In this document: positions 1 through 64,000 of the stretch, in pieces
How positions within the stretch are numbered: position 1 is the stretch's first letter
Layout: every line of letters starts with the position of its first letter
Assembly (NCBI RefSeq): GCF_000027125.1
Contig: NC_017626.1
Length of the DNA stretch: 64,000 nt
Direction: 5' to 3' (one strand)
Source of the DNA: Escherichia coli 042
Lineage (GTDB): Bacteria > Pseudomonadota > Gammaproteobacteria > Enterobacterales > Enterobacteriaceae
Notes under the pieces: generated by a model
Told to the model about the DNA's origin: nothing
The model's input: the letters and a program-made list of their open reading frames with translations, nothing else
Databases searched by the model: none
Translations under genes and position numbers: made by a program

Positions 1-788
1 TGTGCATTTGACTCCACCGCACCGGTCAGCGGCCAGCAGCCCAGCGTACGGAAACGCACCATCCGTTTTTTAATCACTTCTCCCGGTTGCAGGTCGATAC
101 GGTTGTCATCAATCATCATCAACATACCGTCGCGTTCCAGAACCGGTCGTTCCGCAGCGAGATACAGTGGAACAATGTCAATATTTTCCAGCCAGATGTA
201 TTGCCAGATATCCTGCTCGGTCCAGTTAGAGAGCGGGAAGACGCGGATGCTTTCGCCTTTGTTAATTTGCCCGTTGTAGTTGTGCCACAGCTCCGGGCGC
301 TGATTTTTCGGATCCCAGCGATGGAAGCGGTCACGGAAAGAGTAGATTCGCTCTTTAGCGCGGGATTTCTCTTCGTCGCGGCGCGCACCACCGAAGGCGG
401 CATCAAAACCGTATTTGTTCAGCGCCTGTTTCAGGCCTTCAGTTTTCATAATATCGGTATGTTTCGCGCTGCCATGAACGAATGGATTAATCCCCATCGC
501 TACGCCTTCCGGGTTTTTATGCACCAGCAGCTCGCAGCCGTAGGCTTTAGCCGTACGATCGCGGAACTCATACATCTCGCGGAATTTCCAGCCGGTATCG
601 ACATGCAGCAACGGGAAAGGCAGCGTACCTGGATAAAACGCCTTGCGCGCCAGATGCAGCATGACGCTGGAATCTTTACCGATAGAGTAGAGCATCACCG
701 GATTTGAGAATTCTGCCGCCACCTCGCGAATAATGTGGATGCTTTCCGCCTCCAGTTGCCGCAGGTGAGTAAGTCGTTTTTGATCCAT
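1..788 (-). CDS. cysD: sulfate adenylyltransferase subunit 2, partial (3' end cut by window start; start codon at about 786-788)
   Basis: Reverse-complement translation from about 788 reads [41 protein letters not shown]..., the CysD N-terminus with PAPS-reductase-like fold. Not in the ORF track because it is truncated; the 87..707 + track ORF is its antisense shadow. Confidence 0.85.
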
Positions 789-1039
789 AACCGTTCCTTT
801 GCAATACCGCTATTTTCTTGCCATCAGATGTTTCGACTATAGGGAGCGCAGGAGAACGAATGAAATTACCAATTAGAATGAGTAGTTCCTTAACGGAATA
901 ACGATTTGGCAAAGCTAATATCAAAAAGTGCTTAAGGCACCGGATTTCGGGCGTTTAGGAAGATTTGAAATTGTTTTAGCGCATCGGCAGTTTCATACTA
1001 TGGCGGTAAAAAAATTTGCATGGTATTTAAGGACTCACT

Positions 1040-2077
1040 ATGTTTTCCGCATTGCGCCACCGTACCGCTGCCCTGGCGCTCGGCGTATGCTTTATTCTCC
1101 CCGTACACGCCTCGTCATCTAAACCTGGCGATTTTGCTAATACTCAGGCACGACATATTGCTACTTTCTTTCCGGGACGCATGACCGGAACTCCAGCAGA
1201 AATGTTATCTGCCGATTATATTCGCCAACAGTTTCAGCAAATGGGTTATCGCAGTGATATTCGGACATTTAATAGTCGGTATATTTATACCGCCCGCGAT
1301 AATCGCAAGAGCTGGCATAACGTGACGGGAAGTACGGTGATTGCCGCTCATGAAGGCAAAGCGCCGCAGCAGATCATCATTATGGCGCATCTGGATACTT
1401 ACGCCCCGCTGAGCGATGCTGACGCCGATGCCAATCTCGGCGGGCTGACGTTACAAGGAATGGATGATAACGCCGCAGGTTTAGGTGTCATGCTGGAATT
1501 GGCAGAACGCCTGAAAAATACGCCTACCGAGTATGGTATTCGATTTGTGGCGACCAGTGGTGAAGAGGAAGGGAAATTAGGTGCTGAGAATTTACTCAAG
1601 CGGATGAGTGACACCGAAAAGAAAAATACGCTGCTGGTGATTAATCTCGATAACTTAATTGTTGGCGATAAATTGTATTTCAACAGCGGCGTAAAAACCC
1701 CTGAAGCAGTAAGGAAATTAACGCGCGACAGGGCGCTGGCAATTGCGCGTAGTCATGGAATTGCCGCAACGACCAATCCGGGTTTGAATAAAAATTATCC
1801 GAAGGGTACTGGCTGTTGTAATGACGCCGAAGTTTTCGACAAAGCCGGTATTGCCGTACTTTCGGTAGAAGCAACAAATTGGAATCTTGGGAATAAGGAT
1901 GGTTATCAGCAACGCGCAAAAACAGCTGCATTCCCTGCGGGAAATAGCTGGCATGACGTAAGACTGGATAATCAACAACATATTGATAAGGCACTTCCAG
2001 GAAGAATAGAACGTCGCTGCCGTGATGTTATGCGGATAATGCTACCGCTGGTGAAGGAGCTGGCGAAGGCGTCTTGA
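1040..2077 (+). CDS. iap: alkaline phosphatase isozyme conversion aminopeptidase
   Basis: 345-aa ORF with signal-peptide-like N-terminus (MFSALRHRTAALALGVCFILPVHASS) and M28-type aminopeptidase motifs (HLDT, SGEEEG); position between cysD and the CRISPR array. Confidence 0.85.
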   Translation: MFSALRHRTAALALGVCFILPVHASSSKPGDFANTQARHIATFFPGRMTGTPAEMLSADYIRQQFQQMGYRSDIRTFNSRYIYTARDNRKSWHNVTGSTVIAAHEGKAPQQIIIMAHLDTYAPLSDADADANLGGLTLQGMDDNAAGLGVMLELAERLKNTPTEYGIRFVATSGEEEGKLGAENLLKRMSDTEKKNTLLVINLDNLIVGDKLYFNSGVKTPEAVRKLTRDRALAIARSHGIAATTNPGLNKNYPKGTGCCNDAEVFDKAGIAVLSVEATNWNLGNKDGYQQRAKTAAFPAGNSWHDVRLDNQQHIDKALPGRIERRCRDVMRIMLPLVKELAKAS

Positions 2078-2097
2078 TGGGTTTGAAAATGAGAGCT

Positions 2098-2553
2098 GGG
2101 AGTTCTACCGCAGGGGCGGGGAACTCCAAGTGATGTCCATCATCGCATCCAGTGCGTCCGGTTTATCCCCGCTGACGCGGGGAACACACATGAATGTCGG
2201 TTCAGACCGTGTTTTTACCCGGTTTATCCCCGCTGGCGCGGGGAACACTCGTCGGCGTCTTCACCCGTCGCATAACGCTGCGGTTTATCCCCGCTGGCGC
2301 GGGGAACACTGCCAGCGTGTCGGCGTGCGTTTCGCGCTGCCCGGTTTATCCCCGCTGACGCGGGGAACACTCGATCGATAGCTGCGCGATACCTGCGGGG
2401 ATCGGTTTATCCCCGCTGACGCGGGGAACACGGCAGCTATCGAGGCAGTTATCGAGCGTCGCGCGGTTTATCCCCGCTGACGCGGGGAACACCAAAGGAC
2501 ACCGGGAGGCACCCGGCACCGCAGCGGTTTATCCCCGCTGACGCGGGGAACAC
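2098..2553 (-). CRISPR. CRISPR array (CRISPR2.1-type, cas-adjacent): 7 canonical 29-bp repeats plus one degenerate leader-distal repeat, 7 spacers of 32 bp
   Basis: Repeat CGGTTTATCCCCGCTG(A/G)CGCGGGGAACAC at about 2159, 2220, 2281, 2342, 2403, 2464, 2525 with exact 61-bp period; degenerate copy at about 2098-2126. Transcription inferred on the minus strand from the leader at 2554-2649. Confidence 0.95.
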
Positions 2554-2649
2554 ACTAAGCATACATAACTGTTTTTAAAAAAATTTATTCCGCATCAACA
2601 ATCTACCAACTAAATTAAAACATTTCCTTATTTTTAAAGAACAGATAAC
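2554..2649 (-). promoter_or_regulatory. CRISPR leader (AT-rich) between array and cas2
   Basis: AT-rich about 95 bp abutting the last perfect repeat; shares the motif CAATCTACCAAC with the second leader at about 28409-28500. Confidence 0.7.
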
Positions 2650-3859
<1,210 letters not shown>

Positions 3860-3863
<4 letters not shown>

Positions 3864-4510
3864 GCCTCTGCTCCGGGTTTGATCAGCATCAGACCACAGC
3901 CGAACGCGCGGCTTTTGCCATACCCCTGGCTCAGACGTTGCAGAAATAACCCAGGATCGGTGACCGTAAGCATCCCCGTATAATCCACGCTACAGAACTG
4001 GATCAGTTGCCGGGAGTTTTCCCGCCGCAGTTGCTGTTGTCGGTAGGCATCGACCGAGGTATCCAGTAGTGTAAAACCGCTTCTTTCCCCCTGCGCTGCC
4101 AGCCAGTCCAGCGCCGCCTGTTGTTGATGCAACCAGACATCACGCCCTTCCGCCTGCCCCCTCACCTGCCGTTTCGCCTCTATCAGCAGATCGTGGCGCT
4201 TACCCGCTTTACAGACTGTTGGATTCGCCCGCAGGTTGAAACAAAGGGATTGTCCGGTACGCAGCTCCGGCGCAAATGACCGGCATTCGATGGTGAACGT
4301 ATCACTTTCCGCCGGGCGTTCCTGCGACAGGACAAAAAAGCGAAACGCGCCCTGGAGTTCTTCCCGACGATAAAGAAATTGCCTTTCTTTGCCACCCGGG
4401 AAAAGATCCCACAGCCACTGATGCATCACATATTCACCGCGATCCACCAGATGCAGCAACTGCGCAGGCGAAAGCTGGCCGGTATGTAAGGTTATTCTTG
4501 AGAGGTACAT
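3860..4510 (-). CDS. casE: Cas6e / CasE (Cse3) crRNA endoribonuclease
   Basis: Track ORF 3860..4648; I place the start at the internal Met (MYLSRITLH..., about 4510), which is preceded by AGGAGG. C-terminal glycine-rich segment GCGLMLIK typical of Cas6e. Confidence 0.85.
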
Positions 4511-5238
4511 GGTTCCTCCTTGCTGAGCCACGGCCCCTGATTGACGGTGCGTTCCCCAAACAGCCACTGCTGGCGATTTAAAGGAACATCCCGGCGGCGC
4601 AATATTTTGCTCGCGACCAGGCCGTCGTGCTCCCCTTCCCACCAGCATTCATCCTGAAGTTTCGGGAGTGAGACTTTCAGTTCGTGGAAACGATCCTGAT
4701 ACTGTTGGTATGCGTTACGTAAGACATCAGACGCGTTGCCTTCGAGCAGTAACGGCGCAAGTGGTAACGCCAGCGGATGACTTTTTCGCCCCAGATAAAG
4801 CGGAAAAACCGGATGACGTAAATCTTCCTGCAACTGTTCGAGGCTGTAAGGCGCATCGGGGGTTGTTGCCACCGCCACCATCCACCAGGCGTCGGTGTAA
4901 TAGTCGCGCCGGGAGATAATCGCGCTTAGCAGTTCAAGATTACTCAACTCTTCGCGACGGCTGAAATAACGCGCTTTACGCACCTCTTTTGGCATCTGGA
5001 CCGTGTGATAATCCCGTGCCCAGCGCGGGTTACGGCTGGCGCAAACCACCAGTGAATAGTGGCGATTAAACGCGTTTAAGCGTTCGGTATCATCACGCCG
5101 AATCCCTACCCCGGCAGCCAGCAGCCCCAGCAATGCTGAGCGCGAAGGCAGTTCATGGGTATGACGCACTTCACCGGGGGCATCGACGCCCCAGGATGCC
5201 ATCGGCCCATGAAGCTGAAAAATTAGATATTGGCTCAT
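4492..5238 (-). CDS. casD: Cas5e / CasD
   Basis: 248 aa, MSQYLIFQLHGPMASWGVD...RSALLGLLAAGVGIRRDD matches the Cas5e N-terminal motif; operon position. Confidence 0.9.
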   Translation of the reverse strand: MSQYLIFQLHGPMASWGVDAPGEVRHTHELPSRSALLGLLAAGVGIRRDDTERLNAFNRHYSLVVCASRNPRWARDYHTVQMPKEVRKARYFSRREELSNLELLSAIISRRDYYTDAWWMVAVATTPDAPYSLEQLQEDLRHPVFPLYLGRKSHPLALPLAPLLLEGNASDVLRNAYQQYQDRFHELKVSLPKLQDECWWEGEHDGLVASKILRRRDVPLNRQQWLFGERTVNQGPWLSKEEPCTSQE

Positions 5239-5248
5239 AAGCCGCCCC

Positions 5249-6304
5249 TTACGCGCAGATAAAGTCCAGCACGTCCTTCATGCTTCCCTGTTTGTTCATC
5301 ACGTCAAAACTTGTGTAATCGGTCTTCTGTTCGTAAACCTTATTCATGTTTTCGCGAAGCGTCGTAATACGCTGCACCGCTTCATCTAACTGCCCGGTGC
5401 CGTTAATGGGTTCATAAAAAGCCGCCGCCAGAGAGCGCGGTTGTTCGATACCTTTTTCTGCCATCGCCCAGGAGGCGTAGGCACGACTGGCAAAGCTGTT
5501 TTGTTTACCGGTTGGGGAAACTTTAAACGCGGCTTCCGTAAAGGCGCGCAGGGTCTGATTAGCCAACGCTTCGTCTCCGCCGAGGTTTTCTACCAACAGA
5601 TCTTTATCAATGCAGATATAGGTGTAGAAAAGTGCTGAACCGAATCCGGTTTCACCAAGATGCCCGGCACCGGCATCTTCAGAAGCCTGGCGCAAATCAT
5701 CAACGGCGGTGAAAAAATCATCTTCGACAATCGTTTCACTGACACCAAACGCATGCGCAACCTGGCAGGCGGCTTCAACATTAAACTCGGGTTTATTCGC
5801 CAGCATACGACCAAACATAGCGATATCTACCGCCATGCGATCTTTACGTAACAAAGCGAGATCTTCCTCTTTTGGCGCGCGCTTTTCTTCGGCCAGTTGA
5901 TGGGCCAGCGCTTTTACGGCGTCAAATTCTGCCGGGCTGATATGGACTAGCTGTTCAGTTTCGGCGTTAGTGAGCGGATCTTTTGGTTTTTTGTCGTTTT
6001 TAGCTTTCCCAAGATAATCCGCAATTTTTGCCGCCCATTCGATGGCTTTTTTCTCTTCGATGCCTTTCTCAATCAGGATAGTTGCCGCCTCACGCGCAAT
6101 ACGCCCACTGCGAATACCAATATGGCCCGCCAGTGCCTGTTCAAAATGTGCAGAAGTGCGCCACGCACGTTTCAGACTTTGTGAGGAAACGCGCAGACGC
6201 GTTGCTCCACCCAGTACCACAGTTTTTGGCGCACCGGTGTCATCACGGTTAAGGTTGGCAGCAGGGTAAGCGGTTAACAAATGAAGCTGAATAAATGTCG
6301 TCAT
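5249..6304 (-). CDS. casC: Cas7e / CasC (Cascade backbone)
   Basis: 351 aa, MTTFIQLHLLTAYPAANLNRDDTG...SSQSLKRAWR is the Cas7e signature; operon position. Confidence 0.92.
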   Translation of the reverse strand: MTTFIQLHLLTAYPAANLNRDDTGAPKTVVLGGATRLRVSSQSLKRAWRTSAHFEQALAGHIGIRSGRIAREAATILIEKGIEEKKAIEWAAKIADYLGKAKNDKKPKDPLTNAETEQLVHISPAEFDAVKALAHQLAEEKRAPKEEDLALLRKDRMAVDIAMFGRMLANKPEFNVEAACQVAHAFGVSETIVEDDFFTAVDDLRQASEDAGAGHLGETGFGSALFYTYICIDKDLLVENLGGDEALANQTLRAFTEAAFKVSPTGKQNSFASRAYASWAMAEKGIEQPRSLAAAFYEPINGTGQLDEAVQRITTLRENMNKVYEQKTDYTSFDVMNKQGSMKDVLDFICA

Positions 6305-6318
6305 GAGATAGTCCTTTA

Positions 6319-6855
6319 TTAATTTTGTTCGTTATCGGCGTCGCCAGCCTGGTAATATTCCAGCGCCCAGCGGATACGGATAAATTCTGTTGGCCGCTGC
6401 TGGCGGCGGTGATGATTGAGCAGATCGTCGCTCTCCTGGCACCAGCGGAAAATATCGTCTGCCAAAGAGATAAGATTGACGGAACCATTTAATAATTTGA
6501 CCGCGCGACGTAACTGGCGCAGTAATTCATCCGGCGTTTTGACTGCCGACAGGCGAGTAAAACGCCCCTCAGACATTACCGCCGCCAACTGCGCGGCAAA
6601 AAGCTGCCGTTCATCAATGGCTTTTACATTGGCGGCAACGGCGGCAACCAGCGCCAGTGCGGTAAAACGCCACTCCTGTGATTCAATTTTCCACAACGTG
6701 TGGGTCTGCATCAGCAGAGAACGAAACCCTTCTGACAGACAAACATCATTAACCGTTGTGCTACGCCGCAGACTGGCACGATTGCCTCGTTTTTCCTGCA
6801 ACTCTTCGTGCCATTTACGCAGCGTGGCTTTGTGCTCCTCTTTTACAATACTCAT
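6319..6855 (-). CDS. casB: Cse2 / CasB (Cascade small subunit)
   Basis: 178-aa ORF between casA and casC with ATGA-type overlap to casA; assignment mainly by operon position and size, sequence divergent from my memory of K-12 CasB. Confidence 0.75.
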   Translation of the reverse strand: MSIVKEEHKATLRKWHEELQEKRGNRASLRRSTTVNDVCLSEGFRSLLMQTHTLWKIESQEWRFTALALVAAVAANVKAIDERQLFAAQLAAVMSEGRFTRLSAVKTPDELLRQLRRAVKLLNGSVNLISLADDIFRWCQESDDLLNHHRRQQRPTEFIRIRWALEYYQAGDADNEQN

Positions 6856-8414
6856 TCAGCAGCCTCCTGCTTTTTCTCCCTGGCGGCTTTAGCACTTTGC
6901 TTCTCCGCCGATGTTGTAAAATATTTCTTGCGCGCGGTCATGACGCGTTTCAAATCAACGGGCTCATAAGGATTAGTGAATACACGCTCGTCAAAATCCT
7001 GACGCGCGAATAACCAAATTTCCTTTTGCCATTTGCCGAGTAATTCATCCGCATCCTGACCTTCTTCAATTTGGCGCACTAACCTCAGGAAGCGATGCTG
7101 AGTTTTGTTCCAGAAGTCGATATCCACAAAACTAAAATCACCCCGAGCACCTTTTGGATCGGAGAACCAGGCTTCTTTCAATGCACTCCGTAACAGACTT
7201 AGAATCCGTGAAGCCGTTTGCGCAACCAGCCGCAGCTTCGGTATCTGGCCTTCTTTTTTATTGAGCAGCAGCGGGAAATGGTGTTCGTACCAACAACGGG
7301 CTTTCATGTTGTCAAAATCATAACCAAATCCCCACAGGCCCACTTTTGTCTGCTTCAGACTGCTGGCATTAAAGAGTTTCACCACCAGCGCGGGAAGTTC
7401 CGTATTGTTTTCTGACTTACCCGTTTCGATAAGACCTAACCAGTCGCGCCAGATTAAACCGCCCGGTTGTGGTTTAACGGAGTAAAACTCACCGCCCTCT
7501 TTAAGTGGTACACGGTAAGGCGTTAAGGGATGCTGCCACATGGCATAATTCGCACCATAATTTTTGGTCGTCATCAGGCTCAGGAGCGAGTCATTCTGCT
7601 CGCCGCAAATATCGCAGTTGCCGACTGTCGTGGTATTAAAATCAATACGAATACGCCGCGGCATTCCCCAGTACGCCTGGAGTTTATTGACCTGATCATG
7701 GGTTACCACCGCACCGGCCAGTTCGCTGGTACGCGTCGGGCCAAGCCAGGGGAAAATCAGATCGTCAAATTTTTTGGGTAGCGGTAAGTCGGCTTCATCC
7801 TGCGGCATCACATTGAGCCACAGTTTGCGCCACAAGGGTGTTTGTTGATTGCCCTGATATTCCTGTAATTCAATCAGAGTGGTCATCGGCCCACCGCCGC
7901 GTAAACCGGTGCGATAGCCTTTGCCGCCTGACGGCGCATTTAACTGTAGGGAGAACAGAGCTAACGCAGAACAATGTGGGCACAGGTATTCCGTTACACC
8001 ACGCTTGATAAAGTGGTCTTTATTAAACTTCGTTGTTTGAGCGCCGGGAATCTCAGGCAGTAGCGAAGCGACCGGAATTTTATCTCCGGTGAGCGCCTCG
8101 AAATCCTGCATAAATGAAGGGGAATCTGGGCCAAACTGGAAAGCATGTTCTAAAGATAGCAATGCTTCCCGTAGCTTTTCAGCTTCCAGTCCGTCTTCCC
8201 AGATATCATCCCAACGACGATGATCTTTTGGCGCGAAGCTGGTTTGTAGTAGCCCCAGCAAAAACTGCCACGCCGCTCCCTGGAGATCTGCCCGCGGCGC
8301 AGCGATATCGACAACATTTTCATCCGCCAGATCGACTGGCGCCAGTTTGCCTGTTGTTCCGTCTTTAAAACGAACGGGCAACCACGGGGTTGTCAGAAGT
8401 GAAAACGAGTTCAT
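6852..8414 (-). CDS. casA: Cse1 / CasA (Cascade large subunit)
   Basis: Track ORF 6852..8483; I favour the start at MNSFSLLTTPWLPVRF (about 8414) with GAGAGG 6 nt upstream; the 8420 and 8483 starts remain possible. Size about 520 aa fits the Cse1 family. Confidence 0.8.
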   Translation of the reverse strand: MNSFSLLTTPWLPVRFKDGTTGKLAPVDLADENVVDIAAPRADLQGAAWQFLLGLLQTSFAPKDHRRWDDIWEDGLEAEKLREALLSLEHAFQFGPDSPSFMQDFEALTGDKIPVASLLPEIPGAQTTKFNKDHFIKRGVTEYLCPHCSALALFSLQLNAPSGGKGYRTGLRGGGPMTTLIELQEYQGNQQTPLWRKLWLNVMPQDEADLPLPKKFDDLIFPWLGPTRTSELAGAVVTHDQVNKLQAYWGMPRRIRIDFNTTTVGNCDICGEQNDSLLSLMTTKNYGANYAMWQHPLTPYRVPLKEGGEFYSVKPQPGGLIWRDWLGLIETGKSENNTELPALVVKLFNASSLKQTKVGLWGFGYDFDNMKARCWYEHHFPLLLNKKEGQIPKLRLVAQTASRILSLLRSALKEAWFSDPKGARGDFSFVDIDFWNKTQHRFLRLVRQIEEGQDADELLGKWQKEIWLFARQDFDERVFTNPYEPVDLKRVMTARKKYFTTSAEKQSAKAAREKKQEAAE

Positions 8415-8511
8415 ACGCATCCTCTCGTAAAAAAGACCATCCCAGGTCGGTTGTCCATCATTCCATCCTTTTGGGTGTATCAACTATTCAGAGAGCCCTG
8501 TCGCAGGCATC

Positions 8512-11169
8512 TCAACCAACCTTGCCAGTCAATCCTTCCATAGCCGAATACCCGCAACTTTCGTCATCGGTGACTAAAATCACGTTTGCCATCTCCGGAT
8601 CTTGCCGCTGTTCAATGCACCACTGCCTGAACGCATCCCCTTCCAGTAAAGAAAACTCATCCCGATGTTTTTTCCACCAGCTTCGACGCACTCTGACAAC
8701 GCTCATTTCCCATGCGTGAGCACCGGTGGCATAAGGCTTCACCACACCGTCAATACAGGTAGCCAGCCACAGGGAAACAGATTCCTCAGCCAGACGTGTC
8801 GACAGCTTTTCCGGAAGGTAATCGTTGATATTGGCGGCATAGCCAGGCTTGAAGTTCAGGACAAACTTTTTAGCCATTGCGCGATCGCAGTAATATTTGC
8901 CCACTTGCTCCTGCTCACTGCGGGCAAATCCTTCCGGCATTGCCACGTCTTCACCGTAGACTGATTCAATAAGAAGCCGGGCTGCGTGTGGCATCTGAAT
9001 AGCGCCTTGCTCACGCAGCACACGCTGCGTCAGCCAGATTCGCCCATGATCGGGGTAGACATATGCACTGTTACGCATGGCGCTGCCAAACCATTCGTCA
9101 CCCGGAGAGTCATCCCAGACGGGAGCCAGAATCAGCAATTCAGGAGGGGAACGCTCATCTTTTCCGTCACGCTTTAACTGACCATTAATATCGCGGATAT
9201 GCCGCTGTAATCGCCCCGCCCGCTGGATTAGCAAATCAATGTGGGCCAGGTCGGAGATCATTTCGTCCAGGTCACAATCGACGCTCTGCTCTAATACCTG
9301 AGTACAAATAAGGACTTTTCCGGCACGCTGTGAGTTACCTTCTTTACCAAAGCGTGCCAGCGTTTCCGTTTCAATTCGCTGGCGATCGCTAAAAGCAAAG
9401 CGGCTATGAAAAAGTGAAAGGCTGGAAGCGGGAATGACGCCGCGGGCAAGCAGCTGACGATGAACCTTAATAGCGTCATCGACAGAATTCCGGATCCAGG
9501 CGATGCATTTCCCCTGACTTACCGCCGATTCGATATGTGCAATACATTCTTGTTCGCTATGAAGCCAACCCACACACACGTTGCGCTCAACTTCTTTGCG
9601 CGTCGCTACCCGGTGCGAATGCAAATCGGATTTCGTGACATGCGTCAGCCATGGGTAATCATCCTTTTCAAGGAACGGAGCTTCTTGTTGGCCCTCTGCA
9701 CCACGCGCAAAGGCAGCGACGAGTTTGTCGCGCTGCTGTTGAGATAACGTAGCAGAAAGCAAAATGATACTGTTTCCGCCACGCGCCTGCCGCTCAATCA
9801 ATCCTTCAAGAATGCACGACATGTAAGCGTCACAGGCATGGATCTCATCAGCCAGCAGGATTTTTTTACTCAACCCCAGAAGCCGCAGATTATTATGTTT
9901 GAACGGCATCACCGCCATCATCGCCTGATCCAAGGTGCCGACGCCAATTTCAGCCAGCAACGCCTTCTTGTTACTGTCGGCAAACCAGGCCGCACATCCC
10001 TGGCTGAACGCTTGTTCATCCGGTTCTTCTGACCCGACTAAATCACCGGACCAGAGTGATTCATTGAAGCGGTCCATTAATGTATGGGCACTGTGTGCCA
10101 GCACCAGGCTGGGGCGGGATTCTGGCGAATAGAAAGCAAGCCAGGTTTTGACCAGCCGATCGTACATGGCATTGGCCGTTGCCATTGTTGGCAGGCCAAA
10201 AAACAAACCCTGAGCTTTCCCCGCAGCCATCAACCTGTGGACCATGATAAGCGCTGCTTCTGTTTTACCTGCGCCAGTCACATCCTCCAGAATAAATAAC
10301 TGTGGCCCAGGCTGGCTGATATCCAGATCCAGTACCTTTTGCTGTAACGGTGTCGGGTGCTCAATAAAAGGAAACAGTGTATTAATTCCGGTGAAAGGCG
10401 CGGTTTGTGCTTTTGGAGGAAAGACGGTTAAGGCGTTTTGAGCCTGAACTAAAGCCTTCTGCCAGTAATCTTTAATATCCATTGCCTGTGCAACGCGTGG
10501 AAAAAACCGCGTTGACGATCCCGTCCAGTCTGCGAGTACGACGGTTGCAGAGATATACCAGGAAAGTTGTTTTATAAGTTCAACGCCCTCGTCATCATCC
10601 CAGAATGTGGGGATCTCGATGAGCGGGAACAGTGTCTTGATTGCAAGGAGAAAATCTCGTGCGGCAGCTTTGTCTTCAGGCAGAAAATTATCCAGTTCAT
10701 CCATACGATCAGGAGGCTGACCATGATGCCCGGTAGTCATGGGCATCCACATCTCTATTACCCGTTTAAGTTTGCGGGGAGAGAGTGAAGATGAAGGAAG
10801 CAACTCTTCACATTCAATTAAATAATGATTCCACAACCAGTAGCCCAGCGTTGAATGAGAGATCTTTTCGTAATTTTTTCTTGCACTTTCCGGAACCTTG
10901 AGCTGTGGGTGCAGGTAAAGTTGCTGAAAAGAGCGGGCAAATTTTCCAGTATCGTGCCAACACAGCAACCAGGCGAAAAATTGTGCTGCCTGCTCCGTGT
11001 CAGCGATACCTAATTGACGAAAATAGTCAGCCAACCCGAAACAGTTGTTTTTGACCATTAAATAACCCGTCGCGGCTACATCCAGCGAATGCCAGCAAAG
11101 TAGATGATAGTCGTCGCCGCCCTCTTTCTCGCCACGTCGGGTTTTTCCCCAGAAATCAAAGAAAGTCAC
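8512..11169 (-). CDS. cas3: Cas3 helicase-nuclease (HD domain + DEAD/DEAH helicase), type I-E
   Basis: 885 aa; N-terminal HD motif (HSLDVA...H), helicase motif I (GAGKTEA), DExH-like LADEIH, motif VI QRAGRLQR. Confidence 0.93.
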   Translation of the reverse strand: MTFFDFWGKTRRGEKEGGDDYHLLCWHSLDVAATGYLMVKNNCFGLADYFRQLGIADTEQAAQFFAWLLCWHDTGKFARSFQQLYLHPQLKVPESARKNYEKISHSTLGYWLWNHYLIECEELLPSSSLSPRKLKRVIEMWMPMTTGHHGQPPDRMDELDNFLPEDKAAARDFLLAIKTLFPLIEIPTFWDDDEGVELIKQLSWYISATVVLADWTGSSTRFFPRVAQAMDIKDYWQKALVQAQNALTVFPPKAQTAPFTGINTLFPFIEHPTPLQQKVLDLDISQPGPQLFILEDVTGAGKTEAALIMVHRLMAAGKAQGLFFGLPTMATANAMYDRLVKTWLAFYSPESRPSLVLAHSAHTLMDRFNESLWSGDLVGSEEPDEQAFSQGCAAWFADSNKKALLAEIGVGTLDQAMMAVMPFKHNNLRLLGLSKKILLADEIHACDAYMSCILEGLIERQARGGNSIILLSATLSQQQRDKLVAAFARGAEGQQEAPFLEKDDYPWLTHVTKSDLHSHRVATRKEVERNVCVGWLHSEQECIAHIESAVSQGKCIAWIRNSVDDAIKVHRQLLARGVIPASSLSLFHSRFAFSDRQRIETETLARFGKEGNSQRAGKVLICTQVLEQSVDCDLDEMISDLAHIDLLIQRAGRLQRHIRDINGQLKRDGKDERSPPELLILAPVWDDSPGDEWFGSAMRNSAYVYPDHGRIWLTQRVLREQGAIQMPHAARLLIESVYGEDVAMPEGFARSEQEQVGKYYCDRAMAKKFVLNFKPGYAANINDYLPEKLSTRLAEESVSLWLATCIDGVVKPYATGAHAWEMSVVRVRRSWWKKHRDEFSLLEGDAFRQWCIEQRQDPEMANVILVTDDESCGYSAMEGLTGKVG

Positions 11170-11340
11170 AATGTTTTTATCCTTCAGTAAAACTTAAAGG
11201 ATATTTACGCATATATTAAAAATTATCTGTGATATATATCGTTCAATAAAACATTTACATTATGAATAATCAAATAGTTTTCATCCGTAATATATATGAA
11301 TAATAAACATAGGCATAATATTCACATAAACAATATAAAT
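11170..11340. promoter_or_regulatory. AT-rich cas3 upstream region (probable promoter / nucleoid-protein-bound region)
   Basis: About 170 bp of very AT-rich sequence immediately 5' of the cas3 start; H-NS silencing of E. coli cas promoters is established knowledge, its application here is inference. Confidence 0.5.
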
Positions 11341-11406
11341 TAAAAAAGGGTGCAGGAGACCAAACCATCACAATTCAGTACGCGGGGTTTTACCCCCGCG
11401 TGGTGG

Positions 11407-11559
11407 CTACTTCTTCGATTCGTAAGCGAGAACTGCCTTAAACTCCATACCACGTTCTCTGATACTCAACTCACACAACGAGTCGCCTACCATCAGCGTG
11501 AATCCCAGTACTGTACAACACAGTACGATGATTGCCACAAGGGCATATTTTGTCAGCAT
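11407..11559 (-). CDS. Hok/Gef-family type I toxin, 50 aa (HokE-like), unannotated small ORF
   Basis: Hand translation of the minus strand gives [50 protein letters not shown]; single TM helix, conserved Cys and C-terminal AYE motif, GGGAGG SD upstream, GC hairpin just 3' of the stop. Below the track size cut-off. Confidence 0.8.
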
Positions 11560-11823
11560 GTCTTGCCTCCCTGCAAAGAAGAGACTAACATTCGAATTGC
11601 TTAGGTTCGAACGCTGGCCTCAGGTTGATTGAAATATCGCCTGGGGCTTTTGTCCATCTGGAACCTCGCGAATGCTTAACGCCAGACAGCCTCAAGCACC
11701 CAACGCCATTCTATACCTGTTAATTTTCCCTGCGATGTTCACCTTTAAATGCCGGAATGCTGCTCGCAAAATAAAAACGCCCCCATCATTTCTGACAGAG
11801 GCGTTTAATTTATCCGGCAATAT

Positions 11824-12558
11824 TTACCCTTCGTGTAACCCACATTCCCTTTTTAAGCCAAAGAAACGCGTTTCTTCTTCCGCCATGCCGGGTTCCCATT
11901 TACGGGTTGTATGGGTATCACCGACGGATAAATATCCTTCGTCCCATAATGGATGATATTTCAGGCCATGTTTTTGCAGATACTGATATATCGTTCGGTT
12001 ATCCCAGTCGATAATCGGCAGCACTTTAAATACGCCACGCTGAATTGCCAGCACCGGTAAATTGGCGCGACTGCCGGATTGTTCGCGGCGCAGGCCAGCA
12101 AACCACGTTTGCGCATTCAGTTCTTTCAGCGCCCGGTTCATCGGTTCGACTTTGTTGATGTCATTGTACTTTTCAATGCCTTCAACACCCTGCTCCCACA
12201 GTTTGCCGTAGCGCGCTTCCTGCCAGGCGGCGCTTTCGGTAGCGCGGTACACTTTCAGGTTGAGCTTGAGTTTGTCCGTTAACTCGTCAATAAAGCGGTA
12301 GGTTTCCGGGAACAGATAACCCGTATCGGTCAGGATCACCGGGATATCCGGGTGAATCTGATTCACCAGATGCAGGCTCACCGCCGCCTGAATGCCGAAA
12401 CTGGAAGAAAGTACATATTCACCGGGCAGATTATCCAGCGCCCAGGCAACGCGGCCTTCAGCATCCAGTTTTTCCAGTTCGGCGTTAGTTTCTGCCAGCG
12501 CCAGAATGCGATCTACCTTCGGCAGTTCGTTCAGGGCGTTTAGATCGAGTTTGGACAT
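11824..12558 (-). CDS. cysH: phosphoadenosine phosphosulfate reductase
   Basis: Track ORF 11824..12597; start placed at [16 protein letters not shown] (about 12558), 244 aa; ends in the conserved ...ECGLHEG. Confidence 0.93.
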
Positions 12559-12579
12559 AGATTCCTCACTGTTTGCTTT

Positions 12580-12615
12580 GCCTGATGCGACGCTCACACG
12601 TCTTATCAGGCCTAC
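12580..12615. repeat. REP (repetitive extragenic palindrome) element in cysI-cysH spacer
   Basis: GCCTGATGCGACGCTCACACGTCTTATCAGGCCTAC matches the enterobacterial REP consensus. Confidence 0.75.
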
Positions 12616-12633
12616 AAGACCGGGCTGATGGTT

Positions 12634-14346
12634 TTAATCCCACAAATCGCGCGCCGGATCGAGCACCGGGCGAATGATGCCCGCACGCACCGTAAAGTCG
12701 CCGAAGCCTTCACCCGCTTCGCGCTCTTTCGCCCAGCGCCCTATCAGTTCATCAAGCGACGCCAGGATTTCCGGCTCGGTGATGTTTTCTTTATACATCC
12801 GTGGGATACGTGTCCCAATGCGGTTGCCGCCAAGATGCAGGTTGTAGCGACCCGGCGCTTTACCCACCAGGCCCATTTCCGCCAGCATCGCACGACCACA
12901 ACCGTTCGGGCAGCCTGTTACACGCATCACGATATGCTCATCGCTGACACCATGTTTCGCCATTAAATTATCGATGTTGTCGATAAAAGACGGCAGGAAA
13001 CGCTCTGCTTCCGCCATCGCCAGCGGGCAAGTCGGGAACGAGACGCAGGCCATTGAGTTTTCACGCTGCGGCGTGACGGCATTCATTAACCCGCTCTCTT
13101 TGGCGATCTTCTCGATCTTCGCTTTCTCGCTTTCCGGTACGCCGGCGATGATCAGATTCTGGTTCGCCGTAATGCGGAAATCACCTTTGTGGATCTTCGC
13201 GATCTCCAGCAGGCCGGTTTTCAGCGGACGCCCCGGATAATCAAGGATGCGACCATTTTCGATAAACAGCGTCAGGTGCCAGTTATCATCAATGCCCTTA
13301 ACCCAGCCAATACGATCTCCGCGTCCGGTGAACTCATACGGACGGATCGGTTCAAATTTGATCCCCGCACGACGCTCCACTTCTGCTTTAAACGTCTCAA
13401 CCCCAACGCGTTCCAGCGTGTATTTGGTTTTGGCATTTTTACGATCGGTACGGTTACCCCAGTCGCGCTGAGTCGTCACGACGGCTTCCGCCACCGCCAA
13501 GGTATGCTCCAGCGGCAGATAACCAAACTCACTCGCCGTGCGGGCGTAGGTTTTCTTGTTGCCGTGCTCGATGGAAAGCCCGCCGCCCACCAGCAGGTTA
13601 AAGCCCACCAGCTTGCCGTTTTCGGCGATCGCCACGAAGTTCATATCGTTGGCGTGCAGATCGATATCGTTCTGCGGCGGTATCACCACCGTGGTTTTGA
13701 ACTTACGCGGCAGATAGGTCTGACCGAGTATCGGCTCTTCATCGGTGGTGGCGACTTTTTCCTGATCGAGCCAGATCTCCGCATACGCGCGAGTACGCGG
13801 CAGCAGATGTTCAGAGATTTTCTTCGCCCATTCATAGGCTTCCGCGTGCAGCTGCGACTCGTAAGGGTTCGAGGTGCAGAGTACGTTACGGTTCATGTCG
13901 TTAGCAGTCGCCAGCGCATCAAGACCGACCGAGTGCAGCATCTGGTGCACCGGTTTGACGTTCTTTTTCAGAATGCCGTGGAACTGAAACGTCTGGCGGT
14001 TGGTCAGGCGAATGCTGCCATAGATGGTGTTTTCACCGGCAAATTTATCGATCGCCTGCCACTGTTTGGTGGTAATCACCCCACCCGGCAGACGACAGCG
14101 CAGCAGCATCGCATGACGCGGCTCCAGCTTCTGTTCAGCACGTTCAGCGCGGATGTCGCGGTCATCCTGTTGATACATGCCGTGGAAGCGGATCAGCAGG
14201 AAGTTATCGCCCTTAAAGCCGCCGGTCAGACCGTCGTTTAAATCTTCCGCAATGGTGCCGCGCAGGTAGTTGCTCTCCAGCTTCATGCGCTCGGCGTCTG
14301 CCAGTTTTCCTTCGACCACTAAAGGCCCTGGATGTTTTTCGCTCAT
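12634..14346 (-). CDS. cysI: sulfite reductase hemoprotein beta subunit
   Basis: 570 aa; siroheme/4Fe-4S cysteine cluster ([13 protein letters not shown] ... TGCPNGCGR). Confidence 0.95.
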
Positions 14347-16145
14347 TAGTAGACATCTCGCTGATAACGGCGCTCTACGCGCAGCTCACTTAAAAATTCA
14401 TCCGCCGCTTCGGTGTCCATGCCACCAAATTCGGCAATCACTTCCAGAAGTGCCTGCTCAACGTCTTTCGCCATGCGATTAGCGTCGCCGCAGACATAAA
14501 TGTGGGCACCGTCATTGATCCAGCGCCACAGCTCTGCGCCCTGTTCGCGCAGTTTGTCTTGTACGTAAATTTTTTCTTTTTGATCGCGCGACCAGGCAAG
14601 ATCGATCCGCGTCAGCACGCCCTCTTTGACGTAGCGCTGCCATTCCACCTGGTAGAGGAAATCTTCCGTAAAGTGCGGGTTGCCAAAGAACAGCCAGTTT
14701 TTCCCCGGCGCTTCGTCGGCGGCGCGTTGCTGCATAAAGGCGCGGAACGGCGCGATGCCGGTGCCTGGGCCAATCATAATCACTGGGGTTTCTGGGTTGG
14801 CTGGCAGGCGGAAGTTGTCGTTATGTTCGATAAATACGCGGACTTCGCCCTCTTCTTCCACGCGGTCCGCGAGGAAGCTGGAGGCACCACCGGCACGGGC
14901 GCGGCCTTCCACGTCGTAACGCACCACACCAACGGTGACGTGTACTTCGTTCTCGACTTCCGCCTGCGAGGAGGCGATGGAATACAGGCGCGGGGTCAGC
15001 GGGCGCAGCAGATTAATCAGCGCTTCGGCATTCAGTTGCGCCGGAGAGAAACGCACCATGTCGACAATCGGCGTGGTCGCGGCGTAATGCTGTAACTTCG
15101 CTTTATCGCCCACCAGCGGCAGCAGCGTTTCGCTGCGGGTAAGCGTGGCGTAGTTCTCAACAATGTTGGCGGTGTTGACGGTCAGTTCAAAGTGCCACTG
15201 GAGCGCTTCGCTCAGGGTCAGCGTTTTGCCGTCAACGGTGACAGTTTCATCGCCTTTCAGCCACAGCAGTTCGACAAGTTCTTTCACCAGTGCCGGATCG
15301 TTCTGATACCAGACGCCCAGCGCGTCACCCGGCTGGTAACGCAGGCCCGAGTCACCTAAGTCAATTTCGATATGGCGAACGTCTTTTTCAGAGTTACGCC
15401 CGGTAATTTTCTGGTTAACAGAGAGGCTCGCCACCAGCGGCGCGTCTTTGCTGTACGGGCTGGTGTGGATTTCATTTACCGCGCCAGTAGCGACGGATTG
15501 CGAAGGTGCCGCGACAGGCGCACGCGATTTAAGCGCATCAACCACGCGGGCGCGCCACTCGATGGCAGCAGCCTGGTATTCAACGTCGGCATCGACACGG
15601 TCGAGCAGGCGTTCACCGCCCAGTTCCGCCAGCTTGCTGTCAAAATCTTTCCCGGACTGGCAGAAAAATTCATAAGAGCTATCGCCGAGGCTAAACACGG
15701 CAAACGCGGTGTTTTCCAGCTTTGGCGCTTTTTTGGAGAACAGGAACTTATGCAGCGCGACGGCTTCTTCCGGCGGTTCCCCTTCCCCTTGCGTTGACGT
15801 CACCACGATGAGCAGTTTTTCGCTGGCGATTTGTTTGAATTTATAGTCGCCCGCGTTCACCAGCTTAACGTTCAGTTTTGCCGCTAATAAATCATCGCGT
15901 AATGCTTCAGCAACCCGGCGCGCATTGCCGGTTTGCGAAGCAGAGATAATAGTTATACCCGGCATTTCTGCGGCTGGCGCTGGCGTCGCTGCAAGCGCAG
16001 CAGGCTGCTGATTGAGCACGCCCCAGAAATAGCCAGAAACCCAGGCAAGCTGGGTGGGAGTTAAATCGGTCGTGGCCGCCTGAAGGCGTGCCAGTTGCTC
16101 CGGGTTCAACGGAAGCAACGCGGAAGGTGGGACCTGTGTCGTCAT
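14346..16145 (-). CDS. cysJ: sulfite reductase flavoprotein alpha subunit
   Basis: 599 aa; flavodoxin-like N-terminal domain and FAD/NADPH reductase C-terminus (...RYQRDVY). Confidence 0.95.
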
Positions 16146-16376
16146 GCGTCGTTATGTTCCAGTAAGCAAAGCTGTTTCTGCGCCCTGTCAGCGCCCATAA
16201 AACAGAAGAGAAGGTAAGGTTAACGGGGTGAACGGTGTGGATTAAAGACGGGATAGCGATAACTAATAACCAAATCGACTAACCTGTTTTAGCAATAGTC
16301 TTTAACAACAAAATAGATTAACCAACCCAATGAAAAACAAATGAATTTAGCCAATCATTAAGATAAATTAGCGATT
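16146..16376. promoter_or_regulatory. cysJIH promoter region / divergent queD upstream region
   Basis: Intergenic segment 5' of cysJ; CysB-dependent promoter expected from established knowledge. No sites mapped by me. Confidence 0.45.
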
Positions 16377-16460
16377 TTGCGCAACAAAGTCGTTTTAGAT
16401 AATGCGAAAAAACAGCCTTTCCGGTACTCTACGGCGGTTTTATCGTCCTGTAGAGAAATT

Positions 16461-16826
16461 ATGATGTCCACCACGTTATTTAAAGATTTCACCTTCGAAG
16501 CCGCTCACCGCTTACCACACGTCCCGGAAGGACATAAATGTGGTCGCCTGCACGGGCATTCCTTTATGGTGCGACTGGAAATCACCGGGGAAGTCGATCC
16601 GCATACGGGCTGGATTATCGATTTCGCTGAACTGAAAGCGGCGTTTAAGCCAACCTACGAGCGTCTCGATCACCATTATCTCAATGATATTCCAGGTCTG
16701 GAAAACCCAACCAGCGAAGTTTTAGCAAAATGGATTTGGGATCAAGTTAAACCGGTTGTGCCGCTGTTAAGTGCGGTGATGGTAAAAGAAACCTGTACTG
16801 CAGGCTGTATCTATCGCGGCGAATGA
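16461..16826 (+). CDS. queD: 6-carboxy-5,6,7,8-tetrahydropterin synthase
   Basis: Track ORF 16377..16826; start placed at [18 protein letters not shown] (about 16461), 121 aa; Zn-binding CGRLHGHSF motif. Confidence 0.92.
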
Positions 16827-16903
16827 TAAGAGTGTGTCGGCGGTCAATTTCCCTTAAGTAACGCCATGTTAGGGTGTTGTGTTCTGGATATCTGGGGCAT
16901 GAC

Positions 16904-18175
16904 ATGGAAGACAACTGCGACATTATTATTATTGGTGCGGGTATAGCAGGCACCGCTTGCGCGTTACGCTGCACGCGGGCAGGTTTGTCCGTTCTGTTAC
17001 TGGAACGCGCTGAAATCCCCGGCAGCAAAAATCTTTCCGGCGGGCGTTTATACACCCATGCGCTCGCGGAACTCCTCCCGCAATTTCATCTGACCGCGCC
17101 TCTTGAACGACGCATCACTCACGAAAGCCTTTCTCTGCTAACGCCGGATGGCGCAACGACGTTTTCCAGCTTACAGCCCGGCCGTGAATCCTGGAGTGTA
17201 TTACGTGCACGGTTCGATCCGTGGCTGGTTGCCGAAGCCGAAAAAGAAGGTGTCGAATGCATCCCCGGTGCGACGGTGGATGCGCTGTATGAAGAAAACG
17301 GCAGGGTGTGTGGTGTCATTTGTGGTGACGATATTCTCCGCGCCCGTTATGTGGTGCTGGCAGAAGGTGCCAACAGCGTCCTGGCTGAACGTCACGGGTT
17401 AGTGACTCGTCCTGCTGGCGAAGCGATGGCGTTGGGGATCAAAGAAGTGCTGTCGCTGGAAACATCCGCTATTGAAGAACGTTTTCATCTGGAGAATAAC
17501 GAAGGCGCAGCGTTGCTGTTCAGCGGCGGGATCTGTGATGACTTACCCGGCGGCGCATTTCTTTATACTAATCAACAAACGCTCTCGTTAGGGATTGTTT
17601 GCCCGCTCTCTTCCCTTACGCAAAGTCGTGTTCCGGCAAGCGAGCTGCTGGCTCGCTTTAAAACGCATCCGGCAGTGCGCCCGCTTATCAAAAACACGGA
17701 ATCACTGGAGTATGGTGCGCATCTGGTGCCAGAAGGTGGCTTGCACAGTATGCCGGTGCAATACGCCGGTAACGGCTGGCTGCTGCTGGGCGATGCGTTG
17801 CGCAGTTGCGTCAATACCGGAATTTCCGTGCGCGGCATGGATATGGCGCTAACTGGCGCGCAGGCGGCGGCACAAACGCTGATAAGCGCCTGCCAGCACC
17901 GCGAGCCGCAAAATCTGTTTCCGCTTTATCATCACAACGTCGAGCGCAGCCTGCTATGGGATGTTCTACAACGTTATCAGCATGTTCCGGCGCTTTTGCA
18001 ACGCCCTGGATGGTACCGTGCGTGGCCTGCGTTAATGCAGGATATTTCCCGCGATTTATGGGATCAGGGTGATAAACCTGTTCCACCGCTGCGCCAGTTA
18101 TTCTGGCGTCATTTACGTCGTCACGGCCTGTGGCATCTGGCGGGCGATGTTGTCAGGAGTATTCGATGTCTGTAG
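16904..18175 (+). CDS. ygcN: FAD-dependent oxidoreductase, FixC-like (ETF-quinone oxidoreductase family)
   Basis: Track ORF starts at GTG 16874; internal start MEDNCDIIIIGAGIAG (about 16904) gives the dinucleotide-binding GxGxxG motif at the N-terminus. Confidence 0.85.
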   Translation: MEDNCDIIIIGAGIAGTACALRCTRAGLSVLLLERAEIPGSKNLSGGRLYTHALAELLPQFHLTAPLERRITHESLSLLTPDGATTFSSLQPGRESWSVLRARFDPWLVAEAEKEGVECIPGATVDALYEENGRVCGVICGDDILRARYVVLAEGANSVLAERHGLVTRPAGEAMALGIKEVLSLETSAIEERFHLENNEGAALLFSGGICDDLPGGAFLYTNQQTLSLGIVCPLSSLTQSRVPASELLARFKTHPAVRPLIKNTESLEYGAHLVPEGGLHSMPVQYAGNGWLLLGDALRSCVNTGISVRGMDMALTGAQAAAQTLISACQHREPQNLFPLYHHNVERSLLWDVLQRYQHVPALLQRPGWYRAWPALMQDISRDLWDQGDKPVPPLRQLFWRHLRRHGLWHLAGDVVRSIRCL

Positions 18176-18426
18176 CCCGTAATCTCTGGCGCGCTGCTGA
18201 TGCGCCACATATTGTTCCGGCAGACTCCGTTGAGCGCCAGACGGCACAACAGTTGATTAACGCTTGTCCGGCTGGTCTTTTTTCGCTCACACCGGAGGGT
18301 GATTTGCACGTTGATTATCGTAATTGTCTGGAGTGCGGCACCTGCCGTTTGCTGTGCGATGAAAAAACGCTACAACAGTGGCACTATCCGCCTTCCGGAT
18401 TCGGCATCACCTACCGCTTTGGATAA
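18166..18426 (+). CDS. ygcO: ferredoxin-like protein, FixX-like
   Basis: 86 aa from MSVARNLW; cysteine motif CLECGTCRLLC; overlaps the ygcN 3' end. Confidence 0.85.
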   Translation: MSVARNLWRAADAPHIVPADSVERQTAQQLINACPAGLFSLTPEGDLHVDYRNCLECGTCRLLCDEKTLQQWHYPPSGFGITYRFG

Positions 18427-18442
18427 ATAATAAGGATAATTT

Positions 18443-19018
18443 ATGCCCCTCTTACACCTGCTCCGCCAGAATCCGGTGATTGCTGCCGTTAAAGATAATG
18501 CCAGCCTGCAACTGGCAATCGATTCTGAATGCCAGTTTATTTCCGTGTTGTACGGCAATATCTGCACCATCAGTAATATCGTTAAAAAGATTAAAAACGC
18601 CGGAAAATATGCCTTTATTCATGTTGATTTGCTGGAAGGCGCATCGAACAAAGAAGTGGTGATTCAGTTTCTGAAACTGGTGACCGAGGCGGACGGCATT
18701 ATCAGCACGAAAGCATCGATGCTAAAAGCGGCAAGAGCGGAAGGTTTTTTCTGTATTCATCGCCTGTTTATTGTTGATTCGATTTCGTTTCACAACATTG
18801 ATAAGCAAGTTGCGCAATCGAATCCGGATTGTATTGAGATCCTGCCAGGCTGTATGCCTAAAGTGCTAGGCTGGGTGACGGAGAAAATCCGCCAACCGCT
18901 GATTGCCGGCGGGCTGGTGTGCGATGAAGAAGATGCGCGTAATGCGATTAACGCGGGTGTTGTGGCGCTTTCCACCACGAATACCGGGGTCTGGACGTTA
19001 GCGAAAAAATTGCTTTGA
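18443..19018 (+). CDS. ygcP: GlpP-like glycerol-3-phosphate-responsive antiterminator family protein
   Basis: 191 aa; family assignment from overall similarity to GlpP-like proteins as I recall them and from position. Confidence 0.75.
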   Translation: MPLLHLLRQNPVIAAVKDNASLQLAIDSECQFISVLYGNICTISNIVKKIKNAGKYAFIHVDLLEGASNKEVVIQFLKLVTEADGIISTKASMLKAARAEGFFCIHRLFIVDSISFHNIDKQVAQSNPDCIEILPGCMPKVLGWVTEKIRQPLIAGGLVCDEEDARNAINAGVVALSTTNTGVWTLAKKLL

Positions 19019-19059
19019 CGGGATACTCGTAACGAGTTGAATTTGTGTGATTTGTAGGC

Positions 19060-19164
19060 TGCACGCCACATCCGACATTCAGCGCCTGATGCGACGCTTG
19101 ACGCGTCTTATCAGGCTTACAAGTCCCCAGCCCAGAACCGTAGGCAGGATCATCCGGCTGCACG
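19060..19164. repeat. REP / BIME-like cluster between ygcP and ygcQ
   Basis: GCCTGATGCGACGCTTGACGCGTCTTATCAGGCTTAC plus flanking partial inverted copies (GTAGGC...CATCCGGCTGCAC). Confidence 0.7.
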
Positions 19165-20025
19165 TTATTGGCATTCTGCGTGAATGTTTGTCACCAGTGC
19201 CTCCAGCACCACTTTCCAGTCATCAACCACGCCAACATCTGCCTGTGAAAATACCGCTGCGCTGGCGTCATGATTAATCGCCACCACAAACTTGCTATTG
19301 CGTACGCCCGCCATTAACGCTGCTGCGCCGGAAGCGCCAACAACAATACACACCTCAGGTGCCAGCAGATGTCCGGAAATACCAATCACTTTTTCAGCAT
19401 CAACGCCACCGTTCATCACTCGCGCCCGACTGTAGCCCACTTCGGCTCCCAGCTTTTCTGCCAGCATAGCGATTTCCTGGTTATCTGCCTCTCCGCCCTG
19501 CCCCACCACCAGCACCCGTCTGGCCTCAGCTAATGGGTCACGGGTAACATTTTTCAGATCCTCTGTGCTAACCAGCCAGTCGGGAAGCGCGCCGGGGACA
19601 ATGTTCAGTTGCTGCATACCAGAGGGCAATGTGGCGTTTTTCACTGCTCCCGCCTGGCGGGCAAGGGAAAGGCATAGCGGGCGTTTTTCTGTTTGCAGCG
19701 TCGCCGTTAGCGCATTTCCCCAGTGGGATTTGCGCACGCTTACGGTTGAAATATCTAACGAAGTCACCTGGCAGATGCTTGCACCATGTAAACGCCAGGC
19801 CAGCCGGGTCGACAGTTCATCACCAAACGTTCCCGGCGGAAAGAGAACAACGTCCGCTGGCGTTCGCTGCCACTGTTCCACCAGCGCATCCAGCACCTGT
19901 TCCGCCACTACGGGCTGAGGTTCAATCTGCCAGTGTGCCAGGGTACAACCGCTGAAATCCTGTTCTGCCAGCCAGCTCGCTATTGCGGCATTCTCCTGAT
20001 TTATTGTCACAATTGCGATATTCAT
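19165..20025 (-). CDS. ygcQ: electron transfer flavoprotein alpha-subunit-like (FixB-like)
   Basis: Track ORF 19165..20058; start placed at MNIAIVTINQENAAI (about 20025), overlapping the ygcR stop. Confidence 0.85.
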   Translation of the reverse strand: MNIAIVTINQENAAIASWLAEQDFSGCTLAHWQIEPQPVVAEQVLDALVEQWQRTPADVVLFPPGTFGDELSTRLAWRLHGASICQVTSLDISTVSVRKSHWGNALTATLQTEKRPLCLSLARQAGAVKNATLPSGMQQLNIVPGALPDWLVSTEDLKNVTRDPLAEARRVLVVGQGGEADNQEIAMLAEKLGAEVGYSRARVMNGGVDAEKVIGISGHLLAPEVCIVVGASGAAALMAGVRNSKFVVAINHDASAAVFSQADVGVVDDWKVVLEALVTNIHAECQ

Positions 20026-20801
20026 GGCTGCATCCTTTGGCGTAAATAGTCCTGCCATAGCTTTTGCGCTTTTTCTGCTACCGTTTGCCCATCAATCAGC
20101 GTCGCTCCGCGTTGTTGCTCTGCTCTTGCCAGTTGCAGACACTGCATCGCTGGCGATTCGGCAGCAACAGTTTTACGGATAATTGCTGCTTTCCCCGCCG
20201 CCATTCGCTGACGCATTCCCGGTACTGGCAAGGCCACTTCACCGCACTGACGCACGGCAATCACCGCAGGCAAGCGAACCCGGCAACAGCGCAGCCCATG
20301 TTCAGTACGCTGTTCGAGGGTGATAAACGGCGCGTCGAGAGTGAAACGCTCCACCTGGGTGAAGCAGGGCCAGCCCAGCATTTCCGCCAGCAAAAATGGC
20401 GTTTGCCCATTCTGCCCTTCGCTGCTTTGGCAGCCGGTAATTATCAGATCCAGCGGATTCTGACGCTGCCATTCGGCAATATGGCGAGCGACAAATTCCG
20501 GCGCAAAGCGCAGATCTGCCGCCGTCTCCAGTAATACAGCTTCCTCAAACCCAAGAGCCATGAGATAGCGCAGCCATTGCAACGCCCGTTCATCCCCCAT
20601 GCTCAACGCGGTTAAAGACATCGACGTACCGTTTTTTCTCTGCGTCAACAGCAGCGCGGCGGCAGCCTGTTCATCAGCACCGAGTAAACTTCGCAGAAGC
20701 GAAACATCCGGCCCGCAGTTACCCTGAGCCGCCGCCTGCCACTCTTTTTCCGCCAGCATTCCGGCATCCGGTTCGGCTTTAAACGCTAACAGAATGTTCA
20801 T
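20022..20801 (-). CDS. ygcR: electron transfer flavoprotein beta-subunit-like (FixA-like)
   Basis: About 259 aa from MNILLAFKAEPDAG; ETF-beta-like fold inferred from sequence and its pairing with ygcQ. Confidence 0.85.
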   Translation of the reverse strand: MNILLAFKAEPDAGMLAEKEWQAAAQGNCGPDVSLLRSLLGADEQAAAALLLTQRKNGTSMSLTALSMGDERALQWLRYLMALGFEEAVLLETAADLRFAPEFVARHIAEWQRQNPLDLIITGCQSSEGQNGQTPFLLAEMLGWPCFTQVERFTLDAPFITLEQRTEHGLRCCRVRLPAVIAVRQCGEVALPVPGMRQRMAAGKAAIIRKTVAAESPAMQCLQLARAEQQRGATLIDGQTVAEKAQKLWQDYLRQRMQP

Positions 20802-22116
20802 TCGCACCTCCTACATTTCCCGCCGCCACCAGCGGGAGTGCTTTGGTTTCTGGTGCCCATAGCCAGGTCACAACAAACCCAATCAACAACACTGCCGCCA
20901 GAAGCAATAAGGTGGCCTGCATTCCCCACTGCGCCAGCACCCACGGCAGCAGGCCGGTACTTACCGCCGCGCCCAACCGGCTCATGGCGGTGGCAAAACC
21001 GACGCCCAGAGAGCGAATGTCGGTGGGGAAACTTTCCGCAGGCAAAATGCCCACCAGATTACTGACTGCCGAAATGGTGGTACTGAAGAGAACAAAAAGC
21101 AGCAGCGTTAATGAACTGCCGGAAGGCAAACAGGCCATCACAACCAGCGTTGCCGCCAGCAGCAAAAAACTGCCAAGTAAAAATTTGCGATGTGCCAGCA
21201 GGTGCGTCAGAACTAATCCCAGCAGCGCGCCCACAATTAACAACGCATTAAGCATCAGGCTGGCAGTCAGCGCATCTTCCAGTCCAATCGTCTGGGCGAT
21301 AGTTGGCAGCCAGGTATAAATCACAAACCACGGGATCACGAGGCAGACAAAGAAGACGCTGTTAAACACCGTGCGCCGCCAGTAACGTGAAGAGAACAAA
21401 GTTTTGATATGTTTATGGGTCGCCGTTGCCACTTCATCGCCCAATAAAACATGGGGACCCAAATAGCGATGTACGATAGCGTGAGCTTCTGCAAAACGCC
21501 CCTGGCGCAGTAGCCAGCGCGGCGATTCTGGTGTTCCCCAACGTAACAGGGTAATCAGCAAGGCGGGCAGCGCCGCCGATGCCAGCAGCCAGCGCCAGGC
21601 CTCCGGGCTTTCGCTAATAAAGTGATGTCCGGCAATACTTGCCAGCACATAGCCCACCGTCCACACCACGCTGAATGCGCCCAGCAAAATACCGCGATGG
21701 CGGCGCGGAGAAAATTCAGCCAGCAAGGTGTGGCCTACTGAATAATCGCCTCCCAGTCCAATGCCTATCAAAATGCGCAGGCCAATCAGGTGCTCTGGCG
21801 TGGTGGCAAAAAATTGTAAAAACGAGGCGAGCGTAATCAGCACAAAGCTGAAGGTGAAGATTTTTTGTCGCCCGATATGGTCGGAGATCCACCCCAAAAC
21901 CAGACTGCCAAGAAACAAACCCAGTAGCGCCGAGCCGCCGATCATTCCTGCCATAAACGGCGTCAGTTGCATGGCTGGCGTAAGCTGAATAATGGCGTAC
22001 CCAATGACGCCGAGGACATAACCATCGGTCAGGTGTGCGCCGAAAGTGAGCGCAGCAATTCGGCAGTGAAAACTGTTAAGCGGTAAATCATCCATTCGCA
22101 CCGGTGAAGTGTTCAT
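20779..22116 (-). CDS. ygcS: MFS transporter (sugar-porter-like)
   Basis: Track ORF 20779..22191; start placed at MNTSPVRMDDLPLNSF (about 22116); 12-TM hydrophobic profile with MFS motifs. Confidence 0.85.
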   Translation of the reverse strand: MNTSPVRMDDLPLNSFHCRIAALTFGAHLTDGYVLGVIGYAIIQLTPAMQLTPFMAGMIGGSALLGLFLGSLVLGWISDHIGRQKIFTFSFVLITLASFLQFFATTPEHLIGLRILIGIGLGGDYSVGHTLLAEFSPRRHRGILLGAFSVVWTVGYVLASIAGHHFISESPEAWRWLLASAALPALLITLLRWGTPESPRWLLRQGRFAEAHAIVHRYLGPHVLLGDEVATATHKHIKTLFSSRYWRRTVFNSVFFVCLVIPWFVIYTWLPTIAQTIGLEDALTASLMLNALLIVGALLGLVLTHLLAHRKFLLGSFLLLAATLVVMACLPSGSSLTLLLFVLFSTTISAVSNLVGILPAESFPTDIRSLGVGFATAMSRLGAAVSTGLLPWVLAQWGMQATLLLLAAVLLIGFVVTWLWAPETKALPLVAAGNVGGANEHSVSV

Positions 22117-22209
22117 CTTTACCCCTTCATTGTCCGGTAATAAGAACGGCTTCTCACCTGAGAAGCCGAAAAGGCAACGCCCCGTCACCACGGGACGCTG
22201 CCTGACACA

Positions 22210-23664
22210 TTATTTTTCAATCGGATAGATAGTACCCGTGTTCATAATACCGTTAGGATCGAACTGCTTTTTCAGTCCTTCCAGCAACGCCCATGCGCTG
22301 CCGTGTTCCAGTTTGCTCCAGTGAACGCGATGTTTACCGATACCGTGGTGGTGCACCATCGAACCGCCGAGGCGAATGGTTTCTTCGCAGATGATTTTGT
22401 TGAGCGGATTGTGGTACTTGTCGATTTCCTCTTCCGGTTTGCAGTCTACAACGTTGTAGTCGTACACGAAGTACATGTTGGTGCCGTTCTGGTAGCTGTG
22501 AGAGGAGTGACCGCCCAGCATGGTGATGTCGTCGGCGTGTGGGAACTCGGTACGAATACGGTTGATGACGCTTTCGTAGATTTCGTGGATGCAGCTCCAG
22601 CAGCCGGACACTTCGGTGGTAAAGCCCATGTTGCCAGTTTTGAGGATCTGCACACGTTCGGCAGCCACTTTATCCGGCCCCCAGTTCAGGTTGTTAAACC
22701 AGGTTTCGATCAGTTTGCTGTCTACGCGCTGGCACTGCGGGTAGCGAGCAACAATTTCCGCAATCCCTTCGCCCGTCGCCTTCGCAATGCGTGGGTTACC
22801 TTCAGCCATAAAGATCAGCACGCATTTTCCGTCGGCAAAATGGGTGAAGTGTTGGGTGCCATCTTCAGCGTCATACAAACGAGCGATCGACGGACGATAC
22901 CCTTCCACCATGATTTCACGCAGGATGTTGAAGCCGGTTTTCATGTCTTCCAGGATATAGCCGTAGAAGAGGTTGTTTTCCGGGGTGAACTTAAAGATTT
23001 TCACAGTTACTTCAGTGATATAGCACAATGCACCTTCGTTGCCGATGATGATGTGACGAATGTCCGGGCCAGCTGCGCGGCGTGGCACGTTTTTAATACG
23101 TGTGACGGTGCCATCAGCCAATACTGCTTCCAGACCAACGACCATATCTTCGATTGCGCCGTAGAGTGTGGAAAACTGCCCGATACTGCGGGTCGCCACC
23201 AGGCCGCCCATCTGCGCCAGCGGCTTTGACTGCGGAGAATGCCCCGTGGTGTAACCTTTTTCACGCAACGCGTTTTCCAGCACCTCCAGCGGAACGCCAC
23301 ATTGCGCCGTGGCCTGCATATTCTCAATATCAATATTAATGATTTGATTCATGGCGGAGCCGTCGAGCACCACCGAGTTTTCCACAACGGTTTCCAGCCC
23401 ACCTTCGGTGGCGGAAGCACCGGTACGTGGCACACCGTTAATTTTGTGCGCATTCATAAAATTCAGCACACGGGAGACTTGTTCTGTGGAACCGAGTTTT
23501 ACGACCGCTGCCGGAATCGGCAAAGTATAAATACCATGAATATCCGGAAATTTACGAAAACGGTCAATACTGTTTTTCTTTAATACTGTTTCATCGGTAA
23601 TTACGCGATCTGCACCAACAATTTCCTTTAGCTGGTCGACAATCGCTGCGCGAGATAAAGACAT
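22210..23664 (-). CDS. ygcU: FAD-binding oxidase (FAD-linked oxidase / alkyl-DHAP-synthase-like family)
   Basis: 484 aa; FAD-binding PCMH-type domain signature region. Confidence 0.85.
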   Translation of the reverse strand: MSLSRAAIVDQLKEIVGADRVITDETVLKKNSIDRFRKFPDIHGIYTLPIPAAVVKLGSTEQVSRVLNFMNAHKINGVPRTGASATEGGLETVVENSVVLDGSAMNQIINIDIENMQATAQCGVPLEVLENALREKGYTTGHSPQSKPLAQMGGLVATRSIGQFSTLYGAIEDMVVGLEAVLADGTVTRIKNVPRRAAGPDIRHIIIGNEGALCYITEVTVKIFKFTPENNLFYGYILEDMKTGFNILREIMVEGYRPSIARLYDAEDGTQHFTHFADGKCVLIFMAEGNPRIAKATGEGIAEIVARYPQCQRVDSKLIETWFNNLNWGPDKVAAERVQILKTGNMGFTTEVSGCWSCIHEIYESVINRIRTEFPHADDITMLGGHSSHSYQNGTNMYFVYDYNVVDCKPEEEIDKYHNPLNKIICEETIRLGGSMVHHHGIGKHRVHWSKLEHGSAWALLEGLKKQFDPNGIMNTGTIYPIEK

Positions 23665-23733
23665 AGTAATTCCTTCCTGATAATAAAAATGGAATAATCA
23701 TTAATAAGAGAAAACAGAAACCACCGTTATGGA

Positions 23734-24519
23734 TTAGCGCACTAAATAACCGCCATCAACCACTAATAAATGTCCGTTGACATAATTCGATGCCGGACTT
23801 GCGAGGAATACGGCTGCGCCCATTAAATCCTGAGTATCGCCCCAACGGTTTGCCGGAATATGTTCAAGAACGCGCTGGTTAGTTTCTGGATTACTACGGG
23901 TCGCCAGAGTGATATCGGTAGCGTAATATCCCGGGGCAATACCATTCACCTGAATATTATATTGACCTAATTCATCGCAATAGGCTTTGGTGAATCCGGC
24001 AAGAGCATGTTTAGTGGCAGAATAAGCAGGTGACCATTGTCCACCTAAGTAAGAGAACAATGAACAGATATTAATGATTTTACCGCTTTTCTGCGGGATC
24101 ATAATTTTTGCAGCTTCATAGCTTAACTCGAATGCGGCGGTCAGGTTCACATCAATCATTGGATCCCAGTCGGCACGACCGAAGTCCAGCACCTTATTCA
24201 GCTTACAAATACCGGCATTGTTAACCAGAATATCGACGGTACCGAAACGTTCGCAACAGGCGGCGATTATCTTCTGCGGCGCGCCTTTTGCGGTGATATC
24301 CACCTGCATAAAATCAACTTCAACACCCTGTTTTTCAATCATTCCCTTTGTTTCGCCGTTATCTTTAACGAAGCTTGGAATAAAGATATTTGCACCAGCT
24401 TTGGCCAGCGCCATGGCAAATGCCTGGCCTAAACCGCTATTCCCGCCGGTAACAATTGCGGTTTTACCTTTCAGGGAGAAAAAATCCATTGAGAACGCAT
24501 TGAGAGATTCGATTGACAT
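23734..24519 (-). CDS. ygcW: short-chain dehydrogenase/reductase (KduD-like)
   Basis: Track ORF 23734..24594; start placed at MSIESLNAFSMDFFSLKGK (about 24519); Rossmann motif TGGNSGLG and catalytic YSATK. Confidence 0.88.
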   Translation of the reverse strand: MSIESLNAFSMDFFSLKGKTAIVTGGNSGLGQAFAMALAKAGANIFIPSFVKDNGETKGMIEKQGVEVDFMQVDITAKGAPQKIIAACCERFGTVDILVNNAGICKLNKVLDFGRADWDPMIDVNLTAAFELSYEAAKIMIPQKSGKIINICSLFSYLGGQWSPAYSATKHALAGFTKAYCDELGQYNIQVNGIAPGYYATDITLATRSNPETNQRVLEHIPANRWGDTQDLMGAAVFLASPASNYVNGHLLVVDGGYLVR

Positions 24520-24837
24520 AGTTAGCTCCAATTTCCGTAAGGCAAAAAAAAAGAAAGGTAACTTCCCCCGCGAGAGGGAAGTTACCTTTCTCATTATCTC
24601 TGGTAACTGGAGATAATTTTTATCATAAGGGCATAATCGCTAATGTGATCGTAATCACAGTGTTATATTCGAATTGTCAAATAATTTTAAAAAGCAGAAG
24701 CGTGATTACTCTCACACAACACCACTGCTTTCCATGTTATTTCTTATTGCAATTACTAGAGACCTGAGAAAAGTAATCCACCTGAAAGGGCGGCTTACTT
24801 TTCTCTTTTTTTTGTCTATTACAAATGGGAATACGAT

Positions 24838-26115
24838 ATGCAACACAACTCATATCGCCGTTGGATAACCCTCGCGATAATTAGTTTTAGCGGCGGCGTT
24901 AGTTTCGACCTGGCTTATTTACGTTATATTTATCAAATTCCCATGGCGAAATTTATGGGATTCAGCAATACCGAGATAGGTTTAATAATGAGTACCTTTG
25001 GTATTGCGGCTATTATTCTTTATGCCCCCAGCGGCGTTATTGCCGATAAATTTTCACACCGCAAAATGATTACTTCCGCGATGATCATTACCGGATTACT
25101 GGGTCTGTTAATGGCAACATATCCACCGCTGTGGGTAATGCTCTGTATTCAGGTCGCCTTTGCGATAACGACGATTTTAATGCTGTGGTCGGTGTCGATT
25201 AAAGCCGCCTCGTTGCTGGGCGATCATAGCGAGCAAGGGAAAATTATGGGCTGGATGGAAGGGCTGCGCGGCGTCGGTGTAATGTCGCTGGCGGTGTTTA
25301 CCATGTGGGTCTTTTCTCGCTTTGCACCGGATGACAGCGCCAGCCTGAAAACGGTCATTATTATCTATAGTGTGGTTTACATTCTGCTGGGCATTTTGTG
25401 TTGGTTTTTTGTTAGCGATAACAACAACCTGCGCAATACCAATAACGAAGAAAAACAGTCATTCCAGCTTAGCGACATCCTGGCTGTTTTGCGCATCAGC
25501 ACCACCTGGTATTGCAGCATGGTGATTTTTGGTGTCTTCACCATCTACGCCATTCTGAGTTACTCCACCAACTATCTGACCGAAATGTACGGCATGTCGC
25601 TGGTGGCGGCGAGCTACATGGGGATTGTGATCAACAAAATCTTCCGCGCACTGTGCGGCCCACTTGGTGGCATTATCACCACCTACAGCAAAGTGAAATC
25701 CCCTACCCGCGTGATCCAAATCCTTTCCGTACTCGGCTTGCTGGCGTTAACTGCCCTGCTCGTCACGAACTCTAACCCGCAATCGGTCGCGATGGGGATT
25801 GGCCTGATTTTACTGCTGGGATTCACCTGTTACGCCTCACGCGGGCTGTACTGGGCCTGCCCTGGCGAAGCGAGAACACCGTCTTACATTATGGGCACCA
25901 CGGTAGGTATTTGTTCGGTGATTGGATTCCTGCCGGATGTCTTCGTTTACCCGATTATCGGCTACTGGCAAGACACCCTGCCCGCTGCAGAAGCCTACCG
26001 CAATATGTGGCTGATGGGCATGGCGGCGCTTGCCATGGTGATCGTCTTTACCTTTTTGCTGTTCCAAAAAATTCGTACTGCTGATAGCGCCCCTGCTATG
26101 GCTAGCAGCAAGTAA
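24838..26115 (+). CDS. yqcE: MFS transporter
   Basis: 425 aa, polytopic hydrophobic profile; position between ygcW and ygcE. Confidence 0.85.
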   Translation: MQHNSYRRWITLAIISFSGGVSFDLAYLRYIYQIPMAKFMGFSNTEIGLIMSTFGIAAIILYAPSGVIADKFSHRKMITSAMIITGLLGLLMATYPPLWVMLCIQVAFAITTILMLWSVSIKAASLLGDHSEQGKIMGWMEGLRGVGVMSLAVFTMWVFSRFAPDDSASLKTVIIIYSVVYILLGILCWFFVSDNNNLRNTNNEEKQSFQLSDILAVLRISTTWYCSMVIFGVFTIYAILSYSTNYLTEMYGMSLVAASYMGIVINKIFRALCGPLGGIITTYSKVKSPTRVIQILSVLGLLALTALLVTNSNPQSVAMGIGLILLLGFTCYASRGLYWACPGEARTPSYIMGTTVGICSVIGFLPDVFVYPIIGYWQDTLPAAEAYRNMWLMGMAALAMVIVFTFLLFQKIRTADSAPAMASSK

Positions 26116-26141
26116 GTCCAGAAAATTACAGGAGAAAAATC

Positions 26142-27620
26142 ATGTCGAAAAAATACATCATAGGGATTGATGGCGGAAGTCAGAGCACAAAAGTGGTGAT
26201 GTATGATCTGGAAGGTAATGTGGTTTGCGAAGGCAAAGACTTATTGCAGCCGATGCACACGCCAGATGCCGATACCGCAGAACATCCTGACGACGATTTA
26301 TGGGCATCATTATGTTTTGCCGGTCACGATTTGATGAGTCAGTTTGCCGGGAATAAAGAAGATATTGTCGGTATTGGTCTGGGCTCCATCCGTTGCTGCC
26401 GTGCGTTATTGAAAGCCGATGGCACGCCAGCTGCGCCGTTGATTAGCTGGCAGGATGCACGCGTTACACGCCCTTACGAACATACGAATCCTGACGTGGC
26501 ATATGTCACCTCTTTTTCAGGTTATCTGACGCATCGCTTAACCGGCGAGTTTAAAGACAATATCGCCAACTATTTTGGTCAGTGGCCGGTGGATTATAAG
26601 ACCTGGGCATGGAGTGAAGATGCCGCAGTCATGGAGAAGTTTAATATCCCCCGTCATATGCTGTTTGATGTGCAAATGCCTGGCACCGTCCTCGGACATA
26701 TCACACCACAAGCCGCACTGGCGACACATTTCCCGGCAGGACTGCCGGTTGTTTGTACCACCAGTGATAAACCGGTAGAAGCTCTGGGGGCCGGATTACT
26801 GGATAATGAAACTGCGGTAATTTCTCTTGGCACTTACATCGCATTGATGATGAACGGCAAAGCACTGCCGAAAGATCCGGTGGCGTACTGGCCAATTATG
26901 TCTTCTATTCCGCAAACATTGCTGTATGAAGGTTACGGTATCCGCAAAGGCATGTGGACAGTGAGCTGGCTGCGCGACATGTTAGGCGAGTCGTTAATTC
27001 AGGATGCCAAAGCACAGGATCTTTCACCGGAAGATTTACTCAACAAGAAAGCGTCTTGTGTGCCGCCTGGCTGTAATGGTCTGATGACGGTGCTGGACTG
27101 GCTGACCAATCCGTGGGAACCGTACAAACGCGGGATTATGATCGGCTTTGATTCCAGCATGGATTACGCATGGATATATCGTTCGATACTGGAAAGCGTG
27201 GCGCTGACGCTGAAGAACAATTACGACAATATGTGTAATGAAATGAATCACTTTGCAAAGCATGTGATCATTACTGGCGGTGGTTCGAACAGCGATCTGT
27301 TTATGCAGATTTTTGCCGACGTGTTCAACCTTCCGGCACGACGTAACGCCATTAATGGTTGTGCAAGTCTGGGGGCAGCGATTAATACGGCGGTAGGTCT
27401 GGGGCTATACCCGGATTACGCAACGGCTGTCGACAAAATGGTTCGCATGAAAGATATCTTTATGCCTGTTGAGAGCAACGCCAAACGCTACGACGCGATG
27501 AATAAAGGCATTTTCAAAGACCTAACCAAACACACTGATGTGATCCTGAAAAAATCGTATGAAGTGATGCATGGTGAGCTGGGGAATGAAGATTCGATCC
27601 AGAGCTGGTCGAATGCGTAA
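26142..27620 (+). CDS. ygcE: FGGY-family carbohydrate kinase
   Basis: 492 aa; N-terminal GIDGGSQSTK sugar-kinase motif and C-terminal ITGGGSNSDLFMQIFADVF. Confidence 0.88.
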   Translation: MSKKYIIGIDGGSQSTKVVMYDLEGNVVCEGKDLLQPMHTPDADTAEHPDDDLWASLCFAGHDLMSQFAGNKEDIVGIGLGSIRCCRALLKADGTPAAPLISWQDARVTRPYEHTNPDVAYVTSFSGYLTHRLTGEFKDNIANYFGQWPVDYKTWAWSEDAAVMEKFNIPRHMLFDVQMPGTVLGHITPQAALATHFPAGLPVVCTTSDKPVEALGAGLLDNETAVISLGTYIALMMNGKALPKDPVAYWPIMSSIPQTLLYEGYGIRKGMWTVSWLRDMLGESLIQDAKAQDLSPEDLLNKKASCVPPGCNGLMTVLDWLTNPWEPYKRGIMIGFDSSMDYAWIYRSILESVALTLKNNYDNMCNEMNHFAKHVIITGGGSNSDLFMQIFADVFNLPARRNAINGCASLGAAINTAVGLGLYPDYATAVDKMVRMKDIFMPVESNAKRYDAMNKGIFKDLTKHTDVILKKSYEVMHGELGNEDSIQSWSNA

Positions 27621-27667
27621 GTGAGGAAGACCGGGCGGGAAACTGCCCGGCCTGAACATACCTGAAT

Positions 27668-27804
27668 GGTTATCCCCGCTGACGCGGGGAACATAAGTTC
27701 GACAACTTAAAAAATGATAACAAGTCCGGTTTATCCCCGCTGATGCAGGGAACATAATAAAAACTTTAACTAGTTCGGTTTATCCCTGTTTTTACAAGGA
27801 ATAT
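27668..27804 (-). CRISPR. degenerate CRISPR remnant (CRISPR2.2-like): about 3 decayed repeats
   Basis: Decayed repeat copies at about 27668 (GGTTATCCCCGCTGACGCGGGGAACAT), 27727 (CGGTTTATCCCCGCTGATGCAGGGAACAT) and 27776 (CGGTTTATCCCTGTTTTTACAAGGAATAT); spacing 59 then 49 bp. Confidence 0.7.
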
Positions 27805-28257
27805 TAACTACACTCGATGTCTTTAGAATAAAAGACAATACGAATCGCACTTTATCAATTTTCACTTAAAGTATGAACTGGATATCTTTATTCATAAGAA
27901 CTATTCATCAACAGCGTATAGAGGCGATTATGTAAAATCACTCATTAGCCTCAAAACAAAGACAAATTTCCAGATTTATTACTTAATCAATGAATAATAA
28001 GCTTAAAAAATACACTGTTATTCTAAAGAAAAAATTAACAGGCATTAATTAATATTAAAAAAATAATATATTAAAATTTCTTAACGATTTAAGAATCATA
28101 CAAATAACACTTTGATTAAATTTAATTTTTTGTATCGATAATTGTGAACTTCTCTGGCATGGAGAACTATTTTGAACATGAGGTGTTACGTGGATATGTT
28201 GCTTATTACAAGTACTGCTAATATAAAAACTTGAGAAAGAGATAACGGGTTATATGG

Positions 28258-28408
28258 TGGTTTATCCCCGCTGGCGCGGGGAACTCTTGGCATAGGCGCT
28301 ATAGCGGCGCTCTGTGTCCGGTTTATCCCCGCTGACGTGGGGAACTCAAAGACAAATTTCTTTGTTCCTATGGCCAGACCGGTTTATCCCCGCTGGCGCG
28401 GGGAACTC
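28258..28408 (-). CRISPR. CRISPR array (CRISPR2.3-like): 3 repeats, 2 spacers
   Basis: Repeats at about 28258, 28319, 28380 with 61-bp period, consensus CGGTTTATCCCCGCTGGCGCGGGGAACTC; the middle repeat carries GACGTGGGG. Confidence 0.9.
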
Positions 28409-28500
28409 TCTAAACATAACCTATTATTAATTAATGATTTTTTAAGCCAGTCACAATCTACCAACTTTACAGTATCACACAAACAACACATCCATTATGT
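28409..28500 (-). promoter_or_regulatory. CRISPR leader for the 28258-28408 array
   Basis: AT-rich, abuts the terminal repeat, shares AAACATAAC and CAATCTACCAAC with the 2554-2649 leader. Confidence 0.65.
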
Positions 28501-28746
28501 TAAAGAGCATTTAATCCATTGATTAAAAAGATAAATATTTGAAATAACTCTATTCAAACTAAAATCTACCAAATTTCACCGCAATAATTTTCACTCCAAC
28601 GAAAAATTAACGCCATAAAATTTGTAGAGAATGATAATGATTAGTTCAGGATGGGCAAAATGGAGGTTTTTCAGAGGCGACAAAGAATATAAATGAGTAG
28701 AAGTCTTTACAGGTTCCACCCATTTATAACGCTTATAAATGTTTAA

Positions 28747-29418
28747 TCAGGCAATATTTAAATATTTATGCGTTTGCATCGACAAACGCCAGTTGCGCGC
28801 AATGCACGTATCGATACATAAACGAGTAGCATCATCCTTTTGGCTAATCGGCTGCAGTGCAATGACTCGCGGTTTATCATCGGTCAGTGTTGCCAGTAGT
28901 TCATCCAGTGCTTCAATATCACGTACGCGTCCCACTGGATGCTTGATTTCGTTGGCTCGCTCCAGTGCCTGTGACAACACTTCATAGCCGCCGCGCATGT
29001 TCAGCTTTGGCGATACGGTAACCCAGGTATTCGGTGTGCAGCGTACCTCATGAGTACCACTGGTTTCGATCTGGCAGCTAAAACCGTTCTTTTCGAGCAG
29101 GTCAGTCAGTGGCAGCAAATCATGAATGCAAGGCTCACCACCCGTAATCACCACATGCCGCGCGGTGTATCCCTGGCGACCAATGACAGCCAGCAAGTCT
29201 TCACTGCTCGCCGCCCCCCACTTATCACTCTCTTTGGTCTTCGCCAGAATGCTGAAAAGGGAGACTTCCCGATCCTCAAGCTTTTCCCAGGTGTGTTTGG
29301 TGTCGCACCAGGCACAGCCAACCGGGCATCCCTGTAAACGAATAAAAATGGCGGGGACGCCGGTAAAGTAACCCTCACCTTGCAGGGTCTGGAACATCTC
29401 GTTAATCGGGTACTGCAT
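28747..29418 (-). CDS. queE: 7-carboxy-7-deazaguanine synthase (radical SAM)
   Basis: 223 aa, MQYPINEMFQTLQGEGYFTGVPAIFIRLQGCPVGCAWCDTKHTWEK (radical-SAM Cys cluster). Confidence 0.93.
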   Translation of the reverse strand: MQYPINEMFQTLQGEGYFTGVPAIFIRLQGCPVGCAWCDTKHTWEKLEDREVSLFSILAKTKESDKWGAASSEDLLAVIGRQGYTARHVVITGGEPCIHDLLPLTDLLEKNGFSCQIETSGTHEVRCTPNTWVTVSPKLNMRGGYEVLSQALERANEIKHPVGRVRDIEALDELLATLTDDKPRVIALQPISQKDDATRLCIDTCIARNWRLSMQTHKYLNIA

Positions 29419-29590
29419 AGCATTCTCTGTGAAGTGGATAATTGTTAATTATTGCAGATCCTGCCACAACAATCATGTCTTATTAACATTCTGTTACAGG
29501 CAGGTTTAAGGCAAAAAGTGGATGAGATCATAAAGAATAAAATGAAGCGGCGTATTATGTTTTAAGGAATTAATTAAAAGGGACATAGAC

Positions 29591-30193
29591 ATGCTCAGGA
29601 TATTCATCGTAATTATATTTATTGCCAATTTATCAGGCTGTGGATATAACGATATTCAAACCTATGATGAGCAGGTTAACGCCTCCTGGTCTGAGGTATT
29701 GAATCAATATCAACGTCGCGCCGATCTTATTCCTAATCTTGTCGCCAGTATTAAAGGTTATTCCAGCCATGAACAAGAGGTACTGGAAGCCGTAACATTG
29801 GCACGTAGCCAGGCTAATCGCGCCAGTAGCGATCTTCAGCAAGCTCCGGGAGATGCGCAAAAATTACAAGCCTGGCAACAAGCCCAGGCGCAGGTGTCTC
29901 GCACTCTCGGTCAGTTAACGATAATTAGTGAACGTTACCCTGATTTAAAAGCTCAGGAACTCTATCAAAATTTAATGGTACAGCTCGAAGGAAGTGAAAA
30001 TAGAATTGCCGTTGCGCGAGGAAGATATATTAAAGCCATTGAACAATATAATGTCACTATCCGCAAATTCCCCGCTGTATTAACCGCAAAGGTCATGGAT
30101 TACACACCGAAGAAAAATTATTTGCCGGATGACGTCGCAGCTGTGAGTAAAGCACCAATAATAGATTTTAGCCAGAATGCTAATGCGCATTAA
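29591..30193 (+). CDS. LemA-family protein, probable lipoprotein / membrane-anchored
   Basis: 200 aa; N-terminal hydrophobic segment with lipobox-like LSGC; LemA-like core (ASWSEVLNQYQRRADLIPNLVASIKGY...ERYPDLKA...QLEGSENRIAVARGRY...YN). AAGGGA SD. Confidence 0.85.
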   Translation: MLRIFIVIIFIANLSGCGYNDIQTYDEQVNASWSEVLNQYQRRADLIPNLVASIKGYSSHEQEVLEAVTLARSQANRASSDLQQAPGDAQKLQAWQQAQAQVSRTLGQLTIISERYPDLKAQELYQNLMVQLEGSENRIAVARGRYIKAIEQYNVTIRKFPAVLTAKVMDYTPKKNYLPDDVAAVSKAPIIDFSQNANAH

Positions 30194-30206
30194 GCGGGGA
30201 AGTTAT

Positions 30207-31100
30207 ATGCGAAATTTTATCTTCCTTATGGCTTTCTTCTGTTCATCTGTGTTTGCCACACAAATTCCAGTACCTGAATCACCCAGGTATGTGAATGACT
30301 TAACCGGCACATTGACAAACAGTGAAGTAAACACCCTGACCAACCAGATTAAAGCCCTGACGCAAAAAAACAACGCACAGTTGGTCGTGTTAGTGGTTGA
30401 AACAACAGGCGATGAAACCATCGAGCAGTACGCAACGCGGGTATTCGATAGCTGGAAACCGGGTGATAAAGACCGCGATGATGGCGTTCTACTGTTAGTC
30501 GCCTGGCAGGATAATACCGTGCGTATTGAAATTGGTTACGGACTGGAAGGTATTATTACGGATGCGCAGTCCGGGAAAATTATTCGCAACAGTATTATTC
30601 CGGCATTTAAAAAAGGCGACCTGGCTGGCGGTTTACAAAAGGGGATCAGCGATATTGAAAGTCGTCTGACGGGGAATAATTTAGCAACGATAACACCGAC
30701 CGATTACCCTTTGCCCTTTAGTGGTTGGTGGGCTTTGTTAGTCTGGGCGATAGTACTGACGTTTATTTCTGCCAGAGGATATGTCAAAACACTGGGACTA
30801 ATTTGCTTCGCAGCTATTGTACTGGCCTTTGTTTTACCTATAGCAGGTTTCAGCGGAAGCTGGGGAGTGCTCGCAACATTACTCTGCTTCGCCACACCGT
30901 TCCTGGCTGTCGCCATCGCTTTTACTCCCTTCGGCAAAAAGGTTCGGGATTCGATGCGTAATACCAACCAGCCATCACGCCATACAAGAAACAATTCTTC
31001 CTCCCACTATTCGTCATCGTCATCCTCTTCATTCGACAATGACAATTTCCGCGGTGGTGGCGGTTCATCTGGTGGCGGTGGCGCTTCCGGGCGCTGGTAA
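30207..31100 (+). CDS. TPM-domain membrane protein (YgcG-like), paralog 1, Gly/Ser-rich C-terminal tail
   Basis: Track ORF 30177..31100; start placed at MRNFIFLMAFFCSSVFA (signal peptide). TPM-like domain (LVVLVVETTGDETIEQYATRVFDSWKPGD...GVLLLVAWQDNTVRIEIGYGLEG), then TM segments, tail ...FRGGGGSSGGGGASGRW. Confidence 0.85.
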   Translation: MRNFIFLMAFFCSSVFATQIPVPESPRYVNDLTGTLTNSEVNTLTNQIKALTQKNNAQLVVLVVETTGDETIEQYATRVFDSWKPGDKDRDDGVLLLVAWQDNTVRIEIGYGLEGIITDAQSGKIIRNSIIPAFKKGDLAGGLQKGISDIESRLTGNNLATITPTDYPLPFSGWWALLVWAIVLTFISARGYVKTLGLICFAAIVLAFVLPIAGFSGSWGVLATLLCFATPFLAVAIAFTPFGKKVRDSMRNTNQPSRHTRNNSSSHYSSSSSSSFDNDNFRGGGGSSGGGGASGRW

Positions 31101-31114
31101 CAAAAGGAATTGAT

Positions 31115-32263
31115 ATGCGTATTTTTCTCTTACTTCTGATGCTATGCGGTTTTCAGGTATTCGCTGAACGATTGCCTTCAGTGACTGACTTAACCGGGAC
31201 ATTAACGACAGAAGAACAAAGTGCTTTAAATCAACAATTACAGACTCTCGAGCAGCAAAACCACTTCCAGGTGGCCGTGTTGGTTACGCCGACCACAGGG
31301 GGCAAAAATATTAAACTTGCAGCCTCGCAGAGCTACGGGTTATATCACTGGAAACCCGTTGGAGAGAAGCGATATGGCGAAGGAATCTTAATTCTCGTCC
31401 TCTGGCCGGAAGGGCTGGCGTCAATGAAGATTGGACATGGACTGGAACAGATGTTGCCGCCGGAACAAGCTGCACAAATTGTTCGTTACCATATGCAGCC
31501 AGAATTCGAAAAAAACAATCTCTTTGCTGGATTAACGGGCGGAATTGAAAGCATCGCACAGTTTACCCATATCAAAGCGAACCTTAGCCCTTTGGATGCT
31601 TTAGCCAATCATCTGTTTGCTAATCCGCAACGTTCGCTGCCATGTCTTGCCTGGACACTGCTGATGATCGTTGCCATCGTTGTCCTCTGGCGATTTGCCA
31701 GCCGCCCAGGGCGTGGCATATGGATGATATCGATGATTACCCCTATGGTCTGGTTTTTCTTCTTTCAGGACGATGTCATCATTCGGCGGGTGTCGATCGT
31801 TTGTTTTAGTTTATTGTTCGCAACAACCTGCTGGCAGCGTCTCGCGGTAGTTTTTAATATGTGCCGCGCATTTCCTATGATGCTGGCCCCCAAAAATAAA
31901 AACACTAAAGTGAAAAAACAAAAGAAGACTCCGCAGGTTCGTGAATCAGGACGAAATTCATTGTTTGTCGTGATGCTGATAATTATTGTGGGATGGTGCC
32001 TGGTGTTCGCCAGTAATAAAGATATTGCATTCATCTCAACAATTATTGGGCTAATTGATCATTTTATCGGCCCAATAACCATTGCTGGCATAGTTCTGCT
32101 GATCATTGTGGCCAAATTTACTGGCAATCTTAAACTGGGGTCAGGAGAAAAAAGCAACAGGAAAACGGGGAATCGTAATGCTCATTCTCGCTCTTCGTCG
32201 AGAAATTCTTTCCGCGGTGGTGGTGGTTCTTCAGGAGGCGGCGGTTCATCCGGACGCTGGTAA
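31115..32263 (+). CDS. TPM-domain-like membrane protein, divergent paralog 2 with extended polytopic region and Lys-rich loop
   Basis: 382 aa; signal peptide, degenerate TPM-like region (VAVLVTPTTGGKNIK...ILILVLWPEGLASMKIGHGLEQ), several hydrophobic helices, loop KNKNTKVKKQKK, tail ...FRGGGGSSGGGGSSGRW. Confidence 0.8.
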   Translation: MRIFLLLLMLCGFQVFAERLPSVTDLTGTLTTEEQSALNQQLQTLEQQNHFQVAVLVTPTTGGKNIKLAASQSYGLYHWKPVGEKRYGEGILILVLWPEGLASMKIGHGLEQMLPPEQAAQIVRYHMQPEFEKNNLFAGLTGGIESIAQFTHIKANLSPLDALANHLFANPQRSLPCLAWTLLMIVAIVVLWRFASRPGRGIWMISMITPMVWFFFFQDDVIIRRVSIVCFSLLFATTCWQRLAVVFNMCRAFPMMLAPKNKNTKVKKQKKTPQVRESGRNSLFVVMLIIIVGWCLVFASNKDIAFISTIIGLIDHFIGPITIAGIVLLIIVAKFTGNLKLGSGEKSNRKTGNRNAHSRSSSRNSFRGGGGSSGGGGSSGRW

Positions 32264-32268
32264 TCATT

Positions 32269-33162
32269 ATGCGCTTAATCTTTTTTCTACTTACTTTATG
32301 GTGCCTTCCTGGGCTTGCCCAGCAAATTGCTGTGCCGGAGCTGCGCCAACAGGTGACCGATATTACTGGTACGTTAAGCACGTCTGAACAACAATCACTG
32401 ACACAACAGCTGCAGGATATCACACAAAAAACACGGGCCCAGGTCGCCGTATTAATAGTGCCATCCACCGGAGACGATACCATTGAACAATATGCAACAC
32501 GCGTTTTTGATAGCTGGAAACTGGGAGATAAGCAGCGAAACGATGGTATTTTACTGCTGGTTGCCTGGGAAGATCATGCTGTCCGTATAGAAGTGGGCTA
32601 CGGGCTGGAAGGGGTGGTTACCGATCTGCAAGCAGCGAAGATTATCCGTAATATATTAATCCCAGCCTTCAAAAGTGATGACTTGATGGGTGGGTTAACA
32701 CTGGCAAGCGAAAATATCGGAGCGCTTCTGTTGAATGGTGAATTACCGGAAGACAGGGGGGATTATTACAGTATCAATCCCCCTATTCCATTATCGCTTG
32801 CTGTAATTATATTGCTGGCGGTACTTTCATATTTTATTGTTTTTACCGATCCGTCGAATTTACCCTGGATAGCACTGACTGGCGGAATTTATGGGATGGT
32901 ATTCCTCTATGTTGCCGAGCCAGGACCATGGACGAATTTAATCGTTGCCTGCGGTATGCTCACGCCTTTTGCTATCGTACCACTGGTTATTTTTTGGCTT
33001 ATCGTTAATAAAAAGCTACGCGCCAAATACAAAAAACTCAGTAAAGAAAGAGCTTCAAGAAAAGGTTCTTCTTCATCCTCTTCCGGTGGCGGCTCAAGTG
33101 GCGGCGGATTTAGCGGCGGGGGCGGTTCTTCTGGCGGTGGCGGCGCGTCCGGTCGCTGGTAA
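32269..33162 (+). CDS. TPM-domain membrane protein (YgcG-like), paralog 3
   Basis: 297 aa; signal peptide, TPM domain close to paralog 1 (AVLIVPSTGDDTIEQYATRVFDSWKLGDKQRNDGILLLVAWEDHAVRIEVGYGLEG), TM helices, tail ...GGGSSGGGFSGGGGSSGGGGASGRW. Possibly the ygcG ortholog; not certain. Confidence 0.85.
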   Translation: MRLIFFLLTLWCLPGLAQQIAVPELRQQVTDITGTLSTSEQQSLTQQLQDITQKTRAQVAVLIVPSTGDDTIEQYATRVFDSWKLGDKQRNDGILLLVAWEDHAVRIEVGYGLEGVVTDLQAAKIIRNILIPAFKSDDLMGGLTLASENIGALLLNGELPEDRGDYYSINPPIPLSLAVIILLAVLSYFIVFTDPSNLPWIALTGGIYGMVFLYVAEPGPWTNLIVACGMLTPFAIVPLVIFWLIVNKKLRAKYKKLSKERASRKGSSSSSSGGGSSGGGFSGGGGSSGGGGASGRW

Positions 33163-33171
33163 CTCAACCAT

Positions 33172-33202
33172 AAAAAATGCCAGCCCGAAGGCTGGCATTT
33201 TT
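33172..33202. terminator. bidirectional rho-independent terminator between the LemA-TPM cluster and eno
   Basis: AAAAAA-TGCCAGCC-CGAA-GGCTGGCA-TTTTT: perfect stem flanked by A-tract and T-tract. Confidence 0.8.
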
Positions 33203-33221
33203 AAATCAGATAAAGTCAGAC

Positions 33222-34535
<1,314 letters not shown>

Positions 34536-34565
34536 TCACTAGTTAAACTGAAACTCCAGACAAAC

Positions 34566-34588
34566 AACGCGTACCCAGGGTACGCGTT
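34566..34588 (-). promoter_or_regulatory. perfect palindrome in pyrG-eno intercistronic region (probable RNA stem-loop / processing site)
   Basis: AACGCGTACCC-AGG-GTACGCGTT between the pyrG stop and the eno start. Confidence 0.5.
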
Positions 34589-34607
34589 GCCGTTCTAACT
34601 TTTTTAC

Positions 34608-36260
<1,653 letters not shown>

Positions 36261-36472
36261 TTAGGTTGAAAAGACGATGGAATAACCAGGACGGGAAAGC
36301 AGTATACCCGAACATGACCTGTGCCACAAACTTTCATTATCCCTCCTCTTCGCCAGCGCACTATTGAAATCAGGAGTGAGAAAATAGCCCCTTTGGGGTA
36401 AATGTTTTTGACGCAAATCAAGCGCTTGTCATTTAAAAAATGACACAAATCGCGCTTGACCACGTAATTCCC

Positions 36473-37264
36473 TTAGAGATCAATTTCCTGCCGTTTTACC
36501 TGTTGCCAGACTTCTTCCATTGTTTCGAGGTCAACACCTGTCATTTCCAGTCCACGCGCGGCAACAATACGCTCCACTTCGCGAAAACGGCGCTCGAATT
36601 TTTCATTGGCTTTTTGTAGTGCAATCTCTGCTTTTGTCCCTAAATGGCGTGCCATGTTGACCGTGGCAAACAGCAGGTCACCCATTTCCTCCTCCAGTTT
36701 AGCCTGGTCGATAACAGCCTGCCGCGCCTCGTACATCACCTCGTCGATCTCTTCGTAGACTTTATCGACTACCGGACCAAGCGTCGTCCAGTCGAAACCA
36801 ACGTTGGCGCAACGTTTCTGGATTTTTTGCGCACGCATTAAAGCCGGTAAACTACGAGGAATATCGTCCAGCGCTGAATGCTGCGCTTTCTGCGCGCGCT
36901 CTTCGGTTTTGATTTGCTCCCAACGGGTAAGCACTTCACTACTGTTTTCGGCAGAACTGTCAGCAAAAACATGCGGATGGCGACGCTCTAATTTATCGCT
37001 AATAGCAGCGCAAATATCATTAAAGTCAAAGCGCCCTTCTTCCTGAGCCATTTGCGCGTAAAACACCACCTGGAATAGCAGATCGCCCAGTTCACCGCGA
37101 AGATCGTCAAAATCTTCACGGGCGATGGCGTCCAGCACTTCGTAGGTTTCTTCAAGGGTGTAAGGCGCAATGGTGGCAAATGTCTGCTCTTTATCCCACG
37201 GGCAGCCGTTTTCCGGGTCGCGCAGGCGCTGCATAATAGTGAGCAAACGGTCGATTTGATTCAT
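36473..37264 (-). CDS. mazG: nucleoside triphosphate pyrophosphohydrolase MazG
   Basis: 263 aa, MNQIDRLLTIMQRLRDPENGCPWDKEQTF... Confidence 0.95.
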   Translation of the reverse strand: MNQIDRLLTIMQRLRDPENGCPWDKEQTFATIAPYTLEETYEVLDAIAREDFDDLRGELGDLLFQVVFYAQMAQEEGRFDFNDICAAISDKLERRHPHVFADSSAENSSEVLTRWEQIKTEERAQKAQHSALDDIPRSLPALMRAQKIQKRCANVGFDWTTLGPVVDKVYEEIDEVMYEARQAVIDQAKLEEEMGDLLFATVNMARHLGTKAEIALQKANEKFERRFREVERIVAARGLEMTGVDLETMEEVWQQVKRQEIDL

Positions 37265-37359
37265 TGAATTGTCCTGAAAATTGCGGGTCTGTCAGGTGTA
37301 ATACCTTCGAGTAAAAGATATCGCTGGATACGGCTGACGCCATATCCAGCTATATAAGA

Positions 37360-39594
37360 CTAACTCCCGTGCAACCGACGCGCGTCGATAACATCCGGCA
37401 CCTGGTTGAGTTTACCCAGCACGCGCCCCAGCACTTGCAGGTTGTAAATCTCAATGGTCATGTCGATGGTCGCCAGTTGCTGTTTGGTATCGCTACGGCT
37501 GGCAACGCCAAGCACGTTCACTTTCTCATTGGCGAGAATGGTCGTGATATCACGTAACAACCCACTACGATCATTAGCCACCACGCGGACCACCAGCGAA
37601 TATCCGGCGGAGTAGCTCTCACCCCATACCGCGTCAACAATGCGTTCTGGCGCATGGGAGCGCAGTTCCGCCAGTTGTTCGCAATCGGCGCGGTGTACTG
37701 AAATACCGCGTCCCTGGGTAATGAAGCCGACAATCTCATCTCCAGGAATCGGCTGGCAGCAGCGCGCGATGTGGTGCATCAGGTTACCGACACCTTCAAC
37801 CACCACACGACCGTTATCTTTACTGCGGTTTTGCGGCGTATAGCTTTTTTGCTGAAGTTGCTTCAGCGCGGCGGCATCCTGCTCTTCGGCACTCGGCTTA
37901 TTAAATTGCGATTGCAGGAAGTTCACCATCTGATTGAGACGGATATCCCCGCCACCAATTGCCGCCAGCAACTCGTCGACATCATTGAAGTTGTAACGCG
38001 GCAGCAGATGTTTTTCTGCTTCTTTCAGGCTGATCCCCAGATGTTCCAGCTCGTCGTCAAGGATTTGCCGCCCAGCCAGAATGTTTTTGTCACGGTCCTG
38101 TTTACGGAACCAAGCGTGAATTTTCGAACGCCCACGGCTGGTTGTGACGTAACCGAGGTTTGGGTTTAACCAGTCACGGCTGGGGTTCGGCTGTTTCTGG
38201 GTGATAATTTCAATCTGGTCGCCCATCTGCAGCTGGTAGGTGAACGGCACAATGCGCCCGCCTATTTTTGCCCCGATGCAGCGGTGTCCGACATCACTGT
38301 GGATGTGGTAAGCGAAGTCCAGCGGCGTTGATCCCGCAGGCAAATCAACAACATCACCTTTCGGCGTAAAGACATACACCCGGTCGTCAAAGACCTGGCT
38401 GCGTACTTCGTCGAGCATTTCGCCGGAATCAGCCATCTCTTCCTGCCACGCAATCAGTTTACGCAGCCAGGCAATCCGGTCTTCATGTCCCGAACGTGCG
38501 CCGCCAGCAGCCGCGCCCTCTTTATATTTCCAGTGCGCAGCAACACCCAACTCTGCATCTTCATGCATCTGTTTGGTGCGGATTTGGATCTCAACGGTTT
38601 TGCCACCCGGCCCCAGAACCACGGTATGAATAGACTGATAACCGTTTGGTTTCGGGTTAGCGACGTAATCGTCAAACTCATCCGGCAGGTGGCGATAGTG
38701 AGTGTGCACTATCCCCAGTGCGGCATAACAATCCTGTAAACGCTCGGCGACAATACGTACCGCACGCACATCAAACAGCTCATCGAAGGCGAGGTTCTTT
38801 TTCTGCATTTTGCGCCAGATGCTGTAGATGTGTTTCGGTCGACCATACACTTCAGCTTTAACGCCTTCAGCTTTCATCTCAGCGCGCAGATGGCCGACAA
38901 ACTCTTCGATATAGTGTTCGCGGTCGAGACGGCGTTCATGCAGCAGTTTTGCGATGCGTTTGTATTCGGTCGGGTGGAGATAACGGAAGCAGTAATCTTC
39001 CAGCTCCCATTTCAGTTGTCCAATCCCAAGACGGTTCGCCAACGGCGCGTAGATATTGGTGCACTCTTTTGCCGCCAGTACGCGTTCATCTTCCGGCGCG
39101 TCTTTTACTTCGCGCAGATGAGCAATACGCTCTGCCAGTTTGATGACCACGCAGCGGAAATCATCGACCATCGCCAATAACATCCGGCGAACGTTATCGA
39201 CCTGTTCGGAGGAAACAGAATCGGTATGCGTCGCTTTCAGCTGGCGGATCGCCGCCATATCACGCACGCCGTGAATAAGGTTAACGACCGACTTACCGAC
39301 GCTCTCACGCAGCACATCTTCGCTGACTACGTTGGCATCCGCCAGAGGGAACAGCAGCGCCGCCCGCAGCGTGTCAATGTCCATACTTAATGTCGAGAGG
39401 ATCTCCACCATCTCAACACCACGCCACAATAACAGACTGGCATCCGGATGCCCCTGCGTCTGTTGCAGACAATACGCCCAGGTTTCGGCTAAGCACTCAC
39501 ACGACTTCTGGCTGGTAATACCCAGACTTGCGATCCATTTTTCCGGATCAAATTCACCAGCCTTATTGATATGTGCACTTCTTACCGCAACCAT
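37360..39594 (-). CDS. relA: GTP pyrophosphokinase, (p)ppGpp synthetase I
   Basis: 744 aa, MVAVRSAHINKAGEFDPEKWIASLGITSQKS...; RelA/SpoT synthetase domain with TGS and ACT C-terminal domains. Confidence 0.97.
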   Translation of the reverse strand: MVAVRSAHINKAGEFDPEKWIASLGITSQKSCECLAETWAYCLQQTQGHPDASLLLWRGVEMVEILSTLSMDIDTLRAALLFPLADANVVSEDVLRESVGKSVVNLIHGVRDMAAIRQLKATHTDSVSSEQVDNVRRMLLAMVDDFRCVVIKLAERIAHLREVKDAPEDERVLAAKECTNIYAPLANRLGIGQLKWELEDYCFRYLHPTEYKRIAKLLHERRLDREHYIEEFVGHLRAEMKAEGVKAEVYGRPKHIYSIWRKMQKKNLAFDELFDVRAVRIVAERLQDCYAALGIVHTHYRHLPDEFDDYVANPKPNGYQSIHTVVLGPGGKTVEIQIRTKQMHEDAELGVAAHWKYKEGAAAGGARSGHEDRIAWLRKLIAWQEEMADSGEMLDEVRSQVFDDRVYVFTPKGDVVDLPAGSTPLDFAYHIHSDVGHRCIGAKIGGRIVPFTYQLQMGDQIEIITQKQPNPSRDWLNPNLGYVTTSRGRSKIHAWFRKQDRDKNILAGRQILDDELEHLGISLKEAEKHLLPRYNFNDVDELLAAIGGGDIRLNQMVNFLQSQFNKPSAEEQDAAALKQLQQKSYTPQNRSKDNGRVVVEGVGNLMHHIARCCQPIPGDEIVGFITQGRGISVHRADCEQLAELRSHAPERIVDAVWGESYSAGYSLVVRVVANDRSGLLRDITTILANEKVNVLGVASRSDTKQQLATIDMTIEIYNLQVLGRVLGKLNQVPDVIDARRLHGS

Positions 39595-39641
39595 CGTCCT
39601 CTCCTTTAGGGACCAGACCTGCCGAAATCGGCAAATCGTAA

Positions 39642-40943
39642 CTATTTAACGCGCGAGAAAAGTACCATCGATTCCAGATGTCCCGTGTGTGGGAACATAT
39701 CCAGCATCGCCAGTCGCGCAATGGTATATCCTGCTTTTAATAACGCTTCGCTATCCCGAGCCAGCGTTGCAGGGTTACAGGATACATAAACTATACGAAT
39801 AGGTTCCAGTTTTATAATTTGCTGCATAACACCTGCGGCACCTGCTCGCGCGGGGTCCAGCAACACTTTATCGAAGCCGTTTTTCGCCCACGGCTGCTTT
39901 GTGACATCTTCTTCAAGATTTTCGTGATAAAACGTCACATTGTGTAAGTCATTAAGACGCGCATTCTGCTGGCCTTTTTCCACCAGCGCCGGAACACCTT
40001 CTACACCCACCACACTGGCAGCTTGTGTCGCCAATGGCAGTGTAAAATTGCCCATACCGCAGAACAGATCCAGTACGCGATCTTCAGGTTGTACATCCAG
40101 CCATTCCAACGCACGCGCTACCATTTTTTGGTTCACACCCGCATTGACCTGAATAAAATCGCGCGGGCTAAAAGTTAAGCGCAACCCGTTTGAGTCATAC
40201 CAGGGCATCTCACCAGAGACGGTTTCGAGTATCTCACTATCGGGGGCGAGATACAGATCCAGGCCTTCAGAATGCGAAAAGCGTTCCAGTTTTTCGCGAT
40301 CAGCCGAACTTAGCGGTGCGGTATGGCGCAAAATCATCAGCGTGCCGCTGGTTGCCTGTACCAGTTCAACATGACCAAGATGGCGCATAGCTTGTAAGCT
40401 GCCCAGGCATGCCCTGACTTTGGGCAGTAATGCTTCAAGTTGGGGCACTAAAATGGGGCATTGTTTAACGTCGACAATGTCACTGGAGCCCGCTTTGCGA
40501 AAGCCCATCTGAAGTTGCTGTGTTTTCGGTAAGTAGTTCAAACTTAAACGCGCGCGACGGCGATAGCCCCAGGGAACATCGGCGATCACTTCAGAGACTT
40601 CGTGTTTCATTAATCGGGCGAGTGCCGCACTTTTGCTTCGCTGCTGTAAATCCACGCTGGCGTGTTGTTGCTGACAGCCACCGCATACGCCAAAATGAGG
40701 GCAGAGTGGCGTTTCGCGTTCCGGGCTATCGCTTAACCGGCGCACGACTTTAGCGCGGGCGTACTGTTTTTTATCTTCAGTAACAGTAACTTCCGCGTTT
40801 TCCTGTGGCAGTAATCCAGGAATAAATAACGCTTTGCCGTTATGTCGTGCCACGCCCTGACCAAAAGAGTCGAGGTCGTTGACTGAAACAGTTATGATCT
40901 GACGCGTCGTCGTGCGTCGTTTTGCAGAGTAGAATTGCGCCAT
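39642..40943 (-). CDS. rlmD: 23S rRNA (uracil1939-C5)-methyltransferase
   Basis: 433 aa; TRAM domain plus Fe-S cysteines ([14 protein letters not shown]) and SAM methyltransferase fold. Confidence 0.93.
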
Positions 40944-40999
40944 TGGCGAGACTTTCTCAATTTAACAGTGTGACCTTAATTGTCCCATAACGGAACTCC

Positions 41000-43756
41000 A
41001 TGACCAACTACAGCCTGCGCGCACGCATGATGATTCTGATCCTGGCACCGACCGTCCTTATTGGTTTATTGCTGAGTATCTTTTTCGTTGTGCATCGCTA
41101 TAACGACTTGCAGCGTCAACTGGAAGATGCCGGAGCCAGCATTATTGAGCCGCTTGCAGTTTCTACTGAATATGGCATGAGCCTGCAAAATCGCGAATCT
41201 ATCGGTCAGTTAATAAGCGTACTGCATCGTCGCCATTCCGATATTGTTCGCGCGATTTCGGTTTATGATGAAAATAACCGACTCTTTGTCACCTCCAATT
41301 TTCATCTTGATCCCTCATCAATGCAGCTCGGCAGCAACGTGCCGTTTCCTCGCCAGCTCACTGTCACTCGTGACGGCGATATTATGATCCTCCGCACGCC
41401 GATTATTTCTGAGAGTTACTCCCCCGACGAATCGCCCAGTAGCGATGCCAAAAATAGTCAAAATATGTTGGGATATATTGCGCTTGAGCTGGATCTTAAA
41501 TCGGTTCGCTTGCAGCAATATAAAGAGATCTTTATTTCCAGCGTGATGATGCTGTTTTGTATCGGTATTGCGCTTATTTTTGGCTGGCGCTTAATGCGCG
41601 ATGTAACCGGTCCGATTCGCAATATGGTGAATACCGTCGACCGCATCCGTCGCGGGCAACTCGACAGCCGTGTGGAAGGATTTATGCTCGGCGAGCTGGA
41701 TATGCTGAAAAACGGTATCAACTCGATGGCAATGTCGCTGGCTGCTTATCACGAAGAGATGCAGCACAATATCGATCAGGCGACGTCCGATCTGCGTGAA
41801 ACGCTGGAGCAGATGGAAATTCAGAACGTTGAGTTGGATCTGGCGAAAAAGCGTGCCCAGGAAGCGGCGCGTATTAAATCCGAGTTTCTGGCAAATATGT
41901 CACACGAGCTGCGTACACCACTGAATGGTGTTATTGGCTTTACCCGCCTGACGCTGAAAACAGAATTAACACCAACGCAGCGCGATCACCTGAATACGAT
42001 TGAACGTTCGGCAAATAATTTGCTGGCAATTATTAATGATGTTCTCGACTTCTCGAAACTGGAAGCAGGTAAGCTGATTCTGGAAAGTATTCCATTCCCA
42101 CTACGCAGCACGCTGGATGAAGTCGTTACCCTGCTGGCACATTCTTCTCACGATAAAGGGCTGGAACTGACGCTCAATATTAAAAGCGACGTGCCCGATA
42201 ACGTAATTGGCGACCCACTACGATTACAGCAAATCATCACTAACCTGGTGGGGAATGCAATTAAATTCACCGAGAATGGCAACATTGATATTCTGGTAGA
42301 AAAACGTGCGCTGAGTAATACCAAAGTTCAGATTGAAGTGCAGATTCGGGATACCGGCATTGGTATTCCTGAACGCGATCAATCGCGCTTATTCCAGGCC
42401 TTCCGACAGGCTGATGCCAGTATTTCCCGCCGTCATGGTGGCACCGGGCTGGGGCTGGTGATTACACAAAAACTGGTTAATGAAATGGGCGGCGATATTT
42501 CGTTCCATAGCCAGCCGAATCGCGGTTCAACTTTCTGGTTCCACATTAATCTCGATCTGAATCCGAACATTATTATCGAAGGGCCATCCACCCAATGCCT
42601 CGCCGGCAAGCGCCTGGCCTATGTCGAACCAAACTCCGCAGCAGCGCAATGTACGCTGGATATTTTAAGTGAAACGCCGCTGGAAGTGGTTTATAGCCCA
42701 ACGTTCTCCGCGCTGCCTCCCGCGCATTACGACATGATGTTATTAGGCATTGCGGTGACCTTCCGCGAGCCGCTAACAATGCAACATGAGCGATTAGCGA
42801 AAGCGGTATCGATGACCGATTTTCTGATGCTGGCACTTCCTTGCCATGCACAAGTCAATGCTGAAAAACTTAAGCAAGATGGTATCGGCGCGTGTCTGCT
42901 GAAACCATTAACACCTACGCGCCTGTTACCTGCCCTGACGGAATTTTGTCATCACAAACAAAACACGCTTTTGCCTGTAACCGATGAAAGTAAGCTGGCA
43001 ATGACAGTCATGGCGGTTGATGACAACCCCGCTAACCTGAAACTTATCGGCGCATTGCTGGAAGATATGGTGCAACATGTGGAACTTTGCGATAGCGGGC
43101 ATCAGGCGGTTGAACGGGCGAAACAGATGCCGTTCGATTTGATCTTAATGGATATTCAAATGCCGGACATGGACGGCATTCGGGCCTGCGAACTCATCCA
43201 CCAGCTCCCCCATCAGCAACAAACGCCAGTTATCGCGGTAACGGCGCATGCAATGGCCGGGCAAAAAGAGAAGCTGCTTGGCGCAGGGATGAGCGATTAT
43301 CTGGCGAAACCGATTGAAGAAGAGCGATTGCATAATTTGCTGTTGCGCTACAAGCCTGGCAGCGGCATTTCCTCTCGCGTCGTGACGCCTGAAGTCAACG
43401 AAATTGTGGCGAACCCGAATGCAACCCTCGACTGGCAACTGGCACTACGCCAGGCAGCAGGAAAAACCGATTTAGCGCGCGATATGCTGCAAATGTTACT
43501 CGATTTCCTGCCTGAAGTTCGCAACAAAGTTGAGGAACAGCTGGTTGGAGAAAACCCGGAAGGCCTGGTTGATTTGATTCATAAACTGCATGGCAGTTGC
43601 GGCTATAGCGGTGTGCCGCGTATGAAGAATCTCTGCCAACTGATCGAACAACAGCTACGTAGCGGTACTAAAGAAGAAGATTTGGAGCCGGAGCTGCTGG
43701 AACTGTTAGACGAGATGGATAATGTAGCGCGCGAAGCCAGCAAAATTCTAGGGTAA
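41000..43756 (+). CDS. barA: hybrid sensor histidine kinase BarA (HisKA-HATPase-REC-HPt)
   Basis: 918 aa; H-box SHELRTPLN, receiver [12 protein letters not shown]...[15 protein letters not shown]-terminal HPt domain. Confidence 0.95.
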
Positions 43757-43831
43757 TGGACCGTCTTGCCGAGTAGCAATCGGCTTTTTATGAAGCTGGT
43801 TTCAGACTGGTGACAAAGTGCCTGTGTTTAT

Positions 43832-43865
43832 GCCGGATGCGGCGATAACGCCTTATCCGGCCTAC
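43832..43865. repeat. REP element downstream of barA
   Basis: GCCGGATGCGGCGATAACGCCTTATCCGGCCTAC. Confidence 0.75.
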
Positions 43866-43952
43866 AAAACCAATTAAATTCAATGAATTAAAAAGTATGT
43901 TGGCCTGATACGTAGCGCAACAGGCAATTTTGCGTTTGGCATCAGACTCAAC

Positions 43953-43985
43953 CCGGCTCCTGACAGAGCCGGTTTTGGTTTTCTG
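43953..43985 (+). terminator. rho-independent terminator shared by barA and the convergent gudD
   Basis: CCGGCTC-CTGACA-GAGCCGG followed by TTTTGGTTTTCTG. Confidence 0.7.
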
Positions 43986-43987
43986 TC

Positions 43988-45328
43988 TTAACGTACCATG
44001 CACGGACGCTTGTTATCGAACGTCCAGCCAGGAATCAGATACTGCATTCCCATTGCATCGTCACGCGCGCCAAGCCCGTGCTTCTGATACAGCTCGTGGG
44101 CTTTCATCACCTGATCCATATCGATTTCTACGCCCAATCCTGGTTTTTGCGGCACCTGTACCAGCCCGCCTTTGATCTCAAACGGTTCTTTGGTCAGACG
44201 CTGATTGCCTTCCTGCCAGATCCAGTGTGTATCAATCGCGGTGATTTTACCCGGTGCAGCAGCGGCTACATGGGTAAACATCGCCAGGGAGATATCGAAA
44301 TGATTGTTAGAGTGTGAACCCCAGGTCAGGCCAAATTCATGGCACATTTGCGCCACACGTACCGAACCTTGCATCGTCCAGAAATGCGGATCCGCCAGCG
44401 GGATATCAACGGATTGTAACGAGAGCGTATGGCCCATCTGCCGCCAGTCGGTGGCGATCATATTGGTTGCGGTTGGCAGGCCAGTCGCGCGACGGAACTC
44501 TGCCATCACTTCACGCCCGGAGAAACCTTGCTCCGCACCACACGGATCTTCTGCATAAGCCAGCGAACCTTTCAGGTATTTACCGATTTTAATCGCTTCG
44601 TTCAGCGACCAGGCACCGTTAGGATCGAGGGTAATACGCGCCTGTGGGAAGCGTTGCGCCAGTGCCACAATAGATTCGGCTTCTTCTTCCCCGGCCAGTA
44701 CACCGCCCTTCAGTTTGAAATCGTTGAAGCCATATTTTTCATATGCCGCTTCCGCCAGGCGCACCACCGCATCCGGCGTCATCGCTTCTTCGTGACGCAG
44801 GCGATACCAGTCACATTTATCATCCGGCTGGCTTTGATACGGCAGCGGTGTGGCTTTGCGATTACCGACGAAGAACAGATAACCGAGCATTTCGACTTCG
44901 CTACGCTGTTGACCATCGCCCAGCAGCGATGCCACGTTAACCCCCAGATGCTGCCCCAGCAGATCCAGCATTGCCGCTTCTATACCGGTAACCACATGAA
45001 TAGTGGTCCGCAAATCAAATGTCTGCAAACCGCGCCCGCCGGCATCACGATCGGCAAATGTATTACGCACCAGCGTCAGAACGTTTTTGTATTCACCCAG
45101 CGTTTTACCCACCACTAGCGGAATCGCATCTTCCAGCGTTTTACGGATTTTCTCGCCGCCGGGAATTTCCCCTACGCCGGTGTGACCAGAATTATCTTTG
45201 ATAATCACAATATTACGCGTGAAGAACGGTGCGTGTGCACCACTCAGATTCATCAGCATACTGTCATGGCCCGCCACCGGGATGACCTGCATTTCAGTAA
45301 CAACAGGCGTCGTAAATTGAGAACTCAT
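43988..45328 (-). CDS. gudD: glucarate dehydratase
   Basis: Track ORF 43988..45352; start placed at [25 protein letters not shown] (about 45328), 446 aa; enolase-superfamily fold. Confidence 0.9.
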
Positions 45329-45348
45329 ATTTATGTCCTTTTTCAAAA

Positions 45349-46689
45349 TCAATGACGGCCGAAAACGGGACGTTTACGGTCAAAGGTCCAGCCGGGGATC
45401 AGGTACTGCATCGGGCCCGCGTCGTTACGCGCACCGCCAGGCAGACGTTTATAGGCCTCATGCGCCTTTTGTACCTGCTCCCAGTCCAGTTCCACGCCCA
45501 GACCGGGCGCATCAGGAACGGCAATTTTTCCGTTTTTAATCTCCAGCGGATTTTTGGTCAGGCAACAATCTCCCTCCTGCCAAATCCAGTGGGTATCGAT
45601 AGCAGTAGGATTACCCGGTGCCGCCGCGCCCACATGGGTAAACATCGCCAGAGAGATATCAAAGTGGTTATTGGAATGGCAGCCCCAGGTCAGCCCCCAG
45701 TCGTCGCAAAGTTGCGCCACGCGGACTGCACCGGAAAGCGTCCAGAAGTGCGGATCGGCAAGTGGAATATCTACCGCATTGAGCATCACCGCATGGCCCA
45801 TTTCGCGCCAGTTGGTGGCGATCATGTTAGTCGCGACGGGCAAGCCGGTCGCCCGCCGAAACTCCGCCATCACTTCACGTCCGGAGAAACCCTGTTCTGC
45901 GCCACATGGATCTTCGGCATAGGTGAGAACATCATTCAGCCCTTTGCACAGAGAAATGGCTTCATCAAGCAGCCATGCACCGTTGGGATCAACGGTAATT
46001 CGCGCATCCGGGAAGCGTTTCTTCAATGCACGAACAGTGTCGATTTCTTGCTCGCCAGGTAACACTCCGCCCTTAAGTTTGAAATCTTTAAAGCCATAGC
46101 GATCCTGTGAAGCTTCCGCCAGACGCACAACGGCTTCGCTGTTCATCGCTTTCTGATGCCGCAATTGATACCACTCATGGTTGCCCGGCGTATTTTCCAG
46201 ATAAGGAAGATCGGTTTTGGTCCGATCACCGATATAAAACAGATAACCGAGGACGGTAATAGCATCGCGTTGCTTGCCTGGCCCTAACAGTTCGCAGACC
46301 GGAACATTCAGCGCCTTACCTAGCAGGTCAAGCAAGGCGGCTTCCAGCGCCGCCACGGCATTAACGCGCAATTCAAAAGTCCAGGCACCTTTGCCGAAGG
46401 TATCAAAATCGGCTGCCTGATTACCTTTATGCACCTGCTGAACCACTTTATTCAGGCGCGCAACTTCCTGGCCCAGCACCATCGGAATAGCATCGACCAG
46501 TGTCTGATAAATCACCTCTCCGCCCGGCGCTTCACCAATACCGGTATGCCCGGCGTTATCGGTGAGTACCACAATATTGCGGGTGAAATATGCGTTATGT
46601 GCACCACCAATATTAAGCAACATGCTGTCATGCCCGGCCACCGGAATGACTTTCATATCAGTAATAACAGGACTGGATTGTGTCGTCAT
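45349..46689 (-). CDS. gudX: glucarate dehydratase-related protein (paralog of GudD)
   Basis: 446 aa, [31 protein letters not shown]...; strongly paralogous to the adjacent gudD. Confidence 0.9.
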
Positions 46690-46690
46690 C

Positions 46691-48043
46691 TTATTGCCCC
46701 GCGACAGGTTTCAGCTCGATACGCTTGATATCGCCCACCAGCACCAGGTAGCTCAGCACCGCGATTAAGGCATGAACACCAACATAAATCAGCGCCCCAT
46801 TAAACGAGCCAGTCGTGCCAACGATATAACCAATTGCGATTGGCGTGACGATGCCAGAAATGTTACCGAACATGTTGAACAGGCCACCGGAAAGACCGCT
46901 GATCTCTTTTGGCGCGGTATCTGCCATTACTGCCCAACCCAGCGCCCCGATGCCCTTACCGAAGAAGGCCAGCGCCATAAAACCGATGATCATCCACTCA
47001 ACGTTGACGTAGTTGCAGAACACCATCACCATCGACAGCAACATGCCCATTACGATCGGTGTTTTACGCGCAATGTTCAGCGATCCCGTGCGGCGCATCA
47101 GCCAGTCGGAAATAATCCCACCCAGCACACCGCCGATAAAACCGCAAACCGCCGGAACGGAAGCCACAAAGCCCGCTTTCAGAATCGACATCCCACGCGC
47201 CTGCACCAGATAAACCGGAAACCAGGTAATGAAAAAGTAAGTCAGGGCGTTGATACAGTACTGACCGATATAAACGCCGATCATCATCCGTGACCCGAGC
47301 AGCTGTTTGATCTGCCCCCACTTCACGCTGAACGGCACTTTAACTTTGGTATTTTGCTGATCCATATTGATCAGCGCGCCACCCGCGGCGATGTACTCCA
47401 GCTCTTTCTGATTTACACCCGGATGTTGATTTGGCTCGTGGATGACTTTCAACCAGATAAAGCTGATGACAATGCCCAGACCGCCCATAAAGAAGAAGAC
47501 GTGTGACCAGCCCACTTCATGCGTCAGCCAGCCCATAATCGGCGCGAAGATCACCGTTGCGAAGTATTGAGCGGAGTTAAAAATCGACACCGCCGTTCCC
47601 CTTTCCTGCGCCGGAAACCAAGCCGCAACAATGCGACTGTTGCCGGGGAAAGATGGCGCTTCAGCAAGCCCGACCAGGAAGCGCAGCGTAAACAGGGCAA
47701 CGATAATGCCGAATCCACTAAAGATATCGACGAAGCCTTGCAGCAAGGTAAACATCGACCAGATAAAGATCGACCAGAAGTAGACGCGTTTTGAACCAAA
47801 ACGATCCAGCAACCAACCACCAGGGATCTGCCCGATAACATAAGCCCATGAGAAGGCAGAGAACACATAGCCCATTCCCACGGGATCAAGGCCGATATCT
47901 TTGGCCATTTCCGAACCGGCAATAGAAAGCGTAGCGCGGTCGCCGTAGTTGAAGGATGTGACGATAAACAACATCACCACTATCCAGTAACGAGCATTCG
48001 TGCGTTTTTCCACACTGCTCGCAGCCTGACTTAAAGAACTCAT
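46691..48043 (-). CDS. gudP: glucarate/galactarate MFS transporter
   Basis: 450 aa polytopic MFS protein, first gene of gudPXD. Confidence 0.9.
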
Positions 48044-48370
48044 TGTTGCACTCCTGAAAATTCGCGTTAGCCACGCTCACTCTGGACTGCGACATCGCCA
48101 GGAAATCAGAGGTGACGTAGGGTGTTTTTTGCCGTTTTTATAGGTCGTTCGCCGAATACGGCGCGTGTTTATATCTGGCAATAGCAGTATAAAAAGCGCG
48201 CCATAGCGGCTCACCGTGCAACAACACAACATTAATGCGTTCAATGAGGCCCAATTTTGGCATTAGCCCTGGACGGTGGAATCCACTTCACGGAAATGAA
48301 AACAAGAACAAGAAAGGAAGGGTTAAAACGAAGAAATAAAGAAGAGTATGAAATGGATCGCTTGACTCCA

Positions 48371-48421
48371 GGCAAACGCCAGTAAAAATCCGCGCTATGA
48401 AGCAGTTTTTACTGGCATTTG
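48371..48421. repeat. 17-bp-arm inverted repeat in the yqcA-gudP intergenic region
   Basis: GCAAACGCCAGTAAAAA ...17 bp... TTTTTACTGGCATTTGC (one mismatch). Confidence 0.7.
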
Positions 48422-48442
48422 CCTGAAAAGATTCGATTCAGC

Positions 48443-48502
48443 ACCGCTAAAACGGCATTTACACCGCTAAAACGGCATTTACACCGCTAAAACGGCATTT
48501 AC
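48443..48502. repeat. perfect tandem repeat, 3 x 20 bp, plus partial fourth copy
   Basis: ACCGCTAAAACGGCATTTAC repeated three times head-to-tail, followed by CCGCT. Confidence 0.9.
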
Positions 48503-48517
48503 CGCTCGCTGAACGTA

Positions 48518-48967
48518 TCAGGACAACAGCGTGCCCCAATGTTCGACCCACGGATTTGATTCCGTTTCCGGTTCCGGGTTCTCACTGGCGTCAATCAACA
48601 GCATTTCTCCCACTCGCTGAGCGCTCTGTTCCTGCAACAAGGCATCGAACTGTTTGCCGCCATTGCAGAAATTCACATAACTACTGTCGCCGAGCGCAAT
48701 CACGCCATAACGCAGATTCGGCTGGAAGCCCAGGGTATCTTTGATTCCCTGAAAGAGCGGCACAATGCTATCAGGAAGGTCGCCCTGCCCGGTCGTGGAC
48801 GTAACCACCAGAACATACTTATCCTGATAGGGCAGCCAGTCGCTTAATTCAGGATCTTCAAATACCGTTGCTTTGTGGCCCTGTGCGGTCAGAATTGCTT
48901 CTGCTTCTTCCGCCACTAACAGCGAATTTCCGTACATGGTGCCGACAAAAATACCAATTTCCGCCAT
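48518..48967 (-). CDS. yqcA: flavodoxin-like protein
   Basis: 149 aa, [23 protein letters not shown]...; flavodoxin fold. Confidence 0.9.
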
Positions 48968-48984
48968 ACCGTTTTCTCCCTGGA

Positions 48985-49767
48985 TTAGGAACTTATCTCT
49001 CCATCCTGACCCGATGGCGCACTGAACTCAACCCTTTCATTTTCAGGAAGCAGACCGCGCCAGCCAAATTGTGATAACGCCTGCATCCAGGTGTCGTCCA
49101 GGCCCGCGTGAATAGTCAGCGGCTCGCCAGTAAAAGGATGCGTCAATGACAACTGACTGGCATGCAACATTAACCGCTGAAGGCCAAAATGTTCAGCACC
49201 GCTGCGATTCTGGCGTAAATCACCATGTTTGCTGTCGCCAATAATCGGGTGGCGCAAATGGGCAAGATGGCGACGGAGCTGGTGCTTGCGTCCGGTTTTC
49301 GGCTCCAGTTCCACCAGGCCGTAGCGCGTGGTCGGGTAACGTCCGGTCGCTACCGGCATTTCTACGGTCGCCAGACCGCGATAATGCGTCACTGCTGGCT
49401 GTGGGCCTTTATCTTCGCGGGCAAATTTATCAGCGATTTTGTCCAGTTCTTCCACCAGTGGATAATCCAGAACTGCTTCTTCCATCAACCAGCCGCGCAC
49501 AATCGCATGGTAACGTTTCTGGATTTGGTGCTGTTCAAACTGTTGTGCCAGCAGCCGTCCGGCCTCGCTGGATAATCCCATCAACAACACACCAGAAGTT
49601 GGTCGGTCCAGACGATGAGCAGTAAACACATGCTGGCCTATCTGGTCACGCACGGTTTGCATGACCACTACTTTCTCGTCGCGATCCAGCCAGCTGCGGT
49701 GAACCAGCCAGCCGGAGGGTTTATTTACCGCAACCAGCCATTCATCCTGATAGAGTATTTCCAGCAT
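48985..49767 (-). CDS. truC: tRNA pseudouridine(65) synthase
   Basis: 260 aa; RluA-family motif [12 protein letters not shown]. Confidence 0.92.
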
Positions 49768-50096
49768 TAGCTCGCATCATCCGCAAAAAGAGCATCCAGT
49801 TTTTCCAGCTCAGCCAGAATAAGCGCGCGTTGCGGGTGGTCCGTCGCCAGCGCCATTTCATAATAGGGTGCAACGGCAAAAGCGCCCGGTAACGGCTGGT
49901 TGTTATCTAACAAATCGTGCATTCGCGGGATCAGCACCCACTGCAACCACTCCAGTGGTTCCATGGTGTCCATAAAGAACGGTTGGGTACTGTTAAATTG
50001 ATGCGGCTGGGGTTCATCGTTTTGCCAGTGCTGATGTTCACGCAGTAATGCTTCAAGCGCCTGCAGCTGGAGACGAACGCGGTCATGAGTGGTCAT
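49767..50096 (-). CDS. yqcC: DUF446-family protein
   Basis: 109 aa, overlapping the truC start; position upstream of csrB. Confidence 0.85.
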   Translation of the reverse strand: MTTHDRVRLQLQALEALLREHQHWQNDEPQPHQFNSTQPFFMDTMEPLEWLQWVLIPRMHDLLDNNQPLPGAFAVAPYYEMALATDHPQRALILAELEKLDALFADDAS

Positions 50097-50141
50097 AAAG
50101 CAACCTCAATAAGAAAAACTGCCGCGAAGGATAGCAGGAAT

Positions 50142-50498
50142 AAAAAAAGGGAGCACTGTATTCACAGTGCTCCCGGTTCGTTTCGCAGCATTCCAGCTAC
50201 TTTTGTTGCTCCCTGCTCATCCTTGACAACTTTTCCTCTGGCCTTGCGGCCAATCGTTCATCCTGAACTATTGCTTCCTGCTCACACCACCCCGATGTGA
50301 TACTTCATCCTGAAGTGTCCCTGGCCTTCCTGGCCCACCGAATCATCCTGACCGGTTCTCATTCTCCATCCTGGAGGTGTCCTTTAACGCGTCCTGCGTC
50401 ATCCTCTTCGCTTCATCCAGAAGCCTTTCCCTGAAACACCATCCTGGTGTGTCCTTCAGAAGTGTCATCATCCTGATGTTCACTTCGTTGTCTGACTC
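50142..50498 (-). ncRNA. csrB: CsrB regulatory sRNA (CsrA-sequestering)
   Basis: About 357 nt with many CAGGATG / AGGA motifs (seen as CATCCTG on the + strand); 5' end GAGTCAGACAACGAAGTGAACATCAGGATG; 3' terminator GGGAGCACTG...CAGTGCTCCC plus U-tract. Track ORFs 50085..50300 and 50377..50565 lie inside it and are not coding. Confidence 0.95.
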
Positions 50499-50680
50499 CC
50501 TGTCGACGAAGATAGAATCGTCTTTTTCGCGAAGTCTTACAAGGCGCTTACAGACAATGCCTTAAGGAAAATTTCATATGAAAGTTAAGGATTAACAAGC
50601 AATATATTGATTTTAAATGAAAATAACGATTCTTATCTTTTTAAGTATTCGCTTATTTCCTGGCGATCTCCTACAGAGTC

Positions 50681-50698
50681 TGTAAGAGATCTCTCACA
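50681..50698. promoter_or_regulatory. 18-bp palindrome TGTAAGAGATCTCTCACA upstream of csrB (UvrY/SirA-type box)
   Basis: Near-perfect inverted repeat about 185 bp upstream of the csrB 5' end; matches the UvrY-type recognition sequence as I recall it. Confidence 0.7.
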
Positions 50699-50717
50699 AC
50701 CAGATGGGGTATTTGGA

Positions 50718-51263
50718 TTACAGAAGAGGCTTAAGTTGATTAAGGAATTCCGCAAGATTTGAGGCTAAATGCGCCCGTTTACGTGTTCCCAGCGTCTCTT
50801 TGCACACTTCACCGGAGAGATTACACACCGAGATGACCTCTAACTCTTCTTCCAGCGTCGCGATAAATAGCGTGGGCGGCAGTTTTAGCCTTTTCTGAGT
50901 CACCAGATGACCAATCAGATTTTCCTGCACCCGACGGAAGTCGTCTTCACTCCAGGTTTGCAGCAATGTCAGTTTAATATCGCCAAACTGCGCGTGCATA
51001 TCCCCGGCAAACTGAGTCGTATAAAAGGTATGAATTGTGGGTTGTATCACAATATCAAAAGCGCGTTCAACCGCGTTTACATTTTGTTCCCCGGTAAACG
51101 GCTGGGGTTGCCAGTATACGGCGTCTTCGGTGGTTGAAATAATGCACGGTGAAGGAACGCCGTACAGTTCCTCACTCAACGGCCAGCTTTTATGCTCTTC
51201 ATGCCACGCATCGCAGTAGCGTGCAGTAAAATCTTTCAGGGCTTGTGCGGTCAAATCGTCCAC
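50718..51263 (-). CDS. syd: SecY-interacting protein Syd
   Basis: 181 aa, [24 protein letters not shown]... Confidence 0.92.
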
Positions 51264-51330
51264 TAATTTCTCTCTTCACTTAAACCAGATACACTTGTCG
51301 TTTAGTTTATCTGGTTTATGACGGTGAAAC

Positions 51331-52179
51331 ATGTCTTCTTATGCAAACCATCAGGCACTTGCGGGCCTGACTCTTGGAAAATCAACCGATTACCGGGATA
51401 CCTATGACGCCAGCCTACTGCAAGGCGTTCCGCGTAGTCTGAATCGCGATCCGCTGGGTCTGAAAGCGGATAACCTGCCTTTTCACGGTACGGATATCTG
51501 GACGCTATATGAACTTTCCTGGCTGAATGCGAAAGGTTTGCCGCAGGTCGCCGTCGGTCATGTTGAACTTGATTACACCAGCGCAAATCTGATTGAGTCG
51601 AAGAGTTTTAAGCTCTATCTCAACAGTTTTAACCAGACGCGTTTTAATAACTGGGATGAGGTGCGCCAGACGCTGGAGCGCGACTTAAGCACTTGCGCTC
51701 AGGGTAAGGTTAGCGTGGCGTTATATCGTCTTGATGAACTGGAAGGCCAACCGATAGGTCATTTCAATGGCACTTGCATTGATGACCAGGATATCGCTAT
51801 CGATAACTATGAATTCACCACTGACTATCTTGAGAATGCCACCAGCGGCGAGAAAGTAGTGGAAGAAACACTCGTTAGCCACCTGCTGAAATCAAACTGC
51901 CTGATTACTCATCAGCCAGACTGGGGATCTATCCAAATTCAGTATCGTGGACGCAAGATTGACAGGGAAAAACTGCTGCGTTATCTGGTTTCTTTCCGTC
52001 ATCATAACGAGTTCCATGAACAGTGCGTAGAACGCATTTTTAATGACCTGTTACGCTTCTGCCAGCCAGAGAAATTGAGCGTTTACGCACGTTATACCCG
52101 TCGTGGCGGTCTGGACATTAACCCGTGGCGCAGTAATAGCGATTTTGTCCCATCGACCACAAGACTGGTTCGGCAATAA
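51331..52179 (+). CDS. queF: NADPH-dependent 7-cyano-7-deazaguanine reductase
   Basis: 282 aa; two-domain YqcD-type QueF with Cys in ...[17 protein letters not shown]. Confidence 0.93.
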
Positions 52180-52290
52180 ATTTTTTCTCAATTTTGCGTG
52201 CTGGATTCACGCAGAAGGTTGTGAAAGGTCATCAGGCAGGGCTATTGTAATCAAAGGGAATGACGATATTCGTCCCATAAGGAGTTTTTC

Positions 52291-53655
52291 TTGATTACAC
52301 ATATTAGCCCGCTTGGCTCCATGGATATGTTGTCGCAGCTGGAAGTGGATATGCTTAAACGCACCGCCAGCAGCGACCTCTATCAACTGTTTCGCAACTG
52401 TTCACTTGCCGTACTGAACTCCGGTAGTTTGACCGATAACAGCAAAGAATTGCTGTCTCGTTTTGAAAATTTCGATATTAACGTCCTGCGCCGTGAACGC
52501 GGCGTAAAGCTGGAACTGATTAATCCCCCGGAAGAGGCTTTTGTCGATGGGCGAATTATTCGCGCTTTGCAGGCCAACTTGTTCGCGGTTCTGCGTGACA
52601 TTCTCTTCGTTTACGGGCAAATCCATAACACCGTTCGTTTTCCCAACCTGAATCTCGACAACTCCGTCCACATCACTAACCTGGTCTTTTCCATCTTGCG
52701 TAACGCTCGCGCACTGCATGTCGGTGAAGCGCCAAATATGGTGGTCTGCTGGGGCGGGCACTCAATTAACGAAAACGAGTATTTGTATGCCCGTCGCGTC
52801 GGGAATCAGCTGGGCCTGCGTGAGCTGAATATCTGCACCGGCTGTGGTCCGGGAGCGATGGAAGCGCCAATGAAAGGTGCTGCGGTCGGACACGCACAGC
52901 AGCGTTACAAAGACAGTCGTTTTATTGGTATGACAGAGCCATCGATTATCGCCGCTGAACCGCCTAACCCGCTGGTCAACGAATTGATCATCATGCCGGA
53001 TATCGAAAAACGTCTGGAAGCGTTTGTCCGTATCGCTCACGGTATCATTATCTTCCCTGGCGGTGTGGGTACGGCAGAAGAGTTGCTGTATTTGCTGGGA
53101 ATTTTAATGAACCCGGCCAACAAAGATCAGGTTTTACCATTGATCCTCACCGGCCCAAAAGAGAGCGCCGACTACTTCCGCGTACTGGACGAGTTTGTCG
53201 TGCATACGTTGGGTGAAAACGCGCGCCGCCATTACCGCATCATCATTGATGACGCCGCTGAAGTCGCTCGTCAGATGAAAAAATCGATGCCGCTGGTGAA
53301 AGAAAATCGCCGCGACACAGGCGATGCCTACAGCTTTAACTGGTCAATGCGCATTGCGCCAGATTTGCAAATGCCGTTTGAGCCGTCTCACGAGAACATG
53401 GCTAATCTGAAGCTTTACCCGGATCAACCTGTTGAAGTGCTGGCTGCCGATCTGCGCCGTGCGTTCTCCGGTATTGTGGCGGGTAACGTAAAAGAAGTCG
53501 GTATTCGCGCCATTGAAGAGTTTGGTCCTTACAAAATCAACGGCGATAAAGAGATTATGCGTCGTATGGACGACCTGCTACAGGGTTTTGTTGCCCAGCA
53601 TCGTATGAAGTTGCCAGGCTCAGCCTACATCCCTTGCTACGAAATCTGCACGTAA
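52291..53655 (+). CDS. ppnN: nucleotide 5'-monophosphate nucleosidase (LOG-family, YgdH-type)
   Basis: 454 aa; LOG-family motif [10 protein letters not shown]. Confidence 0.9.
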
Positions 53656-54210
53656 TCCCCCTCCCCCGGTGACGTTTGTTGCCGGGTTTTCTCGTTTTTG
53701 GTCACATACCCATCAATTTATTTCATTTGTTATATGAATGTTTCTTACCACCCTCACGCGATAAATATCATTACAGTTAATATGTCATACAATTTATGTT
53801 GTAACGCAAACGTTTCCCTATTTTCATAAACCACATTTTATCGCTATGAAAAAGAAATTATCGCCATGATTAACTAAAAGTATTGATTTTTTCAGTTCAA
53901 CCTACATATATTGCGCGCCCCGGAAGAAGTCAGATGTCGTTTAATGGGCAAATATTGCCCTTAAATTCTCTTTTACTTTTGATTTACAGAGTAAAGCGTT
54001 GGGATAATCTATCTTCCAAGTAGATTATTGTATTTGGGATCAAGATCACTGATAGATACATAACTTGTGTGTATCTTTCCGCCCTCAAATTATTACGGCG
54101 GTAAATGATTAAGCCATCGCCGATAGACAGATTTCATTTTTACGGTCAGGCACCTTCCCGGGCTGAACTGGCTAAAAGCTGAATTATTTGCATTCCTCCA
54201 GGAGAAATAG

Positions 54211-55500
54211 ATGGAAACGACTCAAACCAGCACGATTGCGTCGAAAGACTCTCGTAGTGCCTGGCGCAAGACAGACACCATGTGGATGCTGGGCCTTTAC
54301 GGCACGGCAATCGGCGCGGGCGTGCTGTTCCTGCCAATCAACGCCGGTGTTGGCGGTATGATCCCGCTGATCATCATGGCTATCCTTGCGTTCCCGATGA
54401 CATTTTTTGCTCACCGCGGTCTGACTCGCTTCGTACTGTCTGGTAAAAACCCGGGCGAAGACATCACCGAGGTTGTAGAAGAACACTTTGGTATTGGCGC
54501 AGGTAAACTGATTACCCTGCTCTACTTCTTCGCTATCTACCCGATCCTGCTGGTTTATAGCGTGGCAATCACCAATACAGTTGAAAGCTTCATGTCTCAC
54601 CAGCTGGGTATGACGCCACCGCCGCGTGCGATTCTGTCGCTGATCCTGATCGTGGGTATGATGACCATCGTTCGCTTTGGTGAGCAGATGATCGTTAAAG
54701 CGATGAGTATTCTGGTATTCCCGTTTGTTGGCGTACTGATGCTGCTGGCTCTGTACCTGATCCCGCAGTGGAACGGCGCAGCACTGGAAACGCTGTCTCT
54801 GGACACTGCATCGGCAACCGGAAACGGTCTGTGGATGACCCTGTGGCTGGCAATTCCGGTAATGGTGTTCTCGTTCAACCACTCTCCGATCATCTCTTCT
54901 TTCGCCGTTGCGAAGCGTGAAGAGTACGGCGATATGGCAGAACAGAAATGCTCGAAGATCCTGGCATTCGCACACATCATGATGGTGCTGACCGTAATGT
55001 TCTTCGTATTCAGCTGCGTACTGAGCCTGACTCCGGCAGACCTGGCTGCGGCTAAAGAGCAGAACATCTCGATTCTGTCTTACCTGGCTAACCACTTTAA
55101 CGCACCGGTTATCGCGTGGATGGCTCCGATTATCGCGATTATCGCAATCACCAAATCCTTCCTCGGCCACTACCTGGGCGCACGTGAAGGCTTCAACGGT
55201 ATGGTGATTAAATCTCTGCGTGGTAAAGGTAAGTCTATCGAAATCAACAAGCTGAACCGTATCACTGCGCTGTTCATGCTGGTAACGACCTGGATTGTTG
55301 CCACCCTGAACCCGAGCATCCTGGGTATGATTGAAACCCTGGGCGGCCCAATCATCGCGATGATCCTGTTCCTGATGCCGATGTACGCAATTCAGAAAGT
55401 ACCGGCAATGCGTAAGTACAGCGGTCACATCAGCAACGTATTCGTTGTCGTGATGGGTCTGATTGCAATCTCCGCAATCTTCTACTCTCTGTTCAGCTAA
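54211..55500 (+). CDS. sdaC: serine:H+ symporter
   Basis: 429 aa, [42 protein letters not shown]... Confidence 0.95.
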
Positions 55501-55557
55501 GTCCTTTCGCGCCGCTTTCGGGCGGCGCTTCCTCCGTTTTAACGCGATGTATTTCCT

Positions 55558-56925
55558 ATGATTAGCGTATTCGATATTTTCAAAATCGGCATTGGCCCTT
55601 CCAGTTCTCATACCGTTGGACCAATGAAAGCGGGTAAACAATTTACCGACGATCTGATTGCCCGTAATCTGCTTAAAGACGTGACCCGCGTGGTGGTTGA
55701 CGTGTACGGCTCGCTCTCTCTGACCGGTAAAGGCCACCACACTGATATCGCCATTATTATGGGCCTGGCGGGTAACCTGCCGGATACCGTGGATATCGAT
55801 TCCATCCCTGGTTTTATTCAGGATGTGAATACTCATGGTCGCCTGATGCTGGCAAATGGTCAGCATGAAGTGGAGTTCCCGGTTGATCAGTGCATGAACT
55901 TCCATGCCGACAACCTTTCTCTGCATGAAAACGGTATGCGCATTACCGCACTGGCGGGCGATAAAATCGTTTACAGCCAGACTTACTACTCTATCGGCGG
56001 TGGCTTTATCGTTGATGAAGAACATTTTGGCCAGCAGGATAGCGCACCGGTTGAAGTTCCTTATCCGTACAGTTCAGCAGCCGATCTGCAAAAACATTGT
56101 CAGGAAACCGGGCTGTCACTCTCTGGCCTGATGATGAAAAACGAGCTGGCGCTGCACAGCAAAGAAGAGCTGGAACAGCACCTGGCGAACGTCTGGGAAG
56201 TCATGCGTGGCGGTATTGAGCGCGGTATTTCCACCGAAGGCGTGTTGCCTGGCAAACTGCGCGTTCCACGCCGTGCTGCGGCACTACGCCGGATGCTGGT
56301 CAGCCAGGATAAAACCACCACTGACCCGATGGCGGTTGTTGACTGGATCAACATGTTTGCACTGGCAGTGAACGAGGAGAACGCTGCTGGCGGTCGCGTG
56401 GTGACTGCGCCGACTAACGGTGCGTGCGGGATTATCCCGGCTGTGCTGGCGTACTACGATAAGTTTATCCGCGAAGTGAACGCTAACTCACTGGCTCGTT
56501 ACCTGCTGGTAGCCAGCGCCATTGGTTCTCTTTATAAGATGAACGCGTCGATTTCTGGTGCCGAAGTGGGTTGCCAGGGTGAAGTTGGCGTGGCGTGCTC
56601 AATGGCGGCGGCTGGTCTGGCAGAACTGTTAGGCGCAAGCCCGGCGCAGGTGTGCATCGCGGCGGAAATAGCCATGGAGCATAACCTCGGTCTGACGTGT
56701 GACCCGGTTGCTGGACAGGTGCAGGTACCGTGCATCGAGCGTAACGCCATTGCGGCAGTAAAAGCGGTGAACGCCGCGCGTATGGCGCTGCGCCGTACCA
56801 GCGAGCCGCGCGTCTGCCTCGATAAAGTTATCGAGACCATGTACGAAACAGGTAAAGATATGAACGCCAAGTACCGCGAAACCTCTCGCGGCGGCCTGGC
56901 AATGAAGATCGTTGCCTGCGATTAA
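55558..56925 (+). CDS. sdaB: L-serine dehydratase 2
   Basis: 455 aa, MISVFDIFKIGIGPSSSHTVGPMKAG... Confidence 0.95.
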   Translation: MISVFDIFKIGIGPSSSHTVGPMKAGKQFTDDLIARNLLKDVTRVVVDVYGSLSLTGKGHHTDIAIIMGLAGNLPDTVDIDSIPGFIQDVNTHGRLMLANGQHEVEFPVDQCMNFHADNLSLHENGMRITALAGDKIVYSQTYYSIGGGFIVDEEHFGQQDSAPVEVPYPYSSAADLQKHCQETGLSLSGLMMKNELALHSKEELEQHLANVWEVMRGGIERGISTEGVLPGKLRVPRRAAALRRMLVSQDKTTTDPMAVVDWINMFALAVNEENAAGGRVVTAPTNGACGIIPAVLAYYDKFIREVNANSLARYLLVASAIGSLYKMNASISGAEVGCQGEVGVACSMAAAGLAELLGASPAQVCIAAEIAMEHNLGLTCDPVAGQVQVPCIERNAIAAVKAVNAARMALRRTSEPRVCLDKVIETMYETGKDMNAKYRETSRGGLAMKIVACD

Positions 56926-57792
<867 letters not shown>

Positions 57793-57845
57793 CGGCGTGC
57801 CGGATGCAAACGATTATCAACACATTGAATTTAATGAACTTATAC

Positions 57846-57879
57846 GCCGGATAAGACGCAGCTAGCGTCGCATCCGGCA
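57846..57879. repeat. REP element between xni and fucO
   Basis: CGCCGGATAAGACGCAGCTAGCGTCGCATCCGGCA. Confidence 0.7.
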
Positions 57880-57896
57880 TTATCACATCAGCGCAT

Positions 57897-59048
57897 TTAC
57901 CAGGCGGTATGGTAAAGCTCTACAATATCCTCAAGCGTTGCTTCGCGCGGGTTGCCACCGGTACAAACGTCATCAAGCGCCGCCTGCGCCAGTGCCGGAA
58001 TGTCTTCCTTGCGTACACCAACGTCACGCAAATGTGGCGGAATACCGACATCACGGTTGAGAGCAAACACCGCTTCAACAGCGGCATTACGCGCCTCTTC
58101 CAGGCTCATACCTTCCACTTTCACGCCCATAACGCGCGCGATATCGCGGTACTTCTCACCGGTAAAGTCAGCGTTATAGCGCATGACATGCGGTAACAGG
58201 ATGGCGTTCGCAACACCGTGTGGAGTGTTATAAAACGCGCCCAGTGGATGCGCCATACCATGCACCAACCCTAACCCAACATTCGAGAAGCCCATACCCG
58301 CAACATACTGCCCGAGCGCCATTTCTTCTCCGGCATCCTTATCACCAGCAACCGATCCTCGCAGCGCCCCAGCAATGATTTCAATCGCTTTAATGTGCAG
58401 TGCATCGGTTAGCGCCCACGCGCCACGGGTAATATACCCCTCAATAGCATGAGTGAGCGCATCGACACCCGTCGCAGCTTTCAGCGCTGGAGGCATACCA
58501 TCCATCATGTCAGCGTCAATAAACGCCACCTGCGGGATATCATGCGGATCAACGCAAACAAACTTGCGCCGTTTCTCTTCGTCAGTGATCACGTAGTTAA
58601 TGGTCACTTCTGCCGCAGTGCCTGCTGTGGTGGGGATTGCCAGAATCGGTACACTGGGTTTATTGGTCGGGGAAAGTCCTTCCAGGCTACGCACATCGGC
58701 AAACTCCGGGTTGTTGCTGATAATGCCAATCGCTTTGCACGTATCCTGTGGAGAACCACCACCAATAGCGATCAGGTAATCCGCGCCGCTATTCTGGAAT
58801 ACACCGAGCCCTTCTTTGACGACAGTAATTGTTGGGTTGGGCACTACGCCGTCGTAAATCGCCCATGCCAGCCTTGCAGCATCCATCTTATCGGTCACTT
58901 TTGCCACCACGCCGCATTGCACCAGCGTTTTATCGGTGACGATCAGCGCCTTCTGATAACCACGGCGTTTCACCTCATCGATTAAAGCTCCAACAGCACC
59001 CCGACCAAACCATGCCGTTTCGTTCAGAATCATTCTGTTAGCCATCAT
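57897..59048 (-). CDS. fucO: L-1,2-propanediol oxidoreductase (lactaldehyde reductase)
   Basis: 383 aa (start may be the second Met); iron-containing alcohol dehydrogenase family. Confidence 0.95.
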   Translation of the reverse strand: MMANRMILNETAWFGRGAVGALIDEVKRRGYQKALIVTDKTLVQCGVVAKVTDKMDAARLAWAIYDGVVPNPTITVVKEGLGVFQNSGADYLIAIGGGSPQDTCKAIGIISNNPEFADVRSLEGLSPTNKPSVPILAIPTTAGTAAEVTINYVITDEEKRRKFVCVDPHDIPQVAFIDADMMDGMPPALKAATGVDALTHAIEGYITRGAWALTDALHIKAIEIIAGALRGSVAGDKDAGEEMALGQYVAGMGFSNVGLGLVHGMAHPLGAFYNTPHGVANAILLPHVMRYNADFTGEKYRDIARVMGVKVEGMSLEEARNAAVEAVFALNRDVGIPPHLRDVGVRKEDIPALAQAALDDVCTGGNPREATLEDIVELYHTAW

Positions 59049-59072
59049 CCTTCTCCTTGTTGCTTTACGAAA

Positions 59073-59720
59073 TTACTCTTCAATCCGTAACCCGTAGGTT
59101 TTGAATTTCTCCAGCACTACGGCAATCTCTTCATCGCTCAGCACTGGCACCGGGTCCGTAATCGCCAGGGTCGTCAGGTAAAGTTGCGCCAGCACTTCAA
59201 CTTCATGCGCCAGCCATAACGCTTTTTCCAGATTCACCTCACAAGCGATAAGCCCATGATGTTGTAACAAAGTTGCCTTACGATTTTTGAGAGCCAGCGC
59301 AACATGTTCAGAAAGTTCGCGTGTTCCAAAGGTCGCATAAGGCGCGCAAGGAATAGAATTACCGCCAGCCGCCGCAATCATGTAGTGAATAGCGGGGATC
59401 GGTCGGTTAAGAATGGAAACTGCTGTGCAATGAACGGCATGATTGTGAACAACCGCGTTGGCATCCGGTCTGCTTTGATAGGCCGCCATATGGAAACGCC
59501 ATTCGCTTGAGGGGAGTTTTCCTTCCTCATGTTTACCGTTGCCATCAATAAAGACAATATGCGACTCCGTCAGTTTTTCATATGGAATACCTGTAGGCGT
59601 AATCAGCATCCCATCCTGATAACGTACACTGACGTTACCCGCTGTCCCCTGGTTCAGTCCCAGGCGGGTCATTTCCAGGCAAGTGTCAATAATCTGACGA
59701 GCAAGTTTATTTCGTTCCAT
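59073..59720 (-). CDS. fucA: L-fuculose-phosphate aldolase
   Basis: 215 aa, MERNKLARQIIDTCLEMTRLGLNQGTAGNVSVR... Confidence 0.95.
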   Translation of the reverse strand: MERNKLARQIIDTCLEMTRLGLNQGTAGNVSVRYQDGMLITPTGIPYEKLTESHIVFIDGNGKHEEGKLPSSEWRFHMAAYQSRPDANAVVHNHAVHCTAVSILNRPIPAIHYMIAAAGGNSIPCAPYATFGTRELSEHVALALKNRKATLLQHHGLIACEVNLEKALWLAHEVEVLAQLYLTTLAITDPVPVLSDEEIAVVLEKFKTYGLRIEE

Positions 59721-60266
59721 TAGCTACCTCTCTCTGATTCAAAACAGGGCAATAATGTTGTTCCTTTCACACTATTGAATTAGCCGTTTAATTACCCACC
59801 ATCTTCTTCCTGATTAACAAGAAAGAAATTCACAAGCTTATATTTTGTGACCTGGTTCAACTAATCACAGTAAATAACTGCAACTTCTCTTTTTATAATC
59901 CCATTAAAAATGACCGCTCTTAAAAATATTTATCAAAACGGTCATTTTTCCATTCCCTCTCGCCAGAAATGCCCGTTTTCGGCACAAACAATTAATACGG
60001 TCATCGGGTTTGTGTTTTTTATGATTTATTTTCTGAAACGGGCATGAAATTTCGATTATTAAAGTGATGGTAGTCACATAAAGTCACCTCCCAGCTAATA
60101 AGTGTGACCGCCGTCATATTACAGAGCGTTTTTTATTTGAAAATGAATCCATGAGTTCATTTCTGACAGGCAAATATTCACTGATATGAAGCCCGAACTC
60201 GCTGGTTTTGCACTTTTGAAAACATAACCGATTACGTGCTTAAGCTTCTGAACCTAAGAGGATGCT
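59721..60266. promoter_or_regulatory. divergent fucAO / fucPIK control region
   Basis: About 545-bp AT-rich intergenic segment between divergent operons; FucR/CRP control is established knowledge, no sites mapped by me. Confidence 0.5.
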
Positions 60267-61583
60267 ATGGGAAACACATCAATACAAACGCAGAGTTACC
60301 GTGCGGTAGATAAAGATGCAGGGCAAAGCAGAAGTTACATTATTCCATTCGCGCTGCTGTGCTCACTGTTTTTTCTTTGGGCGGTAGCCAATAACCTTAA
60401 CGACATTTTATTACCTCAATTCCAGCAGGCTTTTACGCTGACAAATTTCCAGGCTGGCCTGATCCAATCGGCCTTTTACTTTGGTTATTTCATTATCCCA
60501 ATCCCTGCCGGGATATTGATGAAAAAACTCAGTTATAAAGCAGGGATTATTACCGGATTATTTTTATATGCCTTGGGCGCTGCATTATTCTGGCCCGCTG
60601 CAGAAATAATGAACTACACCTTATTTTTAGTTGGCCTATTTATTATTGCAGCCGGATTAGGTTGTCTGGAAACTGCCGCAAACCCTTTTGTTACGGTATT
60701 AGGGCCGGAAAGCAGTGGTCACTTCCGCTTAAATCTTGCGCAAACATTTAACTCATTTGGCGCAATTATCGCGGTTGTCTTTGGGCAAAGTCTTATTTTG
60801 TCTAACGTGCCACATCAATCGCAAGACGTTCTCGATAAAATGTCTCCAGAGCAATTGAGTGCGTATAAACACAGCCTGGTATTATCGGTACAGACACCTT
60901 ATATGATCATCGTGGCTATCGTGTTACTGGTCGCCCTGCTGATCATGCTGACGAAATTCCCGGCATTGCAGAGTGATAATCACAGTGACGCCAAACAAGG
61001 ATCGTTCTCCGCATCGCTTTCTCGTCTGGCGCGTATTCGTCACTGGCGCTGGGCGGTATTAGCGCAATTCTGCTATGTCGGCGCACAAACGGCCTGCTGG
61101 AGCTATTTGATTCGCTACGCTGTAGAAGAAATTCCAGGTATGACTGCAGGCTTTGCCGCTAACTATTTAACCGGAACCATGGTGTGCTTCTTTATTGGTC
61201 GTTTCACCGGTACCTGGCTCATCAGTCGCTTCGCACCACACAAAGTCCTGGCCGCCTACGCATTAATCGCTATGGCACTGTGCCTGATCTCAGCCTTCGC
61301 TGGCGGTCATGTGGGCTTAATAGCCCTGACTTTATGCAGTGCCTTTATGTCGATTCAGTACCCAACAATCTTCTCGCTGGGCATTAAAAATCTCGGCCAG
61401 GACACCAAATACGGTTCGTCCTTCATCGTTATGACCATTATTGGCGGCGGTATTGTCACTCCGGTCATGGGGTTTGTCAGTGACGCAGCGGGCAACATCC
61501 CCACTGCCGAACTGATCCCGGCACTCTGCTTCGCAGTCATCTTTATCTTTGCCCGTTTCCGTTCTCAAACGGCAACTAACTGA
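60267..61583 (+). CDS. fucP: L-fucose:H+ symporter
   Basis: 438 aa MFS protein; position in fuc operon. Confidence 0.95.
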   Translation: MGNTSIQTQSYRAVDKDAGQSRSYIIPFALLCSLFFLWAVANNLNDILLPQFQQAFTLTNFQAGLIQSAFYFGYFIIPIPAGILMKKLSYKAGIITGLFLYALGAALFWPAAEIMNYTLFLVGLFIIAAGLGCLETAANPFVTVLGPESSGHFRLNLAQTFNSFGAIIAVVFGQSLILSNVPHQSQDVLDKMSPEQLSAYKHSLVLSVQTPYMIIVAIVLLVALLIMLTKFPALQSDNHSDAKQGSFSASLSRLARIRHWRWAVLAQFCYVGAQTACWSYLIRYAVEEIPGMTAGFAANYLTGTMVCFFIGRFTGTWLISRFAPHKVLAAYALIAMALCLISAFAGGHVGLIALTLCSAFMSIQYPTIFSLGIKNLGQDTKYGSSFIVMTIIGGGIVTPVMGFVSDAAGNIPTAELIPALCFAVIFIFARFRSQTATN

Positions 61584-61615
61584 ACATATTTTCCGAATAA
61601 AGTGAGGAATCAGTA

Positions 61616-63391
61616 ATGAAAAAAATCAGCTTACCGAAAATTGGTATCCGCCCGGTTATTGACGGTCGTCGCATGGGTGTTCGTGAGTCGCTTGAAGAAC
61701 AAACAATGAATATGGCGAAAGCCACGGCCGCACTGCTGACCGAGAAACTGCGCCATGCCTGCGGAGCTGCCGTCGAGTGTGTCATTTCCGATACCTGTAT
61801 CGCGGGTATGGCTGAAGCCGCTGCTTGCGAAGAAAAATTCAGCAGTCAGAATGTAGGCCTCACCATTACGGTAACGCCTTGCTGGTGCTATGGCAGTGAA
61901 ACCATCGACATGGATCCAACCCGCCCGAAAGCCATTTGGGGCTTTAACGGCACTGAACGTCCCGGCGCTGTTTACCTGGCAGCGGCTCTGGCAGCTCACA
62001 GCCAGAAAGGCATCCCGGCATTCTCCATTTACGGTCATGACGTTCAGGATGCCGATGACACATCGATTCCTGCTGATGTTGAAGAAAAACTGCTGCGCTT
62101 TGCCCGCGCCGGTTTGGCCGTCGCCAGCATGAAAGGTAAAAGCTATCTGTCGCTGGGCGGCGTTTCGATGGGTATCGCCGGTTCCATTGTTGATCACAAC
62201 TTCTTTGAATCCTGGCTGGGAATGAAAGTCCAGGCGGTGGATATGACCGAACTGCGTCGCCGTATCGATCAGAAGATTTACGACGAAGCCGAACTGGAAA
62301 TGGCGCTGGCCTGGGCTGATAAAAACTTCCGCTATGGCGAAGATGAAAATAACAAACAGTATCAACGCAATGCCGAGCAAAGCCGCGCAGTTCTGCGCGA
62401 AAGTTTACTGATGGCGATGTGTATCCGCGACATGATGCAAGGCAACAGCAAACTGACCGATATTGGTCGCGTGGAAGAATCACTTGGCTACAACGCCATC
62501 GCTGCGGGCTTCCAGGGACAACGTCACTGGACCGATCAATATCCCAATGGCGACACCGCCGAAGCGATCCTTAACAGTTCATTTGACTGGAATGGCGTGC
62601 GCGAACCCTTTGTCGTGGCGACCGAAAACGACAGTCTTAACGGCGTGGCAATGCTAATGGGCCACCAGCTCACTGGTACCGCTCAGGTATTTGCCGATGT
62701 GCGTACCTACTGGTCACCAGAAGCAATTGAGCGTGTAACGGGGCATAAACTGGACGGACTGGCAGAACACGGCATCATCCATTTGATCAACTCCGGTTCT
62801 GCTGCGCTGGACGGTTCCTGTAAACAACGCGACAGCGAAGGTAACCCGACGATGAAGCCGCACTGGGAAATCTCTCAGCAAGAGGCTGACGCTTGCCTCG
62901 CCGCTACCGAATGGTGCCCGGCGATCCACGAATACTTCCGTGGCGGCGGTTACTCTTCTCGCTTCCTTACCGAAGGCGGCGTCCCGTTCACTATGACTCG
63001 AGTCAACATCATCAAAGGCCTGGGACCGGTACTGCAAATCGCGGAAGGCTGGAGCGTGGAATTGCCGAAGGATGTGCATGACATCCTCAACAAACGCACC
63101 AACTCAACCTGGCCAACCACCTGGTTTGCACCGCGCCTCACCGGTAAAGGGCCGTTTACGGATGTGTACTCGGTAATGGCGAACTGGGGCGCTAACCACG
63201 GGGTTCTGACCATCGGCCACGTTGGCGCAGACTTTATCACTCTTGCCTCCATGCTGCGTATCCCGGTATGTATGCACAACGTTGAAGAGACCAAAGTGTA
63301 TCGTCCTTCTGCCTGGGCCGCGCACGGCATGGATATTGAAGGCCAGGATTACCGCGCTTGCCAGAACTACGGCCCGTTGTACAAGCGTTAA
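61616..63391 (+). CDS. fucI: L-fucose isomerase
   Basis: 591 aa, [32 protein letters not shown]... Confidence 0.97.
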
Positions 63392-63499
63392 TACATTACT
63401 CCCTGATGTGATGCCCGGTCGCTCCGGCTACCGGGCCTGAACAAGCAAGAGTGGTTAGCCGGATAAACAATGTTATCCGGCTATATTGCAGGAGCGATT

Positions 63500-64000
63500 A
63501 TGAAACAAGAAGTTATCCTGGTACTCGACTGTGGCGCGACCAATGTCAGGGCCATCGCGGTTAATCGGCAGGGAAAAATTGTTGCCCGCGCCTCAACGCC
63601 TAATGCCAGCGATATCGCGATGGAAAACAACACCTGGCACCAGTGGTCTTTAGACGCCATTTTGCAACGCTTTGCTGATTGCTGTCGGCAAATCAATAGT
63701 GAACTGACTGATTGCCACATCCGCGGTATCGCCGTCACCACCTTTGGTGTGGATGGCGCTCTGGTAGATAAGCAAGGCAATCTGCTCTATCCGATCATTA
63801 GCTGGAAATGTCCGCGAACAGCAGCGGTAATGGACAATATTGAACGGTTGATCTCCGCACAGCAGTTGCAGGCTGTTTCTGGCGTCGGAGCCTTTAGTTT
63901 CAATACGTTATATAAGTTGGTGTGGTTGAAAGAAAATCATCCACAACTGCTGGAACGCGCGCACGCCTGGCTCTTTATTTCGTCGCTGATTAACCACCGT
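63500..64000 (+). CDS. fucK: L-fuculokinase, 5' portion (truncated by window end)
   Basis: ATG at about 63500 after GGAGCG; translation [33 protein letters not shown]... (FGGY kinase N-terminus). Confidence 0.88.

Follow-up and report, generated by a model that had tools for sequence, protein, structure and literature searches.

Class II FNR-activated promoters of E. coli, such as those of narG, nirB and pfl (P6/P7), carry an FNR site of the form TTGAT-N4-ATCAA centred near -41.5. For transcript ends in E. coli, Dar and Sorek reportedly described in 2018 that Rho-dependent or leaky termination is followed by trimming of the 3' end as far as a protective hairpin. The spacer between mazG and pyrG was compared with both kinds of element in a 64,000-nt stretch of DNA from E. 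coli 042, hereafter the window. With the class II FNR promoters, the upstream promoter of pyrG-eno found in this spacer (P2) shares a box that matches the consensus at 9 of 10 positions, in vivo FNR occupancy (Myers 2013), the absence of a -35 hexamer, a -10 element 21 nt past the box and a capped transcription start site (TSS) at about 41.5 (±1.5) nt from the centre of the box; IHF co-occupies P2, as it does narG and nir. Unlike at these promoters, the FNR or O2 dependence of P2 is putative, the operon driven is a biosynthetic/glycolytic one (pyrG-eno) for which a further, stronger and constitutive promoter lies 80 nt downstream, and the DNA of the box also encodes part of the upstream gene's RNA stem-loop. 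That stem-loop resembles other stem-loop 3' ends lacking a U-tract in that a stable hairpin stands 7 nt past the stop codon, the 3' end lies 4-6 nt past the stem base, there is no U-run and read-through into the next gene is partial, but conservation of the mazG structure is only moderate, and Rho dependence and exonuclease trimming are putative here. A hairpin past the stop codon and a small GC hairpin followed by a U-rich stretch are features shared with Rho-independent terminators; unlike in these, the inner helix of the large hairpin is A/U-rich and CAAAAAC follows the stem, and the small hairpin has 4 bp and no mapped 3' end.

The spacer is an ordinary and largely already-known regulatory region, and all of its components are of known kinds. 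Taken together, the data make it likely that two overlapping ordinary elements of the minus strand account for it, namely a stem-loop at the 3' end of mazG and a class II-type FNR promoter, P2, for pyrG-eno. The spacer measures 227 nt (36246-36472) and differs from K-12 MG1655 2909667-2909893 by three SNPs and no indels, the K-12 coordinate being the window position + 2873421. A 321-nt query across it matched 5425 of 5426 complete E. coli genomes, as a single copy in each and with mazG and pyrG annotated; one copy per genome in 5425 genomes ruled out a repetitive or mobile element. When 36100-36600 was scanned against Rfam at a permissive threshold, only a chance match was returned (UPD-PKib, 15.7 bits against a gathering score of 39, E 4.4). 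The features are collected in Table 1.

Table 1. Positions of genes and regulatory features from relA to eno, in window coordinates.
Feature	Position	Strand	Basis
relA	37360-39594	-	annotation
mazG	36473-37264	-	ORF and annotation in E. coli genomes
mazG stop codon TAA	36473-36475	-	sequence, ORF 36473-37264
Compound nested inverted repeat, 3'-terminal mazG RNA stem-loop	36411-36465	-	repeats and fold
Imperfect direct repeat, two units 32 nt apart	36409-36428 and 36441-36458	either	11-nt core by repeat search
Match to IHF core consensus WATCAANNNNTTR, AATCAAGCGCTTG	36416-36428	+	pattern match and IHF enrichment (Myers 2013)
FNR box TTGACGCAAATCAA (+), TTGATTTGCGTCAA (-)	36408-36421, centre 36414.5	both	pattern match and published ChIP
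mazG "primary" 3' terminus, after ...GCGUCAAAAAC	36405-36407	-	PMC10687069, supplementary files 4-6
Small hairpin CCCC-AAA-GGGG (CCCC 36398-36395, GGGG 36391-36388)	36388-36398	-	sequence
P2 -10 element TATTTT	36381-36386	-	conservation; 9 nt before capped TSS
P2 capped primary TSS of pyrG-eno (K-12 2909793)	36372, ±3 nt	-	SMRT-Cappable-seq
uORF of 31 codons with SD (ATG 36337-36335; SD GAGGAGG 36348-36342)	36242-36348	-	
P1, main pyrG promoter (-35 TTGTGG 36329-36324; -10 TATACT 36306-36301; start CCC(G) 36295-36292)	36292-36329	-	
pyrG	34608-36245	-	annotation
eno	33222-34520	-	annotation

The minus-strand sequence TTGATTTGCGTCAA departs from TTGAT-N4-ATCAA at one position. FNR motifs occur in the 64-kb window at chance frequency (three matches against 2.65 expected), so the motif alone is no evidence. 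Exactly TTGACGCAAATCAA was predicted at pyrG by Myers 2013 (Table S6; U00096.2 2907851, equal to 36408-36421; PWM score 14.73), where it ranks among 187 high-scoring genomic FNR sites, and an anaerobic FNR ChIP-seq/ChIP-chip peak named pyrG was reported at U00096.2 2907811 (Table S5), positive in four data sets and retained in the hns/stpA double-deletion strain (PMC3688515). Table S6 of that study further records IHF ChIP-chip enrichment over the pyrG FNR site, one of the few bound sites so enriched, and Table S7 is also cited for FNR and IHF at pyrG (PMC3688515). The IHF core motif is common in the 64-kb window (11 matches against 2.55 expected), so that it is weak when taken alone; at pyrG the core AATCAAGCGCTTG is accompanied by the published in vivo enrichment, with the coarse resolution of ChIP-chip. 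This core overlaps the upstream FNR half-site, and FNR and IHF therefore probably compete at the pyrG box. The original prediction of a protein-binding site upstream of pyrG-eno holds in that FNR is bound in vivo and IHF is enriched, but the element concerned is TTGACGCAAATCAA, not the 19-bp palindrome that had been singled out; TTGACGCAAATCAA overlaps the left of the "direct repeats" described there. Sites for four other regulators were rejected by eye: TGTGA-N6-TCACA was not matched for CRP, PurR had the half-site ACGCAAAT only, the spacing was wrong for RutR, and ArcA matched at 8 of 15 positions.

To follow the spacer across the family, mazG loci were taken from 80 species representatives (mazG-pyrG synteny in 75 loci), and the first 100 nt past the mazG stop were aligned, nearly gap-free, for 50 sequences of Enterobacteriaceae sensu stricto. 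Across these 50 sequences, the mean majority fraction on the minus strand was 0.69 for the sequence after the stop, 0.81 for the 5' arm of the inner palindrome, 0.97 for the TTGATTTRCGTCAA block, 0.99 for the AAACATTT block, 0.78 for the GC-hairpin segment, which is among the more variable blocks, and 1.00 (minimum 0.98) for TATTTT, which is invariant with one exception, TAATTT. The position of the FNR box does not change among the 49 distinct Enterobacteriaceae loci, and wherever the box occurs in the alignment, exactly 21 nt separate its TTGA...TCAA block from TATTTT. The FNR block is missing beyond Enterobacteriaceae s.s. (Erwinia, Pantoea, Pectobacterium, Serratia and others). As judged from the alignment, invariant blocks held at a fixed distance around a variable segment are the pattern of a promoter, not of a hairpin. 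In the locus of one uncultured Enterobacteriaceae MAG (L055:3343-3356), the orthologous position carries the perfect FNR consensus TTGATTTACATCAA; TAATTT replaces TATTTT there, and the upstream half has diverged and has no hairpin (-7.3 kcal/mol).

The start of P2 was predicted at 36373-36374 from the FNR box, TATTTT and the conservation, before the published TSS at 36372 was found. SMRT-Cappable-seq lists TSSs at 2909793 and 2909713 for b2780|b2779 (supplementary file 4; PMC6131387). The P2 start comes from this one data set, whose P1 call deviates by 3 nt from other sources, and the -41.5 spacing may therefore be off by a few nt: measured from the centre of the box, 36372 gives -42.5, and with an uncertainty of ~3 nt it ranges from -39.5 to -42.5, that is, about -41.5 (±1.5). 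The FNR site is thus placed near -41.5 from a mapped primary TSS and overlaps the position of the missing -35 element, which reads AAAAAC and has no -35 match. At 9 nt, the distance from the end of TATTTT to the reported start is rather long. A sigma-70 consensus scan found no promoter-like site at the spacer, as expected for an activator-dependent promoter without a -35 element. A promoter on the plus strand using TTGACG was rejected for want of a -10 element. The spacer had been regarded simply as sequence upstream of the pyrG promoter, but it holds a promoter of its own, starting at ~36372.

We propose that the downstream arm of the repeat and the next 45 bp constitute an activator-type promoter, which would be built, in order, from the FNR box TTGAT-TTGC-GTCAA (36421-36408), no -35 element, a variable 13-bp spacer segment with the GC hairpin, TATTTT and a start near 36372. 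An FNR dimer bound at about -41.5 would overlap the -35 position and contact RNA polymerase directly, in class II geometry, and the A/T tract at the palindrome centre (about -57 to -67) may offer a seat for the alpha C-terminal domain or for IHF. FNR could activate P2 in this way, and its effect may be slight, hidden behind P1 or limited to certain conditions.

Total pyrG mRNA showed no FNR-dependent change in glucose minimal medium (Myers 2013 Table S9, category 5; PMC3688515); eno was ~2-fold higher anaerobically (Table S12; PMC3688515). The absence of an FNR-dependent change in pyrG mRNA under Myers' conditions would suit a P2 that is real and constitutive, with FNR occupancy silent or repressive and with conservation stemming from an IHF/UP-type architecture, from another factor recognizing TTGA...TCAA or from constraints of the mazG stem-loop; the enrichment of IHF on the same site (PMC3688515) and the invariant AAACATTT beside the box, which is not accounted for by FNR recognition, agree with it as well. 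We consider this explanation unlikely, since the box is a top-scoring FNR site with peaks in four data sets that persist in the hns/stpA double-deletion strain (PMC3688515), its distance to the -10 element is fixed in all aligned sequences that have it and, together with the missing -35 hexamer, is the expected design of an activator-dependent class II promoter, and the MAG described above has the perfect consensus. If FNR does control P2, CTP synthase and enolase would join the oxygen-responsive regulon, and a ChIP peak left in the "no expression change" category would be explained.

The other element of the spacer is the inverted repeat. The 19-bp palindrome of the original prediction is real: TGTCATTT/AAATGACA at 36427-36434/36438-36445 has perfect 8-nt arms (8+3+8, 100% complementary, 3-nt gap), and a second perfect 8-nt inverted repeat, TCAAGCGC/GCGCTTGA at 36418-25/36452-59, which had not been described as such, encloses it. 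The palindrome had been placed immediately after the mazG stop, but from TAA (36475-36473) it is 7 nt to the beginning of the structure and 27 nt to that of the inner palindrome. A lone perfect 8-nt inverted repeat with a short loop is common (23 in the 64-kb window against 6.2 in shuffles); a nested pair is rare (5 of 200 shuffles). In the stem-loop, the outer helix pairs 36465-36452 with 36425-36411, the extension to 36465/36411 including G-U pairs, and the inner helix, which is the palindrome, pairs 36445-36438 with 36434-36427, leaving a 3-nt loop and a 6-nt interior loop. A 68-nt gene-strand RNA was folded with an MFE of -21.6 kcal/mol (z -3.1), which 1 of 200 shuffles equalled. The flanking direct repeats were likewise recovered, as TGACGCAAATC/TGACACAAATC, 32 nt apart (11-nt core, 91%), and by eye they extend to CAAGCGC(TT)GATTTGYGTCA on the minus strand. 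Of the two units, the downstream one contains the FNR box and the upstream one is a degenerate copy; in part the repeats simply follow from the self-complementary CAAGCGCTTG core.

The TRS study placed the primary 3' terminus of mazG at K-12 2909826-2909828 in two data sets and showed the palindrome hairpin just upstream (PMC10687069); the terminus directly follows the large palindrome-containing stem-loop, 4-6 nt past the base of the extended stem (36411). The Term-seq table of Adams et al. 2021 contains no 3' end in the mazG-pyrG spacer, and the mazG 3' end is therefore a low-abundance signal from one study (two data sets). In SMRT-Cappable-seq, a relA-to-mazG unit ending before pyrG was reported together with a mazE-to-pyrG read-through unit (PMC6131387). 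We suggest that the nested repeat folds into a stem-loop of ~55 nt that forms the 3' end of relA-(mazEF)-mazG transcripts, and that part of relA-mazG transcription would continue into pyrG. The inner helix is A/U-rich, and the terminator scan did not call the structure; the sequence 3' of the stem is CAAAAAC. Because this sequence has no U-tract, the stem-loop is not a canonical intrinsic terminator and most likely serves as a 3'-exonuclease barrier or as a weak, leaky end-point. A functional overlap of the two elements seems improbable to us; FNR/IHF occupancy or polymerase at P2 could then set what share of transcription of the stringent-response operon relA-mazG stops or continues into pyrG-eno, read-through could in turn occlude P2, and the conserved uORF, present only on P2 and read-through transcripts, would give CTP synthase a second, translationally coupled mode of expression under anaerobiosis.

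The relA-mazG terminator had originally been sought in the small hairpin GCCCC-TTT-GGGG and its U-run, and 3'-end mapping of mazG had been proposed as the check, a terminus elsewhere counting against the assignment. Such a terminus was found, at 36405-36407, ~25 nt upstream of the expected site, and no RNA 3' end follows the small hairpin in the TRS study (PMC10687069) or in the Term-seq of Adams et al.; near K-12 29098xx the TRS study has no 3' end besides 2909826-8. On the minus strand, moreover, the hairpin consists of 4 bp with -5.6 kcal/mol and z -0.28, no better than shuffles, and the terminator scan called it on the plus strand only. The hairpin and the U-rich run are indeed present, CTATTTTC is invariant, and pairing potential is kept in many species (63.5% of cells paired) with a few compensatory changes, for example CCCG...CGGG in Enterobacter soli. 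The invariance of TATTTT is, however, accounted for by its place as a -10 element, with a capped TSS 9 nt further on, and the hairpin block itself belongs to the more variable part of the conserved region. It is thus very improbable that the small hairpin with CUAUUUUCU is the relA-mazG intrinsic terminator and that the upstream palindrome is a separate operator. It is the large nested stem-loop with which the mazG 3' end is associated; the small GC hairpin instead lies within P2, in the stretch that separates the FNR box from the -10 element.

The same segment of the minus strand, TACCCCA-AA-GGGGCTA at 36388-36401, shows by eye a loose likeness to the NarL/NarP 7-2-7 arrangement (5-6 of 7 positions per heptamer); it sits downstream of the FNR box and upstream of the -10 element, a location from which NarL represses some FNR promoters, and other genera do not conserve it. 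A NarL 7-2-7 site in TACCCCAAAGGGGCTA was rejected on account of this partial, unconserved match.

Among the 50 sequences, the outer arms of the nested repeat are perfect in 23 and a stable stem-loop fold (z < -2) is present in 27; the fold is lost in some genera, for example in Citrobacter sp. Cu233 (-9.2 kcal/mol). Pairing was kept in 76.0% of cells against 74.8% in shuffles (5 of 500 shuffles reached 76.0%), and covariation was 0.118 against 0.106 in shuffles, with repeated double changes at pair 11-59 only. Part of this pairing may be incidental to the self-complementary CAAGCGCTTG beside the FNR box. Conservation of the palindrome was the second check attached to the original prediction, and here too the outcome was unfavourable: the inner palindrome is perfect in only 4/50 sequences (three E. 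coli and E. albertii), and its 5' arm diverges in Buttiauxella, Cedecea, Siccibacter and Mangrovibacter. That the 19-bp palindrome TGTCATTT-AAA-AAATGACA is the operator of a dimeric factor (e.g. GntR-type T.GT...AC.A) controlling pyrG-eno or mazG is highly doubtful, for although its 8-bp arms are perfect and stand ~55-75 bp ahead of the P2 start, a frequent location for upstream regulators, the bases of pair C31-G43 fail to pair in 44/50 sequences, the 5' arm is unconserved beyond the Escherichia-Klebsiella-Enterobacter group, chance alone should produce a single 8-nt inverted repeat several times in 64 kb, no regulator with such a site was found, and the only ChIP signals retrieved for the spacer are those of FNR and IHF on the sequence adjoining the palindrome.

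Downstream of P2, the P1 TSS at K-12 2909713 corresponds to window position 36292. A "CCC" initially transcribed region has been described for the E. coli pyrG promoter (PMC12709180), and the Adams pyrG primer begins at CCCGTC, matching the P1 start. The P1 hexamers are conserved, and the spacer between them is variable. Ettwiller 2016 yielded nothing relevant to the spacer, and a literature text search returned nothing on pyrG together with mazG, nor on pyrGp. The uORF has a strong SD, and its start lies between P2 and P1, so that only P2 or read-through transcripts would allow its translation, and its TGA stop overlaps the pyrG ATG as ATGA. Most Enterobacteriaceae retain it, as MKVCG...NFSGSA and with a GGAG-type SD, but it has no ATG in Buttiauxella, Cedecea and Siccibacter; this conservation may largely reflect the embedded P1 promoter and 5' UTR. 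The K-12 RefSeq carries no annotation for it, and supplementary file 3 of Adams 2021 gives "uORF" as the regulatory element for pyrG. A Rho-dependent premature 3' end lies ~36-40 nt inside the pyrG coding sequence, at 36205-36209 on the minus strand (K-12 2909626-2909630), and was reported both by Adams 2021 (Rho score 2.6, "Yes") and by the TRS study (PMC10687069); it suggests attenuation-type control of CTP synthase.

The FNR peak and site, the second TSS and the mazG 3' end were already present in published supplementary tables, and the present analysis adds the assembly of these pieces into one picture, together with the family-wide conservation. Three separate genome-scale observations are thereby joined, namely the FNR ChIP peak "pyrG", the second capped start of pyrG-eno and the 3' terminus of mazG. 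Beyond annotation this is of little importance: the end of the mazG message is corrected, and the small GC hairpin is identified as a promoter spacer.

In several Enterobacteriaceae, the spacer carries an insertion of ~57-125 nt at one shared point, just after ...CTCACTCCTTAT.TTG, between the P2 start and the SD of the uORF; the FNR box and TATTTT upstream and P1 downstream are intact. The insertion measures about +120 nt in seven loci (L014, L017, L024, L025, L039, L045 and L047), +80 in L019 and +57 in K. pneumoniae (L027). We take it to resemble an intergenic repeat of the ERIC/IRU type.

On the other side of mazG, the relA-mazG gap is only 95 nt long (37265-37359), and the mazEF toxin-antitoxin pair, which lies between relA and mazG in K-12, is absent; a mazEF-less relA-mazG junction was found in 1006 of 5426 complete E. 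coli genomes. This gap contains, by eye, an inverted repeat on the minus strand at 37323-37350, GCTGGATA-T-GGC-GTCA-GCC-G-TATCCAGC, followed by GATATCTTTTA. Standing directly past the relA stop, it looks like an intrinsic terminator.

Follow-up and report, generated by a model that had tools for sequence, protein, structure and literature searches.

In Escherichia coli K-12 the toxin-antitoxin genes mazE and mazF stand between relA and mazG, and a strain in which the two outer genes are direct neighbours raises the question of whether it has lost the module or never received it. We have addressed this question for E. coli 042 in a 64,000-nucleotide stretch of its genome (contig NC_017626.1; hereafter the window, meaning the whole of that stretch). 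An earlier note on this DNA, made from the sequence alone, had placed mazG about 95 bp from the relA stop and had left open whether the clean absence of mazEF was ancestral or had come about by precise loss. That mazEF is absent, and the relA-mazG operon intact, in many E. coli is already published and, among those who study toxin-antitoxin systems, of textbook standing. UTI89, for one, is without mazEF at this site (Fraikin, Goormaghtigh and Van Melderen 2020, PMC7167474), and the locus, the gene order and the absence of mazEF in strains of that type are the same as in the window. What we argue below is that the short spacer of the window is very probably the unoccupied, ancestral relA-mazG allele, and that the mazEF of K-12-type strains would have been inserted later, by horizontal acquisition, without ever reaching this lineage.

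The genes on either side of the spacer offer little to tell the two alleles apart. On the minus strand of the window NCBIfam models give the order rlmD (39642-40943), relA, mazG, pyrG (34608-36245) and eno (33222-34520), with the features of the relA-mazG junction collected in Table 1. The RelA protein is identical to that of K-12 at all 744 residues and MazG differs from its K-12 counterpart at 3 of 263, which bears out the earlier description of both as K-12-like. At the DNA level relA and mazG (3027 bp in all) match strain Ecol_316 at 100% of positions, while the closest complete genomes (Ecol_316, THO-008, STN0717-11 and others) are only 99.6% identical to the window over 15 kb. The lineage of the window is nearest to ST393-type strains, and ST393 is a lineage of phylogroup D. 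Two of the genomes just named, THO-008 and STN0717-11, have been reported as ST393 (PMC8709547).

Table 1. Features of the relA-mazG junction of E. coli 042, in window coordinates.
Feature	Position	Strand	Basis or comparison
relA, GTP diphosphokinase, 744 aa	37360..39594	-	ORF list; NCBIfam NF008124 full length, 1678 bits
mazG, nucleoside triphosphate pyrophosphohydrolase, 263 aa	36473..37264	-	TIGR00444 MazG, NF007113
Whole relA-mazG intergenic region, 95 bp, short mazEF-less allele	37265..37359	-	sequence; K-12 interval 731 bp
Allele-specific 61 nt, in place of the K-12 697-nt mazEF segment	37299..37359	-	alignment to K-12
Private base, T (minus strand) at intergenic position 6; C in the other short alleles examined	37354	-	comparison with Ecol_316, L003, L004 and B2
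Hairpin, apparently REP-derived, 28 nt, 12-bp stem (one G-U), loop GUCA	37323..37350	-	folds; terminator-like match; relaxed REP pattern
GAUAUCUUUU tail 3' of the hairpin, imperfect U tract	37313..37322	-	tail of the sole terminator-like site in 36900-37800
mazG leader CACCTGACAGACCCGCAATTTTCAGGACAATTCA, both alleles; Shine-Dalgarno AGGA at 37272-37275, 7 nt before ATG	37265..37298	-	identical to K-12

The spacer measures exactly 95 bp (37265-37359), and nothing in it could supply the missing module. Directly 3' of relA there is no AbrB/MazE-type antitoxin ORF in 37265-37359, nor is there a PemK/MazF-type endoribonuclease ORF at the spacer; the only ORF that touches it encodes 50 aa and has no family match. 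This ORF (37191-37343, minus strand) starts inside the hairpin described below, runs across the start of mazG in a different frame, is without an NCBIfam match and is probably spurious. When the K-12 proteins were compared by tblastn with the whole 64-kb window, the best E values were 4.4 for MazE and 1.2 for MazF, neither of them a similarity, and no remnants of the mazEF cassette, such as the promoter/operator palindrome or the mazF 3' end, rose above shuffle level in the 95 bp. The clean absence first noticed from the sequence alone is thus upheld, both as a lack of MazE or MazF coding capacity in the spacer and as a lack of tblastn matches within 64 kb.

Comparison with K-12 locates the difference precisely. 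In MG1655 the relA-mazG interval is 731 bp, not about 95 bp, and has both mazE and mazF annotated, so the K-12 gene order given in the earlier note is right. Aligned to one another, the window and K-12 are identical as far as the relA stop codon and once more from 34 nt 5' of the mazG ATG, a leader that is also conserved in E. albertii and in two diverged genomes labelled E. coli to which we return below (L003 and L004). The K-12 locus therefore has in common with the window its RelA, a near-identical MazG, the boundary at the relA stop and the 34-nt leader, and differs in having 697 nt (the mazEF promoter/operator, mazE and mazF) where the window has 61 nt, and in having no stable stem-loop after relA. 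Compared on both strands, the 61 window-specific nt and the 697 nt of K-12 show no significant similarity, shuffled sequences equalling the score in 97/300 and 76/300 cases, and the difference between the two alleles reads as a replacement-type indel and not as a simple deletion. Two apparent extensions of homology were rejected. Matches between the hairpin arms and mazF-internal sequence in a MAFFT alignment were spurious, as local and global alignments and shuffles placed them at chance. On the mazG side, wider homology over the 24 nt from the hairpin to the leader, set against the K-12 mazF-mazG spacer, gave a score that 354 of 2000 shuffles also attained; since these 24 nt are not significantly similar, the shared boundary was kept at 34 nt before the ATG.

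Neither allele is a rarity. Among the 5426 complete genomes of E. coli, 5425 have the relA-mazG locus, and 5419 of these have one or other of the two alleles: the mazEF segment is found at the site in 4419/5426 (81%) and the short allele, recognised by the window-specific segment, in 1000/5426 (~18%), all matches being single-copy and chromosomal. The short allele of the window is real, ordinary and frequent. Among the few genomes with neither allele cleanly is E. coli SW07163 (NZ_CM129852.1); its mazEF segment matches in two places, the best covering only 55%, and this points to a mazEF that has been interrupted by an insertion or rearranged internally. The ST131 genomes have the short allele, and these and other B2 genomes carry the 95-bp spacer of the window with 1-3 differences, whereas the window itself stands in an ST393-type background, its flanks being about 97.2% identical to those of B2, and has its private base at 37354. 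Phylogroup B2 is polymorphic, since ST131 is short while UPEC 536 has the mazEF allele and NRG857c is a mazEF carrier (PMC7232551).

To establish the direction of the event it is necessary to look outside E. coli. A scan with MazG of one genome per GTDB species yielded 80 Enterobacterales loci, and in 79 of them the positions of relA and mazG could be fixed. None of these 79 species loci (0/79) has a homolog of MazE or MazF in the relA-mazG spacer, which is usually 60-130 bp long with a median of about 100 bp. Closer to the window are the two genomes labelled E. coli mentioned above, both with spacers of 95 bp: that of L004 (relA 96.6% and mazG 94.2% identical to the window in nucleotides) matches at 92/95 positions and that of L003 (relA 92.4%, mazG 90.9%) at 85/95. 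The latter is as diverged from the window as is E. albertii (relA 92.4% vs 91.1%).

E. albertii, which is commonly given a basal position in the genus, has a history of another kind at this site. In the type strain NBRC 107761 (L005 3740-4000) the relA-mazG spacer is 261 bp long and holds no mazEF genes, but it keeps the first ~38 nt of the K-12 relA-mazE spacer (29/33 identical, in the mazEF operator region) and, at its other end, the mazF 3' tail and the spacer downstream of it (9/9 and 55/58 nt identical to K-12). Where the genes would be, between the mazE-promoter end and the mazF tail, there are two canonical REPs. This spacer is a mazEF deletion scar, a degraded occupied allele. It resembles the window in having no mazEF genes and in having REPs in the spacer, and is unlike it in keeping the mazE promoter end of K-12 type and the 3' tail of mazF, neither of which the window has. 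The E. albertii spacer also shows a small internal deletion between the near-repeats TTAC(T)AACTCA. The scar means that mazEF is either old or crosses species by recombination, so that a single insertion inside E. coli is too simple a history, and in some lineages the empty allele could have been regained by recombination.

The ancestral site is favoured by four observations taken together: the outgroups without mazEF, the 95-bp allele in L003, the lack of any remnant in the window, and the contrast with the scar in E. albertii. Of the two histories offered by the earlier note, then, the ancestral state is the one that stands (on the outgroups, L003 and the missing remnants), and precise loss falls because the 61 nt are not K-12-derived. 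We regard it as scarcely credible that mazEF was once present and was excised cleanly to leave the 95-bp spacer behind. The bare fact that 81% of E. coli have mazEF here is all that speaks for such a deletion, whereas the 61 window-specific nt are no subset of the K-12 interval and thus are not producible by deleting K-12 sequence; moreover, the same 61 nt recur in lineages 3-8% diverged, the REP of the window matches REPs at the same position in other genera, and the sole documented loss, that of E. albertii, left promoter and mazF-tail remnants. In effect, the alignment to K-12 and the shuffle comparison refute precise deletion.

A mazEF-bearing ancestor might instead have lost the module through homologous recombination that imported an empty allele from another Escherichia lineage, a history that we consider quite improbable for the window although several observations would suit it. 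Both alleles occur within B2, with ST131 and UTI89 short and UPEC 536 and NRG857c carrying mazEF; the E. albertii scar means that the mazEF allele is very old or moves across deep lineage boundaries; and the highly conserved flanks provide ample homology for recombination. Against it, the flanks of the window are about 97.2% identical to B2 short-allele strains and about 97.6% identical to mazEF-bearing ones, and being no closer to short-allele than to mazEF backgrounds they give no sign of a recently imported tract, although this is a weak test. In addition, the relA and mazG of the window are 100% identical to those of a related complete genome, likewise a short-allele one, from its own clade. 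An unoccupied ancestral site therefore remains our preferred reading of the window.

The earlier note had further recorded a hairpin in the spacer, and it is indeed there: the string that was quoted, CTGGATACGGCTGACGCCATATCCAG, begins at 37324 on the plus strand, and on the transcribed minus strand the stem, with arms GCUGGAUAUGGC/GCCGUAUCCAGC (37350..37323), is longer than had been noted, at 12 bp. The hairpin is extragenic, with 9 nt separating it from the relA stop and 58 nt from the mazG start. A 42-nt piece containing it folds at -23.9 kcal/mol (z = -6.6, with 0/200 shuffles as stable), and the fold of the whole 95-bp spacer has z = -6.1. A scan of 36300-39800 against Rfam at a permissive threshold gave no match.

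What had been overlooked is that this hairpin is apparently REP-derived and not anonymous. Canonical REPs, beginning a few nt after relA, make up the spacers of Citrobacter, S. arizonae, Klebsiella and relatives (GTAGGCCGGAT...ATCCGGCCTAC), and canonical REP motifs are found in 16 of the 79 Enterobacterales relA-mazG loci. The hairpin of the window aligns with the GCCGGAT...ATCCGGC REPs that Citrobacter, Salmonella and Klebsiella have at this site, and also with the copy in L003, ACGTAGCCGGATACGG...CCGTATCCGG, in which the GTAG foot and the CCGG stem are intact. Set against the REP family consensus GCC(G/T)GAT...ATC(C/A)GGC, it matches in a relaxed pattern only (GCTGGAT...ATCCAGC), its stem having CTGG/CCAG in place of CCGG. 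The GTAG/CTAC foot of REPs is missing as well: the window has TATAG and other E. coli have CATAG, with CGTAG in L003, so that L003 reads CGTAG-CCGGATACGGTGTCAGCCGTATCCGG where (C/T)ATAG-CTGGATATGGCGTCAGCCGTATCCAG stands in the window and in every other E. coli copy. Since L003 keeps CGTAG, the ancestor would have had the REP foot and the copy in the window would have decayed. Judged by its sequence, the hairpin thus appears to be a decayed REP-derived element; without the GTAG foot it is not filed as a canonical REP. Like Y-type REPs between tandem genes, it is a GC-rich imperfect palindrome just 3' of a gene, and unlike them it has an ATAG foot instead of GTAG, a compensated change of a C-G to a U-A pair, and a single copy within the window. 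A search of the window with blastn-short found no second copy of the exact hairpin variant, while the relaxed core pattern finds REP-like palindromes elsewhere in the window at 12580, 19084, 43832, 57846 and 63458.

The comparison with L003 also bears on whether the fold itself has been maintained. Five stem substitutions separate the two copies and all of them keep pairing, one being a compensated U-A vs C-G exchange and three going to or from G-U; the three wobble pairs would form in the mRNA sense only. With one diverged sequence the covariation is not significant (97/500 shuffles reach it), and selection on the structure is therefore not claimed as proven. The private base at 37354, the sole difference between the window and Ecol_316 in the relA-mazG region, is 3 nt before the hairpin, in the former REP foot region, and none of the 1000 short-allele genomes has 100% identity to the window over 67 nt. 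On the other allele, K-12 (L002 2409-2420) reads TAG followed by GCCGAAAT, giving TAGGCCG, a 7-mer of the REP foot GTAGGCCGGAT seen after relA in Citrobacter and Klebsiella; the match could be what is left of the REP displaced by mazEF, or it could be due to chance.

Whatever its origin, a structure at this position is not peculiar to E. coli 042. A stem-loop with a minimum free energy of -15 kcal/mol or lower, in the first 60 nt or less after relA, is present in 67 of the 79 Enterobacterales loci, and z is -2 or lower in 54 of the 79; a stem-loop after relA is thus the rule in Enterobacterales, whatever the sequence family. When the folds 3' of relA are ranked, the window comes 10th of 81 and K-12 75th of 81, the K-12 sequence folding at -8.5 kcal/mol with z = -0.4. 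The K-12 allele, it appears, replaced a stem-loop that is otherwise usual after relA.

How might this arrangement work? With relA and mazG as same-strand neighbours across a 95-bp spacer, and AGGA 7 nt before the mazG ATG, the two genes would be co-transcribed from the relA promoters; by analogy with REPs between tandem genes, the hairpin would protect the 3' end of the upstream relA mRNA and would partly attenuate read-through into mazG, which would be translated from its conserved Shine-Dalgarno sequence. Given co-transcription and partial attenuation, mazG would depend on read-through and not on the mazEF promoters that K-12 has. In experiments, a REP between tandem genes has been found to act both as a partial, leaky and partly Rho-dependent terminator and as a stabiliser of the upstream mRNA (bioRxiv 10.64898/2026.03.23.713779). 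In mazEF-less strains relA-mazG has been described as an undisturbed bicistronic operon (PMC7167474), whereas mazG of K-12-type strains is driven together with mazEF (PMC5120126). The review of the mazEF-less strains contains no description of the REP-derived hairpin in the spacer (PMC7167474). On this analogy, the probable effects of the hairpin are to make relA mRNA more stable and to lower read-through into mazG. A further effect is conceivable from the 2015 work of Liang, Rudd and Deutscher, in which REPs within ~15 nt of a stop codon reportedly cut the output of the upstream gene via ribosome stalling.

It could be argued that the hairpin is chiefly an efficient Rho-independent terminator of the relA transcript, with mazG forming a unit of its own under its own promoter. 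The structure has much of what such a terminator needs: a 12-pair stem with 7 G-C pairs and a 4-nt loop, followed by GATATCTTTT, which together make the only terminator-like site in 36900-37800, a very stable fold, and a tail, GAUAUCUUUU, that is identical in L003, L004 and the B2 strains. The U tract, however, passes the loose rule of the scan while being interrupted (UAUCUUUU) and offset from the stem, its run of four U beginning 6 nt after the stem, and intrinsic termination may for that reason be weak. Nor does the promoter that mazG would need come forward. The only candidate downstream of the hairpin, considered and rejected, is CTGACA-16-GACAAT at 37295..37268; it has 9/12 matches and occurs at chance frequency (1 found vs 1.0 expected); it ends 3 nt before the ATG, too near to leave room for a Shine-Dalgarno sequence on the transcript. 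With relA-mazG described as a bicistronic operon in such strains (PMC7167474) and REPs as generally leaky, partial terminators (bioRxiv 10.64898/2026.03.23.713779), we hold efficient termination to be unlikely and prefer attenuated read-through.

The horizontal origin proposed for mazEF would be in keeping with what is known of such modules and of this site. Chromosomal toxin-antitoxin systems show an uneven distribution and are subject to horizontal transfer (Fiedoruk et al. 2015; Ramisetty and Santhosh 2016, as summarised in PMC7167474), and in Salmonella the relA-mazG spacer is occupied by parDE (PMC7167474). We find parDE in the relA-mazG spacer of Superficieibacter sp. 1612_C1 also (L019 3066-4000; Pfam ParD_antitoxin 1.2e-18, ParE_toxin 1.3e-11), and in that of Buttiauxella agrestis ATCC 33320 (L041 2210-3997) a 1.8-kb cassette that looks like a type VI effector/immunity islet, coding for one Hcp-like protein (T6SS_HCP 1.9e-20) and one with DUF4225 (9.9e-47) and having a small membrane ORF besides. 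Both cases add to what is on record of the spacer as a hotspot. A third locus (L017 3051-4000) has a 112-aa hydrophobic ORF between relA and mazG with no Pfam match, seemingly like the small ORF of the Buttiauxella cassette. Relatives of mazEF at about 65-69% nucleotide identity occur in 142 plasmid records, of which 110 are conjugative. A near-identical plasmid donor of the K-12 mazEF was not found among the plasmid records, where the real relatives reach only about 65-69%; PLSDB entry NZ_OL790696.1, a 99.4% match to the K-12 mazEF segment, is a 4.8-Mb E. coli chromosome filed as a plasmid. To judge from these similarities, the plasmid-borne relatives and the other cargo at the site support a horizontal origin of mazEF.

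A parallel is provided by folA-apaH, where ccdO157 is present in some E. coli and REPs occupy the site in strains without it (Mine et al. 2009, in the account given in PMC7167474). The two loci are alike in having a type II toxin-antitoxin module in some strains and REP sequence in others; they differ in being distinct loci with distinct toxin-antitoxin families.

It is a more speculative reading, and one we think possible but doubtful, that the two alleles also differ in the expression of relA and mazG, with a REP-derived stem-loop in the one and the mazEF promoters in the other; the predicted effects of the stem-loop are stabilising of relA mRNA, attenuation of mazG and possibly an influence on the termination of RelA translation. 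A weaker corollary is that REPs could mark landing sites for small selfish cassettes, as at folA-apaH. No REPs border the insertions in L017, L019 and L041, and these insertions in other genera thus give no general support for REP-targeted insertion. Elsewhere in the window a canonical REP with a CTAC foot (43832-43861) lies just downstream of barA, and in several close relatives (e.g. E. coli A10, L086 13899-15247) IS1397, a REP-targeting insertion sequence, is found between barA and gudD at the position of that REP.

To what is already published on this locus our analysis makes modest additions, namely the direction of the event, the apparent REP origin of the hairpin, the scar in E. albertii and the stem-loop 3' of relA that seems to have gone in the K-12 allele, and these may be of use to work on the mobility of toxin-antitoxin systems and on strain differences in the expression of stringent-response genes. 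Should the alleles differ in expression as tentatively suggested, the roughly 18% of E. coli with the short allele, ST131 and ST393-type strains among them, would have a post-transcriptional control of RelA and MazG other than that of K-12, and the cross-species polymorphism implied by the E. albertii scar and the empty allele of L003 could be kept partly for that difference. More generally, the relA-mazG locus illustrates how chromosomal mazEF can be regarded as accessory cargo inserted into a conserved operon, and its accessory nature bears on the long dispute about a core role of mazEF in physiology, tied to relA and ppGpp.

What the first reader, a model, noticed from the sequence alone, without database searches (positions are those of the whole stretch)
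43988..46689. Tandem paralogs gudD and gudX
The two adjacent ORFs share extensive identity (for example [11 protein letters not shown], GDRxx[19 protein letters not shown], the [27 protein letters not shown] block and the C-terminal IPGWTFD.KRP). This is a known duplication in which one copy has unclear function; both copies are full-length here.
Basis: partly seen in the sequence, partly recalled or inferred. Interest (0 to 1): 0.15.

Follow-up and report, generated by a model that had tools for sequence, protein, structure and literature searches.

The report
Known gudX–gudD tandem paralogs
These are the well-known neighbouring E. coli genes gudX and gudD, an ancient duplicated pair in the glucarate-utilisation operon; both copies are intact and keep every catalytic residue, so the finding is correct but ordinary.

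Summary
Window 43988-45328 (-) is gudD (D-glucarate dehydratase, 446 aa). Window 45349-46689 (-) is gudX (glucarate dehydratase-related protein, 446 aa). Both sit in the gudP-gudX-gudD operon of Escherichia coli.

The two proteins are 63% identical. Their DNA is 65% identical and the longest exact run is 20 nt, so this is an old duplication, not a recent one and not homogenised by gene conversion.

All 19 active-site positions checked are present in both copies. They are essentially invariant in about 109 orthologues of each type and in 77 species pairs.

gudX is under purifying selection as strong as gudD: dN/dS is 0.015-0.06 for gudX against 0-0.047 for gudD. In 77 of 77 informative species loci, gudX lies directly upstream of a gudD-type gene. 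It forms a separate clade with derived substitutions next to active-site residues (W103, C337). One PDB entry, 4GYP, holds both proteins.

I infer that GudX is a catalytically competent partner of GudD in the same pathway. Its substrate remains unknown, which is a long-standing gap.

Verdict: already known, low interest.

The parts
43988..45328 (-). gudD, D-glucarate dehydratase (446 aa). The start is the ATG at 45328.
   Evidence: 444/446 residues identical to PDB 1ec7, differing at S171K and E394Q. Scores 899.3 bits on NCBIfam TIGR03247, above the 828.7 cut-off. RefSeq annotates it as gudD. The exact protein occurs on at least 1000 E. coli contigs.
45329..45348 (-). 20-nt gudX-gudD spacer carrying the gudD ribosome-binding site (AAGGA at 45336-45340).
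   Evidence: Read directly from the sequence. Identical in E. coli 7/2. The X-to-D spacing is 15-94 nt in 77 species.
45349..46689 (-). gudX, glucarate dehydratase-related protein (446 aa).
   Evidence: 440/446 residues identical to PDB 4il0 and 4gyp_C. Scores 747.9 bits on TIGR03247, below the 828.7 cut-off. Matches Pfam PF13378 and PF02746. The exact protein is E. coli CBG35814.1, found on 97 contigs.
46691..48043 (-). gudP, MFS glucarate/galactarate transporter, first gene of the operon. Its stop codon is 1 nt from the gudX start.
   Evidence: Scores 538.6 bits on NCBIfam TIGR00893. RefSeq annotates it as gudP. A gudP-type gene lies directly upstream of gudX in 68 of 80 species loci.
48044..48517 (-). 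yqcA-gudP intergenic region. It is presumed to hold the gudP promoter and regulatory sites, but this was not shown here.
   Evidence: It is the only sizeable non-coding stretch upstream of the three tightly packed genes. The consensus scan found no convincing minus-strand sigma-70 site. It contains a 20-bp x3 tandem repeat and a 35-nt inverted repeat.
43757..43987 (.). Convergent gudD/barA intergenic region with two terminator-like hairpins (43768-43784 and 43953-43972, both scored for the + strand) and a REP-like palindrome (43832-43861).
   Evidence: No canonical minus-strand intrinsic terminator for gudD was detected.

Best explanation
This is the gudX-gudD pair of the E. coli gudP-gudX-gudD operon for D-glucarate uptake and catabolism.

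gudD encodes D-glucarate dehydratase, an enolase-superfamily enzyme. From established knowledge of the family, a Mg2+ ion is held by Asp235, Glu260 and Asn289. Lys207, or the His339-Asp313 dyad, abstracts the C5 proton of D-glucarate or L-idarate. The 4-OH group is then eliminated to give 5-keto-4-deoxy-D-glucarate.

gudX is an ancient paralog, older than the diversification of Enterobacterales. It has kept the whole catalytic apparatus. It carries lineage-specific changes in the substrate-capping loops and in residues next to catalytic ones.

Shown here: both genes are intact and tightly packed, both are under equally strong purifying selection, and they are never separated.

Inferred, at about 45% probability: GudX is a catalytically competent subunit that is made together with GudD and co-assembles with it into a hetero-oligomer acting on glucarate-pathway substrates. 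It would not be a free-standing enzyme of an unrelated pathway, and it would not be a dead copy.
For: Identity of the genes.

Age and absence of gene conversion:
- DNA identity is 65%, and the longest exact run is 20 nt.
- Even the 27-residue identical protein block shares only about half of its codons.
- The X clade, which includes PDB 3n6h, and the D clade each have 100% bootstrap support.
- P. putida GlucD groups with the D clade.

Catalytic residues:
- N27, H32, T103, Y150, F152, K205, K207, D235, N237, E260, E266, N289, D313, H339, S340, N341, D366, H368 and R422 are present in both window proteins.
- They are invariant in 109 D-type sequences, and in 109 X-type sequences apart from one N289T sequence.
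- They are invariant in all full-length members of 77 species pairs.

Selection:
- dN/dS is 0.015-0.06 for gudX and 0-0.047 for gudD.
- X evolves at 1.14 times the rate of D.

Linkage:
- 77 of 77 informative loci from 80 species have a D-type gene 15-94 nt downstream of gudX.
- Annotated loci in Erwinia, Dickeya, Enterobacter and Leminorella show the same order.

Physical association: PDB entry 4gyp holds both the GlucD sequence and the GlucDRP sequence.

Derived state of X:
- There are 45 fixed X/D differences, clustered at residues 28-34, 101-116 and 301-322, plus S338C.
- At these positions P. putida GlucD has the D state at 28 and the X state at 8.
Against: - Enzymatic activity and oligomeric state were not tested here.
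- A co-crystal entry does not prove that the complex forms in the cell.
- GudD works without GudX. Pragia fontium has gudP-gudD with no gudX. A Salmonella lineage carries a single X/D hybrid gene. From memory, recombinant GlucD alone is active and was crystallised as a homo-oligomer.
- GudX falls below the curated glucarate dehydratase equivalog cut-off.
- From memory of Hubbard et al. 1998, which is not held in the library, purified GudX has much lower GlucD activity than GudD.
- The Dickeya Tn-seq phenotype for gudX (PMC10202176) could be a polar effect on gudD and the gar genes downstream.
Confidence: 0.85

Rival explanations
1. GudX is an independent enzyme with its own, still unidentified, acid-sugar substrate. 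That substrate would be imported by GudP or derived from glucarate or galactarate. Co-location with gudD would then reflect shared regulation rather than physical association.
For: - The full catalytic set is invariant across all orthologues examined.
- Fixed differences concentrate in the capping-domain loops at residues 28-34 and 101-116, which in this superfamily shape substrate specificity (the specificity role is family knowledge).
- GudX falls below the GlucD equivalog cut-off.
- X is a distinct, old clade.
Against: - gudX was never found away from gudD in 77 of 77 informative loci, which is unusual for an enzyme with an independent role.
- All 19 active-site positions checked, which include the substrate-contacting ones as I recall them from the GlucD structure papers, are identical to those of GudD.
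- PDB entry 4gyp holds both chains.
- From memory, the GudX-type protein 3pfr was crystallised with D-glucarate bound.
Confidence: 0.3
2. GudX is a non-catalytic pseudoenzyme that acts as a regulatory or scaffolding subunit of GudD.
For: - Strict adjacency to gudD.
- A PDB entry holding both chains.
- Reported low activity of GudX (from memory of Hubbard et al. 1998).
Against: Pseudoenzymes normally lose catalytic residues. Here the general bases K206 and H338, the D312 dyad partner and the metal ligands D234, E259 and N288 are invariant apart from a single N288T sequence. This holds over a divergence older than Enterobacterales. dN/dS is as low as for gudD.
Confidence: 0.1
3. GudX is a redundant, decaying duplicate of gudD, or a recent duplicate kept similar by gene conversion.
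For: - GudX is dispensable in some lineages. Pragia has no gudX and a Salmonella lineage has a single hybrid gene.
- Occasional truncated copies occur, for example in Pantoea septica L076 and in a Dickeya oryzae assembly.
Against: - dN/dS is 0.015-0.06.
- The gene is intact in about 76 of 77 species.
- Orthologues stay 81-100% identical across Enterobacterales, while X and D stay about 64% identical.
- DNA identity is 65% with no exact run longer than 20 nt, so there is no conversion tract.
Confidence: 0.03

Closest known systems
E. coli K-12 GudD / GlucD (D-glucarate dehydratase, EC 4.2.1.40; PDB 1ec7, 1ec8, 1ec9, 1ecq)
   Same: 444/446 residues are identical, every active-site residue is present, and the position is the same: last gene of gudPXD, convergent with barA.
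   Different: Two substitutions, S171K and E394Q. Both belong to a common E. coli allele and are identical in strain 7/2.
E. coli K-12 GudX / GlucDRP (glucarate dehydratase-related protein; PDB 4il0, and 4gyp together with GlucD)
   Same: 440/446 residues are identical, the length is the same, and the position between gudP and gudD is the same.
   Different: Six substitutions relative to K-12: A2T, D58E, E142D, V164L, R376C and Q379K. R376C lies at a position that is Arg in 97 of 109 X-type and 106 of 109 D-type sequences, so it is a rare lineage allele giving a Cys375-Cys376 pair.
GudX-type protein in PDB 3n6h/3n6j/3pfr and GudD-type protein in 4g8t (from memory, both from Actinobacillus succinogenes)
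   Same: 3n6h groups with the GudX clade at 100% bootstrap. It shares 28 of the 45 X-specific residues, including W103 and C337. 4g8t groups with GudD and shares 42 of 45 D states.
   Different: 3n6h is about 74% identical to the window GudX. It changes part of the otherwise identical block, reading AEDPCIGENGYSGRE.
Pseudomonas putida GlucD (PDB 1bqg)
   Same: Same family and the same catalytic residues. It groups with the GudD clade at 78% bootstrap.
   Different: The distance to GudD is about 0.34 and to GudX about 0.45. It has the D state at 28 and the X state at 8 of the 45 diagnostic positions.

Membership tests
Enolase superfamily (MR/MLE-type) | An N-terminal capping domain plus a C-terminal barrel domain, detectable by the family profiles. 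| tested here: met
   PF13378 matches with E = 6.6e-48 for GudD and 2e-50 for GudX. PF02746 matches with E = 9.7e-09 for GudX. It was not reported for GudD at E <= 0.001, but GudD is 99.6% identical to the solved structure 1ec7.
Enolase superfamily (MR/MLE-type) | Three carboxylate or amide ligands for the essential Mg2+, at the ends of barrel strands 3, 4 and 5. | tested here: met
   D235, E260 and N289 in GudD correspond to D234, E259 and N288 in GudX. All are present in both window proteins. They are invariant in orthologues apart from one N288T sequence. The assignment of these residues as ligands is from memory of the GlucD structure papers.
D-glucarate dehydratase (GlucD, NCBIfam TIGR03247 equivalog) | A whole-protein score at or above the curated equivalog cut-off of 828.7 bits. 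| tested here: met
   GudD scores 899.3 bits.
D-glucarate dehydratase (GlucD, NCBIfam TIGR03247 equivalog) | The same cut-off applied to GudX. | tested here: not met
   GudX scores 747.9 bits, below 828.7. RefSeq accordingly names it only 'enolase C-terminal domain-like protein'. GudX is therefore filed as a GlucD-subgroup paralog, not as a glucarate dehydratase.
D-glucarate dehydratase subgroup | The general bases: the KxK motif (K205/K207) and the His339-Asp313 dyad. Also the substrate-contact residues N27, H32, T103, Y150, F152, N237, S340, N341, D366, H368 and R422. | tested here: met
   All are present in both window proteins and invariant in 109 + 109 homologues and in 77 species pairs. 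The list of residues is from memory of Gulick et al. 2000/2001. The PDB mutant entry 1jdf (N341D in the alignment) supports the importance of N341.
D-glucarate dehydratase subgroup | Catalysis of D-glucarate or L-idarate dehydration. | not testable with these tools
   Needs enzyme assays. For GudD, activity is inferred from 99.6% identity to the characterised enzyme. For GudX it remains open.
GudX / GlucDRP orthologous group | Membership of the X clade and possession of X-specific residues such as W103, C337, and the YGFKDFK and NMIATNW motifs. | tested here: met
   The X clade has 100% bootstrap support. All 45 fixed X states are present in the window protein. The X-specific patterns retrieved 80 species loci.
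GudX / GlucDRP orthologous group | Position immediately upstream of a gudD-type gene and downstream of a gudP-type transporter gene. | tested here: met
   In the window, gudP is 1 nt from gudX and gudX is 20 nt from gudD. The X-D order holds in 77 of 77 informative loci. gudP lies directly upstream in 68 of 80 loci.
GudX / GlucDRP orthologous group | Hetero-oligomer formation with GudD. | not testable with these tools
   The only evidence is that PDB entry 4gyp contains both sequences. No paper describing it was found. The AF2 single-chain model was poor (pLDDT 43) and no multimer prediction is available.

The most novel reading that the evidence does not exclude
GudX is neither a spare nor a separate enzyme. 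It is an obligate hetero-oligomeric partner of GudD, and its own active sites are intact but retuned: W103 lies next to T104, C337 lies next to H338, and the 20s and 100s loops are altered. This would give the complex a property that GudD homo-oligomers lack, such as a different balance of D-glucarate and L-idarate dehydration against epimerisation, or activity on a further diacid. That would explain three results found here. The pair has stayed fused in gene order in 77 of 77 informative species loci. gudX is as constrained as gudD. gudX is never found alone.
Probability: 0.3. Interest if true: 0.35.

Novelty: already known. Interest (0 to 1): 0.08.

Why it matters
The locus itself adds nothing new. 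gudP-gudX-gudD is annotated in essentially every E. coli genome, and both proteins have solved structures.

The residual interest is that GudX still has no assigned function, even though it is a conserved protein of a model organism. The comparative results here narrow the options. GudX is not decaying, not a pseudoenzyme by sequence, and not a recent copy. It is always tied to gudD. This points to simple experiments on a GudX-GudD complex.

Tried and rejected
1. **Gene conversion or recent duplication.** The + strand ORFs opposite the two genes end in nearly identical peptides, which suggested long identical DNA. Codon-level alignment shows only 65% nucleotide identity and no exact run above 20 nt. 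The antisense similarity arises because, in that frame, the wobble positions of the two strands coincide. Rejected.

2. **Antisense ORFs as genes.** The + strand ORFs at 44429-45118 and 45352-46062 are mechanical by-products of the paralogous coding sequences. They were not pursued.

3. **Primary literature.** The papers on GlucD and GlucDRP (Hubbard 1998; Gulick 2000) are not held. Searches for GlucDRP, 4GYP and 4IL0 found nothing relevant. Most hits for 'gudX' were noise. Statements about kinetics and residue roles are therefore from memory and are marked as such.

4. **Representative-library search.** At 50% clustering it returned mostly fragments and chimeras. It was useful only for the full-length outgroups P0266, P0267, P0270 and P0282.

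5. **AlphaFold2 model of GudX.** Built from the 8-sequence alignment A1, it was poor (mean pLDDT 43). The planned fold search was dropped, because solved structures at 99% identity already exist.

6. **Promoter and terminator scan.** It gave no more hits than shuffled sequence and found no clear minus-strand promoter or terminator for the operon.

7. **Rfam.** No RNA family was found within the locus.

Full report
**What is there**

Listing ORFs around the reported interval shows three tightly packed minus-strand genes. These are a 450-aa MFS transporter (46691-48043), a 446-aa protein (45349-46689) and a second protein (43988-45352 as a mechanical ORF). They are followed by the convergent barA gene (41000-43756, + strand).

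A megablast of window 43700-48100 against 5,426 complete E. coli genomes finds the locus in 5,425 of them. The best identity is 98.5%. RefSeq annotates the genes as gudP, gudX, gudD and barA. The exact GudX protein is E. coli CBG35814.1, found on 97 contigs. The exact GudD protein is found on at least 1000 E. coli contigs.

The true gudD start is the ATG at 45328 (MSSQFTT...), preceded by AAGGA at 45336-45340. It matches the annotated and the crystallised protein. The TTG at 45352 given by the mechanical ORF overlaps the gudX stop codon. gudP stops 1 nt before the gudX start, and gudX stops 20 nt before the gudD start.

**Checking the observation**

- BLASTP of the two 446-aa products gives 283/448 identities (63%), 78% positives, 5 gap positions and E = 0.
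Two of them are exact in only one copy.
- The similarity is far beyond chance. It is also picked up at the DNA level as a 300-nt direct repeat at 74% identity.

**Old or recent duplication?**

A codon alignment gives 65% nucleotide identity, and the longest exact run is 20 nt. Within the 27-residue block that is identical at the protein level, only about half of the codons are identical. There is no gene-conversion tract.

I built a neighbour-joining tree from these sequences:
- paired X and D proteins from Escherichia, Enterobacter, Erwinia and Dickeya;
- three PDB sequences;
- three distant outgroups.

The tree gives these results:
- The X clade, which includes PDB 3n6h, has 100% bootstrap support.
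- The D clade, which includes PDB 4g8t, has 100% bootstrap support.
- P. putida GlucD (1bqg) joins the D clade in 78% of replicates.
- P. putida GlucD falls outside an X+D group in 0% of replicates.

The split therefore predates Enterobacterales. GudX also lies further from the outgroups than GudD does, at 0.94-1.02 against 0.77-0.80 to P0270. This indicates an early acceleration on the X branch.

I used the active-site residues of E. coli GlucD as I remember them from the structure papers. That literature is not held in the library. The residues are:
- the bases K205/K207 and H339 with D313;
- the metal ligands D235, E260 and N289;
- the substrate contacts N27, H32, T103, Y150, F152, N237, E266, S340, N341, D366, H368 and R422.

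All 19 positions are present in both window proteins. They are invariant in 109 D-type sequences. They are also invariant in 109 X-type sequences, apart from one N289T sequence. They are invariant in every full-length member of 77 species pairs. The condition that would have changed the interpretation, loss of catalytic residues in one copy, is not met.

**How the two copies differ**

GudD passes the curated NCBIfam equivalog cut-off for glucarate dehydratase (899.3 against 828.7 bits). GudX does not (747.9 bits).

Forty-five alignment columns are fixed, at 95% or more, to different residues in the two groups. They cluster at residues 28-34, 101-116 and 301-322. They include Q102W and D105E on either side of T103, and S338C next to H339.

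At these columns P. putida GlucD has the D state at 28 and the X state at 8. The distant outgroup P0270 has the D state at 17 and the X state at 4. PDB 3n6h shares 28 X states. GudX is therefore the derived copy. Its changes lie in capping loops and the second shell, not in the catalytic set.

**Is gudX functional?**

Synonymous and non-synonymous differences:

| Comparison with the window | gudX | gudD |
|---|---|---|
| E. coli 7/2 | 20 synonymous, 4 non-synonymous | 24 synonymous, 0 non-synonymous |
| Five comparisons from E. coli to Klebsiella and Enterobacter (dN/dS) | 0.015-0.06 | 0-0.047 |

Across 77 species, X proteins diverge 1.14 times as fast as D proteins.

A scan of one genome per species used the X-specific peptides YGFKDFK and NMIATNW. 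It returned 80 loci from Enterobacteriaceae, Erwiniaceae, Pectobacteriaceae and Yersiniaceae.
- In 77 loci a D-type gene follows 15-94 nt downstream.
- The other 3 loci end just after gudX, so they are uninformative.
- In 68 loci a gudP-type gene lies directly upstream.

Annotated loci from Erwinia, Dickeya, Enterobacter and Leminorella agree. The reverse does not hold. Pragia fontium has gudP-gudD without gudX. A Salmonella lineage has a single X(1-270)/D(271-445) hybrid gene.

**Physical association and phenotype**

The PDB sequence search shows that entry 4gyp contains both the E. coli GlucD sequence and the GlucDRP sequence. GlucDRP was also solved alone as 4il0. No paper describing these entries was found.

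A Dickeya solani Tn-seq study lists gudP, gudD, gudX and garL as fitness genes on galactarate (PMC10202176). Polarity on downstream genes is a caveat, because in Dickeya the gar genes follow gudD in the same orientation.

**Interpretation**

Shown here:
- These are the known gudX and gudD genes.
- Both are intact and both keep the catalytic apparatus.
- The duplication is ancient and has not been homogenised.
- gudX is as constrained as gudD and is never separated from it.

Inferred, at about 45%: GudX is a catalytically competent subunit produced together with GudD and co-assembling with it in glucarate catabolism.

The rivals are:
- an independent enzyme with an unknown substrate, at about 30%;
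- a non-catalytic regulatory subunit, at about 10%, disfavoured by the invariant catalytic residues;
- a decaying or recently converted duplicate, at about 3%, effectively refuted.

**Verdict**

Interest is low. The only open point is the unassigned function of GudX, which is an old gap.

Noticed in passing
window 48442-48502: A perfect 3-copy tandem repeat of a 20-bp unit (CACCGCTAAAACGGCATTTA) lies in the yqcA-gudP intergenic region, next to a 35-nt inverted repeat at 48354-48440. E. coli 7/2 (L001) and Escherichia sp. E1V33 (L006) carry a single copy, so this is a strain-variable VNTR upstream of the gud operon.
   Followed up: partly
L005 1751-3088 (Salmonella enterica, Logan ERR4338418); protein P0055: A single hybrid gene, GudX-type for residues 1-270 and GudD-type for residues 271-445, sits between the transporter gene and a glycerate kinase gene. 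The breakpoint lies in the 27-residue block shared by both paralogs. This fits a deletion by recombination between the tandem copies. It occurs on 9 contigs and in 54 member sequences. Reciprocal D/X chimeras (P0128, P0154) also exist. Collapse during short-read assembly is not excluded.
   Followed up: partly
proteins P0001-P0005, P0009, P0011, P0013, P0121, P0122: Public databases hold 460-690-aa 'glucarate dehydratase' proteins that are GudX-GudD read-throughs or contain repeated or shuffled segments of the two paralogs. One is a GudP-GudD fusion. Most look like assembly or frameshift artefacts caused by the similarity of the paralogs.
   Followed up: no
protein clusters (representative P0007): The 90%-identity cluster that contains E. 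coli GudD is represented by P0007, which is a GudX-type sequence: 98.9% identical to GudX and 63.9% to GudD. This is probably chaining through chimeric sequences. It explains why E. coli GudD itself was missing from the hit list.
   Followed up: partly
window 45562-45564 (GudX codon 376, TGC): GudX carries Cys376 where 97 of 109 X-type and 106 of 109 D-type sequences have Arg. This creates a Cys375-Cys376 pair. It is a lineage allele, because the same protein occurs on 97 E. coli contigs, including CBG35814.1.
   Followed up: partly
L086 (Pragia fontium LR134531.1) 3546-6338: The glucarate/galactarate cluster here has gudP followed directly by gudD, with no gudX. The related Leminorella grimontii (L087) has both. 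A reverse-transcriptase gene (PF00078) lies next to garD in the Pragia locus.
   Followed up: no
L067, L073, L080-L083 (Pectobacteriaceae and relatives): A gap of 500-770 bp separates the gudP-type gene from gudX, instead of the overlap or few-nt spacing seen in Enterobacteriaceae. In Pectobacterium versatile, gudX is listed among the PhoP-regulated genes with a predicted operator, in a table that gives the first gene for operons (PMC7843439).
   Followed up: no
window 50139-50498 (-): The CsrB small RNA (Rfam RF00018, 383.9 bits) lies just upstream of yqcC, as expected for E. coli.
   Followed up: no
window 43757-43987: The convergent barA/gudD intergenic region holds a REP-like palindrome (43832-43861) and two hairpins with T-runs on the + strand (43768-43784, 43953-43972). 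No canonical minus-strand terminator for gudD was found.
   Followed up: no
window 43700-48100: The best DNA identity to any of 5,426 complete E. coli genomes is only 98.5%, although the encoded proteins are exact matches to known E. coli proteins. The window's strain or a close relative seems to be absent from that collection.
   Followed up: no
L076 (Pantoea septica) and L057 (Candidatus Pantoea haifensis): The gudX reading frame in L076 stops after 213 aa, and the gudD frame in L057 stops after 182 aa. These may be pseudogenes or sequencing errors. The gudX of the Dickeya oryzae assembly L003 has a frameshift near its C-terminus.
   Followed up: no

Follow-up and report, generated by a model that had tools for sequence, protein, structure and literature searches.

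The closest described relatives of the array analysed here are the bacterial VNTR loci that are typed by MLVA. Like these loci, the array is intergenic and consists of exact head-to-tail units, it is polymorphic by whole units between identical flanks, and its length changes faster than point mutations arise. Unlike them, it is polymorphic in one core haplotype only, corresponding to ~3% of complete genomes, and elsewhere has a single, fixed copy. A literature search, with most subscription journals outside its scope, found no published typing scheme or paper with the unit ACCGCTAAAACGGCATTTAC or with the yqcA-gudP locus in which it occurs.

A hairpin close to the array is comparable to bidirectional intrinsic (Rho-independent) terminators. 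It lies downstream of a stop codon, its orthologues are terminator-like, and its arms in E. coli retain AAAAA...TTTTT around the loop. However, the inner hairpin in E. coli is reduced to ~4 bp, the stem reaches 20 bp by way of its flanks, its base has no U-tract, and the genes on either side are co-directional, not convergent. The hairpin also resembles REP/BIME and other dispersed enterobacterial repeats in that it is palindromic, follows a stop codon and is a plausible stabilizer of a 3′ end. Unlike REP/BIME, ERIC and similar elements, the region is single-copy per genome, and its sequence is unrelated to REP.

Plasmid iterons and iterated operators are likewise direct repeats of ~20 bp in non-coding DNA, but the array has a variable copy number that is mostly one, has no replication context and is absent in relatives. 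It differs from a CRISPR array in that its units abut without spacers. The true CRISPR array of the window (that is, of the whole stretch of DNA that we analysed, 64,000 nucleotides of E. coli 042) is located at 2219-2553, where TRF reports the repeat CGGTTTATCCCCGCTG(G/A)CGCGGGGAACAC with a 61-bp period. The array is also unlike a phase-variable contingency locus, in that it follows the yqcA stop codon and precedes the putative −10 element of gudP by ~250-310 bp.

The array and the hairpin lie between yqcA and gudP (Table 1), where the MG1655 RefSeq record has no annotated feature. The initial annotation of this DNA, made from its letters alone, placed the segment just 3′ of yqcA and about 400 bp 5′ of gudP, and the gene coordinates agree with this. 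Because all local genes are on the − strand, the order on the sense strand is the yqcA stop codon, 15 nt, the array, 17 nt, the hairpin, ~325 nt and the gudP ATG, with 400 bp between the array and the ATG. At the gathering threshold, Rfam matches only CsrB and sok in the whole window, and only CsrB in four orthologous loci. The match to the sok antitoxin RNA (11544-11701, − strand, 109.6 bits) implies that the window contains a hok/sok-type toxin-antitoxin locus.

Table 1 Features of the yqcA-gudP segment and its surroundings, in positions of the window
Feature	Position	Strand	Basis and remarks
gudX	45349-46689	−	ORFs; RefSeq annotation of matching loci
gudP (glucarate/galactarate transporter) CDS	46691-48043	−	ORF and RefSeq annotation
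Putative gudP core promoter	48186-48214	−	Inferred by orthology; −10 TATACT at 48186-48191, 17-nt spacer, weak −35 GTGAGC at 48209-48214
Conserved box just 3′ of the hairpin	48345-48364	−	Sense CAAGCGATCCATTTCATACT; GTCAAGCGAcctgTTTCACACT in other genera; invariant columns; weakly CRP-like
Long hairpin	48369-48425	−	20-bp arms 48369-48388 and 48406-48425, 17-nt loop; structure and conservation
Conserved box abutting the array	48429-48442	−	Sense GCTGAATCGAATCT; start of the cross-genus block CTGAATCGnGTTAGC
VNTR array, 3 × ACCGCTAAAACGGCATTTAC	48443-48502		Unit on the yqcA sense strand is GTAAATGCCGTTTTAGCGGT
yqcA (flavodoxin) CDS	48518-48967	−	ORF and RefSeq annotation of identical loci; stop codon 48518-48520
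truC	48985-49767	−	ORFs; RefSeq annotation of matching loci
yqcC	49767-50096	−	ORFs; RefSeq annotation of matching loci
CsrB	50139-50498		Rfam scan

In the window, the array consists of three exact head-to-tail copies of the unit. A pattern search found them starting at 48443, 48463 and 48483, with 0 expected in shuffled sequence and none outside the array in the 64-kb window. TRF called 48442-48502 with a period of 20, 3.0 copies and 100% matches, as the sole non-CRISPR tandem repeat in the window with a score of at least 60. Both methods therefore confirm the perfect 3 × 20-bp array that had been reported. A partial fourth copy had also been proposed. The CGCT after the third copy does match positions 3-6 of the unit, but it is two bases off register, and the TRF count remains at 3.0.

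The unit and the hairpin arm were noticed earlier to have GGCATTT in common, and we found this 7-mer at 48414, 48454, 48474 and 48494. By our own calculation, the chance that a 20-nt unit and a 57-nt hairpin share some 7-mer is ~9%. The hairpin arm has a conserved box, GGCAAATGCC, to which GGTAAATGCC in each unit is identical in 9 of 10 positions. The unit is quasi-palindromic, and on its sense RNA GCCGUUUUAGCGGU can pair with another copy via G·U pairs. In predicted folds, the units form one imperfect hairpin that grows by ~10 kcal/mol per added unit and stands apart from the neighbouring conserved hairpin. On its other side from yqcA, the array abuts a box that is conserved across genera (48429-48442).

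We dismissed the short ORFs that overlap the segment, given that the unit length of 20 nt is not divisible by three and that the frames opened by the loop ATG differ between E. coli and Citrobacter. A 9-codon ORF, ATGAAGCAGTTTTTACTGGCATTTGCCTGA, occupies the hairpin loop and 3′ arm (48398-48427, + strand); it is probably fortuitous, because the ATG in the Citrobacter loop opens a different frame.

Of 5,426 complete E. coli genomes, 5,425 have a single occurrence of the 561-bp region that we surveyed, and the median is 1 place per genome. We counted multi-copy alleles with a periodic 200-nt query, which seeds solely where at least two exact units abut. Two to six exact copies occur in 170 of the 5,426 genomes, so ~97% are single-copy, in a set of RefSeq complete genomes that is biased and partly clonal. 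A hit of this query on n copies spans 20n+1, a rule that we verified on fetched examples. Among 60 evenly spaced members of the 170 multi-copy genomes, 24 have two copies, 29 have three, five have four, one has five and one has six; two additional five-copy genomes lie outside this sample. Alleles of 1, 2, 3, 4, 5 and 6 copies were read directly from individual E. coli loci.

The K-12 allele is a single copy with a point variant, ACCGCTAAAACGACATTTAC, and other single-copy strains carry the canonical unit. K-12 and many other strains (23 of 40 evenly sampled E. coli genomes) appear to have a variant single unit. The same type of periodic query, built from the variant unit, found no arrays of it in the E. 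coli collection, and expansion is therefore confined to the canonical unit. Beyond E. coli, the array is absent from 5 other Escherichia and from 65 further species representatives that keep the yqcA-gudP synteny.

A urinary isolate, E. coli EC6563 (NZ_CP095856.1; locus L005), has a clean ~4.3-kb deletion relative to 43975-48320 of the window, which removes gudD, gudX, gudP and the gudP promoter and joins the region downstream of barA just 3′ of the hairpin. The hairpin is still present in this strain, together with one variant unit, ACTGCTAAAACGGCATTTAC. In E. coli SCU-482 (L098), which has three copies, IS1 interrupts barA (positions 3783-7316 of that locus) and IS5 adjoins fucA.

Genomes with 2-6 copies match the window exactly in the flanks of the array (688 and 700 nt), and genomes with one copy show differences at 5-9 sites. 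GudP and YqcA each have one protein allele in all multi-copy genomes that we fetched. Among six genomes that differ by 0 SNPs over ~24 kb, one of which is labelled O15:H18 strain ST69, the copy numbers are 3, 3, 3, 4, 5 and 6. Length change in the array therefore outpaces point mutation. A search with a 165-nt query made of one unit and the window flanks, filtered by E-value to exact matches, found the exact local haplotype of the window with one copy in 28 genomes, mostly of porcine ETEC or O139:H1. E. coli CB6837 (L105), a single-copy relative of the window haplotype, has a SNP in the 3′ arm of the hairpin, at the equivalent of 48421.

Over longer distances, the window differs by 278 SNPs from the zero-SNP group and by 94 SNPs from a two-copy group (Ecol_316), and the genome collection has no match to the window above 99.5% over 24 kb. 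Around the array, the window and both groups have 2.2-3.8 kb of identical core in common. All sequenced multi-copy alleles are on one core haplotype (2-4 kb), in at least three flanking backgrounds. The identical core, the differing backgrounds and the length variation among genomes without SNPs together show that the array, on its one core haplotype, is a true hot spot.

The initial annotation suggested a strain-variable VNTR, and this holds: there are 1-6 copies across E. coli, all units are exact, flanks are identical and genomes without SNPs differ in length. The array is a genuine VNTR on every count that we tested. It is a cheap and fast-evolving length marker, with alleles of 2-6 copies, for an ST69-like, largely extraintestinal lineage, and it splits the six genomes without SNPs over 24 kb into four alleles.

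The duplication junction, TTTAC|ACCGC, joins the end and the start of a 20-bp stretch whose borders share 1 base (C). We propose that this stretch, which most E. coli would have retained as a single copy, was duplicated once with 1 bp of junction homology. Once duplicated, the perfect units would gain and lose whole units by replication slippage or unequal exchange, leading to 2-6 copies; we infer the slippage mechanism from the pattern of alleles. A 6-bp direct repeat, ACCGCT, was considered as a seed and rejected: its copies are 18 bp apart in the single-copy state, so it is unable to explain a 20-bp period, and the true junction homology is 1 bp. The case illustrates that a 20-bp segment can turn into a hot spot after duplication even when there is almost no homology at its borders.

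The inverted repeat was previously reported as 17 bp at 48371-48421, and left uninterpreted. The repeat is present, but those positions are one base low: the 17-bp arms are at 48372-48388 and 48406-48422, and they extend to 20 bp (Table 1). One position in the arms is non-Watson-Crick, and it forms a G·U pair on the − strand. The repeat ranks first of all inverted repeats in the 64-kb window, and we estimate that ~3e-4 repeats of 20 bp with at most 1 mismatch, within 80 bp of each other, would be expected by chance in 64 kb.

The predicted folding energy is −80.9 kcal/mol (z −7.4) for RNA from the − strand and −52.3 kcal/mol (z −3.1) for RNA from the + strand, and the hairpin is predicted to fold at every copy number of the array. 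Its predicted − strand stem has 20 + 4 bp and lies ~95-150 nt past the yqcA stop codon in the three-copy window, or ~55-110 nt past it in one-copy strains. The base of the stem in E. coli continues into GGAGUCAAGCG, without a U-tract, and a U5 run occurs inside the 3′ arm, after the weak inner stem of ~4 bp. A consensus scan found no − strand terminator-like site at the E. coli hairpin. Given the absent U-tract, the short inner hairpin and the negative scan, canonical intrinsic termination is doubtful in E. coli. The Term-seq supplementary data that we searched contain no entry for yqcA or gudP.

A search of a genome collection with YqcA yielded 80 species representatives. In 70 of these, gudP follows yqcA, with ~281-518 intergenic nucleotides in all except one, where additional sequence has been inserted. 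Two invariant boxes, CTGAATCGnGTTAGC and GTCAAGCGAnnnnnTTCACAC, are 75-76 nt apart and enclose the hairpin in Escherichia, part of Citrobacter, Salmonella, Superficieibacter, Raoultella and others. What is conserved in the segment is the inverted repeat. At the position of the hairpin, Enterobacter and the Citrobacter freundii group have REP-like sequences, recognized by eye.

Outside Escherichia, the element has the form GCC(N)GTAAAA, a short GC hairpin, and TTTTTAC(N)GGC. In Citrobacter, the inner hairpin scores as terminator-like whichever strand is read, in Superficieibacter it does so on the sense strand, and a U-tract directly 3′ of the GC-rich stem is present in the orthologues L011 and L066. 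Judged from these relatives, the E. coli inverted repeat is evidently the descendant of an element with an A-tract, a GC hairpin and a U-tract, resembling a bidirectional terminator. In Escherichia, the GC-rich inner hairpin was lost, having decayed to ~4 bp, and the outer pairing was extended to 20 bp.

The evidence for selection on the pairing of the hairpin is modest. One pair occurs with three standard pair types (AU in 7, CG in 5 and UA in 3 sequences). Pairing is seen in 76.5% of cells, versus ~45% with a slid partner, and column shuffles do not separate from the observed value. Since a single pair covaries convincingly and shuffling the columns gives no separation, we call the covariation modest. 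RNAalifold found no consensus stem in 19 orthologous hairpin regions. Reading the stem on the yqcA/gudP sense strand gives more G·U pairs than reading it on the antisense strand.

The segment probably consists of two unrelated things, namely a lineage-restricted VNTR in the yqcA 3′ UTR and a conserved, terminator-derived hairpin at an RNA 3′ end. The E. coli hairpin is most likely a terminator-derived element that would define or protect this end. As RNA on the yqcA/gudP sense strand, it would most likely mark or shield the 3′ end of the truC-yqcA transcript and insulate gudP from read-through. The array would lengthen the yqcA 3′ UTR, with its units folding into a growing imperfect hairpin. 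It looks like an undescribed but ordinary VNTR and not a set of regulator sites, and it is most likely without a regulatory role, assuming neutrality.

Several genera have a larger conserved block at this place, possibly an unannotated RNA or else several clustered DNA sites. The block has ~160 nt and follows yqcA in Salmonella, Citrobacter, Kosakonia, Phytobacter, Silvania, Superficieibacter and Raoultella. Its elements are, in order, a GC hairpin whose lower stem covaries and whose loop, CCCUAC, is conserved, a second hairpin (loop GCCAGU), AACGACC, the invariant CTGAATCGnGTTAGC, GGCAnnTGCC, the terminator-like hairpin and GTCAAGCGA...TTCACAC. In L011, L026, L054, L066 and other loci, the block extends ~1-170 nt past the yqcA stop codon (locus positions ~2948-3120), and its equivalent in the window is 48345-48442; E. 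coli retains only the 3′ half. The GC hairpin with the CCCUAC loop occurs directly after the yqcA stop codon in Salmonella and many genera and is absent from E. coli, which makes the inverted repeat the only strong structure downstream of yqcA in this species. The box GCTGAATCGAATCT (48429-48442) may resemble the operator pattern of Cra/FruR, a LacI-family protein, namely RSTGAAWCSNTHHW with a central CG.

It is conceivable, though unlikely, that an undescribed RNA, either small or cis-acting, is conserved downstream of yqcA in Enterobacteriaceae with the hairpin as its terminator, and that E. coli keeps only the 3′ half of it. The block, with its hairpins, the invariant CUGAAUCGnGUUAGC and the terminator-like hairpin, recurs in seven genera, and Salmonella already has a separate terminator-like hairpin after the yqcA stop codon, both of which argue for an RNA of its own. 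No Rfam family matches, which would fit an undescribed RNA; for the E. coli region, the only hits are at chance level (E ≥ 0.25). However, no promoter was identified, and the support from RNAalifold, applied to 17 sequences of the long block, is limited to the first hairpin and a 2-bp GC/GC stem. The invariant boxes may just as well be sites on DNA, and the block is absent from many genera. The unannotated hairpin and block between yqcA and gudP may set the 3′ end of truC-yqcA or belong to an undescribed RNA.

The inverted repeat might instead act as DNA, either as part of a promoter antisense to yqcA, possibly an activator-dependent one, or as a palindromic operator; we consider this unlikely. 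A scan gives TTGACT-16-AAAAAT on the + strand (−35 at 48362-48367, −10 at 48384-48389), and TTGA(C/T) is invariant across genera inside a GTCAAG box. However, one promoter-like hit is at chance level (0.8 expected in shuffles), and the −10-like A-run has no final T in most genera and doubles as a terminator-type A-tract. The neighbouring box at 48345-48364 has the CRP-like spacing GnGA-N6-TCAnA. We scored it with a CRP PWM trained on 40 published high-affinity sites (Table 1 of PMC12871828). The training sites themselves score 9.8-21.9 bits with this PWM. The box scores 2.7 bits in E. coli and 5.6-7.6 bits in most other genera (1.1-7.6 bits overall), which is below every training site, and a CRP site was rejected despite the spacing. 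In addition, the G·U asymmetry of the stem points to RNA from the opposite strand.

A related but improbable reading joins the array to the hairpin. In it, an undescribed structured RNA, either a small RNA or a 3′ UTR or leader element, would be conserved downstream of yqcA across Enterobacteriaceae, with an invariant CUGAAUCGnGUUAGC as a "seed", a GGCAnnUGCC box and a terminator-like hairpin. The E. coli hairpin would form its 3′ stem-loop, and in one E. coli lineage the VNTR would expand exactly at the 5′ edge of the element. If this were the case, the added self-complementary hairpin, which grows with copy number, could alter RNA processing or read-through into the glucarate operon. It is also quite improbable that the array works as a length dial in RNA, where the modelled gain of about −10 kcal/mol per unit would alter mRNA stability, access of RNase III or exonucleases, or read-through into gudP. 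The predicted hairpin does grow with copy number, separately from the conserved hairpin, and several alleles persist, of which three copies is the most common among multi-copy genomes. However, steps of 20 bases without a preferred number resemble mutational drift, the variant unit in K-12 shows that the sequence is unconstrained, and the majority of E. coli are array-free.

The units were also proposed to be iterated sites at which a gud-operon regulator would bind. Reportedly, an earlier study defined the control of gud and gar by CdaR. If CdaR or another gud regulator bound the units, more copies would recruit more regulator. The array is indeed inside the intergenic region upstream of gudP, and GGTAAATGCC in the unit is close to GGCAAATGCC in the hairpin arm. 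However, ~97% of E. coli are single-copy, with K-12 and many others apparently carrying a variant unit, and other Escherichia and other genera are array-free despite conserved yqcA-gudP synteny and gudP-proximal boxes.

The location of the array is also unfavourable to regulator sites. GTGAGA-17-TATACT occurs at the orthologous place in L011 and L066. In genera with an intergenic region of 281-350 nt, the whole segment is absent, and the gudP-proximal boxes TTCCGTGAA... and TGCACGGTGAG are kept together with GTGAGn-17-TATACT. This conserved element puts the array ~250-310 bp upstream of the likely gudP start, as measured from the putative −10. No 11-mer, with at most 1 mismatch, is common to the unit and the garP-garD intergenic region, although this is a weak test, given that the CdaR motif itself was not part of the comparison. 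By k-mer comparison, the control regions of gud and gar have no motif in common. In view of the single-copy majority, the array-free relatives and the lack of a common 11-mer with garP/garD, we do not uphold the proposal of iterated regulator sites, which we consider very unlikely. The understanding of glucarate regulation is unchanged.

The chance that the copy-number differences are assembly artefacts is negligible, given that arrays of 40-120 bp are below read length, that the length differences between alleles are exact multiples of the unit and the flanks are perfect, and that clonal or resequenced genomes agree, in that three records of 5,067,659 bp have 2 copies each and the sampled lab-derived capsule mutants (six in the 60-genome sample) each have 3 copies.

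A further, imperfect tandem duplication occurs within the gudP coding sequence, at 47749-47778 of the window, where TAAACATCGACCAGA is present twice (15 bp, 93%). It encodes a repeated 10-residue stretch of the transporter.

Follow-up and report, generated by a model that had tools for sequence, protein, structure and literature searches.

The csrB region of Escherichia coli 042 is almost certainly a canonical E. coli csrB transcription unit, complete with the upstream site through which the BarA-UvrY system would activate it. This reading is drawn from the sequence of a stretch of 64,000 nucleotides (NC_017626.1), here called the window, in which the gene of the sensor kinase BarA is also encoded. 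For E. coli, csrB, its UvrY box, its dependence on IHF and its map position near barA are all already established. Our additions are small and comparative. The box and an accompanying third half-site are conserved in position in at least 15 genera, the linkage of barA to csrB appears to be older and originally tighter than it is in E. coli, and one species carries three csrB units in tandem. The region is of value as a positive control: from raw sequence one can correctly recognise the gene of a non-coding RNA together with its terminator and a distant activator site.

Table 1. Features of the csrB transcription unit, its control region and barA in the window
Feature	Position	Strand	Basis
barA, tripartite sensor kinase, 918 aa	41000-43756	+	ORF and NCBIfam equivalog NF008318
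csrB, 369-nt CsrB small RNA	50139-50507	-	RF00018; boundaries transferred from MG1655 b4408
csrB intrinsic terminator	50142-50174	-	Terminator scan; equals the terminal hairpin of the Rfam consensus structure
Inferred weak sigma-70 promoter	50514-50542	-	Position relative to the annotated start, and conservation
Two direct TGTAAG hexamers, 11 bp apart	50536-50552	-	At -45 and -34, overlapping the -35 element
IHF-like core AATCAATATATTG (consensus WATCAANNNNTTR)	50600-50612	-	Pattern match, centre near -99
Third UvrY half-site TGTAGGAGA	50667-50675	-	Read in the sequence; 5 bp downstream of the palindrome
UvrY~P binding site, 18-bp near-palindrome TGTGAGAGATCTCTTACA	50681-50698	-	Identity with the published footprinted site

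The RNA gene is identified by its structure family. In a scan of the whole window against Rfam, in which two matches exceed their gathering score, CsrB among them, RF00018 is matched on the minus strand at 50139-50498, from the first to the last of its 356 model positions, with 383.9 bits and E = 1.1e-111; the gathering score of the family is 71, which is exceeded about five-fold. Pairwise alignment to b4408 of MG1655 (369 nt, 99% identity) places the start of transcription at 50507; the 99% also holds for the MG1655 locus taken together with its entire control region. A 751-bp piece comprising the gene and its surroundings (50050-50800) is found at 95% identity or more in 5,425 of 5,426 complete E. 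coli genomes. In these the annotated neighbours of csrB are yqcC and syd, and in MG1655, too, csrB lies between the two.

The RNA is crowded with GGA, the motif that is displayed to CsrA. It contains 22 copies in 369 nt as against a window-wide mean of 4.8 per 369 nt; the csrB interval has the highest GGA score of the window, while its antisense strand has only 2. The longer motif CAGGATG occurs six times in exact form, and CAGGA[TA]G eight times. Leaving the terminator aside, the Rfam consensus structure has 11 hairpin loops, each with a GGA, and in the minimum-free-energy fold of the RNA 10 GGA sit in hairpin loops. The last one, no. 22, is placed within the stem of the terminator, which pairs GGGAGCACTGT with ACAGTGCTCCC (11 bp, seven of them G-C, with a 4-nt loop; 50174-50149 on the minus strand) and is directly followed by seven T (TTTTTTT) at 50148-50142. 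CsrB has been described as a 369-nt RNA with GGA sites numbered 1-22, site 22 being inside the terminator stem (PMC5027483), and the RNA of K-12, which is 99% identical, binds and sequesters multiple CsrA dimers (PMC4682653, PMC5027483). The gene in the window thus bears the marks of the CsrB/RsmB family: the covariance score, the GGA-loaded loops and a Rho-independent terminator. A preliminary description, made from the letters alone, had already seen a full CsrB RNA on the minus strand, with repeated motifs of the CAGGATG type and an intrinsic terminator. The covariance model, the count of GGA in predicted loops and the terminator scan bear it out on all of these points. It had also located the gene correctly, apart from the lower bound: 50142 is 3 nt inside the annotated 3' end, 50139.

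The activator site lies far upstream. It reads TGTAAGAGATCTCTCACA on the plus strand and is centred at -182.5, counted from the csrB start. Zere et al. (2015; PMC4682653) reported the same 18-nt inverted repeat in csrB, centred at -183/-182 in E. coli. It sits at the middle of the upstream UvrY ChIP-exo peak, and UvrY protects it in DNase I footprinting. The same authors used the arm consensus TGTAAGNNNNNNCTTACA for UvrY and termed the third half-site a "partially conserved additional sequence". The 18-bp palindrome of the preliminary description, said there to lie about 185 bp upstream and to match the UvrY/SirA box, therefore holds as to exact position, sequence, distance and identity with the published site; the one amendment concerns its symmetry, which is imperfect, since the arms are complementary at 8 of 9 positions.

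Within the window the 18-mer is the sole match to itself at up to three mismatches, and none of 100 shuffles gave any. The arm-only pattern TGTRAGN6CTYACA is a poorer guide: with one mismatch allowed, 0.39 matches are expected per shuffle, and its count alone is not significant. The significance of the box accordingly derives from the match of the full 18-mer and from conservation, not from the loose pattern.

Conservation was assessed in one genome per species (GTDB), which was scanned with a conserved 18-mer internal to csrB. Since the box was not used as a query, its conservation could be measured without circularity. The scan recovered Enterobacteriaceae, Erwiniaceae and a few others. Upstream DNA of 600 nt or more was available for 74 matches; the box was present with 0-4 mismatches in 51 of them and exact in 28. 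These 51 are all of the csrB copies from Enterobacterales loci with that much upstream DNA, i.e., the box is kept in 51 of 51. The other 23 were chance matches of the 18-mer in unrelated phyla, where the best approach to the box had at least 7 mismatches in a 700-nt scan and at least 6 in a 900-nt scan. In 14 selected loci from 13 genera Rfam confirmed a full-length CsrB with 203-377 bits. In 17 csrB copies, namely that of the window and 16 from these 14 loci, the box centre lies between -182.5 and -203.5 as counted from Rfam model position 1, in most of them at a distance of 188-193 nt.

An upstream alignment of 15 genera (234 nt ending at Rfam model position 12) has a mean column identity of 55%. 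Conservation clusters in a few blocks: the palindrome, which varies little or not at all, the third half-site, ATCA-N5-TTR, the CTTGT of the -35 element and the region around the start. Of the 51 loci, 23 have TGTGAGAGA without a mismatch as their third half-site, and 43 come within two mismatches of it; TGTAGGAGA, as found in E. coli, reads as a degenerate version.

Enterobacillus tribolii DSM 103736 has not one csrB but three full-length copies in tandem (7700-8078, 8311-8690 and 8922-9299 on the minus strand of locus L080). Each scores 232-239 bits in Rfam and comes with a separate terminator and, some 190 nt upstream, a separate box of the UvrY type, which implies that the whole transcription unit, activator site included, was triplicated. 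A duplication of csrB has been described in Vibrio (PMC6262261).

Between the UvrY box and the promoter lies the IHF-like core. The pattern is a weak one, with 11 strict matches in the window; its ATCA-N5-TTR form is conserved in 36 of 51 loci. A putative IHF site has been placed between two UvrY crosslinking zones, and IHF was found to be required for optimal UvrY binding and csrB activation (PMC4682653). The putative promoter consists of a -35 element TTGTAA (50542-50537), a 17-bp spacer and a -10 element GATTCT (50519-50514); at -35 the 15 genera share CTTGT with little or no variation. It matches the consensus at only 7 of 12 positions, and for this reason a sigma-70 consensus scan of 49900-51000 reported no promoter. 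Such a weak promoter is consistent with dependence on an activator.

The two TGTAAG hexamers near -35 are the only such pair in the window, and shuffles yielded none; single hexamers number 19 in 128 kb (both strands). The pair is fully conserved solely in Escherichia and Citrobacter. TGTAAG is an arm of the UvrY consensus, and the pair falls within a zone from -56 to +25 in which UvrY is crosslinked in vivo, yet leaves no footprint in vitro (PMC4682653). It is conceivable, if improbable, that the hexamers at -45 and -34 are low-affinity UvrY half-sites. If they are, they would explain why the in-vivo crosslink near -35 lacks an in-vitro footprint.

Two other readings of the region had to be weighed against that of an RNA gene with a remote activator site. 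The 18-bp repeat lies 20 nt downstream of the stop of syd, whose ORF ends at 50718, and it can form a 7-bp hairpin; one might take it for the transcription terminator of syd instead of a protein-binding site. Yet its stem has only two G-C pairs, no T run follows, and the terminator scan did not flag it. Moreover, conservation follows half-sites and includes the third, direct-repeat copy, which is unable to join the hairpin, and the published DNase I footprint has UvrY bound to exactly this repeat (PMC4682653). A syd terminator is thus highly improbable, and we rejected it for the missing T run, the G-C-poor stem and the half-site type of conservation. Still less credible, indeed next to inconceivable, is that small proteins, one or several, are encoded in the csrB interval. 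Open reading frames of 45-71 aa do exist there, four in number (50085-50300, 50297-50434, 50343-50483 and 50377-50565). Three of the four are antisense to csrB, however, none has an NCBIfam family match, no CDS is annotated over csrB in MG1655 or in RefSeq genomes, and the structured RNA family match (E = 1e-111) explains the interval wholly. Lacking family matches and annotation, they were rejected as genes; the preliminary description had rightly dismissed them as artefacts. The reading as a csrB unit with its UvrY box, which none of the data contradict, is the one we keep.

The same description had placed barA at 41000-43756 and within 6-7 kb of csrB. Both statements are correct: the ORF matches NF008318 with 1624 bits (cutoff 890) over residues 1-917, and its stop is 6,382 bp away from the 3' end of csrB; the transcription start follows at 6,751 bp and the box at about 6,934 bp. 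As this is the standard order of K-12, the linkage is not a discovery. MG1655 has 6,342 bp between barA and the csrB 3' end and the order barA-gudD-gudX-gudP-yqcA-truC-yqcC-csrB-syd, which is the same here. The 40 bp in excess are due to a 20-mer, CACCGCTAAAACGGCATTTA, which in the window forms a perfect tandem of three copies at 48442-48501, directly 3' of yqcA, as against one copy in MG1655. The latter has one mismatch; strain CFSAN018748 has a single exact copy, and other Escherichia loci covering the 3' interval of yqcA likewise have one, exact or with at most three mismatches.

In related species the distance varies. Among 14 related loci that extend past yqcA, barA is found beyond yqcA in 13, which span Enterobacteriaceae and Erwiniaceae. 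Twelve of these have at least 57% identity; the one from Pantoea stewartii (L015) is doubtful, being a partial match of 48%. In Enterobacillus tribolii (L080) yqcA has a neighbour other than barA, the match being 25% identical. The gudPXD genes are absent between barA and yqcA in five loci: Escherichia albertii (L004), which differs from E. coli in this respect, Erwinia persicina (L008), Erwinia rhapontici (L036), Pluralibacter (L051) and Yokenella (L071). There barA abuts yqcA, and its stop is about 1.65-1.7 kb from the csrB 3' end. The gap measures about 2.95 kb in two other Erwinia loci and 7.4-8.3 kb in Kosakonia, Mangrovibacter, Phytobacter and Buttiauxella, which, like E. coli, have the gud genes in between. 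The tight arrangement of the gud-less loci implies that the linkage predates the gudPXD operon; the latter was apparently inserted afterwards into a pre-existing barA-yqcA-truC-yqcC-csrB block.

It is tempting to see a function in this neighbourhood, in the sense that selection keeps a sensor gene close to its main target. The presence of barA past yqcA in 13 of 14 loci across Enterobacteriaceae and Erwiniaceae, and its distance of only about 1.65-1.7 kb from csrB where gud is absent, speak in favour. Other facts speak against it. barA and csrB are linked no more strongly than are the unrelated housekeeping genes of the same block, barA-yqcA-truC-yqcC-csrB-syd-queF being syntenic as a whole; a 4.5-kb gud operon was inserted between barA and csrB without apparent consequence; and in Enterobacillus tribolii the neighbour of yqcA, at 25% identity, is something else. 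UvrY, the actual binder of the box, is not encoded among the genes annotated in the region: uvrY is missing from the annotated genes of the collinear region in a close relative. Nor, judging by titles and abstracts from full-text literature searches, is the linkage the topic of any paper found, and one paper on Rahnella csrB does not mention the genomic context of the gene. A functional linkage is therefore unlikely in our judgement. Its conceivable grounds would be co-inheritance or co-transfer or a shared chromosomal domain. We give little credence to an ancestral tight sensor-target pair, about 1.65-1.7 kb apart before gudPXD, that selection would have maintained in Enterobacteriaceae and Erwiniaceae. 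With the whole block equally syntenic, uvrY absent and Enterobacillus as an exception, nothing beyond inherited gene order is in evidence. The proximity of barA and csrB is best taken as inherited synteny, not as part of the mechanism.

As to that mechanism, what is said here on the binding of UvrY, IHF and CsrA derives from published work on K-12 sequence that is identical or nearly so. In K-12, BarA senses short-chain carboxylates and phosphorylates UvrY. By analogy, BarA of the window would pass its phosphate to a UvrY encoded elsewhere, and UvrY~P would bind the inverted repeat centred at -183/-182, with IHF probably needed for optimal binding and activation as published. IHF may bend the intervening AT-rich DNA near -99 and may thereby bring UvrY~P to the weak sigma-70 promoter. 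The resulting RNA of 369 nt, to judge by its sequence, ends at the intrinsic terminator and displays its 22 GGA, 11 of them in hairpin loops. With these it would sequester CsrA dimers away from their mRNA targets. Its decay presumably follows that of K-12, where RNase E initiates turnover by cleaving the RNA immediately 5' of the terminator and CsrD controls the process.

Elsewhere the window holds a type I-E CRISPR array at about 2219-2553, with a 61-bp period and the repeat CGGTTTATCCCCGCTGGCGCGGGGAACAC. By collinearity with an annotated strain, it is followed at about 2650-11300 by cas2-cas1-cas6e-cas5-cas7-casB-casA-cas3; about 280 bp at 9138-9418 are absent from the reference strain, whose cas3 is frameshifted. 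A sok antitoxin RNA (RF01794) is found at 11544-11701 on the minus strand, scoring 109.6 bits where the gathering score is 59. This chromosomal hok/sok locus adjoins cas3 and cysH, and a collinear strain has a Hok/Gef protein annotated there. At 22139-22143 the window is free of the IS200C that CFSAN018748 carries between ygcU and ygcS (L082, 39218-39925). Between queE and eno (29591-33162, plus strand) there are an intact gene of the LemA family and then three TPM-domain (ygcG-like) genes; the closely related CFSAN018748 has only pseudogene remnants at queE-eno, and about 3.5 kb of the window are unmatched in that strain.

The unit can be compared with three known systems. In Salmonella the SirA box of csrB is identical in its 18-nt sequence and has its centre at -182/-181; the extra half-site recurs there unchanged, and a putative IHF site is reported as well. 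Salmonella was outside our comparative set, and the comparison rests on PMC4682653. The K-12 gene, b4408, has the same length of 369 nt, 99% identity, the same 22 GGA sites and the same flanks, yqcC and syd. Its control region has the identical 18-bp repeat at the same position, -183/-182, and the identical third half-site. Three substitutions distinguish the RNA of the present strain from that of K-12. One, G to A, turns a G-T pair of the terminator stem into A-T, and a T-to-C change re-establishes the GGCC/GGCC pairing of hairpin 7. Four further substitutions are located in the AT-rich spacer immediately downstream of the IHF-like core, whereas the UvrY box, the third half-site and the promoter are all free of them. 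In Pseudomonas, rsmY and rsmZ have GacA-dependent upstream activating sequences with the consensus TGTAAGN6CTTACA. Their arm consensus, TGTAAGNNNNNNCTTACA, is the one that Zere et al. applied to UvrY. There, too, an 18-bp palindrome with TGTAAG/CTTACA arms is found far upstream of the gene of a small RNA that sequesters a protein of the CsrA/RsmA family, and the RNAs themselves, RsmY and RsmZ, belong to Rfam families other than that of CsrB.

Follow-up and report, generated by a model that had tools for sequence, protein, structure and literature searches.

Evidence for a probable composite control region with tandem promoters between ppnN and sdaC in Escherichia coli 042

Expression of sdaCB bears on serine use, on survival at glucose depletion and on the entry of colicin V, and the region upstream of sdaC serves as a model for the interplay of CRP and sigma factors and for the discovery of orphan regulators. 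Control of sdaC by CRP has been reported, along with lost expression in cya strains. When a cya strain is subjected to experimental evolution, insertions upstream of sdaC arise repeatedly, and the up-mutants express sdaC without cAMP (reporter data) and grow on serine; the authors of that study regard the promoter termed P1 below as 'the' sdaC promoter. According to a paper of 2024, sdaC has no verified promoter; the 'annotated TSS' that it cites is a computational prediction. In the literature consulted, no experimental transcription start for sdaC was found.

The closest described systems are the class II CRP promoters galP1, melR and CC(-41.5), the tnaCAB operon and the Hfq-dependent repression of STM3216 by the small RNA ArcZ at the ribosome binding site (RBS). 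The class II promoters resemble the sdaC region in having a near-consensus CRP core, in lacking a recognizable -35 element and in carrying an upstream A+T-rich stretch. As in sdaCB, tnaCAB is an amino-acid catabolic operon that pairs a transporter with a degradative enzyme, depends on CRP, and has a long leader with short open reading frames (ORFs). Unlike TnaC, the short ORFs of sdaC are unconserved; the leader yielded no sign of Rho-dependent or intrinsic termination, and nothing indicates that its translation senses an amino acid. The K-12 literature treats P1 as the promoter of sdaC, and the present analysis adds a predicted class II promoter, P2. The region itself is ordinary, already known and largely published, so that beyond this promoter and several side observations the analysis has little significance other than tidy annotation and holds nothing surprising for specialists.

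The window, a stretch of 64,000 nt of E. coli 042 (contig NC_017626.1), contains the same locus as the K-12 literature, with the published sites unchanged or nearly so. The stop codon of ppnN (ygdH) ends at 53655 and the ATG of sdaC, the gene downstream, is at 54211, leaving a spacer of 555 bp (53656-54210). Its K-12 equivalent is 556 bp, without an annotated feature in RefSeq, and K-12 coordinates correspond one-to-one with the window after a 1-nt indel close to the ppnN terminator. The segment 53600-54260 is a 100% match to E. coli strain Ecol_316; at a threshold of 95% identity, all but one of 5,426 complete E. coli genomes (5,425) carry it. For comparison, sdaC loci were taken from 80 Enterobacteriaceae species, and conservation was counted over 77; the ppnN-sdaC synteny is near-universal in the fetched species, with spacers of 436-648 bp.

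Base composition sets the region apart, with a GC content of 31-37% over 53700-54150 (about 37.5% for the whole spacer) versus approximately 50-55% in the neighboring genes. With both strands considered, the longest spacer ORF has 46 aa and a TTG start, while composition-matched shuffles give a longest ORF of 53 ± 16 aa and 63% of them equal or exceed the real spacer, so the scarcity of ORFs is at the chance level for AT-rich DNA and is uninformative. A crude ORF map gives 47 gaps in the window, with a median of 67 bp, and ranks the spacer in the top seven by length; the spacer is long, though not unique. A 613-aa minus-strand ORF at 54184-56025, antisense to sdaC, took the place of sdaC in this crude map. 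As a typical shadow ORF across from a real gene, it is the kind of feature that misleads naive ORF-based gene maps. Close to the ppnN stop codon is the following feature.

53665-53700, plus strand: intrinsic terminator of ppnN, with its stem at 53665-53686 and a U-rich tail (terminator scan, folding and published Term-seq).

The 9 bp stem has 6 G-C pairs and is followed by UUUUCUCGUUUUU; the fold has a dG of -14.9 kcal/mol (z -2.3), and is the sole terminator-like site detected by the scan in 53400-54400. Published Term-seq data place the primary ygdH 3' end at K-12 2927709, about 53691 in the window and four to five bases into the U tract, and the next 3' end is at sdaC +121, with none between them (2927709 to 2928350). 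The G+C-rich stem-loop with its U tract is thereby matched by an in vivo 3' end, and ppnN transcription stops at this point. A preliminary description of the sequence had noted about 550 bp of AT-rich DNA lacking a convincing ORF between ppnN and sdaC, and had read a hairpin and U-tract just after ppnN as a terminator, all of which agree with these results.

Taken as a whole, the spacer is probably a composite region that controls sdaCB at both the transcriptional and the post-transcriptional level, with P1 and P2 in tandem, and with neither a small RNA gene nor a functional leader peptide. An upstream module of two YieP sites and a PurR operator would feed a weak P1, and a downstream module, the anciently conserved core, would form P2. 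From sequence and spacing, we infer the existence and start of P2, the start of P1, and the division of labor between the two promoters. The upstream module comprises these features:

53725-53739, no strand assigned: YieP site 1, ATTTGTTATATGAAT, the sequence given in PMC8282354, unchanged in the window.

53780-53794, no strand assigned: YieP site 2, ATATGTCATACAATT, under a published IPOD-HR and ChIP-exo peak (PMC8282354).

53804-53819, no strand assigned: PurR operator, ACGCAAACGTTTCCCT, matching ACGCAAACGTTTGCGT at 14 of 16 positions (conservation and published ChIP-chip).

53883-53912, plus strand: promoter P1, with -35 TTGATT, an 18-bp spacer and -10 TATATT (promoter scan and up-mutations).

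Both YieP sites were defined in an IPOD-HR study, where an occupancy peak specific to rich medium was detected in the spacer and YieP was pulled down; they are backed by gel shift, ChIP-exo and reporter data, and either deletion of yieP or scrambling of both sites lowered reporter activity (PMC8282354). Site 1 is poorly conserved beyond E. coli. The PurR-like box was found through its conservation, and occurs in most genera about 405 bp 5' of the sdaC ATG with 12-14 of 16 matches. In the window, it lies approximately 108 bp upstream of the predicted P1 start, an unusual placement for a repressor. The identical site had been reported for sdaC-sdaB from ChIP-chip data, printed as the reverse complement AGGGAAACGTTTGCGT, with log2 enrichments of 2.08 in the presence of adenine and 0.83 in its absence (Cho et al. 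2011). This 16-bp palindrome, with its 14 matches, is therefore occupied in vivo, and its occupancy is enhanced by purines.

The 'orphan' rich-medium IPOD-HR peak that was given to YieP (53780-53819) sits 9 bp from this documented PurR operator, and the lysate for the YieP pulldown had been passed beforehand over a purR-promoter probe, possibly depleting PurR. Because of this proximity, the restriction of PurR binding to conditions with added purines and the earlier passage of the lysate, the peak may be partly PurR, a point that could be useful to workers on the region. A direct repeat, TTATCGC(T/C)ATGA, is present at 53838-53849 and 53858-53869, phased by 20 bp and about 55 and 75 bp upstream of the predicted P1 start. 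It was considered as a tandem protein-binding site and rejected, as the second copy is unconserved even in other Escherichia. Four clones from the ppnN-sdaC spacer were recovered by SELEX with Dan/YgiP, and an Lrp site at sdaC appears as a citation in other papers.

Support for P1 comes from the cya suppressors. One of the published insertions, +ATT at K-12 2927928, falls at 53910 of the window, within the -10 TATATT. The -10 is followed by a GC-rich discriminator, GCGCGCC, which together with the 18-bp spacer makes for a weak promoter, and transcription would start at about 53917-53922. P1 would then be a CRP-independent sigma-70 promoter fed by the YieP/PurR module, with a leader of about 290 nt. 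Its hexamers are recognizable in Escherichia and Salmonella and poor in other genera.

The promoter-distal half of the spacer aligns poorly across species, and the best-conserved block, 54018-54110, is mostly 90-99% identical with few variable positions. It contains the following:

54022-54034, no strand assigned: A+T-rich stretch, GATTATTGTATTT, directly 5' of CRP site 1.

54035-54050, no strand assigned: CRP site 1, TGGGATCAAGATCACT, centered at 54042.5 (ETEC H10407 ChIP-seq and conservation).

54050-54065, no strand assigned: second predicted CRP site, TGATAGATACATAACT, weak, under the same ChIP-seq peak.

54072-54084, plus strand: predicted promoter P2, with the -10-like TATCTT at 54072-54077 and a predicted start at about 54084 (from the CRP-to-TATCTT spacing).

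ChIP-seq in ETEC H10407 gave a CRP peak at sdaC with two site calls, and these are the reverse complements of 54035-54050 (in its K-12 variant) and 54050-54065; the locus thus holds a CRP-like site that is bound in vivo, as at a class II promoter. Site 1 has two mismatches to TGTGA-N6-TCACA, and reads TGGGA in the window versus TGAGA in K-12. A match to the CRP motif is not by itself above chance (30 seen in the window versus 25.6 expected). The core GATCnnGATCAC is invariant in the 77 species, with the variable bases at positions that CRP does not read. The second site is less conserved than site 1, and would fall in the P2 spacer. Most positions of GATTATTGTATTT are 80-99% identical over the 77 species, two being at about 10-20%, and the stretch is a possible alpha-CTD/UP-like contact for P2. 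Elsewhere in the window, a perfect CRP consensus, TGTGATCGTAATCACA, occurs at 24644-24659 with a one-mismatch site 57 bp away (24701-24716), and the former agrees with the ygcW/yqcE CRP site in the ETEC ChIP-seq table.

Counted from the first base of the CRP 16-mer, the hexamer TATCTT (TACATT in five species and TATCGT in three) stands at an offset of exactly 37 bp in each of the 77 species, and no other -10-like hexamer keeps its position in 100% of them. It has four of six matches to TATAAT, and a -35 is not recognizable. If TATCTT is the -10 and occupies -12 to -7, the start would be at 54084, on C residues, the CRP center would be at -41.5, and the leader would be 127 nt. The CRP center is 29.5 bp upstream of the first -10-like base, as in class II CRP promoters, and this geometry, with the invariant position of TATCTT, points to a second, ancestral promoter of that class. 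It differs from galP1, melR and CC(-41.5) in that its start is a predicted one, in having TATCTT as the -10, in the weak second CRP-like site within its spacer, and in the upstream CRP-independent promoter that reads across the CRP site. P2 would be the reason why sdaC depends on cAMP. In a way that could likewise help workers on the region, it would also explain why cAMP-independent suppressors fall in the upstream -10, since a class II promoter would be dead in a cya strain and selection would improve the -10 of the other promoter, P1.

The conserved block also has the capacity to fold, as RNA, around one inverted repeat.

54079-54101, plus strand: inverted repeat CCGCC-N13-GGCGG, a possible hairpin in P1-derived RNA (per-species folding).

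The register of its 3' arm moves between lineages, so this segment was folded sequence by sequence and not by fixed alignment columns; 48 of 55 distinct orthologous sequences reach a dG of -3 kcal/mol or lower, most with a comparable hairpin (mean z -1.67). The 5' arm overlaps the predicted P2 start. A further hairpin is found upstream of the RBS, about 20-70 nt 5' of sdaC (equivalent to 54145-54190 of the window), at loci L010, L013, L021, L029 and others, with clear compensatory pairs in many genera (GUCAGG/CCUGAC, AUCAGG/CCUGAU, GUCGGG/CCCGAC and GCCAGU/ACUGGC). Klebsiella, Raoultella, Yokenella and Trabulsiella have lost it by deletion, and it is not evident in Kluyvera and weak in E. coli (z +0.7). 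These recurrent leader hairpins, strongest in Salmonella and Enterobacter, are suggestive only, and may affect mRNA stability or the access of ArcZ and Hfq. The conservation-based structure prediction that the preliminary description had proposed as a check gave three trivial pairs and no consensus (RNAalifold, 54100-54222, on the 3' side of the conserved block), and the fold of the E. coli leader is not stronger than that of shuffled sequences (z -1.36).

Such folding bears on a simpler account, in which P1 is the only promoter, its leader is about 290 nt, and the 54018-54110 block acts as RNA structure, as a CRP roadblock or as an architectural site. P1 alone has genetic support, the YieP and PurR sites are upstream of it, and the inverted repeats of the block are prone to fold in many species. 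We nevertheless regard this account as unlikely. CRP activates sdaC, yet relative to P1 the CRP sites would be at +122 and +138, a non-activating position. Outside Escherichia and Salmonella the -35 and -10 of P1 are poorly kept, in contrast to the fixed distance from the CRP site to TATCTT, and variation within the block falls exactly at unconstrained CRP positions, which fits protein-DNA geometry; the RNAalifold and z-score results cited above argue in the same direction. An RNA-level role in P1 transcripts could still contribute to the conservation of the block, because the hairpin tendencies exist. A fuller version of the tandem arrangement can be put forward only tentatively: P2 would be the ancestral class II promoter and P1 a lineage-restricted addition, whose transcript of about 290 nt crosses bound CRP and carries extra hairpins that are possibly cis-regulatory for stability or translation.

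The spacer length had also led the preliminary description to suggest a complex promoter, an unannotated small RNA or a leader peptide. Its interpretation was right as regards the terminator and the promoter architecture, the latter being mostly published (YieP, PurR, CRP, Lrp, ArcZ and the up-mutations), and no support was found for the small RNA or the leader peptide. Two short ORFs are relevant to the leader peptide:

53934-54023, plus strand: uORF1, 29 codons, MSFNGQILPLNSLLLLIYRVKRWDNLSSK, judged non-functional as a peptide.

54105-54182, plus strand: uORF2, 25 codons, MIKPSPIDRFHFYGQAPSRAELAKS, judged non-functional as a peptide.

Attenuation or ribosome stalling of sdaCB by one of these ORFs, in the manner of leuL or tnaC, is suggested by their position 3' of a candidate promoter and on the strand of the mRNA, by the four consecutive Leu codons of uORF1 and the GGAAGAAG stretch ahead of its ATG, and by the intactness of uORF2 in four Escherichia genomes. 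Conservation speaks against it and led to the rejection of uORF1 as a leucine-rich leader. The start triplet of uORF1 is ATG in 25 of 77 species and the ORF itself was seen only in Escherichia, one genome of which interrupts it with an in-frame stop at the third codon; its substitutions fall on all codon positions with no third-position bias. For uORF2, seven of the 77 species have ATG at the start and 62 have ATT or ATC. Neither start is conserved beyond Escherichia. No family match was found for either ORF in NCBIfam, and an exact-sequence protein collection held one 'hypothetical protein' record for uORF1 and none for uORF2. Downstream of the ORFs there is no terminator, alternative hairpin or 3' end within the leader.

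Most other genera (loci L006-L082) have a conserved motif, ATGnTAGCCTTCGCGCC, at the equivalent of 53944-53960, within the segment 53941-53965, and in Escherichia about 15 nt of it are replaced by the palindrome GGGCAAATATTGCCC, with the flanks retained. The motif reads as a 10-codon ORF, MVAFAPVNSL, in 32 species and resembled a leader peptide because its start alternates between ATG and GTG (56 of 57). This candidate was rejected, as variability does not peak at third positions and the fraction of synonymous changes (0.28) is that expected at random (0.27); judging by its substitution pattern, ATGnTAGCCTTCGCGCC behaves as a non-coding nucleic-acid element. With such results, regulation by a leader peptide appears very improbable.

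The idea that one strand or the other of the spacer holds a separate small RNA gene, so far unannotated, is less credible still and can be almost wholly discounted; it is favored only by how long the spacer is and by AT-rich sequences in it that resemble promoters. An Rfam scan of 52000-56000 at E <= 10 gave three chance-level hits only and no match in the spacer, the one terminator-like site belongs to ppnN, and neither a Term-seq 3' end of its own (2927709 to 2928350) nor a conserved consensus structure was found. K-12 RefSeq is blank here, though csrB is annotated nearby. From K-12 synteny (yqcC, csrB, syd, queF, ppnN), the CsrB small RNA gene is expected at about 50100-50700 of the window.

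In the composite control region favored here, regulation continues after transcription, at the RBS.

54198-54209, plus strand: ArcZ pairing site, CCAGGAGAAAUA, at -13 to -2 relative to sdaC (literature and RNAduplex).

ArcZ is reported to repress sdaC by pairing at -13 to -2, and its overexpression lowers sdaC mRNA. The site covers the Shine-Dalgarno AGGAG (54200-54204), and RNAduplex pairs the K-12 ArcZ 5' seed AUUUCCCUGG with 54198-54209, so seed complementarity at the RBS agrees with the published interval. ArcZ, with Hfq, pairs there and represses translation. The processed ArcZ seed masks the sdaC Shine-Dalgarno as in other cases of Hfq-dependent RBS repression, such as that of STM3216 by ArcZ, and no difference from them was seen. 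Further downstream, the 'internal' Term-seq 3' end at sdaC +121 (about 54332; K-12 2928350) has no obvious terminator, and could mark a site of processing or the early termination of transcripts that carry the leader.
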